Shown here: piece by piece, positions 1 through 13,869 of the stretch | How positions within the stretch are numbered: the first letter of the stretch is position 1 | How the letters are laid out: each line of letters begins with the position of its first letter | The notes under the pieces: generated by a model | Databases searched by the model: none | Told to the model about the DNA's origin: nothing | Seen by the model: only the letters and a program-made list of their open reading frames with translations | Made by a program: the position numbers and the translations under genes | IMG/VR virus record: IMGVR_UViG_2606217100_000003 | From: a virus | Lineage: Duplodnaviria; Heunggongvirae; Uroviricota; Caudoviricetes | Strand: one strand, 5' to 3' | Length of the DNA: 13,869 bases

Positions 1-750
1 TCAGTCAATTGTTTTGTTTATTCCATCTGTGACGCCGATTATTTTCTCAAAATAATGAGATGGCGTGACACCATAATAATCTTTAAATGCACATATGAAA
101 TATGAAGTACTGTTATAGCCACATTTCTGGGCTACGACATTGATAGAATAAGAGTTTGAAGTTATGAGTTTTTTTGCATACCTCATCCTAGTATCTCTCA
201 ATATTTCAGTAAATGACGTTCCTTCATCCCTTAATCTTTTTTTTATTAAACTTTCACTCGTATAAATCAATTCCGCAATATCTTTTAAATGCCATTGCCG
301 CTCAATATTAAAACTGATTATTCCAGTAATTTTACAGGTAAATGTATTTATATTTGTTAGTATAAAAGAATTTACACTTTCGCGTTTTTTGAACATGGCA
401 AGTAAGGATATACATAGTCTTTCTTTTAACCAAAGGGAGTGTGAGTCTGCTATTTTAATCCCTTCAAACAGAGAAAAAACAAGCGATAATGGAGGTTCCT
501 CTTCAGCAATATAGCCATTCTTATCAAGAGTAAATTTGCCAGGCAGCTCATTATTCACGTCGATAAAAAAGGATAAACATGTTTTCTTATCTATATCAAC
601 AATTCTTAGTTTAGAGGGGCATACTGGTAACTCCCTTCTAATTTTGTCGCTTACAATAAACAATGAATTTTTTTTGAACGAGATAACTCTCCTGTTTATA
701 ATTAAATCAAATGATTGACAGATGAAAACTACGGAGCAAACATAATCCAT
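1..750 (-). CDS. appY: AraC-family transcriptional activator AppY
   Basis: 249-aa ORF with ATG at 750-748 and stop at the window edge. The protein matches my memory of E. coli AppY along its length, including the C-terminal AraC-type HTH region. In K-12 appY lies at the late end of DLP12. Confidence 0.85.
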
Positions 751-1295
751 CTTGCACCTATCATAAAATTAAAACAAGTTGATAGCAGTCAAATAACAAC
801 CAATTAAATACACAATCATAATCAGGATGATGTGCATTTATATTTTTATACACAAAATTATAGTTTGCAAATTTTAATAAATTTCATTTAAGATTAAATT
901 ATTATATGTATATTGTTTTTTATTCTAACGTATTTCAAAGTTACATTTTTCAACGCTTACTATACTTTTTATTAACATAAACTCACTACAACGCACCTGA
1001 AACCTCTTGCTATATATATGTCAACCGTTTGAATTTAAAATAAAAAGAGTATCATTTTTACTTGCATTTCTTATCAAGTCACATTCAACAACAGTAAAAA
1101 AACATTATTAGAACCATTCAATTAACAAAAAACCAACATCCAGCTTGCTTAATTTTTCTTTATTAAACGATATTGAAAATCAATTGATAAAATACATCTA
1201 AACAACCTTTTGGGGCGCAAAAGCATAACATCAAACAAACAAATAACACACCGAAAAAACTCACAATTAATAACCTATGATATACATACTGTTTA
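751..1295. promoter_or_regulatory. AT-rich appY upstream/promoter region, probable H-NS-silenced
   Basis: About 545 bp of very AT-rich, A-tract-rich non-coding DNA between the appY start and the end of the tfa remnant. H-NS repression of appY is established knowledge; no specific promoter elements were mapped. Confidence 0.35.
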
Positions 1296-2459
1296 TTATG
1301 GTTGAATAAGCCACTCGATATCTGGTGCTACGGAAGTGTCCACACGGTTTAGCAGCACCCGATACTTTTTTCAGGCTTCCAGCAACGATCTTTCTTCCTC
1401 CGTTGCGATTTCCAGATCTACAGCATCCTGCAGTGGCGCAATATACGCACTGAATTCCTGGATGTAGAACTGTGTGGTGACGGTCTTCCAGCCATTCGGC
1501 TCCTGCTGTATTGAAGCATACCAGGCTGACGAAAACCAGAGAATGCCATCACGGGTCCAGATCCCGGTCTTTTCGCAGATATAACGGGCATCAGTAAAGT
1601 CCAGCTCCTGCTGGCGGATGACGCAGGCATTATGCTCGCAGAGATAAAACACGCTGGAGGGGTCATCCGGCGTCCATTTGAGGCCAAACGGCGTCTCTTT
1701 GTCGCCAAATTTAAGATACTGCTCCTCCCCGCAGTGCGGGCAGGCAACATGAAAACGCATAAAATGCGGGGATTCACTGGCTGCACGCTCAATCTGGCAG
1801 GTGCCTCTCACTTTGGGCGTGGAGCCACGGATGGACTTTGGCCAGACCGAGCCTTCAATACGTTTGTCGCCAAGGAACGTCGGAGAGCCTTCCTGTTCAA
1901 TATCCTCATCAAAGGCAGCAAGTTCATCATAACCCGCCACATCCACCGACTTTTCACGGTAGTTTTTTGCCGCTTTACCGCCCAGGCACCAGAAGCCACG
2001 CCCATTAGTGAAACGCTTCATGGTGAGCGTGTTATCCCGGTGCTTTTTGCCATACCACGGGGCCAGCGCCAGCAGCGACGGAATATCACGAATAGTCGGC
2101 TCAACGTGGGTTTTCATAAAGTTCTCGGCATCACCATCCGTCGGCAACCAGATAAGGGTGTTGCGCTGCTTATGCTCTATGAAGTAGGCATAAACACCCA
2201 ACAGCATTTTGGAATAACCAACACGGGCAGACTTCACCACATTCACCTCGCGGATGTAGTCGCTGCCCATCGCATTCATGATGGCCCGCTGAAAGGGCAG
2301 TGTTTCCCAGCGCCCTTCCTGGTATGCGGATTCTTTCGGGAGATAGTAATTAGCATCCGCCCATTCAACGGCGGTCTGTGGCTCCGGCCTGAACAGTGAG
2401 CGAAGCCCGGCGCGGACAAAATGCCGCAGCCTGTTAACCTGACTGTTCGATATATTCAC
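1296..2459 (-). pseudogene. Terminase large subunit (lambda gpA) N-terminal fragment fused to a tail-fibre-assembly (tfa) 3' fragment; aaaD/tfaD-like remnant
   Basis: The ORF 2459..1371 (GTG start, as in lambda A) matches lambda gpA from MNISNSQVNRLRHF through about residue 305 (GILWFSS). It then switches to a sequence matching the lambda Tfa C-terminal region (IAPLQDAVDLEIATEEERSLLEA). A TGA at 1373-1371 sits where Tfa has Trp, and the frame continues (KKYRVLLNRVDTS...) to TAA at 1298-1296. Confidence 0.8.
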
Positions 2460-2979
2460 TCAGCAACCCCGGTATCAGTTCATCCAGCGCGGCTGCTTTG
2501 TTCATGGCTTTGATGATATCCCGTTTAAGGAAATCAACATGTCGGTTTTCCAGTTCCGGAAAACGCCGCTGCACCGACAGGGGGATCCCGTCGAGAATAC
2601 TGGCAATTTCACCTGCGATCCGCGACAACACGAAAGTACAGAATGCGGTTTCCACCACTTCAGCGGAGTCTCTGGCATTCTTCAGTTCCTGTGCGTCGGC
2701 CTGCGCACGCGTAAGTCGATGGCGTTCGTACTCAATAGTTCCTGGCTGGAGATCTGTCTCGCTGGCCTGCCGCAGTTCTTCAACTTCCCGGCGCAGCTTT
2801 TCGTTCTCAATTTCAGCATCCCTTTCGGCATACCATCTTATAACGGCGGCAGAGTCATAAAGCACCTCATTACCCTTGCCACCGCCTCGCAGAACGGGCA
2901 TTCCCTGTTCCTGCCAGTTCTGAATGGTACGGATACTCGCACCGAAAATGTCAGCCAGCTGCTTTTTGTTGACTTCCAT
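2434..2979 (-). CDS. nohD: Terminase small subunit (lambda Nu1 homologue)
   Basis: 181-aa ORF with ATG at 2979, near-identical to lambda Nu1 as I recall it (MEVNKKQLADIFGASIRTIQNWQEQGMPVLRGGGKGNEVLYDSAAV...). Its 3' end overlaps the GTG start of the A fragment as in lambda. Confidence 0.9.
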   Translation of the reverse strand: MEVNKKQLADIFGASIRTIQNWQEQGMPVLRGGGKGNEVLYDSAAVIRWYAERDAEIENEKLRREVEELRQASETDLQPGTIEYERHRLTRAQADAQELKNARDSAEVVETAFCTFVLSRIAGEIASILDGIPLSVQRRFPELENRHVDFLKRDIIKAMNKAAALDELIPGLLSEYIEQSG

Positions 2980-3200
2980 TGTTCATTCCACGGCCAAAAA
3001 CAGAGAAAGGAAACGACAGAGGCCCAAAAGCTCGTTTTCAGCACCTGTCGTTTCCTTTCTTTTCAGGGGGTATTTTAAATAAAAACATTAAGTTACGACG
3101 AAGAAGAACGGAAATGCCTTAAACCGGAAAATTTTCATAAATAGCGAAAACCCGCGAGGTCGCCGCCCCGTAACCTGTCGGATCGCCGGAAAGGACCCGC
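2980..3200. other. cos packaging site (cosB-cosN-cosQ), lambda type
   Basis: The reverse complement of 2980-3168 reads like the first ~190 bp of the lambda genome (GGGCGGCGACCTCGCGGGTTTTCGCTATTTATGAAAATTTTCCGGTTTAAGGC...). The 12-nt cohesive-end sequence is at 3157-3168 (plus strand aggtcgccgccc). The adjacent cgtaacctgtcggatcgccgga matches the lambda right end (cosQ side). Confidence 0.8.
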
Positions 3201-3204
3201 AAAA

Positions 3205-3219
3205 TGATAATGATTATCA
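3205..3219. promoter_or_regulatory. Perfect 7-1-7 inverted repeat TGATAATgATTATCA (Fur-box-like), function unverified
   Basis: tgataatgattatca is a perfect palindrome matching the 7-1-7 Fur-box motif TGATAATnATTATCA. It lies about 150 bp upstream of the plus-strand small ORF/ybcV genes and just beyond cosQ. A near-identical palindrome is present at the lambda right end, so it may instead belong to the packaging region. Confidence 0.3.
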
Positions 3220-3367
3220 TCTACATGTCACAACGTGCATCTACGCCATCAAACCACGTCAAATAATCAATTATGACGCAGGTATCGTATTAATTGATCT
3301 GCATCAACTTAACGTAAAAACAACTTCAGACAATACAAATCAGCGACACTGAATACGGGACAACCTC

Positions 3368-3601
3368 ATGTCAACGAAGAACAGAACCCGCAGAACAACA
3401 ACCCGCAACATCCGCTTTCCTAACCAAATGATTGAACAAATTAACATCGCTCTTGATCAAAAAGGGTCCGGGAATTTCTCAGCCTGGGTCATTGAAGCCT
3501 GCCGCCGGAGACTGTGCTCAGAAAAAAGAGTTTCTCCTGAAGCAAACAAAGAAAAGAGTGACATTACTGAATTGCTCAGAAAACAGATCAGACCAGATTG
3601 A
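3368..3601 (+). CDS. Small basic protein with ribbon-helix-helix-like region (lambda right-end ORF homologue; ylcI/ybcW-like)
   Basis: 77-aa ORF with ATG at 3368. IRFPNQMIEQINIALDQKGSGNFSAWVIEACRRRL resembles an RHH (Arc/CopG-like) beta-strand plus two helices. The same coding sequence is present near the lambda right end as far as I recall. The SD is weak. Confidence 0.55.
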   Translation: MSTKNRTRRTTTRNIRFPNQMIEQINIALDQKGSGNFSAWVIEACRRRLCSEKRVSPEANKEKSDITELLRKQIRPD

Positions 3602-3657
3602 AGAAATTTAGATAATCGTGCAGACTACACCCCTCATATCACATGGAAGGTACTACA

Positions 3658-4068
3658 ATGGCTCAGGTTGCCATTTTTAAACAAATATTCGATAAAGTGC
3701 GAAATAATTTAAACTATCACTGGTTTTATTCTGAACTAAAACGTCACAATGTCTCACATTACATTTACTATTTAGCCACAGAGAATATTCATCTTGTTCT
3801 TGAAAACGATAATACGGTTTTAATAAAAGGACAGGGTAAGGTTGTAAATGTAAGATTTTCAAAAAATAAATGCCTTATAGAAGCCACCTTAAAAGGATTC
3901 AAATCAGGAGAGTTATCATTTTACGAATACAGGAAAAATCTTGCTACAGCAGGGGTTTTCAGATGGATTACAAATATCCACGAAAACAAAAGGTATTACT
4001 ATACCTTTGATAATTCATTACTCTTTACTGAGAACATTCAGAACACTACACAAATATTTCCGCACTAA
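3658..4068 (+). CDS. ybcV: DUF1398-family prophage protein YbcV
   Basis: ORF 3643..4068; the second ATG at 3658 has a good SD (ggaagg) and gives 136 aa, MAQVAIFK..., matching my memory of K-12 YbcV. It is on the strand opposite to the late genes, as in DLP12. Confidence 0.8.
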
Positions 4069-4113
4069 ATCATAACGTCCGGTTTCTTCCGTGCCAGAAC
4101 CGGACTCGCTGGC

Positions 4114-4278
4114 ATGATGAAATATGTGTACCCGGTAACCCCGGTGTGCATCGTTTTTGATTATTCCCACACACTCGCGCAGAAGGAGTTCCCCGTCGGG
4201 CTACGGTCTCTGTTAATACGGGAATACGGCGACGATACAGCGCATGATGTGTCAGGCTTGAATACCTTTATCCTTTAA
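4114..4278 (+). CDS. Hypothetical small protein (54 aa)
   Basis: Hand-translated ORF missing from the >=60-aa track: MMKYVYPVTPVCIVFDYSHTLAQKEFPVGLRSLLIREYGDDTAHDVSGLNTFIL, stop TAA at 4276-4278. It lies downstream of ybcV on the same strand; there is no homology evidence. Confidence 0.3.
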   Translation: MMKYVYPVTPVCIVFDYSHTLAQKEFPVGLRSLLIREYGDDTAHDVSGLNTFIL

Positions 4279-4324
4279 AAGGGATATCAGTTAAGTTATC
4301 CCGTGTAGGGTATAAGCCATTATC

Positions 4325-4353
4325 AAAGCCACTCTGTAGGAAGTGGCTTTTGT
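4325..4353 (+). terminator. Putative intrinsic terminator of the plus-strand ybcV operon
   Basis: Hairpin aaagccact / ctgtagga / agtggcttt (9-bp stem) followed by tgt; the U-tail is weak. Confidence 0.3.
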
Positions 4354-4559
4354 AATGGCAATAAAAAGCCCCGCGAATGCGAGGCTAAATCCTGGTATTT
4401 GTAATGACTGGCTCTTATCTCAACGCAGCCCCTTACCGCGCGCAAAATGCTCAATATCAAGCATCAGCAATGAGATGTTTAATCTGGATTCACTCCAGAA
4501 GTGAGCACCACCCTGTCTACAGAGCCAGATGTGAAGGATGATGAGTAAAATTATCGCTA

Positions 4560-5027
4560 TCATCGAAGGCATTGCGTCCTGATGTATTCCTGAAGCGTTC
4601 TCAGTGCTGTTTGGTCGCGGATAATTCCGTCCCGGATACCGAGAACGTTTCGTCCAGCAACTGGAGAGAGTTCGACGGTGGCATCATTGCCCATGCCGGA
4701 GGCGCTGGAGGTTTCGGCTGAGGATGGCACAGGGCATTTTCCTTTGACGAGCACCCGACCACCATTATCAAGCTTGCGCCGAAGAGCATCATTTTCAGCT
4801 TTCGCATCAGCTAACTCCTTCGTGTATTTATCATCGAGTGCATCAGCATCACGCTGGCGCTGCTGCATGTCAGTAATGGTGGCGTTCGCCTTCTCCAGTT
4901 CACTGGCCTTGTTATCGCGCTGTTCTTTGTAGGCGATTGCATTATCACGGTAATGATTAACAGCCCATGACAGGCAGACGATGATGCAGATAACCAGAGC
5001 GGAGATAATCGCGGTTACCCTGCTCAT
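4560..5027 (-). CDS. rzpD: Spanin inner-membrane subunit (Rz, i-spanin)
   Basis: The track ORF is 4560..5039; the likely start is ATG at 5027 ([30 protein letters not shown]..., as lambda Rz begins), overlapping the endolysin stop as ATGA. It has an N-terminal TM segment and a coiled-coil periplasmic domain. Confidence 0.85.
4601..4807 (-). CDS. rzoD: Spanin outer-membrane lipoprotein subunit (Rz1, o-spanin), embedded in the +1 frame of Rz
   Basis: 68-aa ORF fully inside Rz in another frame, with SD aaggag 7 nt upstream of ATG 4807. It has a lipoprotein signal ending in the lipobox-like VVGC and a proline-rich mature part ([11 protein letters not shown]), like lambda Rz1. Confidence 0.75.
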
Positions 5028-5521
5028 TGTTGCCCCCACAAACAGACCTCACGCTCAATCTCACGACGAGTCATCAGGCCTTTCCATTGCTTACCGCCAG
5101 CGTATGCCCAGCGACGTAGCTGGTCACATGCGCCCTTGATATCGCCCTGGTTTATTTTGCGAAGAAGAGTAGATGTTCTGAAATTGCCTGCGCCCACGTT
5201 ATAGACGAACGAGTAAAGAGCGCCGCGCGTTGTTTCCGGTATATCGACTTTGATGTACGGGTTAATTTGTCTGGCTACCGTGGCAAGGTCTTTATTCAGG
5301 AGGGCTTTGCATTCTGCTTCGGTATACGTTTTACCGGGAATGATGTCTTTTCCTGTATGCCCGTAATATACAGTCCATACACCAACTATGTCTTTGTAAG
5401 GATTATGTCTCACACCTTCCAGACCATCGTTACCACTTGGGCCAGTGATTAACACAGATGCTATAGCAATAGCCCCGCCACCAATAGCAGCAGCAACAGC
5501 TTTTCGTAATGATGGAGGCAT
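5024..5521 (-). CDS. rrrD: SAR endolysin (phage 21 R-type lysozyme)
   Basis: 165-aa ORF with a Gly/Ala-rich signal-anchor-release N-terminus ([20 protein letters not shown]), recognised as phage 21 R21/RrrD-like. Its start overlaps the holin stop. Confidence 0.9.
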
Positions 5522-5736
5522 TATCCACCTCTCGCAGCCTTGCGCTTATCTTCTTTAATCTTGAAATAAAGGTTTGTCAGGTACGTCAGCAGGCCAAATA
5601 CCAGGCTACCCAGCACACCTATTGCTGCCCACTGTGAGGGCGTGACTTTATCGAGCAGCTGTAAAAACCAGTACCCGGCACTACCTGCTGAGGTGCCATA
5701 GGCGACACCCGTTGTTAACTTATCCATGGATTTCAT
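5521..5736 (-). CDS. essD: Class II holin/pinholin (phage 21 S-type) with dual-start motif
   Basis: 71-aa [27 protein letters not shown]... with two TM segments, matching S21 from memory. The MKSM dual start (Met1 antiholin / Met4 holin) is present, with SD gaggtg upstream. Confidence 0.9.
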
Positions 5737-5847
5737 AACCCCACCTCGCAGACAAAGCGGGTGTAAATTGAGGGAATACTACGAAACGTAACAGACTCGG
5801 AGTCAGTGAATAACTCAGGTATTGGGTTATCAGCTAATATCGAGACT

Positions 5848-5880
5848 CAAAAAATGGAAAAACCCGCTCGACGGCGGGTT
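5848..5880 (-). terminator. Intrinsic terminator acting on minus-strand transcripts upstream of the lysis cassette (tR'-like?)
   Basis: Plus strand aacccgc-tcgacg-gcgggtt (7-bp GC-rich stem, 5861-5880). On the minus strand the hairpin is followed by tttccatttttt. It sits about 125 nt upstream of the essD start. Confidence 0.5.
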
Positions 5881-6309
5881 TAAGCTGTGTGACGAAGTAA
5901 CCACTCTTAACAGCATAACCAATTTTTTACGTACGTAAACCACTAAATGATATTTGCGAGAATGCTACCGAGTATTGAAAACACCACTACAAATACATAA
6001 GCAAATCTCAACAAATAACCAACAAATAATTTCCAGCGTTATTTTTAGCCAATTTAAATTGAACCTTCAAATTATAGAGCGCTTATAAATAACAGCCATT
6101 AATATAAATTGGCTAATAGATTTATTTTTATTCAGCCAAGAGCCATGAATAGGATTCGATAGAAAAAAGTTCAGATAAAAATAGAGATCTACTTCACAAA
6201 TTAAACGAGAAACCAAAACTTACATCTTGAAATAATCACATTGATTAGATGAATATTTATCGCGCAGTGACATCATTTTTTAATAATAGTTCAAAAAAAA
6301 GGGCTCACG
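5881..6309. promoter_or_regulatory. AT-rich porin promoter/5' leader region, possibly also carrying a divergent late promoter
   Basis: About 430 bp AT-rich intergenic region upstream of the porin gene. It contains an imperfect 13-bp inverted repeat, gccaatttaaatt (6048-6060) and aatataaattggc (6101-6113). No promoter hexamers were confidently assigned. Confidence 0.3.
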
Positions 6310-7392
6310 ATGAAAAAATTAACAGTGGCAATTTCTGCTGTAGCTGCATCAGTACTGATGGCGATGTCTGCTCAGGCAGCTGAAATTTATAATAAAGACA
6401 GTAACAAGCTGGATCTGTACGGGAAAGTTAATGCTAAGCACTACTTCTCCTCTAATGATGCAGATGATGGTGATACTACTTATGCCCGTCTTGGCTTCAA
6501 AGGTGAAACCCAAATCAACGATCAACTGACTGGTTTCGGTCAGTGGGAATATGAATTCAAAGGCAACCGCGCTGAATCTCAAGGTTCCTCCAAAGATAAA
6601 ACCCGTCTTGCCTTCGCTGGCCTGAAATTCGGTGACTACGGCTCCATCGATTATGGCCGTAACTACGGTGTAGCATACGATATTGGTGCATGGACCGACG
6701 TTCTGCCAGAATTCGGTGGCGATACCTGGACCCAAACAGATGTATTCATGACTGGTCGCACCACAGGTGTTGCAACTTATCGTAACAACGACTTCTTTGG
6801 TCTGGTTGATGGCCTGAACTTTGCAGCTCAGTATCAGGGCAAAAATGACCGAAAAGAAGTAACTGAAGCTAATGGCGATGGTTTCGGTTTCTCAACTACT
6901 TATGAGTATGAAGGATTCGGCGTGGGTGCAACCTATGCTAAATCTGATCGCACTAATAATCAGGTTATCTACGGTAACAACGGTCTGAATGCTTCTGGTC
7001 AAAATGCTGAAGTATGGGCAGCTGGTCTGAAATATGATGCGAACAACATCTATCTGGCCACCACCTATTCTGAAACCCAGAACATGACTGTTTTTGGTAA
7101 TAACCATATTGCCAACAAAGCACAAAACTTCGAAGCTGTTGCACAATATCAGTTCGACTTCGGCCTGCGTCCATCCGTTGCTTACCTGCATTCTAAAGGA
7201 AAAGACTTGGGTGTTTGGGGTGATCAGGACCTGGTTGAATATGTTGATGTAGGTGCAACCTATTACTTCAACAAAAATATGTCCACTTTTGTTGACTACA
7301 AAATCAACCTGATTGATAAGAGCGATTTCACGAAAGCATCTGGCGTTGCTACCGATGATATCGTTGCTGTAGGTATGGTTTACCAGTTCTAA
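6310..7392 (+). CDS. nmpC: Outer-membrane general porin, OmpC family (prophage NmpC/Lc-type), apparently intact
   Basis: 360-aa ORF with signal peptide [23 protein letters not shown], then [17 protein letters not shown]... and a C-terminal ...VGMVYQF ending in the terminal Phe typical of porins. It resembles OmpC throughout and is not interrupted by an insertion sequence. Confidence 0.9.
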
Positions 7393-7556
7393 TTTGATTA
7401 CTAAAAGATATGTTGTGGGAGACTTTGCCTCCCCAACATATAAGTGGCTCCCTCAAGCCACTTCCTTTAGAAGCACAACCTTGCTTCTAACTATACAAAC
7501 CTTCTGTTATATATTACCCTTTATTTTTGGGGGCGTTTCAACGCCCCATTTTTAAT
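7393..7556 (+). ncRNA. ipeX: Structured porin 3'UTR, candidate IpeX-like regulatory RNA
   Basis: About 164 nt between the porin stop and its terminator contains three further hairpins: 7409-7441 (atatgttgtgggag/ctccccaacatat), 7442-7463 (aagtggc/gccactt) and 7469-7488 (agaagca/tgcttct). IpeX was described in the nmpC 3'UTR of DLP12/PA-2 (from memory); identity was not verified. Confidence 0.45.
7529..7556 (+). terminator. Intrinsic terminator of the porin transcript
   Basis: gggggcgtt-tc-aacgcccc hairpin (8-bp GC-rich stem) followed by atttttaat. Confidence 0.6.
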
Positions 7557-7580
7557 AACTTTTAGTAAATAATTGGCGTA

Positions 7581-7964
7581 TTAATTAGAGTTATTAACAA
7601 CGATATCCATCTCTAACCGGATATCTAATGCCATTAACATCCCTTCAATTATGCCCTCAGCCTTTTGTAACCTTTTCCCGATATAACCATCAGAGCAGCA
7701 ATGCTTACCTGCCAGTGACATGAATGTCATACCGACTACATAATAATCTACTAATAAATCGTGCAAATCGCTGTTGTTCTTTTTCAGACGGGCCATGCAC
7801 CCGCAAATGATCATCGCGTCATCGTCACAACATTGCGGGCGAGATTTTACTTTTGAAGGAATTAATCCCTTAAAACCGGCGGCAATGGACGACCAGGTCA
7901 CATCTTCATGATTATTAGCCGCCCACGCTCCCCAACGCTCAAGAACCATCTGAATATCACGCAT
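7581..7964 (-). CDS. quuD: Late-gene antiterminator Q (phage 21/82-type)
   Basis: The track ORF 7581..7979 begins with TTG; ATG at 7964 gives 127 aa, [24 protein letters not shown]..., matching my memory of K-12 QuuD, with cysteine-rich segments (CCDDD, CGC, HCC). Confidence 0.85.
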
Positions 7965-8049
7965 CAACTTACTCCACAAAAATCAGACCAGAACGCCAAT
8001 TACAAGCAAAAATCAACAAAACAGTATTAGTTGATTGTTATCTCTGACT

Positions 8050-8172
8050 TCATACTCCTGCTCCTGTCAGGGTTTTGGCGTAATTCTTCAGTATTCGGTA
8101 ATCGGTCAAAACAGAACCGGGGAAACGATATAAGCGCAGATGCCCCCAGCGGTGGCGAAGAAGTTCTGCCAT
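8050..8172 (-). CDS. Hypothetical small protein (40 aa), possible ylcG-position ORF
   Basis: Hand-translated: MAELLRHRWGHLRLYRFPGSVLTDYRILKNYAKTLTGAGV, in the rusA-Q gap where K-12 has ylcG. The SD is weak and there is no homology evidence. Confidence 0.25.
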   Translation of the reverse strand: MAELLRHRWGHLRLYRFPGSVLTDYRILKNYAKTLTGAGV

Positions 8173-8186
8173 ATAAAACTCAAACA

Positions 8187-8549
8187 TCATTCATTCCCCA
8201 TTTCGGTGATGGTCAGTTCCAGCCTCCCACCTTTGGTAACAGGCATCTTCACAACGCGGTAATCAACGACCTGAGCATCATCCAGCCAGAAACCTGCTTT
8301 AGTGAGTGCGTCAAAAGCGGCTTTTTGCAGATTATCCAGGTCACGGCGACGGCGATCCGGCATGTGGAACTCAATGCGGATTTTCACAGGCATAGCCAGG
8401 CCGATATCCAGCATTGCGCTTTTAATGATTCGGGCGACGTTATCGCGGTATGCCTGCCCCTCTGCACTGACGTGCGTGCGCCCGCGATTATGGCGGTAAT
8501 AGCGATTATTGCTCGGAGGCCAGGGTAATGTGATACTGTAGGTATTCAC
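8187..8549 (-). CDS. rusA: Holliday-junction resolvase RusA
   Basis: 120-aa [40 protein letters not shown]..., matching RusA from memory. Its GTG start overlaps the ybcO stop (GTGA). Confidence 0.9.
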
Positions 8550-8836
8550 GCCTTAATAACCCCCTCTTTCAGCCAGATAACCTGTGTTCTCGCCATACCT
8601 TCCAGCGCGCATTCTTTTGCATATGCAGCATCGACAAAATGTGTGCGGCGGTCGATTTCGTCGTGGCAGGCAGAACATGCAATGGTGGCAATCAGGTCTG
8701 GCGGTTTGATACCGGTACCGCACAATCCAGCCAGCCGGATATGTGCCAGTACAGACGTTTCAGAATTGCCATTACATACGCCAGGGATTCTTACCTGGCA
8801 TTCCCGACCACGCGCTGCTTTTCTCAAATCAGCCAT
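8546..8836 (-). CDS. ybcO: DUF1364-family prophage protein YbcO (putative nuclease, Cys-rich)
   Basis: The track ORF extends to 8875, but ATG at 8836 has a strong SD (aggagg) and gives 96 aa, [23 protein letters not shown]..., matching my memory of YbcO. The Cys residues are spaced as expected for metal binding. Confidence 0.8.
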
Positions 8837-8999
8837 GACTCCTCCTTGCTGCCAGTCGCAACCATTTTTTATCAACCAAGCTGGCGGTATATCCGAGCAG
8901 TGTTGGTATTTCGGATGGCTTCAGCTCAGGTTTACGCTTACGACGATTTGGTACTCTGTAGATGTGTCCGTTCATGACACGAATAAGCGGTGTAGCCAT
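8829..8999 (-). CDS. ninE: NinE-family small protein
   Basis: Hand-translated 56-aa ORF missing from the track: [56 protein letters not shown]. It has a strong SD (aggagg); its ATG overlaps the ybcN stop (TAATG) and its TGA overlaps the ybcO ATG. The position matches ninE in DLP12. Confidence 0.65.
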   Translation of the reverse strand: MATPLIRVMNGHIYRVPNRRKRKPELKPSEIPTLLGYTASLVDKKWLRLAARRSHG

Positions 9000-9454
9000 T
9001 ACGCCTCCTGCTTGTCGCGCAGCAGCTGAAACTCGCAGCTCTGTGGAATAGTCAGGTGGCAGCCAATATTCATCGCCCAGGCTTCAACCTTACACAGGAA
9101 GACATACATCTCTCCGGTATCAAGATCGGAGGTATGGCGTAACGACTGGATAGTAGTGATTTCGCCGGTTACGACATCAACCAGGTCCTTGGTTTCATAA
9201 CCGAGGTATGTGTGTTTGAGAGCATCTTTTACCCATGCTGCGGTAGCGAACGATTTCCCCCTGCTGATGAGGTATTCACTGATTTCGCTGTACCACATGT
9301 GGCTGAGTGCATTCTGGGAAAGACTGCGTTTCTCACGCCACGGTTTAAGCACCATGCGAAAGCATTTTCCGTCCTCCAGATAAGGCTGGATCTGCTGGCC
9401 GATAGCGGTGAAGTTACCGCGATGCAGTTTGATGCCATCTTGTGGTAGGTTCAC
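8999..9454 (-). CDS. ybcN: NinB/Orf-family recombination mediator (YbcN)
   Basis: 151-aa ORF with GTG start at 9454 and strong SD (ggaggtg). The RSLSQN motif resembles the lambda NinB RSLDQN region, and the sequence matches my memory of K-12 YbcN. Confidence 0.8.
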
Positions 9455-9651
9455 GCTTCACCTCCGCAGAGGTCAGGCGCTGGATGCAAAAAATCGCAGG
9501 TGCATTTCTGCATCTGTGAAGGGAGAAGAGAGTTTGAATTGTATGTGCGCATAAACGTCCCCGTTTAGCGCAGAAGTCACCGGAGTTGTTCAGGCTCCGA
9601 TGACATGATTATGGCGGGTTGATAGCTGGAAATCAAATTGCTTTCATGTCT

Positions 9652-9876
9652 TCAAATAACCTTCAATTTTTCGATTTGGCTTTCTCGATAGGCTATCTCT
9701 TTATGTATTTCATCCAGACGACCTTGATTGTATTCACCTTCAAGAGCGTCCTCGCATATAGCAGTTTCTTCTTCCAAAAGTTCTCTAATTTTTCGCTGAT
9801 GATGTGTCATTCCCTGCCTTGCCCCTTCTGGGGTAGATTCAAATTCTATCGTCACTTTCAACCCTCCTGTTTTCAA
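9652..9876 (-). CDS. Hypothetical small acidic coiled-coil protein (74 aa from TTG, or 52 aa from internal ATG)
   Basis: ORF with TTG start and no clear SD; an internal ATG (MTHHQRKIRELLEEE...) has a weak SD. The composition is protein-like (charged, helical), whereas the antisense ORF is Phe-rich low complexity. No homologue recognised. Confidence 0.3.
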   Translation of the reverse strand: MKTGGLKVTIEFESTPEGARQGMTHHQRKIRELLEEETAICEDALEGEYNQGRLDEIHKEIAYRESQIEKLKVI

Positions 9877-9884
9877 ATAAACCG

Positions 9885-9904
9885 GATCGCTACCGATCGC
9901 TACC
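9885..9904. repeat. Tandem direct repeat 2 x gatcgctacc (two Dam GATC sites)
   Basis: gatcgctacc gatcgctacc sits immediately upstream of the 9652-9876 ORF. A partial inverted copy of the unit (atcggtagc) occurs at 10037-10045. Confidence 0.6.
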
Positions 9905-10065
9905 TTTAGGTAAAGTTATCGACTTCTCGAAATAAAACTTCAGGCACTCATTGTACGCTTTACTAGATGCCACCAAGTCAATGTTTACCTTGTCGGCTTC
10001 GTACTAGATTTTAGCTGCTATGTTAAAGTCTGACATATCGGTAGCAAGTCAATAAGTTGCATAAT

Positions 10066-10092
10066 TTATAAAAAACCCGCCAAAGCGGGTTT
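10066..10092 (-). terminator. Intrinsic terminator of the 339-aa/NADAR operon
   Basis: On the minus strand: acccgc-tttg-gcgggt stem-loop followed by tttttt, 38 nt downstream of the NADAR stop. Confidence 0.6.
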
Positions 10093-10129
10093 GCAGATCT
10101 GTCACGACAGTGAAAGGAACAACGCCACA

Positions 10130-10747
10130 TTAAAAAAGCGATAAGCTTTGCCCCGAATTCATCGGTAGTGGAGAGAAAGTAACATCACGTATTTGCTCCC
10201 CGAGCAGAAGAAACCTATCCAAGGGTAGCGGCGGTATCGTAGCAAACCCTGAAAGCCCCTTCTTTCTTGCAACATCTCTCGCATCCATAAGGATACGACC
10301 TAACACGTTCATACCATAAAAGTTACCTTCGGAGTCTTTACTAGCCCCCCAAAATTGGTCCTTCTCTGAGTGCTCAACAATGTCATGCTCTCCTGTGCTA
10401 TCCAGGAGCGCGAAAAACGATTCCCAGTTCTGGCAAAGCTTAACGCAGACACACCATTTCATTACCGAAACTCGATTTTTTTCCCAACCTGCACGGGTTT
10501 TAGCTTCGAAAGATCTGGCGGTTTGTTTAGCTTCATAAGGGTTGCCTTGGGTAATAATAGCCTTTTGGATATCTGGATAGTCTGGATATCGGCATGCTTG
10601 GTAAAGAATTTCACTCGATTGAATGGGTATACCATTAACTAAGAGCGGATATCCTTTGGCCATGTTGGAAAGACCACCCCATTTCTCGGTGGTTTTCCTG
10701 AAAGAAACTGTGTTGTGAAACAGGTATAGTCTATAGCTCATGATCAC
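10130..10747 (-). CDS. NADAR-domain protein (YbiA-like, DUF1768; predicted ADP-ribosyl/N-glycoside hydrolase)
   Basis: About 203-205 aa (GTG at 10747 or ATG at 10741 with SD ggtga). Three segments match E. coli YbiA as I recall it. GGLSNMAKGYPLLVNGIPIQSSEILYQACRY matches GDFSNFAAWPIKVDGKTWPTSEHYFQAQKF. WEKNRVSVMKW matches WESVKEQVMRK. IVEHSEKDQFWGA...NVLGRILMDAR matches LVEHTENDAYWGD...NRLGYLLMELR. Confidence 0.75.
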   Translation of the reverse strand: MIMSYRLYLFHNTVSFRKTTEKWGGLSNMAKGYPLLVNGIPIQSSEILYQACRYPDYPDIQKAIITQGNPYEAKQTARSFEAKTRAGWEKNRVSVMKWCVCVKLCQNWESFFALLDSTGEHDIVEHSEKDQFWGASKDSEGNFYGMNVLGRILMDARDVARKKGLSGFATIPPLPLDRFLLLGEQIRDVTFSPLPMNSGQSLSLF

Positions 10748-11763
10748 CGATTATACACATTACGCTTCATAAGTGGATACCAACAATCCAGAGCTCTATT
10801 TCCCGTTCGAAGATAAGTTCCCCACCAGTACGCTAGAGGGGTATTATTGGGGCAGTTTCTGAAAGTAAAGATAGTTCCACCAAACCCAACACCATTGAAA
10901 GTTGAAAAGCCTAAAGGCTTTATAGCATCAGAAGGATTTTGACTCTGACCAAGGATATCAAACCCAACTTTTGTCATAATTGCTTCAAAACGATCTCGTC
11001 TCTGCTCATTAGGGAAAAAATTATTCGCGACGTAACCGTCACGATATGTTCCTAAATAATGTACTTGACCGTCAGCCCATTCAGGTATTGATACACTTTG
11101 CGCTTTTGGCCAAAAAACCTCAGAACTCGAACTGTTTCGGCGTTGATTTTCAACAACTGCAAACTCACCACCATCAACGCAAACTGAAATATTCCTATCA
11201 GCAAATTTTCGTTCAAGTTGTTTTTTTATATTCCATGCTGAATACGTGTGCCCGCCTAAAAAGTACACCAATATTGTAATATTTTGGAGTTCAAAGTGCT
11301 CAATAAACCAAGTTAAATCATTGATTGCCTTAGCTCCTGAGAATGAAACATCGTCAAGGTAAATAAATTCACGGAATGAACTAACTCTTTGACGTTGTGA
11401 CAGTCTGGTCACAACGTTGAATTCTTCTACACAATCTTCGCGAAGCAAATCCAAAAACTCAGATTGACTGGTGCCTTGGTTCTGGATATCGAGAAACGCT
11501 GCGGTTTGAAAGAACCTTTCATTTTGCTCATCATTGGCGATACTACTAATAACTCTGCGATAGTCGCTCTCAGAGAAGTATCCAATCCCCATTAATCGGT
11601 CCGTTTCCTCTAAGACAAATCGCCTATCGGTTAACTCAAATTGATTAATCCATCGATTAACATGATCAATGCTCATGCCACCTTGAGGAGGGTTTCGATA
11701 GTCATTTAATTTAGTAGCAATTTGCCCCATAAGATCACGATCTGTAACATTGCTATAACACAT
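10744..11763 (-). CDS. Uncharacterised 339-aa protein with weak phosphoribosyltransferase-like motif; first gene of the NADAR operon
   Basis: ATG at 11763 with SD agga; its stop TGA (10746-10744) overlaps or abuts the NADAR start. The central FIYLDDVSFSGAKA loosely fits the type-I PRTase PRPP-binding signature (hydrophobic x4, DD, small residues, G). No other family was recognised. The gene is low in GC. Confidence 0.7.
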   Translation of the reverse strand: MCYSNVTDRDLMGQIATKLNDYRNPPQGGMSIDHVNRWINQFELTDRRFVLEETDRLMGIGYFSESDYRRVISSIANDEQNERFFQTAAFLDIQNQGTSQSEFLDLLREDCVEEFNVVTRLSQRQRVSSFREFIYLDDVSFSGAKAINDLTWFIEHFELQNITILVYFLGGHTYSAWNIKKQLERKFADRNISVCVDGGEFAVVENQRRNSSSSEVFWPKAQSVSIPEWADGQVHYLGTYRDGYVANNFFPNEQRRDRFEAIMTKVGFDILGQSQNPSDAIKPLGFSTFNGVGFGGTIFTFRNCPNNTPLAYWWGTYLRTGNRALDCWYPLMKRNVYNR

Positions 11764-11966
11764 ATAGATTCCTGTTCATGCATTGATACGAAAGGGTCAG
11801 AATACTCTTAAAAAAATTTGGTGAAAGCCTGAAAAGTCATAATGTTAACATGTATCACAAATTGTTATTTTTCTCAGTATCTGAGACGTAAACTGAATCC
11901 AAGACCACTAATCTGGCTCAAAAAATTTAGAAAGTTTCTCATAATGAATACTTGCCTCTTTGCCCG

Positions 11967-12602
11967 TCATACACTTGCTCCTTTCAGCCCAAACTTAGCT
12001 TTGATTTCTGCGATCTTCGCCAGAGCCTGTGCACGATTTAGAGGTCTACCGCCCATAACAGGAAGTTGTTTTACTGGTTCAGGTATCGTCTCACCACGGT
12101 TAATTCGCGCTGTCATACAGGTCAGTTCATCGGCAGCCTTGCGCCGTAATTCCGCATCAGTAAGCGCATTGGCCCGCATGTTCTGGTACAGGTTGGTAAC
12201 CAGCCAGTAGTGCGCGTTTGATTTCCATGGATAAGACTCTGCGTCCGGATACAGGCCACGCTTCCGGCAATACTCGTAAACCATATCAACCAGCTCGCTG
12301 GCGTTTGGCAGCCCGGCGGTAACGGATGCTTCTTCCCGGCACCAGGCAACAAACTGCCCGGGTGATGGCAGGAATGGTCGATTCTGCCGACGGGCTACGC
12401 GCATTCCTGCGTTAACCTGTTCCATTGTGGTGATCCCGTTTTCCCGGAAAGCCAGAACCCACTGGCGGCGGATTTCGTTCAGTTCGTTCTGATCCCGGTT
12501 AGCCAGGCTCGCAGGGAAAGTTGCCAGTAACTGGCTGAACACACCGTTGATGATCTGCGCTACCTGCTGTACAGGCAACACGTAAAGATCCAACCAAGCC
12601 AA
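11967..12602 (-). CDS. Replication protein P homologue with replaced N-terminus (P')
   Basis: 211-aa ORF; from VQQVAQIINGVFSQLLATFPASLANRDQNE... to the C-terminal ...AKFGLKGASV it matches lambda P as I recall it. The first ~11 residues (MAWLDLYVLPV) are unrelated. TTG start at 12602 is preceded by SD aaggag. Confidence 0.8.
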   Translation of the reverse strand: MAWLDLYVLPVQQVAQIINGVFSQLLATFPASLANRDQNELNEIRRQWVLAFRENGITTMEQVNAGMRVARRQNRPFLPSPGQFVAWCREEASVTAGLPNASELVDMVYEYCRKRGLYPDAESYPWKSNAHYWLVTNLYQNMRANALTDAELRRKAADELTCMTARINRGETIPEPVKQLPVMGGRPLNRAQALAKIAEIKAKFGLKGASV

Positions 12603-12705
12603 AATCTCCTTACCTCACAACACGGCAAGCCTGCATTGCGGCGCTTCAGTCTCCGCTGCATACTGTCCAGGTGAGCGCGGGTGATGGCATAACAGAGGAA
12701 AGAAA

Positions 12706-13869
12706 ATGTCACTCTTCCGCAGAAATGAAATATGGTATGCCTCGTATTCGCTCCCGGGCGGGAAACGAATTAAGGAATCTCTTGGCACAAAGGACAAGCG
12801 GCAAGCTCAGGAGTTGCACGACAAGCGAAAAGCAGAACTCTGGCGAGTAGAAAAGCTAGGGGATTTACCTGATGTCACTTTTGAAGAGGCCTGCCTAAGA
12901 TGGCTTGAGGAAAAAGCTGATAAAAAATCTCTCGATTCAGATAAAAGCCGGATTGAGTTCTGGCTTGAACATTTTGAGGGTATAAGGCTTAAAGATATCT
13001 CGGAGGCAAAGATTTACTCTGCTGTAAGCAGAATGCATAACAGAAAGACGAAAGAAATATGGAAACAGAAAGTTCAGGCCGCCATCAGGAAAGGTAAAGA
13101 ACTGCCTGTTTATGAACCAAAGCCAGTATCAACTCAGACAAAGGCAAAGCATCTTGCCATGATAAAGGCCATTCTCCGTGCTGCAGAACGCGACTGGAAG
13201 TGGCTGGAAAAAGCGCCTGTCATCAAGATACCAGCGGTCAGAAACAAGCGAGTCAGATGGCTGGAAAAGGAGGAAGCAAAACGCCTTATTGATGAGTGCC
13301 CCGAACCACTGAAATCTGTCGTCAAGTTTGCGCTGGCAACTGGTCTGAGAAAGTCGAACATCATAAATCTGGAATGGCAACAAATCGACATGCAGCGACG
13401 AGTTGCCTGGGTGAATCCAGAAGAGAGCAAATCAAACCGCGCCATTGGTGTGGCGCTGAACGATACCGCCTGTAAAGTGTTGCGTGATCAAATAGGCAAG
13501 CATCACAAATGGGTGTTTGTACATACCAAGGCGGCTAAGCGAGCAGATGGAACATCAACGCCTGCGGTCAGGAAGATGCGCATCGACAGCAAGACATCAT
13601 GGCTATCAGCTTGTCGTCGTGCAGGAATTGAAGATTTCCGTTTCCATGACCTCAGACACACCTGGGCAAGCTGGCTGATTCAGTCAGGCGTCCCATTATC
13701 AGTGCTTCAGGAAATGGGCGGATGGGAGTCCATAGAAATGGTTCGTAGGTATGCTCACCTTGCGCCTAATCATTTGACAGAGCATGCGAGGAAAATAGAC
13801 GACATTTTTGGTGATAATGTCCCAAATATGTCCCACTCTGGAATTATGGAGGATATAAAGAAGGCGTAA
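12706..13869 (+). CDS. intD: Prophage tyrosine integrase
   Basis: 387-aa ORF with SD gaggaaag. Tyrosine-recombinase motifs are present: TGLRKSN (box I Arg), HDLRHTWAS (His-x-x-Arg) and VRRYAHL (catalytic Tyr). It matches my memory of DLP12 IntD; argU and the att site should lie just beyond the window end. Confidence 0.9.

Follow-up and report, generated by a model that had tools for sequence, protein, structure and literature searches.

The stretch of DNA analysed, referred to here as the window, is 13.9 kb in length and is a 100% match to Escherichia coli SW071614 (NZ_CM129856.1). The locus is the DLP12 cryptic prophage, which extends from argU-intD to appY in the opposite orientation to the K-12 map. 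In the late region, read from high to low coordinates, are quuD, an intact porin gene, essD, rrrD and a lysis gene, followed on the opposite strand by a DUF1398 gene and a ylcI-like gene. The non-coding stretch holding the cos site comes next, then nohD. Downstream of nohD are a truncated terminase large-subunit gene, a tfa remnant, an AT-rich spacer and appY. Beyond appY, within approximately 51 kb, the host chromosome carries ompT, envY, ybcH, nfrB, a vgr/PAAR island, cus, pheP, nfsB and the ent/fep cluster. The positions of the features are given in Table 1.

Table 1. Position, strand and lambda equivalents of features in the window
Feature	Window position	Strand	Description
appY	1..750	-	RefSeq annotation; first host-type gene in the predicted packaging direction
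tfa remnant	1371..1526	-	In-frame fusion to the gpA fragment; Pfam Caudo_TAP at residues 332-362
Truncated large terminase subunit gene	1527..2459	-	gpA residues 1-311: Nu1-binding N-terminus and ATPase domain
nohD	2434..2979	-	Small terminase subunit, Nu1 homologue, intact at 181 aa; RefSeq name nohD
Non-coding stretch	2980-3367		Between the ylcI-like gene and nohD
cosB R1	3004..3019	-	Lambda 151-166; accessory TerS site; 16/16 identical
cosB R2	3045..3060	+	Lambda 109-124; 16/16 identical; inverted relative to R3 and R1
cosB I1	3078..3095	-	Lambda 74-91, unchanged; IHF site between R3 and R2
cosB R3	3104..3119	-	Lambda bp 50-65; TerS site; 15/16 identical, G54A at window 3115
IHF-consensus match between cosN and R3	3127..3139	-	Lambda 30-42, unchanged; 2 mismatches to WATCAANNNNTTR in both
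cosN	3155..3170	-	12-nt cohesive end GGGCGGCGACCT (3157-3168) plus 2 bp on each side; identical to lambda 48501-14
cosQ GGGTCCT	3192..3198	-	Exact match to lambda 48473-48479, with lambda spacing from cosN
ylcI-like gene	3368-3601	+	DUF3950
Porin gene	6310-7392	+	Annotated ompC-like; nmpC equivalent

The DLP12 variant in the window is approximately 15.5 kb (argU to ompT) and the K-12 element is much larger at 21.3 kb. At 11967-13869 intD abuts a fragment of replication protein P which is missing its N-terminus, indicating that the entire xis-exo-immunity-O region was deleted. The porin gene is a 360-aa intact ORF, unlike K-12 nmpC, which is annotated as a split pseudogene. At 10130-11763 on the minus strand a PRTase-CE gene (PF24390, E=5.9e-39) adjoins a NADAR-domain gene (PF08719). 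This pair gave weak PADLOC matches to PRTase_III-A and PDC-M42C and is a candidate module for anti-phage defence; it lies between the P fragment and ybcN, in the early region of DLP12.

Terminase genes of the remnant

NohD was 98% identical to lambda Nu1, the differences being K48R, A75T and L132I, and Pfam Phage_Nu1 was matched across the whole profile (E=2.4e-101). Residues 1-47 were identical to lambda Nu1, including the recognition helix (residues 17-24 of TerS) and the wing (residues 31-39) (PMC9026076). Apart from K48R the DNA-binding domain was identical in the two proteins.

The ORF at 1371-2459 (minus strand, 362 aa) begins at the GTG of lambda gpA, and its overlap with the end of nohD is exactly as in lambda. 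When the gpA fragment was aligned to residues 1-312 of lambda gpA using BLASTP, 310 of 312 residues were identical. Pfam detected GpA_ATPase and then Caudo_TAP in this ORF and no nuclease domain. The terminase large subunit (TerL) is therefore represented by gpA residues 1-311 only, lacking the C-terminal endonuclease domain of the full-length protein. RefSeq lists both fragments as pseudogenes, with the gpA gene missing its C-terminus and the tfa pseudogene placed at 1296-1463. Self-packaging by the locus is impossible because the TerL nuclease domain and the head genes are absent. These results agree with an earlier note on this DNA, which had described nohD as apparently intact, the large terminase subunit as a fragment fused to a tfa remnant and the locus as unable to package itself.

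The nohD gene and the gpA fragment were 98.7-98.8% identical to lambda and close relatives. The exact gpA(1-311)::tfa junction beside appY was present in 3 of 5426 complete E. coli genomes, suggesting a recent, lineage-specific deletion. This deletion would have removed all head and tail genes and fused the large terminase gene, at codon 311, to the 3' end of the tfa gene. Six substitutions in 1527-2979 (minus strand) were private to the window relative to lambda, K-12 DLP12 and phages PhiR42_1 and PhiR34_1. All six were synonymous (two in nohD, four in the gpA fragment), and with n=6 they may predate the deletion.

K-12 DLP12 is the same prophage at the same argU/appY locus, with an intact noh beside a truncated morphogenesis block ending in tfa. 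The deletion end-point differs: the K-12 aaaD pseudogene is 309 bp whereas gpA in the window reaches residue 311. In the Qin prophage no gpA is left. Three independent remnants (window, K-12 DLP12 and Qin) thus have an intact cos and noh with the head/tail block deleted, and the deletions, with differing end-points, rejoin within or just before tail-fibre/tfa genes.

The cos site compared with lambda

The reverse complement of the window was aligned to lambda with its ends joined (NC_001416). Up to and including p=137, lambda position p lies at window position 3169-p, and beyond this at 3170-p. On the minus strand, window 2980-3200 was identical to lambda in 213 of 222 aligned columns. The nine differences from lambda were 48471 A>G, 48486 T>C, 54 G>A, 73 A>G, 102 T>C, 134 G>A, a deletion of 138, 145 T>G and 176 T>G. 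G54A, in R3, is the sole difference falling within a named cos subsite. The subsites are those of lambda in the same order, orientation and spacing, with cosQ, cosN, I1, R2 and R1 exact matches; the window cos is distinguished by the R3 substitution and a 1-bp deletion between R2 and R1.

The gap between cosQ and the cohesive end was 23 bp, equal to that of lambda. The cosN subsite was taken as 16 bp as previously defined (PMC9026076). The combined pattern of cosQ and the cohesive end occurred once in the window, compared to 0.01 expected in shuffles. In I1 the matches to the IHF consensus at lambda 79-91 (1 mismatch) and 74-86 (2 mismatches) were both kept, and the nearest substitutions, at lambda 73 and 102, were outside these matches. 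R1 is 1 bp nearer to R2 because lambda bp 138 is deleted, and this deletion is common to the window, K-12 DLP12, PhiR42_1 and PhiR34_1. No indels were present between lambda bp 1 and 137, so the spacing from cosN to R3 is preserved. This spacing is critical, as a 3-bp deletion is already severely defective (PMC9026076).

R3 is the critical TerS binding site (bp 50-65) with a TerS contact zone at bp 55-63, and changes in R3 known to impair packaging are at bp 56, 58 and 59 (PMC9026076). The altered bp 54 lies outside the contact zone and is absent among the known deleterious positions. On all of these sequence-level criteria the window cos is a complete lambda-type cos. The cosQ-cosN-cosB region had been described in the earlier note as canonical and lambda-like, and the base-by-base alignment confirmed this.

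The G54A allele was found in other phages. Phage PhiR42_1 (PV340562) carries every difference seen in the window between cosQ and the start of nohD, including G54A. It encodes a full-length gpA and a full-length Nu1, the latter being 100% identical to the NohD of the window. The viability of PhiR42_1 is taken from its GenBank record, which gives a complete genome and a named propagation host. An exact scan of IMG/VR with a 27-mer containing G54A recovered 64 contigs, of which 62 had cosQ and cosN in place. A 641-aa gpA was located immediately downstream of the G54A cos in 17 of the 64 contigs and a further 12 run off the end of the locus. In 13 of the 64 a 181-aa nu1 is followed by gpA ORFs ending at 71, 84, 296, 354, 367, 494, 546 or 661 aa. 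An intact TerS beside a broken TerL therefore recurs, although some of these may be assembly frameshifts. G54 is conserved across R1, R2 and R3 of lambda, so some loss of affinity is possible from G54A. The R3 variant of K-12 DLP12 is C53T and not G54A. The window cos is predicted from its sequence to be competent for a terminase of lambda specificity.

Lambda-type cos sites are common in E. coli. Of 5426 complete genomes, 3997 contained at least 80% of a 221-bp query; the median was 2 places per genome and the maximum 8. The second cos of K-12 is upstream of nohA in Qin and is 99.5% identical to the window cos. The Qin cos is nearer to the window cos than the DLP12 cos of K-12 is. To the right of the window cos, 3201-3490 includes the 5' part of the ylcI-like gene and differs very little from the right end of lambda (48180-48470), which has no annotation. 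This likeness indicates that the minus strand of lambda has a ylcI remnant or an unannotated homologue.

Predicted start and end of packaging at the window cos

In the helper/passive-prophage assay of Feiss a lytic helper supplies terminase in trans, and the cos on which it acts belongs to a chromosomal prophage that is repressed and does not replicate (PMC4669245). Packaging runs to the next cos and 1-4 virions are formed per cell, corresponding to nearly every chromosome copy (PMC4669245). Specificity in this assay is the match between cosB and TerS (PMC4669245). On lambda cosB the yield per induced cell was 1.75 for lambda, 0.45 for N15 and 8.1e-4 for phage 21 (PMC4669245, Table 6). Based on these published yields a helper of lambda or N15 specificity should initiate efficiently at the window cos and phage 21 should not. 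Phage 21 had been put forward as a helper together with lambda; it was rejected, its specificity being more than 1000-fold worse than that of lambda on cosB-lambda (PMC4669245).

The window locus is like the Feiss assay in that a lytic helper would provide the terminase for a cos carried by a repressed prophage of the chromosome. It differs in that the assay used tandem prophages with a second cos one genome length downstream, whereas the window locus has none. Terminase stays on the cosB-bearing end and translocates from cosN through cosB. The polarity from cosN through cosB to Nu1 points to lower coordinates in the window, and the packaging direction towards appY given in the earlier note was therefore correct.

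For the terminal cut, cos-type terminases depend on a second cos; tails cannot be attached when DNA is left sticking out of the head (PMC6687093). No cosN-like site was found 9.8-59.8 kb downstream in the source genome using the 17-bp cosN core with up to 3 mismatches. The 50 kb scanned runs through nfrB, the vgr/PAAR island, cus, pheP, nfsB and entD-fepA-fes-entF to cstA. No cosN-like site was found 0-6.2 kb downstream, a region comprising appY, ompT, envY and ybcH. A cos between 6.2 and 9.8 kb would lie much too near to end a headful. The source genome contained no second lambda-type cos/nu1/A copy. The cos-nohD-gpA segment matched one place only, so a resident helper of the same specificity is also lacking. 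Cos-to-cos packaging via a second cos was rejected on these grounds, as none was present 9.8-59.8 kb downstream or elsewhere as a cos/nu1/A copy. What remains is a one-cos substrate, with a single usable cos, unexcised, and no cos of the same specificity within approximately 38-51 kb downstream.

Only the fragment of replication protein P is left of the replication module, so in situ amplification is absent. In DNA of purified lambda particles from a K-12 lysogen, the reads of host origin lay "almost exclusively" at lambda and its 25-kb flanks; that study did not examine DLP12 specifically, and reads in the shared 3.3 kb map ambiguously (PMC7667829). Initiation at the window cos is plausible and productive mobilisation of neighbouring genes should be rare, efficient mobilisation being unlikely with no terminating cos. 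Cutting and packaging by a compatible helper, as proposed in the earlier note, are supported at the initiation step, which has precedent in trans (PMC4669245), but not at termination, as no terminating cos was found downstream. The mobilisation route for neighbouring host genes proposed there is weakened by the lack of both a second cos and a replication module.

The expected product, a filled head with one cos, would have a counterpart in lambda. The lambda doc (one-cos) particles start at a chromosomal cos and are packaged one way into host DNA with no terminating cos, as would be expected here. In lambda docL particles this one-ended packaging into host DNA reportedly occurs. These particles are non-infectious unless trimmed, and DNase trimming of one-cos packaging products can yield transducing activity. 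The label "dead-end" for one-cos packaging is therefore only relative. In the excision-defective lysogens that produce doc particles the lambda prophage replicates in place and provides terminase and heads itself, whereas DLP12 does neither.

Other defective elements, which have no terminase of their own, are packaged in trans as whole units. Sp4 of O157 Sakai is packaged by the Sp14 terminase via a shared cos (PMC2669165), and Gram-negative PICIs with cos sites are packaged by the terminase of another phage (PMC9026076). Sp4 and the cos-type PICIs excise and amplify, unlike the window remnant, which has no replication module. PICIs encode Rpp to redirect TerS. The cosB of the window is an ordinary lambda cosB, neither a distinct PICI sequence nor of the Rpp-dependent type. 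The window has intD but only the P fragment, and excision with autonomous replication is not indicated. PICI-like excision and packaging of the approximately 15.5-kb element was rejected due to the absence of a replication module, the lambda-type cosB and the non-excision of DLP12 in K-12.

Interpretation of the retained cos and nohD

The locus is probably a DLP12 leftover consisting of a cos and nohD, in which the cos is usable for starting packaging, leads to a one-cos dead-end product and takes part in recombination with phages. The cos retains cosN, R3 at the proper spacing, I1, R2 and R1, which is all that lambda terminase needs for initiation. The cosQ site, required for terminating packaging, is also retained. 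During growth of a phage of lambda or N15 specificity, gpNu1/gpA terminase and host IHF would bind cosB and nick cosN. Terminase would remain on the end with nohD, and DNA translocation would proceed towards appY, ompT, cus and ent/fep. With no second cos within a headful and no replication the head would fill without a specific terminal cut. At most this would yield particles with one cos and no tail, which would be largely non-infectious.

A consequence better supported than mobilisation is that cutting at cos stimulates recombination with lambdoid phages entering the cell. K-12 DLP12 and lambda share 3353 bp at 98% identity, in which R/Rz and nu1/A are "separated by the cos site" (PMC3945230). 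Recombinants of lambda with DLP12 were approximately 100-fold commoner than those with Rac or Qin (De Paepe et al. 2014, PMC3945230). The junction was immediately adjoining cos in 10 of 19 lambda-DLP12 recombinants, and all recombinants were active, including ones carrying DLP12 nu1, R or Rz (PMC3945230). The authors suggested that the high recombination "might" be due to double-strand breaks at cos "in both lambda and Dlp12" (PMC3945230). Infecting phages can acquire cos, nu1, R and Rz from DLP12 of K-12 and remain viable. The hotspot in K-12 is indirect support for cutting of the DLP12 cos in vivo. It was verified that DLP12 does not excise during lambda infection of K-12 (PMC3945230).

The lone DLP12 cos could instead serve effectively as a starting point from which a helper transfers appY, ompT, cus and ent/fep, in a manner like lateral transduction. 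The intact cos and its correct polarity are consistent with this, as are the classical docL particles. With a lambda-type cos in 3997-4591 of the 5426 complete E. coli genomes, any effect would extend to many strains, and initiation in trans at chromosomal cos sites is efficient (PMC4669245). However, a terminating cos is absent within a headful and protruding DNA blocks the joining of tails (PMC6687093). Without a replication module one substrate copy per chromosome would compete with hundreds of helper genomes. K-12 DLP12 also does not excise during lambda infection (PMC3945230), and host reads in lambda particles were almost exclusively at lambda and its flanks (PMC7667829). Effective transfer from this locus is therefore considered unlikely. 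Somewhat less likely again is that the cos is inert and not used in vivo, for example if G54A in R3 or the chromosomal context prevents terminase assembly, and is too young to have decayed. The rarity of the exact junction suggests a recent deletion, and the 98.7-98.8% identity to lambda and relatives fits recency or gene conversion and not maintenance. The conservation of G54 in all three R sequences of lambda also agrees with an inert site. Against this, the same cos allele is found in the deposited phage PhiR42_1 and beside intact terminase operons. The K-12 DLP12 allele, with its R3 change at bp 53, works in lambda recombinants (PMC3945230), and chromosomal context is no bar to use by a helper (PMC4669245).

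It is very improbable that the locus is a domesticated interference module, in which NohD and the ATPase-only gpA fragment poison a superinfecting terminase and the chromosomal cos acts as a decoy. The gpA fragment keeps the Nu1-binding N-terminus, and nohD is intact beside a truncated gpA in the window, K-12 DLP12 and Qin. The 13 IMG/VR contigs with the same cos allele and a 181-aa nu1 beside variously cut gpA ORFs would fit such a role, as would the synonymous nature of all six window-private substitutions, but that pattern comes from six sites and could be older than the deletion. Being 98% identical to lambda Nu1, and identical to the Nu1 of a phage, NohD would be expected to complement and not to poison. 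Late transcription in lambda requires Q antitermination, and nohD, at the end of a Q-dependent late operon, would be expected to be poorly expressed. The PADLOC match of NohD ("mad1") spans the generic N-terminal HTH only. The gpA fragment had no match in the PADLOC scan, leaving a defence role unsupported. Lambda growth is normal on K-12 carrying DLP12 and Qin (PMC3945230). Nothing indicates a host function for the cos-nohD segment. Unlike the cos of lambda, that of the window lies in a chromosomal remnant that does not replicate and has neither a functional TerL nor capsid genes. A leftover usable for initiation and recombination remains the preferred explanation.

The cos and nu1 of DLP12 are already documented in K-12, and the window is a rare deletion variant (3 of 5426 genomes). 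Cos phages are textbook non-generalised transducers. It is unlikely, but conceivable, that the cos sites of cryptic prophages are specificity-gated launch pads at which nearly every chromosome copy is cut when a phage of lambda or N15 specificity infects the cell, with some one-cos heads trimmed and tailed to give directional transfer of approximately 50 kb. If launch from a cryptic cos were followed by maturation of some particles, cos phages would gain a directional route for approximately 50 kb of chromosome. Among the genes moved here would be ompT, the cus genes for copper/silver efflux and those for enterobactin. As 74-85% of complete E. coli genomes have a lambda-type cos, gene flow by this route would be both general and overlooked. 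K-12 holds two such cos sites (DLP12 and Qin) and is thus a clean, cheap test system. The locus illustrates that defective prophages keep functional cos and Nu1 modules and that infecting lambdoid phages recombine with them.

Follow-up and report, generated by a model that had tools for sequence, protein, structure and literature searches.

Between the packaging site cos of an Escherichia coli prophage and two small genes that read away from it lies a short, perfectly symmetrical sequence that matches the binding motif of the regulator Fur. The locus raises the question of whether this palindrome is a genuine Fur operator and, if so, what it serves: the genes beside it, the cos site that it adjoins, or nothing at all. 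By 'the window' we mean the whole stretch of DNA that was analysed, 13,869 nucleotides of the IMG/VR record IMGVR_UViG_2606217100_000003. An earlier reading of this DNA, made without database searches and referred to as the sequence-only reading, had proposed that the palindrome may place the neighbouring genes under iron control or, alternatively, that it is a conserved part of the packaging region.

A Fur-type palindrome next to cos

The window is a DLP12-type defective lambdoid prophage at tRNA-Arg (argU), read in reverse from appY to intD, and is 100% identical to a prophage in a RefSeq E. coli chromosome. The right end of lambda aligns with it from position 3169 on, with 94% identity. Just before that point, at 3157-3168 (minus strand), the reverse complement of GGGCGGCGACCT can be read directly, which we take to be the 12-mer cohesive end of cosN. 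The packaging-termination signal cosQ, AGGACCC (GGGTCCT on the lambda strand), occupies 3192-3198 (minus strand); the record of phage 434 annotates this heptamer, at an equal offset, as cosQ, and it is invariant throughout all the cos contexts that we collected. On the far side of cosN lie a cosB-like region (2995-3125, minus strand), recognized by homology to the lambda/DE3 cos region and presumably containing the R sites R1 (about 3002-3017), R2 (about 3049-3064) and R3 (about 3100-3118), and then nohD (2434-2979, minus strand), which encodes the terminase small subunit, a Nu1 homologue (Pfam Phage_Nu1, E = 2.4e-101; RefSeq nohD).

On the opposite side, the first gene outward from cos is a ylcI/ynfO-like gene (3368-3601, plus strand), followed by a ybcV/ydfO-like gene of the DUF1398 family (3658-4068, plus strand; Pfam E = 3.3e-43; RefSeq CDS with the same span). 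The 77-residue product of the former had been called RHH-like, a label that has to be dropped, as Pfam assigns it to DUF3950 (E = 4.9e-21) and RefSeq to the YlcI/YnfO family, and nothing shows RHH. The sequence-only reading also placed the palindrome about 150 bp upstream of this ORF, and the distance to its ATG at 3368 is 149 bp. A match to the CII-binding consensus, TTGT-N6-TTGT, precedes the DUF3950 gene on the strand opposite to it (3320-3333, minus strand), and the phage 434 record annotates a CII site at the homologous position.

All head and tail genes have been deleted from this prophage, and the terminase large-subunit gene (1524-2459, minus strand) is truncated, with its C-terminus missing, and abuts a tail-fibre-assembly pseudogene (1296-1463) and appY. 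Because of these losses, the cos site of the window is unable to serve its own phage. Elsewhere, NADAR-family and phosphoribosyltransferase-like genes (10130-11763, minus strand), situated between the truncated replication gene P and ybcN, replace the content of K-12 DLP12 at that place and may be a moron or an anti-phage pair. The DLP12 porin gene nmpC (annotated ompC; 6310-7392, plus strand) is intact and encodes 360 aa; its K-12 MG1655 counterpart is a pseudogene in two pieces.

The palindrome is the 15-mer TGATAATGATTATCA at 3205-3219, which starts 6 bp past cosQ and 36 bp past cosN (bp 48452-48466 in lambda coordinates, where cosQ is at 48473-48479). It is a perfect 7-1-7 palindrome and agrees with the Fur motif TGATAATNATTATCA at 15 of 15 positions, so that the exact match noted earlier at 3204-3220, which is this core plus one base on each side, is borne out. 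A chance match had been judged improbable in 14 kb, and indeed the 15-mer is the sole 7-1-7 match with two or fewer mismatches in the window, compared with 0.12 expected (200 shuffles); when three mismatches are allowed, two further weak matches appear, compared with 1.12 expected. The full conserved block at 3200-3225 consists of an A-tract, the core and a TCTACA flank, and corresponds to overlapping 19-bp Fur boxes. Measured against the classical 19-bp Fur box GATAATGATAATCATTATC, two overlapping registers of the site (3200-3218, plus strand, and 3206-3224, minus strand) each reach 16/19, and a third (3206-3224, plus strand) reaches 15/19. Scores above 13 are rare in AT-rich random 36-mers, 0.01% of which attain 16.

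Several other assignments were considered for the palindrome and rejected. An FNR site needs TTGAT-N4-ATCAA, and the TGAT and ATCA of the palindrome are separated by 7 bp. The IHF consensus WATCAANNNNTTR fits neither strand, and a Fis site requires G and C to be 15 bp apart, when those of the palindrome are 13 apart. The consensus of the terminase R sites fits the adjoining R4/cosQ segment (CCGGAAAGGACCCG), not the palindrome, and an RNA hairpin can be discounted, because seven A-U-rich pairs cannot close on a loop of 1 nt.

That the palindrome is a Fur box is upheld by its relatives in K-12. Using a Fur model together with a sigma-70 model, Chen et al. 2007 (PMC2189734) described two overlapping Fur sites, 6 bp apart, at 'nohA' of prophage Qin (22.3 and 12.6 bits; U00096.2 1634624 and 1634630), and an oligonucleotide with this site was shifted in gels at 150 nM purified Fur. 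The nohA locus had first been cloned by Vassinova & Kozyrev 2000, by in vivo selection of Fur-binding fragments. For 'nohB', which is nohD of DLP12, a 25.3-bit cluster of four overlapping sites in 28 bp was predicted at 579824, the third entry in Table 4 of strong Fur clusters (Chen et al. 2007, PMC2189734). We converted these positions to current coordinates with offsets of +1976 (Qin) and +777 (DLP12), obtained from the nohA ends in the paper and in the current annotation; the resulting positions, 1636600 and 580601, are the exact centres of the Qin and K-12 DLP12 palindromes. Together with the Fur peaks on homologous boxes in strain CFT073 described below, these data make us confident that the palindrome is a genuine Fur operator, orthologous to the known nohB/nohA sites. 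The Fur site as such is thus already known from its K-12 copies (2000 and 2007), and the window copy is an orthologue. It would be a high-affinity operator for Fe-Fur, with the classical 19-bp architecture and two to three overlapping registers for Fur dimers. Fur very probably binds the DNA of the window in vitro; appreciable occupancy in vivo, in the context of the window, could equally well be present or absent.

Other K-12 data touch the Qin site. In Myers et al. 2013, nohA is one of the operons classified as Fur-repressed and has a ChIP-seq summit at 1634625. This summit belongs to an anti-FNR immunoprecipitation and lies no more than 1 bp from the centre of the Qin Fur box; it might be explained by co-occupancy, by cross-reaction of the antibody or by a site that is prone to ChIP enrichment in general. 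The main text of a K-12 Fur ChIP-seq paper (PMC4676285) does not mention the site.

Conservation of the box across lambda-type cos sites

BLAST homology between the window and more distant lambdoid phages ends at about 3219-3225, where the box itself ends. In 12 of 13 annotated phages examined (lambda, 434, phi80, N15, HK225, mEp237, an Stx1a phage, YDC107_1, PhiR5_1, PhiR12_1, PhiR57_1 and ev017), an element of the form (T/C)GA(T/G)AAT-RR-TT(A/G)TC(A/G) is found 5-7 bp past cosQ, and the DNA beyond it is unrelated; phage 1W is the one without the element beyond cosQ. The palindrome that had been described as near-identical at the right end of lambda is in fact an identical 15-mer.

We extended this comparison to 81 distinct contexts of cosN plus cosQ, which came from an IMG/VR scan for CCGGAAAGGACCCG and from annotated-phage and prophage loci. 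The best 7-1-7 match in these contexts is distributed bimodally: 49 contexts score 11-14 of 14, 32 score 5-8 of 14, which is background, and none scores 9-10. When one sequence was kept for each family of downstream flanks, the contexts represented 29 lambda-type cos families. In 16 of them, a full 19-bp Fur box with a score of 13 to 18 of 19 lies 4-8 bp past cosQ, amid neighbouring DNA and genes that are unrelated; in the other 13, nothing Fur-like is present within 300 bp on either side.

The conserved block in the 16 families is AAA-YGATAATRRTTATCA-nTTnCA. If the first base of the palindrome is counted as 1, then G2, A3, A5, T11, T13 and C20 are invariant, and conservation extends from three bases before the core to base 21, after which it drops to 0.1-0.3 bits. 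The 17-bp spacer between cosN and cosQ is highly variable in those same phages. The G and C nucleotides of the block, at bases 2, 8, 14 and 20, have a periodicity of 6 bp and equal G1, G7, C13 and C19 of the 19-bp Fur box. Conservation therefore concerns that whole box and not just a palindrome. In the window, a consensus scan also finds a promoter-like site, GTGACA-16-TATCAT (3231-3204, minus strand; 10/12, a consensus match only). It is directed at cos and nohD and has its -10 within the Fur box. Since block bases 22-28, where its -35 region lies, hold no information across the cos families, we do not accept a conserved leftward promoter as the general explanation.

The genes next to the box do not share an orientation. 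The adjacent gene reads outward in lambda, DLP12, Qin and CFT073, and inward, sometimes ending within the box, in N15, phi80, HK225 and several IMG/VR families. Because the neighbouring gene is inward or overlapping in the latter phages, they have no outward transcription unit to control. The 90-bp segment from cosN to the box is found in 3,828 of 5,426 complete E. coli genomes (about 70%), with up to seven copies per genome. We are confident that the box belongs to the cos module and not to ylcI/ybcV. It would then have been inherited with this module by lambda, 434, phi80, N15, HK225, Stx1 phages and many prophages, and would not have been built for ylcI/ybcV. No report of a link between a Fur box and cos was found in the searchable literature, and the cos-linked conservation of the box is unreported as far as our literature searches reach.

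Several of the box-less cos families from IMG/VR (L023, L025, L130 and their relatives) have a GC-rich hairpin, GCCGGAGAAATCCGGC, directly past cosQ, where the box would be. The hairpin is followed by a run of eight T nucleotides on the lambda forward strand and thus resembles an intrinsic terminator situated just before cosQ, cosN and Nu1. Such a hairpin beside cosQ suggests selection against unscheduled transcription into cos.

Fur occupancy and transcription beside cos

The genome of CFT073 (NC_004431.1) contains a cos-adjacent box (reverse complement CGAGAATAATTATCA) at 1424694-1424708, 5 bp from cosQ. The Fur ChIP-exo peak P53 of iron-replete cells, at 1424699-1424711 and described as 'intergenic' to TU53/TU54 (nohD) (Gao et al. 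2023, PMC10164565), falls on this box. An independent Fur ChIP-seq study of the strain has a peak at 1424721 with a height of 283, for which acnA (315) and exbB (676) in the same table can serve as yardsticks (Banerjee et al. 2020, PMC7157518). In the fur mutant relative to the wild type, C_RS26755, C_RS07340 and C_RS07370 change by +2.95, +2.33 and +2.13 (log2), respectively (Gao et al. 2023, PMC10164565). These genes belong to the transcription units that flank the box on both sides, which are thus 4- to 8-fold derepressed, although the rise of C_RS07370 might stem from induction of the prophage in the mutant. TU53 is probably the outward unit, because the ORFs between the box and a TonB-family gene read away from cos, the strand being taken from the ORFs and not from annotation. 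This region (1423654-1424600) holds the TonB-family gene and small outward ORFs, one of which has a signal-peptide-like N-terminus (MKIRNILAISLATSSFSCLA...). The cos-proximal small ORFs look like iron-regulated morons and are 5- to 8-fold derepressed in the fur mutant. CFT073 shows that such a box can be occupied and that classical Fur repression of the units that start beside cos goes along with it.

A second CFT073 box, the perfect TGATAATAATTATCA at 3046725-3046739, lies in another prophage and has a ylcI-type flank like that of the window. A ChIP-seq peak at 3046729, with a height of 20.55 (Banerjee et al. 2020, PMC7157518), sits on it; this box has no ChIP-exo peak and is absent from the regulon tables. 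Other Fur ChIP-exo peaks that looked prophage-like, P14, P35 and P60 of strain 042 and P103 of CFT073, lie at dinQ, tqsA, fhuE and ydfR, and none of them is at a cos site.

In K-12, the Fur ChIP-exo tables of MG1655 and W3110 have no peak near either box (Qin or DLP12). Expression values upon deletion of fur (Gao 2023 Dataset 3, PMC10164565) differ between the two strains. ybcV, ybcW, nohD, ydfO and nohQ are unchanged in MG1655, with counts near zero, whereas W3110 shows decreases (log2) for ybcV (-3.7, p = 7.7e-5), ybcW (-5.3), ylcI (-3.9), nohD (-2.8), ynfO (-5.1) and ydfO (-2.0, p = 2e-5), all at low counts. The neighbours of the cos boxes thus fall 4- to 40-fold in the one strain and are silent in both backgrounds in the other. 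The decrease in W3110 is the opposite of repression.

These data bear directly on the idea, put forward in the sequence-only reading, that Fur and iron control the genes at 3368-4068. If the box were the operator of a ylcI-ybcV operon that Fe-Fur represses, its location upstream of an operon that reads away from it would be as expected, as would the derepression of the CFT073 genes in the equivalent position, and by reading the sequence we found in the CFT073 flank a plausible outward promoter, TTACAG-17-TATTAT, that abuts the box. However, a scan of 2950-3700 for sigma-70-like promoters found none on the plus strand, and downstream of TCTACA the window has no match at the position of a -10 element. 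Moreover, the K-12 paralogues are not derepressed and even decrease in W3110, the CFT073 box with the ylcI-type flank is weakly bound and outside the regulon, and the box is kept in phages that lack an outward gene. The proposed control of these genes is therefore not sustained, and we consider it unlikely that the box is their operator. The decreases in W3110 might instead be due to anti-silencing, in which Fe-Fur would counter H-NS on AT-rich prophage DNA (cf. ftnA) and modestly activate the flanking genes, or to an indirect effect. Anti-silencing would account for the joint fall of ybcV, ybcW, ylcI, nohD, ynfO and ydfO, in which two paralogous loci behave alike. The H-NS nucleation motif is TCGATAAATT, and box variants that start with CGATAAT resemble it. 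On the other hand, the W3110 read counts are very low, this strain has no Fur ChIP-exo peak at the boxes, and MG1655 shows nothing. In addition, appY, elsewhere in DLP12, is down 16-fold in fur-deleted W3110, which suggests a broader indirect effect. We thus regard anti-silencing at this locus as rather improbable.

A probable cos-module operator and its known counterparts

The alternative offered by the sequence-only reading, that the palindrome is a conserved part of the packaging region close to cosQ, is supported as to position and conservation. However, cosQ is described as a 7-bp site, GGGTCCT (PMC4669245, PMC4856287); as the box is outside this site and missing from 13 of the 29 cos families, it is not an obligatory packaging subsite. 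It could still be an accessory subsite, at which bound Fur or terminase would aid termination before cosQ, for example as a brake. In favour of such a role, 16 unrelated flank families keep the box at a fixed position upstream of cosQ, 4-8 bp away, no matter which gene adjoins it, and the DNA that the Feiss laboratory usually takes as 'complete cos' (lambda 48446-182) contains the entire block, so that its contribution has never been separated. Wieczorek, Didion and Feiss are also said to have found, in 2002, that cosQ mutations are suppressed by mutations of the portal believed to make translocation slower. Against it, the distance to cosQ varies by 4 bp, which turns the helix by about 140 degrees, the pattern of conservation is that of a Fur box rather than of terminase R sites, and we know of no fur phenotype for lambda growth. 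The lambda cos literature examined (PMC4669245, PMC4856287) reports no packaging role for the box. We consider an accessory packaging subsite quite improbable.

It is similarly doubtful that the box has no function, being a neutral AT-rich passenger that hitch-hikes with cosQ and cosN and binds Fur incidentally. This explanation would fit the dispensability of the box in 45% of cos families, the lack of a regulatory effect in K-12, and the location of our copy in a defective prophage with a truncated terminase gene. But neutral DNA would not be expected to leave the bimodal scores, with no decayed intermediates, nor invariant columns at the Fur contacts, which include the C at base 20 outside the palindrome, in phages whose cosN-cosQ spacer and whose DNA past base 21 have diverged until only noise is left. 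The occupancy of the box in CFT073, and its association with regulation there, also speak against it.

On balance, the box is probably an Fe-Fur operator of the lambda-type cos module, orthologous to nohB/nohA and, at this locus, likely a weakly occupied and near-silent relic. In such a module, Fe-Fur bound to the box would repress a promoter that starts beside cos, directed either outward into morons or leftward into Nu1, and the cos-proximal transcripts would then appear in low iron only. Iron control of cos-proximal transcription may be the reason why the box is conserved, a proposal that we hold with some reserve. The DLP12 copy most likely has little effect on ylcI/ybcV. We regard it as a relic because a plus-strand promoter is lacking at the box, the late genes have been truncated, and the K-12 data show no repression.

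A bolder and, in our estimation, unlikely version would make the Fur box an optional, conserved fourth element of lambda-type cos sites, with Fe-Fur 4-8 bp before cosQ acting on phage DNA transactions. The cos-bound Fe-Fur could be a brake that slows the incoming terminase motor for the recognition of cosQ and cosN, or, alternatively, could act as a gate that makes transcription into the terminase operon dependent on iron. If this were true, virion production would be tied to the iron status of the host.

One of the strongest predicted Fur boxes of E. coli is in reality a piece of the packaging region of lambda; it occurs in lambda itself and in roughly half of the lambda-type cos modules, and it stays intact while everything around it is exchanged. 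If this conservation reflects function, a textbook phage would receive, at its packaging signal or beside it, an input from a host factor (iron via Fur) that has gone unrecognised. The 'nohA/nohD promoter' peaks listed in studies of the Fur regulon are really repeated phage cos elements; with up to seven such elements in a genome, read mapping and regulon counts are affected.

The nohB site of K-12 DLP12 is the direct orthologue of the window site, with the same prophage, flanks and position. This site differs in that its palindrome, TGATAATAATTATCA, has a central A where the window has G, and ybcW and extra DNA lie between ylcI and ybcV; in Chen 2007 it is a predicted Fur cluster, unlike the gel-shifted Qin site. 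The Qin nohA site has the same 15-mer as the window, TGATAATGATTATCA, also 6 bp from cosQ, and likewise lies between a Nu1 homologue and a pair of genes, ynfO/ydfO, that resemble ylcI/ybcV. However, it belongs to a paralogous prophage and its flanks differ at a few bases (GTAAAG and ..CATATC, versus GCAAAA and ..CATGTC in the window), and the literature assigns it to the nohA promoter with no mention of cos. In lambda, too, the identical 15-mer stands beside cosQ, and the box is conserved among lambda, 434, phi80 and N15, although it is not one of the defined subsites of cos (cosQ, cosN, I2 and cosB). The first CFT073 box, listed by the authors merely as 'nohD/nohA' (PMC10164565; PMC7157518), differs in that it is imperfect (CGAGAATAATTATCA, 15/19) and that its outward genes are small secreted-protein-like ORFs with a TonB-family gene nearby, where the window has ylcI/ybcV. 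Yet it is homologous to the window box and likewise adjacent to cos, and there the box is occupied by Fur in two ChIP data sets and the flanking units are derepressed in the fur mutant.

Follow-up and report, generated by a model that had tools for sequence, protein, structure and literature searches.

The locus analysed here raises the question of how the lysis genes of a lambdoid prophage are transcribed when a porin gene in reverse orientation separates them from the gene for the late antiterminator Q, and when a minus-strand hairpin with the appearance of a terminator stands in front of the holin gene. The window, by which we mean the whole stretch of 13,869 nucleotides that was analysed, represents a defective lambdoid prophage of DLP12 type from E. 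coli, in which the late direction is the minus strand. A preliminary description of this DNA had assumed the identities of Q, the reverse porin, holin, lysozyme and Rz, all of which Pfam matches show to be right. It had also left two routes for late transcription, one from a pR′/tR′ pair lying away from Q in the interval 5881-6309 and one running antisense through the porin gene, and had judged the expression of the lysis cassette to be unclear and possibly insulated. As argued below, the first of these routes stands, while the antisense route and the insulated cassette find no support.

The features on which the argument depends are collected in Table 1. The window also encodes a truncated replication protein P, a PRTase-CE and NADAR pair, and a NinB-like gene, YbcO and RusA of the nin region; its late side contains Nu1, a terminase gpA that is truncated and fused to a tail-fibre-assembly fragment, and an AraC-type regulator. 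The early-region cargo (PRTase-CE and NADAR) differs from that of K-12 DLP12. The late genes on the same strand past pR′ are holin, endolysin and Rz, followed by Nu1 and the truncated gpA, and the annotation of the lysis cassette agrees with that of phage 434B.

Table 1. Coordinates of the features discussed, ordered along the late (minus) strand
Feature	Position	Strand	Details
Integrase	12706-13869	+	
Late antiterminator Q (quuD-like, 127 aa)	7964-7581	minus	PF06530, 9.7e-54; core ends ...LEMD at ~7605
Convergent gap between Q stop and porin stop	7393-7580	.	Strong-hairpin cluster
Porin terminator	7530-7547	+	Consensus scan
Hairpin with weak T tail (then CTTTTAG)	7443-7410	minus	Inside the Q-porin gap
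NmpC/Lc-type porin, intact, 360 aa, reverse-oriented cargo	6310-7392	+	Porin_1, 3e-152
Sigma-E-type promoter	6293-6260	minus	TGAACTA (6293-6287), 16-nt spacer, TCACT (6270-6266), putative start ~6260
Late promoter pR′	5939-5912	minus	-35 TTTACG (5939-5934), 16-nt spacer, -10 TATGCT (5917-5912); by homology
Palindrome	5938-5927	minus	TTACGTACGTAA, then A run (to 5923); overlaps -35; candidate Q-binding element
Start-site block	5889-5909	minus	TAAGAGTGGTTACTTCGTCAC; would span the start site (~5908-5905) and the early transcribed region
Candidate sigma-dependent pause element	5908-5901	minus	AAGAGT + GG; key A at position 2, T at position 6
Intrinsic terminator tR′	5881-5850	minus	Stem 5881-5874 / 5867-5860, loop CGTCGA, T-rich tail to ~5850
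essD, P21-type holin, dual start MKSM	5736-5521	minus	Phage_holin_2_1
rrrD, endolysin/lysozyme	5521-5024	minus	Phage_lysozyme
rzpD, Rz	5039-4560	minus	Phage_lysis
rzoD, embedded in rzpD	within ORF 4807-4601	minus	

The late promoter and the expression route of the lysis cassette

When the interval 5737-6309 was compared with phage records by a sensitive BLAST, the matches fell into two classes. In the first, 36 records from phages that share the Q-porin-holin module span the whole interval; the second comprises about 280 records, mostly of Stx phages, that match only query positions 370-452, corresponding to window 5940-5858. On the minus strand this short segment is 77-78% identical over 83 nt to the annotated pR′-qut-tR′ region of 933W and VT1-Sakai, and 90% identical to SfII. 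The pR′ annotated in 933W and VT1-Sakai (NC_000924, AP000400) is TTTACG-N16-TATCAT, and it aligns with the pR′ of the window, which lies approximately 25 nt upstream of the tR′ hairpin. This homology places pR′ at 5939-5912 and tR′ at 5881-5860, in the interval distant from Q. The hexamers of pR′ are weak, agreeing with the consensus at 8 of 12 positions, so that the promoter went unflagged at the scan threshold of 9; the consensus promoter scan yields fewer sites than it does in shuffled sequences and is therefore uninformative either way on pR′.

The position of the start site is suggested by the Stx phages of Sakai, in which dRNA-seq and Term-seq located the pR′ start and the transcript 3′ end, respectively, at a distance of 258 nt from each other (Sy et al., PMC7547250). 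Counted back from the second annotated terminator, the Sakai start falls 4-7 nt past TATCAT, inside TAAGAG, and by correspondence transcription in the window would start at about 5908-5905. Placing the Sakai start by genome coordinate was tried and dropped: position 1,266,203 of NC_002695.2 lands inside Q, so the paper evidently refers to another sequence version, and the 258-nt distance was used instead. The first 13 nt of the start-site block form a core, TAAGAGTGGTTAC, that is invariant in four other aligned phages, which were found by BLAST independently of any pattern. We propose that this conserved block is the part of the unit that deals with polymerase and sigma. Its candidate pause element, AAGAGT + GG followed by TTACTTCG, resembles the pause element of lambda, AACGAT + GGG followed by TTAATTCG, and the early transcribed sequence AAGAGTGGTTACTTCG of the window is similar to AACGATGGGTTAATTCG of lambda. 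The qut annotated in 933W (ACATTGCC) was also considered as the pause element; its counterpart in the window, TACTTC, lacks the key final T, and AAGAGT is preferred on this ground, as a preference only.

We consider it very probable that the lysis cassette is under the control of a canonical Q/pR′/tR′ unit, with pR′ directly upstream of the cassette and the porin gene as cargo between Q and pR′. Host sigma-70 RNA polymerase would initiate at about 5908-5905 and, without Q, would halt at the tR′ hairpin after approximately 50 nt, leaving the lysis genes nearly silent. Q, made from 7964-7581, would diffuse to pR′ and bind it at a specific element, which is probably the palindrome that overlaps the -35; it would then load onto polymerase paused just past the start, probably at AAGAGT-GG. 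The polymerase so modified would then pass tR′ into essD-rrrD-rzpD/rzoD and beyond. For the present strain we infer the sigma-70 promoter activity of pR′, the exact start, the pause site, the Q-binding element and the Q-dependent read-through from the sequence and its relatives. Because Q is diffusible and acts in trans, the distance from Q to pR′ is immaterial, and their adjacency is customary rather than a mechanistic need. When a resident prophage is induced, plasmid reporters with an AP000400-type pR′ respond, which indicates that Q works in trans (PMC6266700).

A first argument that this route is functional comes from phage 434B, a plaque-forming derivative of 434 that carries the K-12 DLP12 segment (PMC9119081). 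Its pR′-tR′ is the same as that of the window, base for base, and all of its late genes depend on that unit. Thirty-six deposited phage records, among them ev243, PhiR70_1 and mEp332, contain the same 2.5-kb module with 91-99% identity. Of 5426 complete E. coli genomes, 2356 have the intergenic region, and the module is thus present in almost half. Since the K-12 pR′-tR′ serves a viable phage and the region is so widespread, the route appears to be canonical. The idea of an unclear, possibly insulated cassette is accordingly not sustained: Q, pR′ and tR′ are intact, the unit adjoins the cassette, and the same module serves viable phages. In PMC7918800, Q-type antiterminator control of the DLP12 lysis operon is cited as established, and the Q-controlled route is already known in substance from published work on DLP12, on 434B and on Stx phages. 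Counting against the Q route is the fact that the prophage is defective.

The comparison set consisted of phage 21, lambda, 933W, SfII, PhiR40_1 and 1720a-02. Among the closest known systems are the Stx phages 933W, Sp5 and VT1-Sakai, which have a homologous Q, promoter, start region and first hairpin, with the elements spaced as in the window (PMC7547250; PMC6266700). In these phages pR′ overlaps the 3′ end of Q, the -35 of 933W lying over the last Q codons, whereas in the window 1.66 kb of reverse cargo comes first. Furthermore, the Stx phages possess a second terminator 258 nt downstream, which is the source of StxS, followed by tRNA genes and stx, whereas the window has a single terminator, with no second one between tR′ and essD, and the holin gene follows after 124 nt. 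An RNA of the StxS type would require a 258-nt pR′ transcript that ends at a second terminator, with a 74-nt 3′ fragment (PMC7547250). A small RNA of this type was not recognized in the window, where the match to 933W stops at the first hairpin, and Rfam gave no match for a StxS-type pR′ leader RNA.

Comparison with phage 21, which the preliminary description had recommended, revealed the same compact layout from pR′ to terminator as is annotated there. Phage 21 shares with the window a PF06530 Q, a terminated leader of approximately 50 nt and a downstream cassette of P21-type pinholin, SAR endolysin and spanin. Its annotation (OL657228) places the Q-binding element (QBE) between -35 and -10, a sigma-dependent pause element (SDPE) at +2 and the end of the terminator at +50 (PMC6606751; 10.1101/651190). 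However, the pR′ of phage 21 directly follows Q and that of the window does not, and the two Q proteins are 30% identical. The pR′-6S RNA-tR′ unit of lambda follows the same logic of constitutive promoter, sigma-dependent pause, terminator and Q-dependent read-through, although lambda Q belongs to an unrelated family (PF03589) and the lambda leader is 194 nt long. K-12 DLP12 (qsr′) and 434B share the gene order of the window and are 99% identical to it over the whole 681-nt interval, which covers the stretch between the porin start and essD, with complete identity from 5956 down to essD. In K-12 nmpC is split by IS5, so that pR′ lies 2.9 kb from Q, as it also does in 434B, whereas the porin of the window is intact.

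In a domesticated prophage the cassette might instead be expressed mainly from the sigma-E-type promoter further upstream, with the hairpin as a host-side attenuator and Q in a minor role. PMC7918800 cites RpoE control and describes amplification of a DLP12 lysis 'regulatory region' from -121 to +650, in the numbering of an RpoE study (Rueggeberg et al. 2015). The primers used lie at positions 6382 and 5611 of the window; as K-12 is one T shorter than the window in the sigma-E promoter stretch, +1 was adjusted accordingly, to about 6260, where it is preceded by TGAACTA-N16-TCACT, a good match to a promoter of sigma-E type. Judging from these primer positions, 6260 is likely the published RpoE-dependent start of the DLP12 lysis operon. 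Moreover, NEB 5-alpha retains pR′-tR′-essD and has lost Q. Nevertheless, the start near 6260 is itself a deduction, transcripts from it would have a 525-nt leader and would have to cross pR′ and face tR′ as well, and the known way of loading Q, which depends on a sigma-70 pause at pR′, would be closed to them. Both Q and the pR′ unit are intact, and Q control of DLP12 is also cited in PMC7918800. Predominance of the sigma-E promoter is thus unlikely; being compatible with the Q route, the sigma-E route complements it and is no substitute for it. As to direct RNA-end evidence in K-12, the available supplements of PMC7815308 contain no entries for essD, nmpC or quuD.

The Q gene and the reverse-oriented porin

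The Q protein of the window shares 79% identity with its 933W counterpart across 126 residues, which argues that the protein and its target site are homologous together; it is 30% identical to Q21 and matched the Q21 structures 6JNX and 6P18 at 7e-8. When four Q genes (window, 933W, PhiR40_1 and 1720a-02) are compared, their DNA homology stops after GAGATGGA, which encodes ...LEMD, and past this point each of the four Q lineages has its own short tail. On the other side, promoter homology with relatives starts at about 5940. Because Q homology ends at approximately 7605 and pR′ homology begins at approximately 5940, the 1.66 kb from 5941 to 7604 are an inserted or replaced segment. This stretch contains the porin gene, its 370-bp upstream region, the porin terminator and a run of strong hairpins; no + strand promoter was found in 5941-6309 at the scan threshold.

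Consequently, 1642 nt separate the -35 of pR′ from the Q stop, compared to 5-40 nt in 933W, 1720a-02 and others, and the window lacks the usual adjacency of the two. Among 80 IMG/VR loci with a window-type Q, 79 have the reverse porin between Q and the pR′ core, while in the remaining locus the pR′ core was not found. Thus, every locus with a pR′ core and a window-type Q carries the reverse porin, and its pR′ core is located 1.67-1.69 kb from Q. The porin gene resembles a moron: 933W and 1720a-02 lack it, SfII, PhiR40_1 and others have different genes in its place, and it is equipped with its own terminator. Known phage morons, which are independently expressed cargo such as bor, lom and the lc porin of PA-2, likewise have their own terminator and upstream region and are variably present in syntenic phages. 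Unlike them, the porin of the window is found outside the late operon, between Q and pR′ and on the opposite strand. It is cargo outside the late transcription unit, and leaves that unit uninterrupted.

These findings bear directly on the second route left by the preliminary description, in which the late promoter would lie beside Q in 7393-7580, late transcripts would run antisense through the porin, and the hairpin before essD would be an extra terminator ignored by the Q-modified polymerase. Such a placement agrees with the textbook cassette, which has pR′ right after Q (10.1101/651190; annotations of 933W and phage 21), and some read-through of the early operon past Q is plausible. However, the consensus scan shows no minus-strand promoter-like site in the Q-porin gap, neither the pR′ core nor the palindrome recurs there, and the gap is filled with hairpins (fold -68.9 kcal/mol, z = -6.4). 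The homologue of the 933W pR′ is found at 5939-5912, and other cargo-bearing Q subtypes have their Q-specific palindrome after the cargo rather than beside Q. We therefore regard a Q-adjacent late promoter as highly improbable and the antisense route as unsupported. Early-operon transcripts may read past Q into the antisense strand of the porin, and the minus-strand hairpin in the gap might limit such read-through.

The terminator upstream of essD

The preliminary description had reported a minus-strand intrinsic terminator about 125 nt before essD, and our analysis confirmed it at 5881-5860, with a hairpin folding energy of -11.5 kcal/mol (ViennaRNA) and 124 nt from the hairpin end to the essD ATG (5736). 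In the consensus scan of the window the site reads AAACCCGCCGTCGAGCGGGTTT followed by the tail TTCCATTTTT; the stem arms, AAACCCGC and GCGGGTTT, form 8 pairs (5 of them G-C) around a 6-nt loop. The hairpin has no T tail on the + strand, and the terminator is therefore unidirectional. A pattern of this kind is expected by chance: the window has 16 terminator-like sites compared to 12.7 +/- 3.7 in shuffled sequences, and the 63-nt leader folds with z = -1.55. Hence, the case for tR′ must be made from conservation and related sequences.

Three comparisons supply that case. The hairpin is the same in K-12 DLP12, base for base, and in 933W and VT1-Sakai the sequence aligned with it is annotated as the terminator that follows pR′. 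As a third comparison, a pattern search with the core and conserved downstream positions (TAAGAGTGGTTACNTNGNCAC) returned 120 IMG/VR stretches, which together with phage loci gave 74 distinct 135-nt segments around the core and 64 distinct leader variants. Because all variants were retrieved by the pattern, its fixed positions are constant by construction and only the N positions are informative; for the same reason, conservation of the core is judged from the independent alignment of the four phages found by BLAST. A hairpin with a T-rich tail is kept at this place in 50 of the 64 leader variants, and the retained hairpins use unrelated stems, e.g. CCTCGC/GCGGGG and CCCTGCC/GGCGGGG. Conservation was measured as the presence of hairpin plus tail in each variant, instead of by a covariation test on pair counts, since close relatives are too invariant and distant ones have the whole hairpin replaced. 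A fortuitous terminator-like sequence without function, which the count of sites and the modest leader z score would allow, is barely credible as an account of the hairpin given its alignment with the annotated terminators of 933W and VT1-Sakai and its retention with unrelated stems in 50 of 64 variants.

Judged by these relatives, the 5881-5860 hairpin is the Q-controlled late terminator tR′ of a lambdoid prophage of the DLP12/933W type. Rfam returned no family at threshold for the pR′ leader, and a sub-threshold match to Trp_leader merely reflects the terminator. From the deduced start to tR′, the terminated leader is predicted to be approximately 48-54 nt long. In Sakai the 3′ end was mapped at the second terminator, suggesting that the first hairpin is leaky or that a product of approximately 50 nt escaped detection. 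A leaky tR′ would give basal expression of the lysis genes, which would agree with the physiological roles that have been reported for the cassette of DLP12 (PMC7918800). Terminator strength also varies among DLP12-type copies: approximately half of those in IMG/VR carry a G-to-T change in the 3′ arm (GCTGG for GCGGG), which gives a stem of about -5 to -6 kcal/mol compared to -11.5 kcal/mol for the strong GCGGG version present in the window.

The palindrome over the -35, Q subtypes and the gap between Q and pR′

The palindrome TTACGTACGTAA occurs once in the window. Among the retrieved variants the early transcribed block reads G(T/A/C)TAAGAGTGGTTAC(T/A)T(C/T/A)G(C/T)CAC, with two or three bases at each free position, and the -10 appears as TATGCT, TATCAT, TATCGT, TAATCT, TACTGT or CAGTAT. 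The palindrome over the -35 and its A run differ in sequence from lineage to lineage, and the symmetry is kept. When the loci were sorted by the Q gene upstream, the palindrome was seen to go with the helix-turn-helix subtype of Q, of which there are about seven. Subtype A (the window, 933W and PhiR40_1) has TTAC(G/A)NNCGTAA, subtype B (SfII-like) ACGCGTACGC, subtype C (1720a-like) GCGGTCCGC, subtype D ATTCGTTACGAAT, subtype E TGGAATTCCA and subtype F TGTTATAACA; a single locus, L159 (label G), has a B-like Q together with a B-like palindrome, ACGCGCACGC. Inside one subtype the palindrome is invariant and both flanks are variable. In Q itself the N-terminal half is conserved in all subtypes, and the differences concentrate at residues ~62-102, the predicted helix-turn-helix.

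Two natural recombinants bear on this association. One (L099) combines a type-A N-terminal half with a different helix-turn-helix and a different palindrome, and in the other (L097) a leader and terminator of DLP12 type are joined to a type-B palindrome, with a type-B Q at a distance of 2.4 kb from it. Both disfavour mere linkage of the palindrome and Q. Based on this co-variation and on the recombinants, we propose that the palindrome is the candidate Q-binding element. It would differ from that of Q21, which is a direct repeat (ATTGAGCA / AATGAGCA) between the -35 and -10 rather than a palindrome over the -35.

Because Q would find pR′ through such an element at any distance, the gap between them may have become a landing site for cargo. 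Relatives fall into two groups by the spacing of the Q stop and the pR′ core, which is 5-40 nt in one and 0.6-2.9 kb in the other. Over 20 different gene sets occur in the longer gaps, nearly all on the opposite strand and two of them forward, including porins, lipoproteins, Kiwa, a PifA-like NTPase, an HNH effector and many unknown gene pairs. Many alternative cargoes thus occupy this recurrent site, which lies just outside the late operon, and the porin is one of them; cargo so placed may be expressed from the prophage. The combined proposal, that the Q-binding element of the Q933W/DLP12 branch is a short palindrome over the -35 and that antisense cargo has come to use the Q-pR′ gap as a dedicated landing site, is one in which our confidence is evenly balanced. 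If it is true, a sequence rule that ties the promoter element to the Q subtype would make it possible to predict which late operons a given prophage Q can cross-activate, a matter relevant to Shiga toxin output in strains with multiple prophages.

For the present window the consequences are small, as a standard Q switch with a bystander porin insertion was implied by prior literature; the practical value lies in a precise annotation of pR′, start site, tR′ and cargo boundaries, which are unannotated in public records. The wider interest is in the gap as a place to look for new defence genes. A literature search for a described defence hotspot between Q and pR′ of lambdoid phages returned nothing specific. 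Ten cargo proteins were scanned with PADLOC, which gave no match for seven; among the others it recognized KwaB with a membrane partner (Kiwa, 2e-150), a PDC-S20/PifA-like KAP NTPase (1e-177) and an HNH effector.

The late promoter and its terminator

The late promoter pR' carries a short palindrome that overlaps its -35 element. Over the window and comparison loci L002, L005-L007 and L092-L207, the sequence of this palindrome shifts together with the subtype of the late antiterminator Q, in six to seven pairs, and no variation of the palindrome is found inside any one Q subtype; the subtypes themselves differ in a predicted helix-turn-helix segment. As judged from sequence, the palindrome is a candidate Q-binding element, and it would be unlike that of Q21, the phage 21 antiterminator, which is a direct repeat.

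The intrinsic terminator tR' exists in two forms. The window possesses the strong form (GCGGG), while about half of the DLP12-type copies (e.g. L009, L011 and L014) show a G-to-T change in the 3' arm of the minus-strand stem (GCTGG; window position 5863), which destabilises the hairpin (about -5 to -6 kcal/mol, against -11.5 in the strong form) and gives rise to an alternative CAGCT/AGCTG pairing.

Features located in the window
Feature	Position	Strand	Remarks
Fused ORF: terminase gpA N-terminal ATPase domain and C-terminal part of tail-fibre-assembly protein	1371-2459	minus	single ORF
essD dual start MKSM (antiholin and holin)	5725-5736	minus	
Small stem CACC-CGC / GCG-A-GGTG	5737-5765	minus	over essD ribosome-binding site
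Short palindrome	5927-5938	minus	overlaps pR' -35
Sigma-E-type promoter TGAACTA-N16-TCACT	6260-6293	minus	just within porin-proximal end of intergenic region
Hairpin with weak T tail	7443-7410	minus	in gap 7393-7580
Porin terminator	7530-7547	plus	one hairpin of gap 7393-7580
PRTase-CE (339 aa) and NADAR (205 aa) gene pair	10130-11763	minus	early region

A probable second promoter and the essD start

The sigma-E-type promoter falls where PMC7918800, through its '-121 to +650' amplicon, places +1, and by that numbering it is probably the site from which the DLP12 lysis operon starts under RpoE control. Transcripts from it would have a leader of 525 nt containing both pR' and tR'. The dual start of the holin gene essD has the same arrangement as in the phage 21 holin S21, and the stem over its ribosome-binding site is reminiscent of the lambda S start-choice structure.

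Cargo between Q and pR'

In the Q family of the window, the gap between the end of the Q core (...LEMD) and pR' is a recurrent cargo site (window 5941-7604; loci L005, L006 and L095-L207), where the inserted genes nearly always lie in reverse orientation. They include porins, lipoproteins and Kiwa (KwaB and partner), together with a PifA-like KAP NTPase (PDC-S20), an HNH effector and numerous unknown gene pairs that have membrane partners. The 188 nt that separate Q from the convergent porin gene are filled by four to five strong hairpins (z = -6.4), of which the minus-strand hairpin might limit read-through from Q.

In E. coli NEB 5-alpha, of the DH5alpha lineage (L008; NZ_CP017100 471250-472508), an IS5 adjoins the sequence 6 nt ahead of the pR' -35. 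This strain has lost the stretch that runs from the integrase to nmpC and includes Q, but retains pR'-tR'-essD-rrrD-rzpD.

Terminase fusion and early gene pair

The gpA/tail-fibre-assembly fusion is a deletion join, at which the head and tail genes were lost, and the prophage is therefore defective. In the early region, the PRTase-CE and NADAR genes hold the place that emrE and ybcK-M take in K-12 DLP12. Both gave weak PADLOC matches (PRTase_III-A, 5e-10; PDC-M42C, 4e-8), and the pair may form a defence or toxin module.

Follow-up and report, generated by a model that had tools for sequence, protein, structure and literature searches.

A porin gene carried by a prophage and followed by a long, structured 3′ untranslated region (3′UTR) raises the question of whether this region is the regulatory RNA IpeX and, if so, how such an RNA could turn down the porins of the host. 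The window analyzed here, the whole stretch of 13,869 nucleotides, includes such a locus. The locus is ordinary: it combines a well-known prophage porin gene, here as an intact allele, with the known RNA IpeX. That such a locus exchanges the porins of the host for its own is what the published Lc/IpeX model already says, and is not a new inference of this work. The action of IpeX on OmpC has been described since 2006 as unexplained or pairing-independent, and a complementarity between this RNA and the ompC mRNA offers a concrete model for it.

The porin gene and its prophage

Sequence comparison showed that the whole window is 100% identical to a DLP12-type cryptic prophage of E. coli SW071614, from appY to intD, in which the terminase and P genes are annotated as truncated. 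The region is almost certainly a lysogenic-conversion module of this type of lambdoid prophage and, judging from its sequence, combines an intact general porin gene of the NmpC/Lc family with the IpeX 3′UTR (Table 1); every check made of this identity held. The porin gene is flanked by quuD, the Q gene, on one side and by the lysis genes on the other, and is transcribed in the opposite direction to them. K-12 has the same gene order as the window, and Q, porin and S are arranged alike in free-living lambdoid phages (ev243, mEp332 and the PhiR series). The porin gene and its UTR are retained together in active phages and in heavily decayed remnants; the remnant of strain SCU-101 has lost quuD and still includes both as an intact unit. 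An IpeX-type UTR is carried by 2510 of the 5426 complete E. coli genomes, nearly half, as well as by 36 phage records, and the porin/IpeX locus itself is therefore already known and common. A search for related loci with the porin gave only copies that were 98-100% identical, and that set provided no diversity. A porin match labeled 'Salmonella phage SPF_0923' was rejected, as it is a chromosomal ompN-ydbK-uspF fragment and not a phage porin module.

Table 1. Location of genes, RNA elements and proposed pairing sites in the window.
Feature	Position	Strand	Description
essD (holin), gene 1 of the lysis cassette	5521-5736	-	Divergent from the porin gene; annotation of identical record
essD-porin spacer, porin promoter region and 5′UTR	5737-6309	+	98.4% identical to K-12
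NmpC/Lc-type general porin, 360 aa	6310-7392	+	Intact; ATG start, ends in VYQF and stop; RefSeq 'porin OmpC' WP_024238521.1
Porin signal peptide, 23 aa	6310-6378	+	Cleavage after AQA, mature start AEIYNKD; identical to annotated PA-2 lc sig_peptide
IpeX, RNA from the 3′UTR of the porin mRNA, 164 nt	7393-7556	+	Stop codon to end of T-run; 94.7% identical to K-12 ipeX and PA-2 lc 3′UTR
Hairpin 1, 8 + 5 bp, bulged U at 7416	7408-7441	+	Fold; 12 of 13 pairs invariant in lambdoid copies
Hairpin 2, 8 bp, loop CCCUCA	7442-7463	+	Fold
Hairpin 3, 9 bp	7467-7490	+	Fold
Unpaired linker	7491-7529	+	Fold; between hairpin 3 and terminator
Proposed seed A, AACCUUCUGUUAUAU	7498-7512	+	Complementary to ompC mRNA -21 to -7 (AUAUAACAGAGGGUU), Shine-Dalgarno included
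Proposed seed B, CCUUUAUUU	7518-7526	+	Complementary to ompC mRNA -31 to -23 (AAAUAAAGG)
Intrinsic terminator, GGGGCGU-UUCA-ACGCCCC (stem-loop 7530-7547), then AUUUUUAAU	7530-7556	+	Terminator scan; 7 of 7 pairs invariant in lambdoid copies
quuD, Q-type antiterminator	7581-7964	-	Convergent with the porin gene; Pfam Phage_antitermQ E = 8.5e-54; annotation

The initial annotation described the porin ORF as full length, with an intact signal peptide and a C-terminal Phe, and this description was borne out. The translated product covers positions 1-337 of the 337 of the Pfam model Porin_1 (PF00267, E = 3e-152), its residues 24 (start of the mature protein) to 360 align with the solved OmpC, PhoE and OmpK36 chains, its signal peptide is that of PA-2 Lc, and it includes a PEFGGD motif and the C-terminal sequence YQF; on exact alignment the ORF is intact and not defective. 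The predicted protein is a member of the NmpC/Lc subgroup of general diffusion porins, nearer to Lc and NmpC than to the chromosomal OmpC, OmpF and PhoE. It scored 515 bits with the NCBIfam OmpC subfamily model (cut-off 484) and stayed under the cut-offs of the PhoE and OmpF equivalog models, the broad OmpC subfamily model being the only one passed. Its amino acid identity is 91.7% both to PA-2 Lc and to K-12 NmpC reconstructed without IS5, and 99.7% to the porin of phage ev243. Family, signal peptide and genomic slot are shared with NmpC and Lc, whereas the window porin belongs to a 360-aa allele class that differs from these 365-aa proteins by deletions of 3 and 2 amino acids; the differences are grouped in a few variable blocks that can be read as putative external loops. 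In DNA sequence the CDS has 88% identity to that of K-12 nmpC, while the flanks have 95-99%. The disruption of K-12 nmpC by IS5, to which the initial annotation had pointed, was likewise confirmed: IS5B splits the gene and lies between the porin promoter and ipeX, in contrast to the uninterrupted gene of the window.

An intact ORF is no proof of expression, and the porin is a prediction from sequence. The 400 bp upstream of the porin gene (5900-6300) have 26-31% G+C, and this A+T-rich region may perhaps be silenced. A promoter scan of the plus strand upstream of the porin gene gave no strong match to sigma-70, and the PA-2 record annotates CRP sites in the stretch equivalent to the essD-porin spacer. 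The title of a 1998 paper calls nmpC 'quiescent' in E. coli BE, and ipeX RNA has been found by qRT-PCR in clinical isolates. Since the porin gene that precedes IpeX is intact, the RNA could be produced from the porin promoter in the window.

Structure of the porin 3′UTR

The distance from the stop codon of the porin gene to that of quuD (7580) is 188 nt, and over 186-187 nt this region is 94.7% identical both to the spacer between nmpC and quuD in K-12 and to the lc 3′UTR of PA-2, two sequences that do not differ from each other. The initial annotation had called the 3′UTR IpeX-like; the alignment to ipeX and lc supports that view, and indicates that this 3′UTR is an orthologue of ipeX, beyond merely resembling it. 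According to a review, IpeX of DLP12 is a 167-nt RNA from the porin 3′UTR, and in the literature it arises as the tail of the porin transcript, reduces OmpC and OmpF, and is independent of Hfq. A comparison of the region 7300-7650 with Rfam identified no family at the gathering score and only chance-level matches at E <= 10. A 53-aa ORF with a TTG start (7394-7555) was ruled out as coding because one-base indels in the variants break the frame.

The minimum free energy of the UTR RNA is -52.7 kcal/mol, compared with -27.2 +/- 3.4 for shuffled sequences (z = -7.6), and 0 of 200 shuffles folded as well. The three hairpins and terminator that had been seen by eye in a 3′UTR of about 164 nt are thus recovered by the fold of nucleotides 7393-7556. 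Hairpin 1 is present where it had been placed (7409-7441), although the fold puts its start at 7408. The suggestion that this hairpin may also end minus-strand transcripts arriving from the Q side is weaker: the tail, CUUUUAG, is real if short, with four U's, but the terminator scan made no call there and the tail is missing in the P7-type homologue described below. Apart from the terminator at the end of the UTR, the scan called no terminator-like site on the plus strand within 5700-8100. The T-run that follows its G+C-rich stem-loop reads ATTTTTAATA (plus strand), and it is expected to act in one direction only, because on the minus strand the stem runs into an A-run.

Variable columns are found less often in stems (5 of 74) than in loops and linkers (24 of 92; Fisher p = 0.001), and G-U variants in hairpin 3 are compatible only with a plus-strand RNA. 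Among the lambdoid copies alone, 32 of the 37 pairs never vary and none has changed on both sides, and covariation is uninformative. A more distant homologue is the nmpC-type module of P7 and P1-like plasmid prophages, which belongs to another phage type, has odaA and ssb as neighbors and ends with a different terminator. It is 75% identical at the nucleotide level to the window from the 5′UTR (6247, blastn against P7) to the seed, the homology ending short of the terminator, and both modules share the three hairpins and the layout of linker plus terminator. Comparison with the P7 type showed that 5 of the 17 pairs of hairpins 2 and 3 have changed on both sides, two in hairpin 2, whose loop is invariant, and three in hairpin 3, and that 97.4% of the cells are still paired, as opposed to 29-52% in controls with slid alignments. 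MAFFT set the 5′ arm of the P7-type hairpin 1 two columns out of register, and this hairpin was therefore compared by hand; its sixth pair changes from U-A to C-G and its seventh from U-A to G-C. All of these compensatory changes come from one split, between the lambdoid and the P7 type.

Complementarity of the linker to host porin mRNAs

The linker that separates hairpin 3 from the terminator includes two stretches complementary to the leader of the ompC mRNA. Seed A can form 15 contiguous pairs, including one G-U, and seed B 9 pairs, with mean unpaired probabilities of 0.72 and 0.84, respectively; in the duplex they are split by a 5 x 1 internal loop. The energy of this 15 + 9 bp duplex is -26.4 kcal/mol, and that of MicC(1-40) with ompC calculated by the same method is -26.5 kcal/mol. 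The pairing site overlaps the leader stretch used by the MicC-ompC control duplex, and the complement of seed B lies within that stretch. When used on full-length RNAs, RNAduplex gave meaningless end-to-end structures, and duplexes of the linker only and co-folding of the whole RNAs were used instead. Co-folding with the target kept every IpeX hairpin and gave ddG values of -22.9 for ompC, -13.6 for ompF, -5.8 for ompA and -5.1 for ompT; with the initiation region of the porin itself the value was -6.9, and the controls gave -32.1 (MicC-ompC) and -19.1 (MicF-ompF). The predicted order, ompC > ompF >> ompA, fits the 2006 abstract, which reportedly gives inhibition of OmpC and OmpF and not of OmpA, and Hfq independence for ompC and not for ompF. 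The Hfq independence would fit a long duplex.

Energies as strong as that of the linker with ompC were obtained in 11 of 3000 shuffles of the target and 4 of 3000 shuffles of the linker, helices of at least 15 contiguous pairs in 8 of 5000 shuffles, and two unrelated natural windows attain -27 kcal/mol. As the sequences are A+U-rich, the pairing statistics are moderate and not overwhelming (p ~0.001-0.004 for one pre-specified target). The linker ranks first of 5530 as the best ompC-complementary site on both strands of the 13.9-kb window. Against ompF, the eight best sites that the scan of the window listed do not include the linker, and ompF pairing by the lambdoid IpeX is not significant, being matched by 87 of 1000 shuffles.

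If differences in 3′ T-run length are disregarded, 135 of 136 copies carry an identical seed sequence, and in 48 distinct UTR sequences nucleotides 7498-7520, the longest invariant block of the UTR, show no variation. On the target side, 5364 of 5371 genomes have an ompC leader with at least 99% identity. Since both partners are invariant within E. coli, seed and target do not covary. The exact seed 20-mer was found among the GTDB species representatives in three E. coli matches and in four MAG contigs, and the latter are considered chance matches because these contigs share nothing else with the window. The linkers of the P7 type pair instead with the ompF mRNA at -13 to +8, with energies of -27 to -28.5 kcal/mol matched by 0-2 of 1000 shuffles; their pairing with ompA is at background.

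The invariance of the linker, its complementarity to the ompC initiation region and the P7-type homologue with its ompF-complementary linker seem to be new within the literature examined, in which reviews state that IpeX acts without base pairing to ompC or ompF. We regard action of IpeX by base pairing with the ompC mRNA, as modeled here, as close to an even call that leans slightly toward pairing, and the identity of the locus and this mechanism taken jointly as somewhat favored.

Possible mechanism and related RNAs

In the mechanism that we propose, the invariant single-stranded linker would pair with the ompC leader at -31 to -23 and -21 to -7, and since this duplex would cover the Shine-Dalgarno sequence and the stretch used by the MicC control duplex, binding of the 30S subunit would be blocked. 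Expression of the phage porin would then turn off synthesis of host OmpC while sparing the translation-initiation region of the porin itself. The hairpins would serve as a stabilizing scaffold and as processing boundaries, and in the module of the P7/P1-like plasmid prophages a like scaffold would hold a linker directed instead at the initiation region of ompF. More generally, phage porin 3′UTRs might carry a shared three-hairpin scaffold with an exchangeable antisense seed against a host porin mRNA, ompC for lambdoid phages and ompF for P1-like ones, IpeX being MicC-like; we consider this generalization about as likely as not.

It is possible, if rather doubtful, that IpeX acts without base pairing, for instance by titrating a protein (such as Hfq, ProQ, an RNase or a translation factor) or by an indirect effect of its structured hairpins via envelope stress, and that the ompC complementarity is a chance match of two A+U-rich sequences. 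Reviews deny the complementarity or the need for it, the maintenance of three hairpins by compensatory change implies that the structure itself is under selection, and the statistics of the pairing energy reach only ~10^-3. However, the complementary stretch is the sole long unpaired segment of the UTR and also its most conserved block, its complement sits on the Shine-Dalgarno sequence and the MicC-control stretch of the ompC leader, and the diverged homologue bears, at the same position of the scaffold, a stretch of equal length that is complementary to the mRNA of the other major porin. The exact Watson-Crick runs have a maximum of 10 and 9 nt and are shorter than the standard BLAST word of 11 nt, so that a search in 2006 could have missed the pairing.

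We find it unlikely that the hairpins are simply 3′-end stabilizers or terminators of the convergent porin and quuD transcripts, in a module that would be a silent remnant without effect on host porins. Such a role leaves an invariant 26-nt unpaired block unaccounted for, and the porin gene and UTR persist as an intact unit in decayed remnants (SCU-101, with quuD lost) and in active phages, although the convergent genes, the terminator that works one way only and, at hairpin 1, a possible weak terminator on the minus strand speak for it; the U-tail of the latter is missing in the P7 type despite the conservation of the hairpin. It would also agree with the truncated terminase and P genes of this cryptic prophage, with the A+T-rich upstream region lacking a strong promoter match and with the word 'quiescent' used for nmpC of E. 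coli BE in a title, but not with the detection of ipeX RNA by qRT-PCR in clinical isolates. Conservation of the linker for a function of the minus-strand DNA, a late promoter pR′ or a Q-utilization site downstream of quuD with the plus-strand RNA as incidental, is very improbable. The late promoter of lambda lies directly downstream of Q, and the minus strand has TTGAAA-19 nt-TAATAT across 7541-7511; yet the spacer is 19 nt long, the -35-like hexamer is within the variable loop of the terminator, and no minus-strand promoter was called in the UTR by the promoter scan, which leaves such a promoter unsupported. The linker is moreover kept in P7, where ssb rather than Q is the neighbor, and the G-U pairs fit a plus-strand RNA only. 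The late promoter is probably beyond the porin gene, given a tR′-like terminator at 5881-5860 on the minus strand, upstream of essD, and the cloning in one paper of the DLP12 lysis operon regulatory region as a -121 to +650 fragment (which is unplaced on the window).

If true, pairing of the linker with ompC would account for a lysogenic conversion in which the host porin is exchanged for that of the phage. OmpC is a receptor for several phages, and loss or exchange of porins alters the entry of antibiotics. Judging by the P7-type homologue, the widespread P1-like plasmids may carry a small family of 3′UTR RNAs that are linked to porin genes and have retargetable seeds.

With respect to IpeX of DLP12 and the lc 3′UTR of PA-2, the RNA has the same position, from the porin stop codon to a Rho-independent terminator and convergent with Q, and shares with them all three hairpins, the linker, the terminator and an identical seed region. 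About ten substitutions or indels set it apart, which lie outside stems and seed except for A7422, which makes the upper part of hairpin 1 shorter. Like MicC (anti-ompC) and MicF (anti-ompF), IpeX has a single-stranded stretch complementary to the region where translation of a major porin mRNA is initiated. The extended complementarity to ompC, the predicted unpaired state of the pairing stretch and its conservation are features that it shares with antisense sRNAs against porin mRNAs, and the pairing itself is a prediction. IpeX carries GUUAUAU...CCUUUAUU and the 5′ end of MicC is GUUAUAUGCCUUUAUUG, while the P7-type linker has UUAUUUAUUACC in common with MicF. Each of these RNAs is linked to the gene of a rival porin (micF-ompC, micC-ompN and ipeX-nmpC). 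MicC and MicF have their seeds at the 5′ end, whereas IpeX is the 3′UTR of a porin mRNA, with no separate gene, and its seed is internal. The Rfam models of MicC and MicF gave no match in the IpeX UTR (gathering score; E <= 10), and IpeX, which may act like MicC as modeled, lies outside the MicC family. CpxQ, SroC and MicL are examples of enterobacterial sRNAs derived from 3′UTRs. Like them, IpeX is a regulatory RNA that ends at the terminator of a protein-coding mRNA and would act on other mRNAs; unlike them, it is carried by a phage, and its proposed target is the host protein that competes with the product of the upstream gene.

The DLP12-type prophage and its porin

The window spans a cryptic lambdoid prophage of the DLP12 type, flanked by appY and intD, and the chromosome of Escherichia coli SW071614 matches all of its 13,869 bases at 100% identity. 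The locus is already known. Gene order in K-12 is identical, with nmpC there split by IS5B, in keeping with the disruption by IS5 mentioned in the initial annotation. The Q-porin-S arrangement is common to free-living lambdoid phages such as ev243, PhiR70_1, mEp332 and PA-2, and is also found in phage 434B, which acquired the K-12 region together with IS5. A NADAR-family gene and a phosphoribosyltransferase-like gene, which are next to each other in the prophage early region and have weak PADLOC matches (PDC-M42C, 4e-8; PRTase_III-A, 5e-10), may be a phage-defence pair.

Features of the prophage and of the porin 3'UTR, in window coordinates
Feature	Position	Strand	Remarks
appY			First gene in the window gene order
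Tail-fibre and terminase gene remnants, then nohD			After appY
Lysis cassette (rzpD-like, rrrD, essD)	4560-5736	minus	
Porin gene	6310-7392	plus	Between lysis cassette and quuD
Hairpin 1	7408-7441	plus	RNA fold
Hairpin 2	7442-7463	plus	RNA fold
Hairpin 3	7467-7490	plus	RNA fold
Unpaired linker	7491-7529	plus	RNA fold
Terminator stem, then T-run	7530-7547	plus	RNA fold
quuD, ylcG, rusA, ybcO, ninE, ybcN		minus	Beyond porin
NADAR/phosphoribosyltransferase-like gene pair	10130-11763	minus	Prophage early region, after ybcN
Replication gene P, truncated			After the NADAR/phosphoribosyltransferase-like pair
intD			Last gene in the window gene order

The porin ORF encodes 360 amino acids and, as had been proposed, is intact and full length: Pfam Porin_1 is matched over the whole model (1-337 of 337, E = 3e-152), residues 24-360 align with the solved OmpC, PhoE and OmpK36 chains, and PA-2 lc is annotated with the same 23-residue signal peptide. 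The only NCBIfam model that it passes is that of the broad OmpC subfamily. Protein identity is 91.7% to Lc, 91.7% to K-12 NmpC (rebuilt by taking IS5 out) and 99.7% to the ev243 porin. Alleles are either 360 or 365 amino acids long, and differences between them are concentrated in a few variable blocks, taken to be external (surface) loops. Between K-12 and the window, DNA identity is 88% for the porin coding sequence versus 98% for the upstream flank, 95% for the 3'UTR and 99.5% for quuD; across strains, coding DNA shows 87-89% nucleotide identity versus 95-99% for the flanks. The pattern of divergence suggests diversifying selection or recombination acting on the exposed parts. Insertions of the IS5 or IS4 family in the porin gene are recurrent (K-12, phage 434B, strains JB2 and LR-64-1), and in JB2 the UTR is reduced to its last ~64 nt, beside quuD. 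The 400 bp located 5' of the porin gene have a G+C content of 26-31%, as is usual for silenced promoters acquired by horizontal transfer, and the porin may therefore be silenced in SW071614.

Hairpin 1 of the 3'UTR had also been suggested as a possible terminator of minus-strand transcripts coming from the Q side. Its minus-strand tail is short, CUUUUAG (CUUUUUC in K-12), a terminator scan made no call there on that strand, and in the diverged homologue of phage P7 and P1-like plasmids (P7 type) the hairpin is conserved and the minus-strand U-run is absent. No promoter-like site was found by scanning the minus strand of the quuD-porin spacer. A strong-looking terminator, consisting of the hairpin AAACCCGCCGTCGAGCGGGTTT followed by a T-run, occupies 5881-5860 on the minus strand, upstream of essD by some 125 nt, and resembles a late-operon tR'. 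For the DLP12 lysis operon, one paper cloned its regulatory region, from -121 to +650. On our reading, the late promoter and its terminator would lie between the porin and essD (5860-5881 and 5900-6100, minus strand), and the porin module would then stand between Q and the place where Q acts.

The 3'UTR as IpeX

Alignment of the spacer 7393-7580 gave 94.7% identity both to the stretch between nmpC and quuD in K-12 and to the PA-2 lc 3'UTR, which are the same sequence, and by this comparison the porin 3'UTR (7393-7556) is IpeX, a regulatory RNA for which Rfam has no model. The initial observation is confirmed and its interpretation as an IpeX-like element supported. Folding bore out the three hairpins and the terminator (z = -7.6; 0 of 200 shuffles fold equally well), with the start of hairpin 1 corrected from 7409 to 7408. 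The A at 7422, where each of 12 further lambdoid copies in the alignment (ev243 among them) has G, costs hairpin 1 its two top pairs (-16.4 kcal/mol versus -22.2 in K-12). A 53-amino acid ORF with a TTG start (7394-7555, plus strand), for part of which phage Chlobot has a hypothetical-protein annotation, was rejected as coding because its frame is broken by one-base indels in variants.

Of 5426 complete E. coli genomes, 2510 have the IpeX element, as do 36 phage records, with identity of ~90% or higher throughout, and at least 40 IMG/VR contigs encode the exact window porin. In a decayed remnant in E. coli SCU-101 (positions 1416-2700 of the locus examined), located beside yedK, ybcM, ybcL and emrE, only a short quuD fragment is left and the lysis genes are gone; the porin and UTR are retained as one unit.

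Predicted pairing of the linker with ompC

Within the UTR, it is the linker that holds the longest invariant block. Among 136 copies comprising 48 distinct UTR sequences, nucleotides 7498-7520 never vary, and the 31 nt from 7497 to 7527 differ in one copy, 3' T-run length aside. Two proposed seeds in it are predicted to be unpaired (probability 0.72-0.84), also when folded as part of the 3'-terminal 464 nt of the mRNA. The segment 7498-7512, AACCUUCUGUUAUAU, is predicted to form 15 pairs, including one G-U, with ompC -21 to -7, AUAUAACAGAGGGUU, covering the Shine-Dalgarno sequence GAGGG, and 7518-7526, CCUUUAUUU, to form 9 pairs with ompC -31 to -23, AAAUAAAGG, with a 5 x 1 internal loop between the two helices. 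The target was the K-12 leader, a fair proxy for that of the window host since 5364 of 5371 genomes have an ompC leader with 99% identity or more. The seed 20-mer also occurs exactly in four MAG contigs (Lachnospiraceae, Rikenella, Bacteroidales, Sphingobacterium), which were rejected as homologues: they have nothing else in common with the window, and about that many matches are expected by chance in 596 Gb.

By one method, the duplex energy of the linker with ompC was -26.4 kcal/mol versus -26.5 for MicC(1-40), an antisense RNA whose control duplex uses the same stretch of the leader; the 5' end of MicC is GUUAUAUGCCUUUAUUG, and IpeX contains GUUAUAU...CCUUUAUU. Such an energy was met by 11 of 3000 shuffled targets and 4 of 3000 shuffled linkers, at least 15 contiguous pairs occurred in 8 of 5000 shuffles, and the linker ranked 1 of 5530 for ompC complementarity over both strands of the whole window. 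Co-folding of the complete RNAs left every IpeX hairpin intact and gave a ddG of -22.9 kcal/mol with ompC, -13.6 with ompF, -5.8 with ompA, -5.1 with ompT and -6.9 with the porin's own initiation region; the controls gave -32.1 (MicC with ompC) and -19.1 (MicF with ompF). The pairing with ompF was not significant, its energy being reached by 87 of 1000 shuffles, and the linker was absent from the eight best sites listed when the window was scanned against ompF.

What this analysis adds to the known locus is a testable model in which IpeX would act by base pairing with ompC, and to which we give roughly even chances. Against it, reviews state no base pairing of IpeX with ompC or ompF, and an energy of -27 kcal/mol is also attained by two natural windows that are unrelated; as the sequences are A+U-rich, pairing statistics of ~10^-3 are not decisive. 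Neither partner varies within E. coli, and consequently they show no seed-target covariation. The longest exact Watson-Crick runs of the duplex are 10 and 9 nt, and the pairing was possibly overlooked because these are shorter than the 11-nt word that standard BLAST uses. A 2006 abstract on IpeX reportedly described inhibition of OmpC and OmpF, not of OmpA, with an Hfq-independent effect on ompC. These findings fit the predicted target order and the long ompC duplex, as a lead rather than a test. IpeX is called Hfq-independent in the literature.

Conserved scaffold and a P7-type homologue

Among lambdoid copies, 32 of the 37 IpeX pairs never vary, a conservation too high for covariation, and variable columns are fewer in stems (5/74) than in loops and linkers (24/92; p = 0.001). 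An nmpC-type porin with 81.7% protein identity to that of the window is encoded by phage P7 (AF503408) and by 116 P1-like plasmids from E. coli, E. fergusonii, Klebsiella and Salmonella. DNA homology extends from 6247 in the 5'UTR to 7522 in the linker at 75% identity, ending before the terminator, and the P7-type 3'UTR (positions 2317-2500 of the P7 locus examined) folds into three matching hairpins. Between the lambdoid and P7 types, 5 of the 17 pairs of hairpins 2 and 3 differ on both sides with 97.4% of cells still paired, versus 29-52% and no more than one such pair in slid controls, and hairpin 1 has two further compensated pairs; all these changes come from one evolutionary split and amount to several substitutions in one comparison. 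The G-U variants in the hairpins are all compatible with plus-strand RNA only.

At the same position of the scaffold, the P7-type linker is complementary not to ompC but to ompF -13 to +8, a site that spans the Shine-Dalgarno sequence and both AUG codons. Predicted energies lay between -27 and -28.5 kcal/mol, a level attained by 0-2 of 1000 shuffles; pairing with ompA was at background. Recognition of a diverged, retargeted IpeX homologue in P1-like plasmids is a further addition of this analysis, and its linker has the 12-mer UUAUUUAUUACC in common with MicF, the antisense RNA against ompF.

Follow-up and report, generated by a model that had tools for sequence, protein, structure and literature searches.

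The locus raises the question of what occupies the AT-rich interval between the truncated replication gene P (P') and ybcN in a DLP12-type prophage remnant integrated at argU, and whether that content is exchangeable. The window is the whole stretch of DNA analysed, 13,869 nucleotides long, and its relevant features are collected in Table 1. The interval, originally estimated at about 2.5 kb, measures 2,512 bp (9455-11966) and is exactly the gap from the ybcN start to the P' stop. In an alignment with K-12 DLP12, homology is lost at 9637 and regained at 11942, leaving a variable part of 2,304 bp (9638-11941). Between the same two boundaries K-12 DLP12 carries 5,570 bp of different genes, in the order peaD(P')-renD::IS3-emrE-ylcJ-ybcK-ybcL-ybcM-ylcH-ybcN, in agreement with the emrE, ybcK, ybcL and ybcM cargo that the original prediction gave for K-12.

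The exact junctions make the cargo smaller than the interval that had been read as cargo throughout, in place of ren/nin-type genes. Replacement holds for 9638-11941, but a ren stub survives on the left. Comparison of its translation (MTGKEASIHYEKLSKFFEPD*) with K-12 RenD (MTGKEAIIHYLGTH...) assigns 29 nt to ren (11942-11970, MTGKEASIHY), which places the left cargo junction at 11941/11942, at ren codon 10. The final 183 bp on the right (9455-9637) are conserved with K-12 and comprise a 33-aa ylcH-like ORF and its upstream region. Beyond the left junction, 11942-12572 is 94-100% identical to P of other prophages; PGAP labels P' 'replication protein P, incomplete, missing N-terminus'.

Table 1. 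Features of the P'-to-ybcN interval and its flanks (window coordinates).
Feature	Position	Strand	Evidence or remarks
P' (truncated replication gene P), left conserved flank	11967..12572	-	Pfam Phage_lambda_P, 208.6 bits
ren stub	11908..11970	-	ATG overlaps P stop; 10 ren codons, then unrelated sequence up to the stop
AT-rich upstream region of the operon, presumed site of its own promoter	11764..11941	-	conserved with the A35 allele
DS-32A, PRTase-like anti-phage protein, PRTase-CE family, 339 aa	10744..11763	-	NCBIfam NF053875
DS-32B, NADAR family anti-phage protein, YbiA-type, 203 aa	10130..10741	-	NCBIfam NF053876 (DS32_2_antiphage)
Intrinsic-terminator-like hairpin	10067..10092	-	AAACCCGC-UUUG-GCGGGUUU, then UUUAU; 38 nt past the NADAR stop; read from sequence
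holE-like (DNA polymerase III theta) phage gene relic, 56 bp	9895..9950	-	87.5% match to the theta gene of phage HK639
67-aa coiled-coil ORF, GTG start, AGGAGG ribosome-binding site	9652..9855	-	phrog_19187, 164 bits, no function attached; PGAP hypothetical WP_000151203.1
Conserved ylcH linker, right boundary of the slot	9484..9637	-	94.7% identical to K-12 up to 9637
ybcN (NinB/Orf family), right conserved flank	8999..9454	-	NCBIfam PRK09741, 278 bits; phrog_72 NinB/Orf, 178.7 bits

Base composition and codon usage, the latter judged by GC3 and rare-codon fractions, set the cargo apart from its flanks. The interval has 41.2% GC and its variable part 40.5%, against 54.1% in P', 50.9% in ybcN and 52.6% in rusA; the predicted low GC is thus borne out, whereas the roughly 58% expected of rusA was too high, a 57% peak sitting in P' instead. 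Among the cargo genes, GC is 39.6% (PRTase), 44.4% (NADAR) and 40.2% (67-aa ORF), and it is 33.5% in the 203 bp from the PRTase start to the P stop (11764-11966). Sub-windows of the same size that are equally AT-rich make up 2.4% of those in the window and are located at its appY end. GC3 is 0.32, 0.43 and 0.29 in the three cargo genes, in the same order, versus 0.55 in P', 0.61 in ybcN and 0.57 in rusA, and rare codons reach 9-14% in the cargo, compared with 2.5-2.7% in ybcN and rusA and 7.5% in P'.

By its sequence, the insert between P and ybcN/ninB is a diverged allele of a known two-gene anti-phage system, DS-32. The first protein matches its curated equivalog model over the full length (2-322/322) with 310.9 bits against a cut-off of 250, and the second does so with 259.8 bits against 240 (1-181/181); identical proteins are already named 'anti-phage' in recent PGAP records. 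The two genes are co-oriented and 2 nt apart, with the PRTase-like gene upstream of NADAR, an order that recurs in TW11681, A35, Klebsiella and Morganella. Klebsiella keeps the PRTase-CE and NADAR pair (36% identical) in an integrase/primase island, and Morganella keeps it (87% identical) adjoining Kiwa in a prophage. The fold of DS-32A is that of a type I PRTase; its PRPP-binding loop is intact, its DD loop is conserved, both termini carry large additions, and the RNCPNN region near the C-terminus is highly conserved. A sequence search of solved PRTases returned no match to DS-32A. DS-32B scores 82.4 bits against Pfam NADAR and aligns with E. coli YbiA (2b3w, E 3e-12), VEHSEKDQFWG pairing with VEHTENDAYWG. 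Both proteins gave weak matches in PADLOC 2023, DS-32A to PRTase_III-A (E 5e-10), because that library is older than DS-32. Assignment of the NADAR gene to the riboflavin pathway as an N-glycosidase was rejected, as TIGR02464 scored 71.0, below its cut-off of 73.7, while the DS-32B cut-off was passed.

DS-32 ('NADR', WP_000097610.1 and WP_032260665.1) is listed as validated in Tables S6 and S8 of DeWeirdt et al. (PMC13092281). The window's proteins are 52% (A) and 85% (B) identical to the validated ones, without gaps. Identity in A rises from 45-48% over the N-terminal part and the PRTase core to 70% in the last 87 residues, and at the DNA level homology (77.8%) covers only the NADAR gene and the 3' end of the A gene. 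In strain TW11681, WP_000097610.1 itself is placed between P and ylcH-ybcN, and A35 carries a 94.6% DS-32 allele in the same place. The screen data in Table S7 give -log EOP values of 3.7 (Bas26) and 1.6 (RB69) and record reduced plaque size for SECphi18, T5 and Bas67 (PMC13092281); this protection was measured on the validated allele, to which the identities above relate the window's pair.

Around the gene pair, several smaller elements complete the cargo, which runs from the DS-32 allele through its own terminator-like hairpin and a holE-like relic to an unrelated 67-aa ORF module. Upstream of the operon, the - strand showed no sigma-70-like site in a consensus scan, and the region's total of 3 sites compares with 6.0 expected by chance; an AGGA lies 7 nt ahead of the DS-32A ATG. 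The terminator-like hairpin has an 8-bp stem in MFE and centroid folds alike and was missed by the consensus scan, since some of the T run is taken up in the stem. Homology of A35 to the window starts at 9939, and A35 retains a longer theta fragment at the position of the relic. The 67-aa ORF belongs to a module spanning 9638-9938 that is, to judge from its distribution, independent of the DS-32 operon. The ORF is missing from the DS-32 loci of A35 and TW11681. DG343-1, without DS-32, has an equally long ORF (204 nt) in this place; its DNA stops matching the window immediately ahead of that ORF. The small ORF noted in the original prediction is this module and lies outside the operon.

Comparison with other prophages shows that the interval is an accessory (moron/defence) slot of DLP12-type lambdoid prophages, running from P, with or without ren, to the first nin-region genes ylcH-ybcN/ninB. 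Among 62 IMG/VR viral contigs with P upstream and a YbcN at least 97% identical, the interval varies from 1,219 to 5,690 bp and falls into 25 sequence classes, all AT-rich (34-47% GC), so that low GC is common to the slot's cargo and not peculiar to the window's. Content between P/ren and ylcH-ybcN also differs among twelve annotated E. coli prophages (K-12 and 11 others, at argU, icd, ybhC and other sites). Of 5,426 complete E. coli genomes, about 3,000 have the slot, with 3,649 instances of it counted. The swappable accessory hotspot originally proposed is thus well founded. Defence cargo in the 62 contigs includes the independently validated systems DS-9 (532 bits, cut-off 420), PD-Lambda-1 (655 bits) and Kiwa (KwaA passes its cut-off, whereas KwaB misses that of NCBIfam and is matched by Pfam), besides a NACHT protein and two DS-32 alleles, three such alleles being present when the annotated genomes are added. 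A HEPN pair also occurs. Because clearly non-defence cargo is present as well (emrE, an inverse autotransporter, an outer-membrane beta-barrel protein and Bro-N/P22AR antirepressor-like genes), the slot is a general moron slot enriched in defence and not a pure defence island.

Taken jointly, the identification of the cargo as a DS-32 allele and the accessory-slot model are held with good confidence. Counted as caveats are that the A subunit is only 52% identical to the validated one, that both DS-32 model scores exceed their cut-offs moderately and that, in the phage genome collection searched, no phage carries the cargo DNA apart from the 56-bp theta-gene relic. Also counted against are the negative promoter scan and an 8.1-kb deletion that has removed cI, cro and pR from the window's prophage, which make expression of the operon a presumption.

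For the function of the pair, a toxin-antitoxin-like mechanism can be proposed tentatively. DS-32A would act as the effector: when a phage infects, it would halt phage growth by phosphoribosylating a base or nucleotide or attacking it in some other way, and DS-32B would be a YbiA-type NADAR N-glycosidase that reverses or restrains DS-32A in uninfected cells. A rival reading makes the pair mainly a toxin-antitoxin addiction module stabilising the prophage, with phage defence as a side effect. In favour of this rival, NADAR proteins are antitoxins for DarT1 and YarT (PMC11125620), the DS-32 authors suggest 'TA partner swapping' (PMC13092281), the cassette survives in a heavily deleted remnant, and two ETEC genomes have an IS5-family insertion in the PRTase gene, as might suit a costly toxin. 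This reading is nevertheless unlikely, given that the homologous system cloned in MG1655 cut Bas26 plating about 5,000-fold in the published screen (PMC13092281) and that the slot is common to several bona fide defence systems, although addiction and defence can coexist in one module.

It is more improbable still that the genes serve the phage, either through a counter-defence NADAR that strips DarT-type ADP-ribose from phage DNA or through nucleotide salvage expressed with the early-right operon. The operon is oriented as P and the nin genes are, salvage enzymes share the PRTase fold, the riboflavin-intermediate N-glycosidase model was missed only narrowly, and T4 and other phages have NADARs of their own (gp30.3 in T4), whose proposed role is to counteract ADP-ribosyltransferases of the host (PMC11125620). 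Both proteins instead pass the DS-32 equivalog models, DS-32A combines large terminal additions with no sequence match to any solved PRTase, and the operon has its own terminator-like hairpin. The pair moreover moves jointly into non-lambdoid islands adjoining Kiwa, and in the published screen a DS-32 homologue protects a phage-free host (PMC13092281).

The junctions bear on how such cargo moves. At the left, homology to the window ends at 11941-11943 in 18 of the 24 other cargo classes. At the right, the junctions of other classes fall at 9572-9642, a 70-bp zone of the ylcH linker, and that of TW11681 falls at 9659. Break points overall cluster at 11941-11978 and 9572-9659, with positions varying by cargo class. 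Within the linker lie a promoter-like motif (TTGATT-17-CATAAT), a hairpin of 10 bp, the beginning of the 33-aa ylcH-like ORF (9451-9552) and a hairpin resembling a terminator. The RNA fold of the linker has z = -4.29, and six composite cargoes hold extra internal copies of it. Clustering at ren codon 10 and in the linker zone fits homologous exchange, and judging from these junction patterns, which are the basis of the model, cargo has probably been swapped by homologous recombination. Red/RecET/RecA-type recombination between lambdoid phages and prophages would exchange cargo through flanks of about 95% identity, with the roughly 150-bp linker acting as a recurrent crossover point, by which modules could also stack in tandem. 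The ren stub, the theta relic and the duplicated linkers count as traces of such exchange.

The search for insertion scars that the original prediction called for located exact junctions and, among flanking direct and inverted repeats, short chance-level matches with none at the junctions. That the cargo came in as a self-contained mobile element, through transposition or site-specific insertion, is highly implausible: IS elements do enter the slot (K-12 ren carries IS3, and S1-ISR-02-A has IS5 there) and ybcK, a serine-recombinase-family gene, is common among its cargo, but the ORFs of 9638-11941 include no transposase or integrase, neither 9637/9638 nor 11941/11942 shows terminal inverted repeats, a target-site duplication or attC, the left junction lies within ren, junction positions differ between classes, and the 67-aa and theta sub-modules vary independently.

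Prophage defence hotspots, lambdoid mosaicism and the NCBI names of these exact proteins are on record, nothing is overturned, and a DS-32 insert in a variable slot is real but unsurprising. What is gained is the fine structure of a naturally occurring, diverged DS-32 allele, with its exact junctions, its scars and its sub-modules, and the finding that the window's and the validated alleles both inhabit one lambdoid slot, beside DS-9, Kiwa, PD-Lambda-1 and NACHT proteins. The conserved sequences on either side, the ren start with the 3' end of P and, opposite, ylcH-ybcN, can serve as anchors for mining uncharacterised cargo in thousands of E. coli prophages. With limited confidence, the P/ren-to-ylcH-ybcN interval may be a major, formally undescribed defence hotspot whose modules are bounded and stacked by the structured linker; no paper in the literature covered presents this lambdoid slot as a hotspot for defence genes, though an earlier account may exist. 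If this holds, the cargoes without a family match would be candidate new defence systems: a 186+150-aa pair (L022), a 224-aa protein (L017), 238- and 225-aa proteins (L065) and a 471-aa protein (L037). The strong divergence of A relative to B between DS-32 alleles could likewise mark A as the phage-sensing, specificity-determining part, and the allele pair is well suited to mapping that part.

Among known systems, the closest is DS-32 itself (DeWeirdt et al., DefensePredictor; bioRxiv 10.1101/2025.01.08.631726; Science 2026, PMC13092281), with the PRTase-like gene first and NADAR second, 343/203 aa in the validated pair versus 339/203 aa in the window, and the same P to ylcH-ybcN slot. The left neighbours differ, being a ren stub in the window and an MT-A70 pseudogene in TW11681. 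DarT1-NADAR (DarTG-type) and YarT-YbiA resemble the pair in setting a NADAR/YbiA-fold hydrolase beside a nucleotide- or base-modifying enzyme, and DarTG is a known phage defence, but in the window's pair the partner folds as a type I PRTase and not as an ADP-ribosyltransferase. The DS-32 authors likewise report no structural or sequence similarity of DS-32A to DarT and say of the mechanism only that it probably differs from DarTG (PMC13092281). For NADARs, a link to DarT is known for one subfamily only, BC4488, in which the catalytic Asp sits in the last strand; the best solved relative of DS-32B by sequence alignment is YbiA.

Type III-A retrons share the weak PRTase_III-A match, and DeWeirdt et al. 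annotate DS-32A as 'Retron_III~PRTase' (PMC13092281). The partner in the window is instead a NADAR protein; no reverse transcriptase was found in the PGAP annotation of the interval and flanks or among the scanned cargo proteins, and, as regards msr/msd RNA, an Rfam scan of the whole window gave no family at gathering scores. At the level of the slot, the hotspots of P2-like phages and P4-like satellites (Rousset 2022, PMC9122126; Vassallo 2022, PMC9519451) and classical lambdoid morons also place variable AT-rich cargo between conserved phage flanks, and the P2/P4 hotspots likewise hold many validated defence systems at one position. The present slot differs from them in being lambdoid, in lying between P/ren and ninB, in holding non-defence morons too and in repeating a linker of about 150 bp at its module boundaries.

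The window, 100% identical to DNA of E. coli strain SW071614, holds the remnant of a DLP12-type lambdoid prophage located at the tRNA gene argU. Its genes run in the order appY, terminase and nohD fragments, lysis genes, an intact ompC-like porin gene, quuD, ylcG, rusA, ybcO, ninE, ybcN, a 33-aa ylcH-like ORF, a 67-aa ORF, the NADAR gene, the PRTase-like gene, a truncated P (P') and intD; most of them, including the entire quuD-to-P' block, lie on the minus strand. The prophage corresponds to the argU prophage type of strain MEI1O2-23 minus 8,117 bp, a deletion that removed the P N-terminus, O, ydaT, cro, cI, kil, gam, bet, exo and further genes. A match across the deletion junction was found in only one of 5,426 complete genomes, SW071614. 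Other differences from K-12 lie at the porin gene and in two segments without K-12 DLP12 homology (table); the 300 bp upstream of the porin gene have a GC content of just ~27%.

The original prediction treated 9455-11966, exactly ybcN start to P stop (2,512 bp), as a low-GC cargo island. Comparison by blastn with DLP12 of K-12 MG1655 showed that K-12 homology ends at 9637 and restarts at 11942, leaving 2,304 bp of window-specific DNA (9638-11941). The cargo assignment holds for this part, but not for 9455-9637, which consists of the ylcH-like ORF and 85 bp upstream and is flank shared with K-12. The K-12 counterpart measures 5,570 bp (renD::IS3, emrE, ylcJ, ybcK, ybcL, ybcM); these boundaries and gene contents bear out the stated difference in cargo (emrE, ybcK, ybcL, ybcM). 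Most of ren has indeed been replaced, but its first 10 codons survive as a stub (MTGKEASIHY; MTGKEAIIHY in K-12), with divergence past codon 10.

Base composition confirmed the low GC of the interval. The insert has 40.5% GC (PRTase 39.6%, NADAR 44.4%, 67-aa ORF 40.2%), with 33.5% in the stretch that separates the PRTase start from the P stop (11764-11966), against 54.1% in P', 50.9% in ybcN and 52.6% (~53%) in rusA, for which ~58% had been estimated. Only 2.4% of same-sized sub-windows are equally AT-rich, all at the appY end. GC3 is 0.32, 0.43 and 0.29 in the cargo genes and 0.55-0.61 in P', ybcN and rusA. Codon usage is distinct from that of ybcN and rusA (9-14% rare codons versus ~2.6%), but less so from that of P', itself at 7.5%.

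Mapping of the insert flanks placed the junctions at 9637/9638 and 11941/11942 and revealed two scars, the ren stub and a relic of a holE-like theta gene; no flanking repeats occur at the borders, and no transposase or integrase gene lies in the insert. In 18 of the 24 cargo classes unlike the window's, homology to the window ends on the left at 11941-11943 (ren codon 10), the other six ending at 9939, 11957, 11967, 11978, 12032 and 12213. On the right, end points fall at 9572, 9595, 9599, 9623, 9636-9637, 9639 and 9642, and at 9659 in TW11681. The conserved ylcH segment 9484-9637 (linker) folds far better than shuffled sequence (z = -4.29), and extra copies of it occur within the composite cargoes of six loci. 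All internal copies part from the terminal copy just past the T run, and the four that were aligned (L083, L027, L059, L065) have a common continuation of their own, TCGGTGTTT... The linker could represent a tR2-like terminator/promoter unit belonging to the nin region, or a linker for recombination, or the two at once. The flanks are ~95% identical, the junctions cluster without coinciding, stubs of genes remain and mobility genes are absent. This pattern fits an exchange of cargo in which lambdoid genomes undergo homologous or relaxed-homologous recombination, a process reportedly described by De Paepe et al.; crossovers would recur at the linker, which would also allow modules to stack.

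The 67-aa ORF forms a separate sub-module (9638-9938). In A35 a DS-32 operon (94.6% allele) is followed by a longer theta fragment where the window has this ORF; in TW11681 DS-32 directly precedes ylcH, with nothing between; and DG343-1 carries an equally long (204 nt) hypothetical ORF here without DS-32, DNA homology to the window ending just before it. A perfect tandem 10-mer duplication just upstream of the 67-aa ORF, beside the theta relic, may be a minor scar left by recombination or slippage. An Rfam scan returned no family, and a consensus promoter scan upstream of the DS-32 operon found none.

Features of the window and of compared prophages (window positions unless another locus is named)
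Feature	Locus	Position	Description
Segment without K-12 homology	window	1528-2151	within terminase/tail-fibre remnant
Segment without K-12 homology	window	4245-4779	50-aa hypothetical ORF replaces borD region; adjoining ybcV-like DUF1398 gene only 83% identical to K-12 counterpart
ompC-like porin gene	window	6310-7392	nmpC position; intact here, K-12 nmpC split by IS5
Linker	window	9484-9637	TTGATT-17-CATAAT promoter-like site, 10-bp hairpin, ylcH mini-ORF start, terminator-like hairpin
67-aa ORF	window	9652-9855	GTG start, AGGAGG ribosome-binding site; phrog_19187, no assigned function
Tandem 10-mer	window	9885-9904	GATCGCTACC x2
theta relic	window	9895-9950	56 bp, holE-like
Hairpin	window	10067-10092	AAACCCGC-UUUG-GCGGGUUU + U run, 38 nt past NADAR stop
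Deletion junction	window	12570-12610	P' fused to xis-proximal DNA at 3-bp microhomology TAC (12570-12572)
Deleted segment	L097 (MEI1O2-23)	969-9085	absent from window
Internal linker copy	L083	6521-6649	
Internal linker copy	L027	6898-7037	
Internal linker copy	L059	6648-6783	
Internal linker copy	L065	6356-6508	
Internal linker copy	L007	2127-2215	
Internal linker copy	L012	2537-2665	
Second slot	L005 (A35)	14265-15866	
Second slot	L006 (strain 48)	775-2348	
Second slot	L008 (DG343-1)	4864-6266	
Second slot	L097 (MEI1O2-23)	3783-4796	
Unmatched cargo ORF	L022	1814-2820	no Pfam, NCBIfam or PADLOC match
Unmatched cargo ORF	L017	7138-7812	no Pfam, NCBIfam or PADLOC match
Unmatched cargo ORFs	L065	5307-6023; 7809-8486	no Pfam or NCBIfam match
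Cargo ORF	L037	7037-8452	weak HEC-07 match only
Slot cargo	TW11681		MT-A70 pseudogene + validated DS-32
Slot cargo	A35		DS-32 (94.6% allele) + theta fragment
Slot cargo	strain 48		TagO-like protein + two hypothetical proteins
Slot cargo	S1-ISR-02-A		IS5 + DUF4041 protein + P22AR-C protein
Slot cargo	DG343-1		two small ORFs
Slot cargo	FDAARGOS_497		emrE-ylcJ-ybcK-P22AR
Slot cargo	Ecol_244		3.5-kb inverse autotransporter + alpha/beta hydrolase
Slot cargo	A14 (prophage adjoining ybhC)		two hypothetical proteins
Slot cargo	2014C-3057		HEPN pair + P22AR
Slot cargo	O157:H7 BB24-1 (prophage adjoining icd)		emrE-ybcK

Of 5,426 complete E. coli genomes, 3,024 contain the ybcN/ylcH flank, with 3,649 copies in all; the homology of these copies to the window breaks off at a few discrete points. 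DS-32-like DNA is present in 63 genomes: 41 at at least 99% identity, 3 at 90-95% (A35 and A3024, two of the three, are listed full-length at 94.6%) and 19 at ~78%; at least 80% of the operon is covered in 43. Among the matches listed, those of the ~78% class are confined to the NADAR gene plus the 3' end of the A gene; TW11681, with the validated allele, is of this type. In IMG/VR, 80 loci encode YbcN at at least 97% identity, 62 of them with P upstream; their P-to-ybcN intervals (1,219-5,690 bp) fall into 25 cargo classes at 90% mutual coverage and 90% identity, each with 34-47% GC, and low GC is typical of slot cargo generally. The predicted swappable accessory hotspot is thus supported by ten annotated strains with varied cargo and by these 25 classes: the observation was correct, its interpretation is supported, and the biology is of the expected kind.

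Family scans of the larger cargo ORFs identified DS-9 (532 bits, cut-off 420) with a HAD hydrolase, KwaA/KwaB, PD-Lambda-1 (655 and 636 bits, one locus also with an HD-domain protein), a 643-aa NACHT protein and A35-type DS-32, with weak matches to HEC-07 and PDC-M28A. Further cargo comprises Bro-N/P22AR antirepressor-like proteins, an outer-membrane beta-barrel protein and a DUF4145 protein, and several proteins gave no family match whatsoever. This mix of defence and other cargo indicates a general moron slot, rich in defence systems. Because of their neighbours in the slot, the unmatched ORFs of L022, L017 and L065 and the weakly matched one of L037 are candidate uncharacterised defence genes, and the best upside of the slot is as a source for mining such candidates. 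No description of this lambdoid slot as a defence hotspot was found in the literature searched, which did not include Brenes & Laub 2025; lambdoid-borne systems receive just a brief mention in Vassallo et al. (PMC9519451). Prophages of the same type have a second variable slot just past the cI-like repressor, at the lambda rexAB position, holding, depending on the prophage, a SIR2 protein, a HipA-kinase and DUF3037 pair, a DUF6932 pair or a hypothetical protein.

The window's own cargo pair matches NCBIfam NF053875 'DS32_1_antiphage' (339-aa protein, Pfam PRTase-CE; 310.9 bits, cut-off 250) and NF053876 'DS32_2_antiphage' (203-aa protein, Pfam NADAR; 259.8 bits, cut-off 240), and the identical proteins WP_021548563.1 and WP_000122138.1 carry 'anti-phage' names in recent PGAP records. 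A search of 5.8 billion proteins returned 52 relatives of the A subunit (the PRTase-like protein) at E <= 1e-5, all with PF24390, at 99% to 25% identity; those with a source name are Enterobacterales throughout. The gene pair is conserved far beyond the present context: a 36%-identical Klebsiella pair lies inside an integrase/Pox_D5 primase island, and in a Morganella morganii prophage (L015/L016 3705-7634) an 87%-identical cassette directly adjoins Kiwa (KwaA/KwaB), both flanked by integrase and tail-fibre genes. This location indicates that the two-gene cassette moves between different hotspots of different prophage types. An IS5-family element (ISKpn26) splits the PRTase-like gene in two ETEC genomes (NZ_CP122823.1 3850784-3853617; NZ_CP122801.1), and just the 5' 458 nt of this gene are left in NZ_OW968011.1; both may be signs of a costly A subunit.

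In an alignment of 35 A sequences, D138 is invariant and D137, F141 and G143 are at least 90% conserved, inside FIYLDDVSFSG, which we take to be the PRPP-loop pattern of type I PRTases. Most invariant residues lie in the C-terminal segment, including R302-N303-C304-P305-N306-N307. Since the PRPP-binding acidic pair and this strictly conserved motif are kept, DS-32A is probably an active enzyme. The NADAR protein matches E. coli YbiA (2b3w; E 3e-12; VEHSEKDQFWG against VEHTENDAYWG) and scores 71.0 with the riboflavin N-glycosidase model, under its cut-off of 73.7. Enzymes of the NADAR/YbiA kind cleave N-glycosidic ribosyl adducts off bases by hydrolysis, and they act as antitoxins to base-modifying toxins (PMC11125620). 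The most economical model, put forward tentatively, is toxin-antitoxin-like: on sensing infection, the PRTase-fold effector would phosphoribosylate, or otherwise attack, a base or nucleotide, an activity that the NADAR protein would reverse or restrain as long as the cell is healthy. Infected cells would then undergo growth arrest or abortive infection, consistent with part 1 of Table S7 (PMC13092281), where, for the validated DS-32 pair, smaller plaques are marked for all five of Bas26, RB69, SECphi18, T5 and Bas67 (-log EOP 3.70, 1.60, 0.88, 0.62 and 0). Alternatively, both enzymes may deplete nucleotides sequentially, or DS-32 may produce a signal.

Among known systems, a retron was rejected since no RT gene is annotated and there is no Rfam match, and DarTG since the partner gene is not ART-fold. 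DS-32 itself originates from the DefensePredictor study (DeWeirdt et al., PMC13092281), which lists it ('NADR') among the validated systems, with sequences. The preprint (bioRxiv 10.1101/2025.01.08.631726) describes a PRTase and a NADAR protein, the latter structurally resembling DarG; as the PRTase is unrelated to DarT, its authors expected a distinct mechanism and suggested toxin-antitoxin partner swapping. Both DS-32 and the names given to these exact proteins are already public; the contribution here is a view of the whole slot, a map of its junctions and the recognition that DS-32 has a second allele class, which is strongly diverged. All sequence criteria examined agree with DS-32 membership, and by sequence the window pair is a diverged DS-32 allele, 52% (A) and 85% (B, the NADAR protein) identical to the tested pair in gapless alignments. 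Identity in A is 45-48% over residues 1-205 and 70% over residues 253-339, and the two alleles are usable for the study of specificity.

Follow-up and report, generated by a model that had tools for sequence, protein, structure and literature searches.

A probable DS-32 defence operon in a decayed DLP12-type prophage of Escherichia coli and a possible PRPP-dependent toxin/antidote mechanism

Introduction

DS-32 was reported as an anti-phage system in the DefensePredictor study (DeWeirdt et al., bioRxiv 2025 / Science 2026). It is encoded by two genes, the first for a PRTase-like protein (DS-32A) and the second for a NADAR protein (DS-32B), which overlap by 11 nt in the validated allele. A validated pair cloned in MG1655 confers defence and reduced plating of the phages Bas26 and RB69 by 10^3.7 and 10^1.6, respectively; the result for this pair is marked as replicated, and its phage range may extend beyond these two phages. 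The discoverers of DS-32 themselves suggested a toxin/antidote system with the NADAR protein as antidote (DeWeirdt et al.).

The order of a toxin gene followed by a NADAR gene is also found in DarTG1, where the toxin is an NAD+-using ADP-ribosyltransferase, the NADAR protein removes a ribosyl adduct that is N-glycosidically attached to a DNA base, and defence against phages is achieved by a block of DNA replication. In Chondromyces crocatus, a NADAR protein of the YbiA subfamily, as in the operon described here, is the dedicated antidote of the adjacent toxic transferase YarT, which differs from DS-32A in being an H-Y-E ADP-ribosyltransferase, and there the YbiA gene comes first (PMC11125620). 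That NADAR and YbiA proteins act as antidotes has been proven for the base-modifying toxins DarT1 and YarT (PMC11543638, PMC11125620). Type III-A retrons such as Retron-Eco11 are anti-phage systems with a PRTase effector domain, and activation of the Retron-Eco11 effector lowered the cellular PRPP content modestly, by about 50% (P = 0.04; PMC12746101). ShosTA and PsyrTA resemble the present pair in that a PRTase-fold toxin is accompanied by a partner connected to DNA metabolism, but ShosT additionally contains a fused pyrophosphatase domain and is neutralised by an antitoxin of the DprA type. PrrC of EcoprrI is an anticodon nuclease that acts as abortive-infection effector in a type I restriction-modification operon and is not known to have an enzymatic antidote.

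Here, we analyzed a window of 13,869 nucleotides, the whole stretch of DNA available to us, in which a preliminary description had proposed a two-gene operon to be an uncharacterised system related to ADP-ribosylation. The operon is very probably a DS-32-family defence operon. The explanation that we consider best overall, a DS-32 member in a decayed prophage with the inferred mechanism of a PRPP-using toxin/antidote pair, is evenly balanced between right and wrong.

Results and discussion

Structure and prophage setting of the operon

Two abutting genes on the minus strand form the operon, as described before (Table 1). A decayed lambdoid prophage of the DLP12 type, located at argU of E. coli, carries the cassette in its P–ninB slot, which agrees with the prophage-cargo context that had been proposed, and the validated DS-32 cassette of E. 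coli occupies the same slot. Its neighbours in the window are P and an ORF of 74 aa located downstream, which is additional in comparison with the validated pair. The ATG of gene B is located 2 nt beyond the TGA of gene A and is also the start annotated in RefSeq. Alternatively, translation might start from a GTG at position 10747, which overlaps the gene A stop as GTGA and would yield a protein of 205 aa. Translational coupling of the two genes would be compatible with either start.

Table 1. Features of the operon and its two proteins. Positions are nucleotides of the window or residues of the respective protein.
Feature	Position	Strand	Description
Spacer upstream of operon	11764-11966	minus	203 bp, AT-rich, between truncated replication gene P and operon
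Weak promoter candidate	TTCACC 11820-11825; TATTCT 11799-11804	minus	15-nt spacer between the boxes; in upstream spacer
Ribosome-binding site of operon	11768-11773	minus	AGGAAT, in upstream spacer
DS-32A-like gene (A)	10744-11763	minus	339 aa; stop TGA at 10744-10746
Gene A/B junction	10739-10748	minus	GGTGATCATG
DS-32B-like gene (B)	10130-10741	minus	203 aa; ATG at 10741
Rho-independent terminator	10070-10092	minus	8-bp stem, 5 G-C pairs, 4-nt loop, U-run
Protein A, N-terminal helical domain	about residues 1-88		
Protein A, type I PRTase core	about residues 89-205		
Protein A, PRPP motif	residues 132-143		FIYLDDVSFSG
Protein A, C-terminal extension	residues 206-339		invariant motif PLGF…GFGG…RNCPNNxPL…W…WYPL
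Protein B, NADAR domain	residues 14-156		YbiA-type NADAR N-glycohydrolase domain

The AT-rich upstream region of about 200 bp that had been noted earlier corresponds to the 203-bp spacer, which has an A+T content of 66.5% compared to 55.7% across the whole window. A promoter scan of this spacer detected no sigma-70 consensus promoter, only the weak TTCACC/TATTCT candidate. The divergent DS-32 allele of strain L73 has retained both the TATTCT box and the AGGA of the ribosome-binding site. The lack of a clear promoter and the deletion of the prophage's early promoters at this locus count against our best explanation with respect to expression of the operon. At the other end, the strong intrinsic terminator of the preliminary description was recognized as AAACCCGC-TTTG-GCGGGTTT followed by a T-run, located 37 nt past the TAA of gene B, and it folds as predicted. 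A simple pattern scan had overlooked this canonical terminator. Rfam at gathering threshold gave 0 matches in the whole window, indicating that it contains no retron ncRNA or riboswitch.

Relationship to DS-32

Protein A reached 310.9 bits with the equivalog model NF053875 of NCBIfam (DS32_1, cut-off 250), in an alignment of residues 12-334 with positions 2-322 of the 322 model positions, and protein B reached 259.8 bits with the equivalog model NF053876 (DS32_2, cut-off 240). The gene arrangement is that of DS-32 as well, with A preceding B on the same strand and a 2-nt gap or 4-nt overlap, depending on the start of gene B. Proteins identical to the window pair carry the label 'anti-phage protein' in RefSeq. 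Since both equivalog cut-offs are passed and a relative has been shown experimentally to act against phages, the system is already known, and the designation as uncharacterised has to be abandoned. As far as the window is concerned, this amounts to an annotation: a defence system that is validated but rare is still present as an intact copy in a cryptic DLP12-type remnant. In comparison with the validated pair (WP_000097610.1 / WP_032260665.1), protein A is 52% and protein B 85% identical, and the window allele, judged by its sequence, is a distinct DS-32 lineage. The low identity of protein A has to be counted against a DS-32 function of this particular allele.

Protein A has a type I phosphoribosyltransferase fold

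Protein A is a full-length PRTase-CE protein; PF24390 was the sole match in Pfam, and the general PRTase model PF00156 was not matched. A profile search of PDB sequences returned a chance match only, so that a fold comparison was needed. The AlphaFold2 model (pLDDT 91) contains a type I phosphoribosyltransferase core with a parallel beta-sheet that superposes on solved PRTases. Protein A is a divergent branch of the type I phosphoribosyltransferase fold. The motif FIYLDDVSFSG had been noticed before as PRTase-like, which is correct, and as degenerate, which is not: it comprises a hydrophobic strand, two acidic residues and a small S/T-G phosphate loop, D138 is invariant among 38 homologues, and D137, F141 and G143 are at least 90% conserved.

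In addition to the PRPP loop, which it has in common with retron effectors, protein A has an invariant P305-N-N-T-P309, which corresponds to the PNNxP motif defined for the effectors of type III-A retrons (PMC12746101), and the PADLOC model PRTase_III-A matched protein A at 5e-10. PADLOC gave no match of protein A to ShosT or PsyrT. Despite the homologous effector domain, the window differs from type III-A retrons in having neither a reverse transcriptase nor ncRNA/msDNA nor the C-terminal winged-helix domain of the retron effectors, and its effector is partnered by a NADAR enzyme instead of an RT–msDNA complex.

A DarT-like reading of protein A was ruled out by the PRTase fold. No match to DarT/DUF4433 was obtained in Pfam or PADLOC, and the model has no ADP-ribosyltransferase fold, in accordance with the earlier statement that the 339-aa protein is not an obvious DarT. 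The authors of the DS-32 study likewise did not consider the toxin candidate to be of the DarT type (DeWeirdt et al.). A PRTase fold with a PRPP motif, as opposed to the NAD+-using toxin of DarTG1, makes phosphoribosyl chemistry likelier than ADP-ribosyl chemistry, leaving the proposed relation to ADP-ribosylation unsupported.

Protein B is a YbiA-type NADAR protein

The NADAR model PF08719 matched protein B with 82.4 bits (cut-off 35.1), and E. coli YbiA (2b3w, 3e-12) was the closest PDB entry by sequence. With reference to the catalytic roles defined in PMC11543638, the active-site residues are E44, R51, E123, D128 and W131; among 84 partner proteins, the first two are invariant and the other three at least 90% conserved, which substantiates the earlier assignment of the second protein as NADAR/YbiA-like. 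In the last strand, the motif VEHSEKD contains a YbiA-type Glu123, neither Asp nor His, and by these motifs protein B fits into the YbiA subfamily of the NADAR superfamily, unlike the NADAR of DarTG1, which is BC4488-type with a catalytic Asp. In the clade of protein B, an invariant Arg (R51) replaces the Lys by which characterised NADARs bind phosphate. A K95R variant of the E. coli C7 NADAR kept its hydrolytic activity in vitro but lost the ability to rescue cells from DarT1 (PMC11543638), and we count the Lys-to-Arg swap against the mechanism proposed below.

These properties bear on the idea that the operon serves prophage counter-defence, with the NADAR protein stripping DarT-type ADP-ribose marks of the host and the PRTase-like protein processing the products. 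All NADARs tested hydrolysed guanine-ADPr in vitro (PMC11125620), and phage orphan NADARs are reported to neutralise DarTG1 (PMC11825919). However, protein B is neither of the Asp-type linked to DarT1 nor of the His-type found in phages, and K-12 YbiA failed to rescue cells from DarT1 (PMC11125620). Counter-defence is also difficult to reconcile with the defence provided by the cloned relative, the strict pairing of both genes, the embedding of the pair in host type I restriction-modification operons and its presence on plasmids. The operon DNA found no match in a collection of 50,697 phage records; the cassette was detected only in prophages, chromosomes and plasmids. Taken together, we regard counter-defence as very unlikely.

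A role as a housekeeping or salvage moron in nucleotide, NAD or riboflavin-intermediate metabolism had been suggested as well. It would be in line with the PRTase fold of protein A and with the score of protein B against TIGR02464 (riboflavin-intermediate N-glycosidase), which at 71.0 bits falls just short of the cut-off of 73.7, yet the DS-32 equivalog cut-off is exceeded by the same protein. Among 5,426 complete E. coli genomes, the cassette occurs in only 62 (~1%), and the pair is always found on mobile or defence-island DNA, beside restriction-modification, BrxR, SMODS or RES genes or transposases. Considering in addition the defence phenotype of the DS-32 relative, the strict pairing and the restriction-modification operons, a salvage function appears extremely improbable, and the preliminary description was right to favour a conflict system rather than a housekeeping function.

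The C-terminal tail of protein B comprises about 45 residues, is conserved and is present in all partner proteins, with P171, F177 and L179 at least 90% conserved. Such a tail could be an interface, as expected if the NADAR protein controlled protein A mainly by binding, either as a type II-like antitoxin or as a sensor of ADP-ribose-like ligands, with hydrolysis being secondary. Direct binding of DarT by DarG (PMC11125620) and the co-evolution of A and B, the pairwise identities of which are correlated with r = 0.84, would fit this possibility. In contrast, the catalytic residues of protein B are all invariant or nearly so, protein B is more conserved than protein A in 98.6% of the pairs, and it is still 90% identical where protein A is only 52% identical. 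Constraint by a common substrate explains this pattern better than a co-adapting interface, and control mainly by binding seems quite unlikely to us.

Pairing and fusions among relatives

Of 84 loci from many phyla, 83 have a NADAR gene directly downstream of the PRTase-CE gene and in the same orientation; in the remaining locus, the contig breaks off 81 bp past gene A. The order is the same in all 83 testable loci, and the pair does co-occur elsewhere. In one relative (P0131), PRTase-CE and NADAR are naturally fused into a single chain. No recurrent third gene was detected in the short-form loci. An apparent BRCT–PRTase-CE fusion (P0050) seems to result from insertion of the cassette at the ligA 3' end and not to be a designed architecture, and it was not used as evidence.

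In 31 of the 83 partners (~37%), the NADAR domain is fused to a DNA-targeting module, namely Methylase_S (HsdS) in 24, a DUF1156 methyltransferase in 4 and a ComEA-like helix-hairpin-helix in 3 cases; these fusions belong to relatives, and the NADAR protein of the window has the short tail only. NADAR::HsdS is the only S subunit of complete operons with the order hsdM–(gmrSD)–PRTase-CE–NADAR::hsdS–hsdR; one operon of this kind spans 165.3-175.5 kb of Paracoccus zhejiangensis CP025430.1. Type I restriction-modification operons with a PRTase-CE/NADAR module hence form a widespread class. In the searchable, openly accessible literature, we found a description neither of this class nor of a NADAR–HsdS fusion, and a literature search for 'PRTase-CE' did not return any paper. 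The pairing across phyla, the single-chain fusion and the fusions of NADAR with DNA modules are new from the present analysis.

Strict pairing and the single-chain fusion would fit an obligate two-enzyme effector equally well. In such a metabolic form of abortive infection, triggered protein A would drain PRPP and hence nucleotide synthesis, and the NADAR protein, as co-effector, would hydrolyse the product and regenerate the acceptor; instead of a toxin with its antidote, the pair would run a futile cycle from PRPP and H2O to ribose-5-P and PPi. The decrease of PRPP upon activation of the related Retron-Eco11 effector (PMC12746101) points in this direction, as do the binding of PRPP by ShosT and the disturbance of purine metabolism that this toxin causes. 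However, the retron PRTases lower PRPP without any NADAR protein, and NADARs in conflict operons have so far been antidotes. It would also be left unexplained why a hydrolase of small molecules is tethered to HsdS, DNA methyltransferase or ComEA-like modules. We consider PRPP depletion, and likewise the futile cycle, to be unlikely.

Proposed mechanism

The option of a toxin/antitoxin or abortive-infection pair with the NADAR protein as antidote, which the preliminary description had listed among others, is the best-supported reading. We propose that DS-32 may be an enzymatic toxin/antidote pair similar to DarT–NADAR, with PRPP in place of NAD+ as donor. DS-32A would use PRPP to transfer ribose-5-phosphate onto a nucleobase nitrogen, most probably in DNA, and the modification would block replication of the DNA of the phage or the infected cell. 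DS-32B would hydrolyse the N-glycosidic bond formed by DS-32A, and the host would thereby stay free of the modification as long as infection does not shift the balance. Sensing or targeting is the likely task of the variable N-terminal portion of protein A. In our estimation, the general logic of a toxin with an enzymatic antidote could equally well prove right or wrong, and the PRPP-dependent modification of DNA bases is a tentative proposal, somewhat more likely to fail than to hold.

Frelin and co-workers are said to have found in 2015 that YbiA cleaves N-(5-phosphoribosyl)amino pyrimidines. This bond is exactly of the type made by a PRTase, which supports the chemistry assumed for A and B, as do the PRPP loop and the retron-like PNNxP signature of protein A and the conserved catalytic residues of protein B. 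The fusions of NADAR to HsdS, DUF1156 and ComEA-like modules support DNA as target, and it is these relatives in other bacteria that suggest DNA as the site of DS-32 action. To our knowledge, phosphoribosylation of DNA bases has not been described previously. ShosT, another PRTase in defence, was found to be inactive towards common purines, which counts against the proposed PRPP chemistry, as does the modest extent of the PRPP decrease with Retron-Eco11.

The pairing, the single-chain fusion, the YbiA-type chemistry and the fusions with DNA modules together lead to the concrete hypothesis of a PRPP-dependent phosphoribosylation of DNA bases that is reversed by NADAR. Its full form, in which PRTase-CE would write a phosphoribosyl mark on DNA bases, NADAR would erase it and the NADAR::HsdS branch would incorporate the eraser, is doubtful at present. 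If it is true, NADAR::HsdS may connect restriction at specific sequences with a second layer of defence that is chemical, or it may guard the restriction complex. The relatives embedded in restriction-modification operons, which differ in this respect from the window copy, share with PrrC/EcoprrI the position of a latent toxic effector inside an hsdM–hsdS–hsdR operon. By analogy, this likeness suggests that the embedded module might be a back-up that is activated upon subversion of restriction. The embedded relatives differ from PrrC in the antidote-like NADAR that is fused to HsdS, whereas the copy in the window is free-standing.

Identity of the operon

The operon proposed in the preliminary description is real, and both genes, the AT-rich spacer and the terminator are present in the window. 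In the 203-bp spacer (66.5% A+T) upstream of the gene for the PRTase-CE protein A, a scan detected no consensus promoter, and a TATTCT box and an AGGA ribosome-binding site upstream of A are kept in the divergent allele discussed below. The NADAR protein B could also start at a GTG codon at 10747, upstream of the ATG used in RefSeq, which would overlap the TGA stop of A. The system was thought to be uncharacterized, but it has already been discovered and named DS-32, and therefore the operon finding itself is not new. A and B pass the NCBIfam equivalog models DS32_1 (310.9, cut-off 250) and DS32_2 (259.8, cut-off 240), and identical proteins are labelled as anti-phage proteins in recent RefSeq annotation. 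Anti-phage defense by a relative of the window pair is established: an E. coli PRTase and NADAR pair cloned in MG1655 was scored as a replicated defense system (DefensePredictor; bioRxiv 2025; Science 2026). Plating reductions in the DefensePredictor screening table include 10^3.7 for Bas26, 10^1.6 for RB69, 10^0.9 for SECphi18 and 10^0.6 for T5. This phenotype agrees with the earlier preference for a conflict system over a housekeeping function, while the label "ADP-ribosylation" is without support. The DefensePredictor authors limited the resemblance to DarTG to the NADAR and suggested toxin–antitoxin partner swapping, offering no mechanism.

Conserved features of both proteins

Fold and motifs are established for both A and B. 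B was correctly recognized as a NADAR (PF08719, 82.4 bits) and has E. coli YbiA as its closest solved relative (3e-12). It keeps E44, D128 and W131, as checked against published NADAR structure-function work, and the phosphate-binding Lys of NADARs is replaced by an invariant Arg in its clade. Glu123 in the last strand is the mark of the YbiA subfamily; this residue is Asp in the DarT1-linked type and His in the phage type (PMC11125620, PMC11543638). The FIYLDDVSFSG motif of A, previously regarded as degenerate, is a regular PRPP loop; across the homologue alignment D138 never varies, and D137, F141 and G143 seldom do. On either side of the core of A lie a variable helical domain at the N-terminus and a C-terminal extension with the invariant motif PLGF…GFGG…RNCPNNxPL…W…WYPL. 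Part of this motif is PNNxP, a signature described in retron type III-A PRTase effectors. The N-terminal and middle parts of A vary most, and in some family members LRR, Sel1 or FGE-sulfatase-like domains, all typical of added sensors, are found at the N-terminus.

Distribution of the module

An exhaustive profile search returned 1,212 representative A-family proteins at E ≤ 1e-3 and 560 at E ≤ 1e-30. We compared 84 loci. Four came from plasmid or chromosomal records of Vibrio, Methylobacterium, Bacillus cereus and Klebsiella, and the other 80 from genomes sampled at one per species; Proteobacteria, Planctomycetota, Chloroflexota, Myxococcota, Acidobacteriota, Poribacteria and further groups are represented. 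The coupling is strict: a same-strand NADAR ORF lies directly downstream of A in 83 loci, so that the pair recurs across many phyla, and in the remaining one the contig stops 81 bp past gene A. One representative, P0131 (540 aa), unites PRTase-CE and NADAR in a single chain. At short-form loci there was no recurrent third gene and the neighbors were transposases, integrases, RES toxins or unrelated genes, indicating that A and B form a self-contained mobile module. In one metagenomic contig (L088:2943-7006), the cassette lies behind the N-terminal domains of a NAD-dependent DNA ligase gene and the PRTase-CE ORF carries the BRCT domain of that ligase, which probably reflects either cassette insertion into ligA or an artefact of gene calling.

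The module is present in 62 of 5,426 complete E. coli genomes, always single-copy and chromosomal; the window type accounts for 43 of these, and the other 19 have a type with 81% DNA identity, which is the validated DS-32 lineage. Both types occupy the same P–ybcN slot of DLP12-like prophages, confirming the suspected prophage hotspot. Pairwise identities of A and B correlate across the family (r = 0.84, 3,486 pairs), with B more conserved in 98.6% of the pairs. The window pair (10130-11763) is a different allele from the validated pair (L086:6934-8566), and the divergence is asymmetric, with 52% identity for A and 85% for B (90% in the NADAR core). Such asymmetry departs clearly from the family trend, B being unusually conserved for such an A, and suggests either accelerated evolution of A or cassette recombination.

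NADAR fusions and a possible mechanism

In 31 of the 83 partners, NADAR is the N-terminal domain of a long protein. Methylase_S, the specificity subunit of type I restriction-modification, is the fusion partner in 24 of the 83, a DUF1156 DNA methyltransferase in four, and three have a ComEA-like helix-hairpin-helix DNA-binding tail. Around the NADAR::HsdS fusions we found HsdM at 21 loci, HsdR at 20 and a GmrSD-like gene at seven, and a separate hsdS was not recurrent among these genes. The resulting operon, hsdM–(gmrSD)–PRTase-CE–NADAR::hsdS–hsdR, occurs in many bacteria and is a complete type I restriction-modification system with NADAR on the N-terminus of its sole HsdS. Such fusions are common: of the best 120 database clusters matched by one of them, almost all were full-length fusions, under generic labels only ('NADAR domain-containing', 'DUF1768', 'type I restriction enzyme S subunit'). 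The searchable literature yielded no paper that mentions NADAR alongside HsdS or type I restriction. The NADAR–DUF1156 fusions have 1,180-1,380 aa, and SNF2-family helicase matches are among the nearby genes.

The tethering of NADAR to HsdS, a DNA methyltransferase or a ComEA-like module points to a NADAR substrate on DNA. PRTases join C1 of ribose-5-phosphate to a nitrogen nucleophile by an N-glycosidic bond, exactly the type of bond that YbiA-type NADARs hydrolyse. Work by Frelin and colleagues in 2015 reportedly identified N-(5-phosphoribosyl)amino pyrimidines as YbiA-type substrates. Guanine-N2-ADP-ribose in DNA is a further known substrate, and NADAR/YbiA proteins are proven antidotes to the base-modifying toxins DarT1 and YarT (PMC11125620, PMC11543638). 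Based on the tethering, the bond chemistry and these precedents, the most economical model is an analogue of DarT–NADAR with PRPP in place of NAD+: A would phosphoribosylate DNA bases and thereby arrest replication, and B would erase the mark.

The main rival is metabolic, with A draining PRPP and B recycling the acceptor in a futile cycle; PRPP depletion was reported for Retron-Eco11 (PMC12746101), but this rival leaves the DNA-targeting NADAR fusions unexplained. Conserved catalytic residues, the way the module is distributed and the defense phenotype argue against the lesser alternatives that B is a binding antitoxin or sensor, that the prophage counters DarT-based defense, or that the pair is a salvage moron. 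The DNA-linked partners of other defense PRTases are consistent with, though no proof of, an action of A on DNA: a winged helix and an association with msDNA are features of retron III-A effectors, the ShosT partner ShosA is DprA-like, and PsyrT carries a RecQ-like helicase. When embedded in restriction-modification operons, the module may provide a back-up coupled to the condition of the restriction complex, for which PrrC/EcoprrI is a precedent. The comparative data, above all the NADAR::HsdS operons, turn the question of mechanism into a directly testable hypothesis.

Prophage setting

The window is E. coli chromosome, and strain SW071614 is 100% identical over the operon region. The prophage at argU is a heavily decayed DLP12-type lambdoid phage, in which a chimeric ORF marks a large loss of structural genes by deletion. 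Compared with the fuller prophage of strain MEI1O2-23, the entire O/immunity/recombination region is deleted and the truncated P (11967-12705 region) directly abuts intD; the defense operon therefore has no read-through from prophage early promoters. The stretch between appY and the remnant (751-1370) is very AT-rich (about 25-28% G+C) and has no sizeable ORF. AT-rich DNA also flanks the porin gene, which is located between quuD and the lysis genes.

Features of the window and of comparison loci (L numbers)
Feature	Position	Strand	Remarks
appY	1-750
Terminase/tail-fibre-assembly chimeric ORF	1371-2459	-	terminase large-subunit ATPase domain joined to tail-fibre-assembly C-terminus
nohD, ylcI-like, DUF1398, Rz, rrrD, essD	between chimeric ORF and porin, in that order
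Porin gene, intact, prophage-borne	6310-7392	+	Porin_1, 360 aa; RefSeq 'porin OmpC'
quuD, rusA, ybcO, ninE, ybcN (ninB-like)	between porin and 74-aa ORF, in that order
74-aa ORF	9652-9876	-	phrog_19187, function-unassigned family; 67 aa in RefSeq
Terminator hairpin	10070-10092		AAACCCGC-TTTG-GCGGGTTT + U-run
Gene B	10130-10741	-	203 aa from RefSeq ATG
Gene A	10744-11763	-	339 aa
P gene	11967-12602		without 5' end
intD	12706 to window end	opposite to P
NADAR::HsdS loci	L011, L020, L036, L049, L055, L065, L084, L085 and about 16 more; L089:2903-13113; L090:4586-13092
NADAR::HsdS, Paracoccus zhejiangensis			hsdM–gmrSD–PRTase-CE–NADAR::hsdS–hsdR
NADAR::HsdS, Aeromonas salmonicida			brxR–hsdM–PRTase-CE–NADAR::hsdS–hsdR, then SMODS gene
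NADAR–DUF1156 methyltransferase	L021:4875-9017, L053:5019-8552, L080:5117-8938		downstream of PRTase-CE
NADAR with ComEA-like helix-hairpin-helix tail	L035, L056, L061		downstream of PRTase-CE

The 74-aa ORF between the operon terminator and ybcN belongs, with its flanks, to the window-type cassette and is missing from the validated DS-32-type cassette; the common prophage backbone resumes at approximately 9640. In the validated-type prophage, P and the DS-32 operon are separated by a pseudogene of an MT-A70 family methyltransferase (L086:8778-9362), a further sign that this slot gathers cargo genes.

Follow-up and report, generated by a model that had tools for sequence, protein, structure and literature searches.

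A probably neutral deletion scar joins 5'-truncated xis and P genes in a DLP12-type prophage at argU of Escherichia coli

The window, which is the whole stretch of 13,869 nucleotides that was analyzed, spans appY to intD and is 100% identical to the same span of E. coli SW071614 in an annotated RefSeq record. In a megablast search of complete E. coli genomes with positions 11700-13869, SW071614 gave a 100% identical match, partial matches were found in 4,485 of the 5,426 genomes, and the genes under the match were annotated as intD and replication protein P. The gene order in the identical RefSeq record (nohD, essD-rrrD-rzpD, a porin gene, quuD, ylcG, rusA, ybcO, ninE, and ybcN) is that of DLP12, described as the most prevalent cryptic prophage of E. 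coli, whose integration site is argU (PMC6379469). The argU gene (tRNA-Arg) lies 16 bp past the intD stop codon, just outside the end of the window, and is followed by fimZ and the sfm genes, as in K-12. The record carries no annotated head, tail, cI, cro, N, or O gene, which marks the prophage as defective, and between appY and intD none of O, cI, cro, N, exo, bet, and gam is annotated. The argU site with its adjoining intD, the gene order, and the defectiveness all agree with DLP12; judged by these annotations, the window is a DLP12-type cryptic lambdoid prophage integrated at argU. The intD gene is at least 99% identical across 7 strains. Elsewhere in the window, the porin gene (the nmpC locus, annotated as "porin OmpC") at 6310-7392 on the plus strand is an intact 360-codon open reading frame, and pseudogene fragments of tail-fiber assembly and terminase large-subunit genes at 1296-2459 on the minus strand adjoin appY in the RefSeq annotation, as expected for DLP12. 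The features relevant to the region upstream of intD are as follows.

10130-11763, minus strand: genes for a PRTase-CE protein (339 aa; PF24390, E = 6e-39) and a NADAR protein (205 aa; PF08719, E = 6e-23), assigned by Pfam.
11942-11970, minus strand: ren stub (ren'), whose start overlaps the P stop codon (ATGA) and which is homologous to ren for about 9 codons, up to a second rearrangement junction (homology start at query position 243 of 11700-13869).
11967-12602, minus strand: truncated P open reading frame (P'), 211 aa with a TTG start (open reading frame and Pfam Phage_lambda_P, E = 6e-62).
11967-12572, minus strand: P-derived part of P', codons 33-233 plus the stop codon, comprising domains II, III, and IV (phmmer, Pfam PF06992, and PGAP).
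12570-12572, no strand assigned: deletion junction, a 3-bp TAC microhomology of P (codon 32/33) and xis (codon 31/32), from BLAST coverage and alignments.
12572-12850, plus strand: 5'-truncated xis remnant (xis'), codons 32-123 plus the stop codon, overlapping the intD start (comparison with the xis gene of STN0717-20).
12573-12602, minus strand: ten-codon N-terminal extension of P' (LAWLDLYVLP) from the TTG, not derived from P and antisense to xis codons 32-42 (alignments).
12606-12611, minus strand: AAGGAG, a Shine-Dalgarno (SD)-like hexamer read in the sequence, 3 nt before the TTG at 12602 and 12 nt before a TTG at 12593.
12706-13869, plus strand: intD, intact, encoding the DLP12 tyrosine integrase of 387 aa (Pfam Phage_integrase, E = 5e-47; RefSeq name intD).

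In a BLAST search with positions 12400-12900, P-type matches covered query positions 1-173 and int-type matches covered positions 170/171-501, so that the two meet at window positions 12570-12572. Alignment with KFu019, a more complete relative, resolved the same point at the nucleotide level: the P side of KFu019 reads ...CTGCTGTAC|CTGCGG, its int-upstream region reads ...GCCGCCTAC|AGGCAAC, and the window reads ...CTGCTGTAC|AGGCAAC across the junction. There is no flanking similarity around the TAC microhomology, and in this respect the junction is typical of illegitimate recombination. The coordinates that PGAP gives for the P pseudogene (window 11967-12572) agree exactly with the breakpoint, and true P homology begins 133 bp from the int ATG. 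Both parental copies of the TAC are present in STN0717-20, at L009 8471-8473 and L011 3427-3429 (locus pieces of NZ_AP022482.1 3397953-3422000), and relative to this genome 8,303 bp are deleted between codon 32 of xis and codon 32 of P. Of the 5,426 complete genomes, only 7 have exactly this junction. An earlier, sequence-only reading of this DNA had placed int about 100 bp from the start of a P homologue and had presumed a deletion scar somewhere in 12565-12705. The gap from the P' TTG to the int ATG is 103 bp, Pfam confirmed the identity of both genes, the 8,303 bp missing relative to STN0717-20 bear out the scar, and BLAST and the alignments narrow the interval to the 3 nt of the microhomology. 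The same reading held that xis, the recombination genes, the immunity region, and O were all absent, which is correct for the last three but not for xis, of which codons 32-123 remain.

The xis open reading frame of STN0717-20 (from L011 3336) has 123 codons and encodes an HTH_17 domain at residues 6-36 (E = 1e-8). This domain is lost from the window, where the 92-aa remnant gave no match in a Pfam search, and the K-12 homologue of the stretch is annotated as the pseudogene xisD (b4633). In intD-type prophages, xis (L011 3336-3707) is a continuous 123-codon frame overlapping intD by 145 nt; the PGAP annotation covers just the first 22 of these codons and calls them an "incomplete" HTH pseudogene, which may be an annotation artifact rather than a defect.

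More complete relatives of this prophage are available for comparison. Positions 10100-12560, which include P', the ren stub, and the PRTase-CE and NADAR genes, are 99.9 to 100% identical in 41 other genomes. STN0717-20 carries its element at the same argU locus, where the accessions of FimZ, SfmF, FimH, SfmD, and FimC are those of SW071614, and its P-ren'-PRTase-NADAR arm matches that of the window at 99.9%. The left arm of this element is nearly complete, with intD, xis, DUF4222, TraR/DksA-like, DUF1382, and DUF1317 genes, exo, bet, gam, and kil, followed by genes for a HipA-family kinase with DUF3037, a cI-like repressor, cro-like and ydaT-like genes, O, and full-length P. The pair formed by the HipA-family kinase and DUF3037 sits between the cI-like repressor and kil in this genome. 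Separately, we noted that the DLP12-like prophage at argU is far more complete in about 40 E. coli genomes, where it includes O, P, the red genes, and an immunity region. Compared with STN0717-20, illegitimate recombination at the 3-bp TAC microhomology has deleted the 8.3 kb that separate codon 32 of xis from codon 32 of P. Lost with this segment are exo-bet-gam-kil and the remainder of the left arm, the immunity region, and O and, with O, the replication origin, whose position (and hence loss) in the window prophage we infer from lambda, where the origin lies inside O. What is left is two 5'-truncated, apparently promoterless genes lying back to back, xis' on the plus strand and P' on the minus strand.

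The junction is found with two different P alleles. In SCZE5-type genomes, the identical junction is joined to the "consensus" DLP12 P allele, in which 17 codons differ from alignment column 156 on, and the window P' carries the PRTase-type allele. The window allele is itself a mosaic, with the first ~59 to 60 nt after the junction (12513-12572) as in other DLP12 P' sequences and about 20 substitutions thereafter, many of them shared with lambda, which indicates recombination among lambdoid P genes. We weighed whether the deletion happened once or twice. On balance, the sequences favor a single deletion, after which either homologous recombination in the 60 identical bp (12513-12572) or gene conversion by a different lambdoid prophage joined the junction to the second allele; this is the simplest account because two separate deletions would be unlikely to share both ends at a microhomology of 3 bp. 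We regard it as unlikely that the xis'::P' junction arose independently in the window lineage, directly from a complete PRTase-type prophage, with P codon 32/33 acting as a deletion hotspot. Such a second origin would explain why the window flank and the whole arm from P' to ybcN match strains with the complete prophage, why the six other carriers have a different P allele (17 differing codons), and why the P-side ends of bet'::P', exo'::P', and xis'::P' junctions lie within 2 nt of each other. However, both endpoints are nucleotide identical in the two backgrounds, and with a microhomology of just 3 bp, it is very unlikely that both would recur exactly; the data are accounted for by gene conversion or by a crossover within the 60 bp over which P' is identical, and the P-PRTase arm also occurs in a lambda-att prophage, in D217-5. 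We rejected D217-5 as a candidate parent, since the prophage that carries the P-PRTase arm in this genome occupies the lambda att site and has lambda-type int and xis. We also considered intD polymorphisms as a means of telling deletion in situ from import, and set them aside since int is too conserved: the window is 1 nt from SCZE5 and 4 nt from STN0717-20. The SCZE5 IntD protein is also carried by two other complete prophages.

The two additional junctions on the P side were read in other genomes. The bet'::P' junction of E200086 reads ...CTGCTGTA|ACGATG (locus L015 3640-3645). The junction of LD27-1, which joins exo at about codon 9 to P', reads ...CTGCTGTACC|GGGATC (locus L007, about 3125-3135) and has a GTACC microhomology inside an imperfect CCTGC..GTACC repeat; the lambda exo sequence agrees with the STN0717-20 locus (L011). 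Together with xis'::P', the three partner junctions fall within 2 nt at P codon 32/33 (...CTGCTGTA/C/C), and the PGAP P' is 606 nt in all three. On the P sense strand, the endpoint contains an imperfect 9-bp tandem, GCAGGTACA/GCAGGTAGC. Other DLP12 endpoints differ, lying in O in KFu019, at the O start in NCCP12480, and at about P codon 131 in K-12. The common P-side endpoint could reflect nested deletions that reused a junction-proximal repeat, a local hotspot, or coincidence. In a search with the O-P boundary for a count of codon-33 truncations across genomes, the signal was hidden by other prophages of the same genomes that have a full-length P.

We next considered which parts of P are kept. 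The PF06992 model matched P' over all of its length (positions 1-162 of 162; E = 6.3e-62), which places P' in the family. In a phmmer comparison with the lambda P chains 8v9t and 6bbm, residues 11-211 of P' aligned with residues 33-233 of P, with 196 of 201 residues identical (97.5%) and the substitutions V63L, V123A, V183T, H184C, and A194T. P' therefore retains residues 33-233 of 233, or 86% of the protein; 96 nt of 5' coding sequence is gone, and the leading 10 residues, which precede the start of the alignment at P residue 33, are unrelated to P. The PGAP annotation is consistent with this, describing "replication protein P, incomplete, missing N-terminus" (L001 14268-14873, equivalent to window 11967-12572). 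We used the domain definitions of a 2025 cryo-EM and crystal study, in which P consists of an N-terminal lasso (domain I, residues 1-29, or 1-40 as a rigid body), domain II (~30-119), domain III (~120-192), and a C-terminal lasso (domain IV, 193-233) (PMC12661323). In the B6P5 structure at 2.66 Å, the ordered part of four of the five P chains begins at about residue 37-40, and these chains still grip DnaB; a single P chain shows domain I, which binds the docking helix of DnaB where the DnaB spiral is breached (PMC12661323). DnaB contacts in four of the five P protomers involve domains III/IV, the C-terminal lasso, and domain II, and the C-terminal lasso has been proposed to be the first part to bind (PMC12661323). 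By this alignment, P' is P minus domain I, with the main DnaB-contacting regions kept, and the retention of domains II to IV suggests that the protein, if made, would bind DnaB. The sequence-only reading had taken the kept part for the DnaB-binding C-terminal portion; the DnaB-contacting domains are indeed kept, but the retained portion is residues 33-233 and not the C-terminal part alone. We also looked for the disruption of the C-terminal domain that would speak against that reading and found the domain intact, with 5 amino acid changes relative to lambda P over 201 residues. As a functional loader, P' falls short in having no domain I, no upstream O gene, which in lambda holds the origin iterons, and no pR transcription context.

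To initiate translation, P' would depend on sequence that lies beyond the junction. The minus-strand sequence upstream of the open reading frame is tgTGAggtAAGGAGattTTG, and it contains, in order, an in-frame TGA (5 codons upstream), AAGGAG, a 3-nt spacer, and TTG. The predicted duplex of AAGGAG with the 3' end of 16S rRNA has an energy of -9.2 kcal/mol, and the hexamer is present in the window at chance frequency (6 occurrences versus 6.2 expected). The spacings of 3 nt and 12 nt are both outside the usual optimum for initiation in E. coli. In alignments, positions 12573-12611, which cover the ten leading codons and AAGGAG, are identical in KFu019, NCCP12480, STN0717-20, and SCZE5. The hexamer is the antisense of the xis codons TCT CCT TAC, and the stretch is also present in prophages with a whole xis and no abutting P'. 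By this comparison, the start signals of P' are accidental, being pre-existing antisense xis sequence. It had been proposed that P' retains a start codon and SD sequence; a TTG and an AAGGAG are both present, but the status of a retained signal and the meaning attached to it find no support, given the antisense origin in xis codons 32-42, the 3-nt spacer, and the result of the promoter search.

In that search, a consensus scan of 11700-13869 found no sigma-70-like promoter on either strand, and three terminator-like hairpins in the same interval were at chance level. A position weight matrix scan upstream of P' returned weak sites, the best scoring 6.9 bits versus 10 to 14 bits for the best sites in the window. 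The best site, TTGCCG-17-GAGATT at 12804-12776, lies inside int in antisense orientation, and in the second, TTGCCG-16-GATTTT at 12628-12601, the -10 element overlaps the start codon. Transcripts might still enter P' by read-through from argU or from transcription antisense to int. Within the region scanned, nothing appears to argue for P' expression, and a literature search on the expression of peaD/ybcD returned nothing relevant.

The open reading frame of P' is nevertheless intact, and we asked what this implies. A single nucleotide in 606 (TGT versus TAT) separates P' from full-length P in STN0717-20. The intact frame is thus explained by an allele that hardly differs from the one in sibling prophages that are still complete; a divergence of 1 nt implies a recent event, so an intact frame is no evidence of selection, and purifying selection is not needed to explain it. 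Compared with lambda P, P' has 26 synonymous and 5 nonsynonymous differences. We rejected dN/dS as a test of selection on P', since the differences between P alleles predate the deletion and the 1 nt acquired since then gives no power either way; the mostly synonymous differences reflect constraint in functional phage ancestors. Related alleles have decayed further. In the six other carriers of the junction (SCZE5 type), P' is cut after residue 207 and fused towards ninE, with the loss of residues 208-233, most of domain IV, and in K-12 the P remnant is 312 nt (peaD), next to exo and xis fragments. P' would be on the same decay path as these shorter remnants. Truncated by a rearrangement and with decay continuing in related alleles, P' has the features of a pseudogene; it is already annotated as such in RefSeq (PGAP) and is a feature of an already known kind.

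On these data, a neutral deletion scar in a DLP12-type prophage is the highly probable reading of the feature, and P' is most likely not expressed at a meaningful level. We consider it very unlikely that P' is made at a low level and is functional, either as a dominant-negative decoy that hampers the replication of superinfecting lambdoid phages or as a factor that modulates or poisons host replication. A loader without the N-terminal lasso, and probably without O binding, would on this account still bind DnaB through domains II to IV, as the 97.5% identity of residues 33-233 to lambda P would allow and as do the four of five P chains in B6P5 that are ordered only from about residue 37-40 (PMC12661323). 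P levels below those of induction already cure ColE1 plasmids (PMC3640518), and P' has an intact 211-codon frame with an SD-like hexamer (-9.2 kcal/mol). Against this, the scans gave no credible promoter, the SD spacer measures 3 nt, and the start signals were already present in intact xis sequence. P-delta-76 (Hayes laboratory), in which codon 9 is fused in frame to codon 86, is replication-defective and shows no complementation, P-lethality, or ColE1 curing (PMC3640518; PMC4926192), and this loss of lethality and plasmid curing indicates that the N-terminal region matters for the known toxic phenotypes. In addition, the C-terminal lasso is gone from the sister genomes that share the junction, the allele is a rare one, carried by 7 of 5,426 genomes, and a PADLOC scan of P' gave no match. 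The more specific proposal, in which the accidental SD/TTG gives low-level translation of P'(33-233) and the product serves as a DnaB-binding decoy against helicase recruitment by superinfecting lambdoid phages, is more improbable still; if it were true, P' would be a domesticated exclusion factor derived from a broken replication gene. An assembly or sequencing artifact, for which we found no support, is effectively refuted by the presence of the same junction in 7 complete genomes that were sequenced independently and come from different hosts and countries.

As a neutral scar, the locus would be a textbook case of a lambdoid prophage "grounded" by a microhomology deletion of its immunity and replication functions, and it would mostly be of little import. 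With a complete sibling as parent and further-decayed descendants available, it offers a clean decay series resolved to the nucleotide. It also places a nearly whole DnaB-binding loader fragment in a natural genome, from which harm or interference with phage replication would be expected if it were expressed.

On the other side of P', the ren stub and everything downstream of it are identical in the 41 other PRTase-CE/NADAR genomes. The PRTase-CE/NADAR module replaces the ren-emrE-ybcK-ybcL-ybcM block of K-12 DLP12, with its junction to ren' at about 11942. It is 99.9 to 100% identical in 42 genomes and is also present in the lambda-att prophage of D217-5. PADLOC returned weak matches to the module (PRTase_III-A, 5e-10; PDC-M42C, 4e-8), and the pair is named "anti-phage proteins" in one RefSeq record. 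From these matches and its phage setting, the module is probably a phage-borne defense moron.

Finally, we compared the locus with known systems. Domains II, III, and IV of lambda P (PDB 6BBM, 8V9T, and 8V9S) are complete in P' as well, whereas domain I, the O partner, the pR-driven operon, and the gene's own translation start, all of which lambda P has, are missing from P'. P-delta-76 resembles P' in being an N-terminally damaged P with an intact C-terminal part, and the N-terminal portion of P has been suggested to bind O (PMC4926192). The two differ in extent: P-delta-76 loses the 9-86 region, and P' loses residues 1-32 only and keeps 33-86. Since P' removes less than P-delta-76, its activity is not deducible from that of the mutant.

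Among the closest relatives are complete argU prophages such as those of STN0717-20, WP5-W18-ESBL-11, and CFS3313, which share with the window the same intD, xis region, P allele (1 nt different), ren' stub, and PRTase-CE/NADAR module, along with ybcN-ninE-ybcO-rusA-quuD, the porin and lysis genes, and the chromosomal flank. Unlike the window, they keep the 8.3 kb running from the xis 5' end through O and P codons 1-32. DLP12 of K-12 MG1655 has the same arrangement and is annotated as "cryptic prophage DLP12"; it shares the argU site, intD (at least 99% identical), the gene order through the nin region, rusA, quuD, the porin and lysis genes, nohD, and appY, and it likewise has a 5'-truncated P pseudogene close to int and a missing immunity region. 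The K-12 locus is intD-xisD'-exoD'-peaD'-renD' (b0537, b4633, b0539, b4508, and b0542). K-12 thus keeps xis and exo fragments and a 312-nt peaD, whereas in the window a 606-nt P' lies directly against xis', and the int-side breakpoint of K-12 corresponds to window position 12611, compared with 12572 in the window prophage. Downstream of P, K-12 carries ren::IS3-emrE-ybcK-ybcL-ybcM where the window prophage carries the PRTase-CE/NADAR module.
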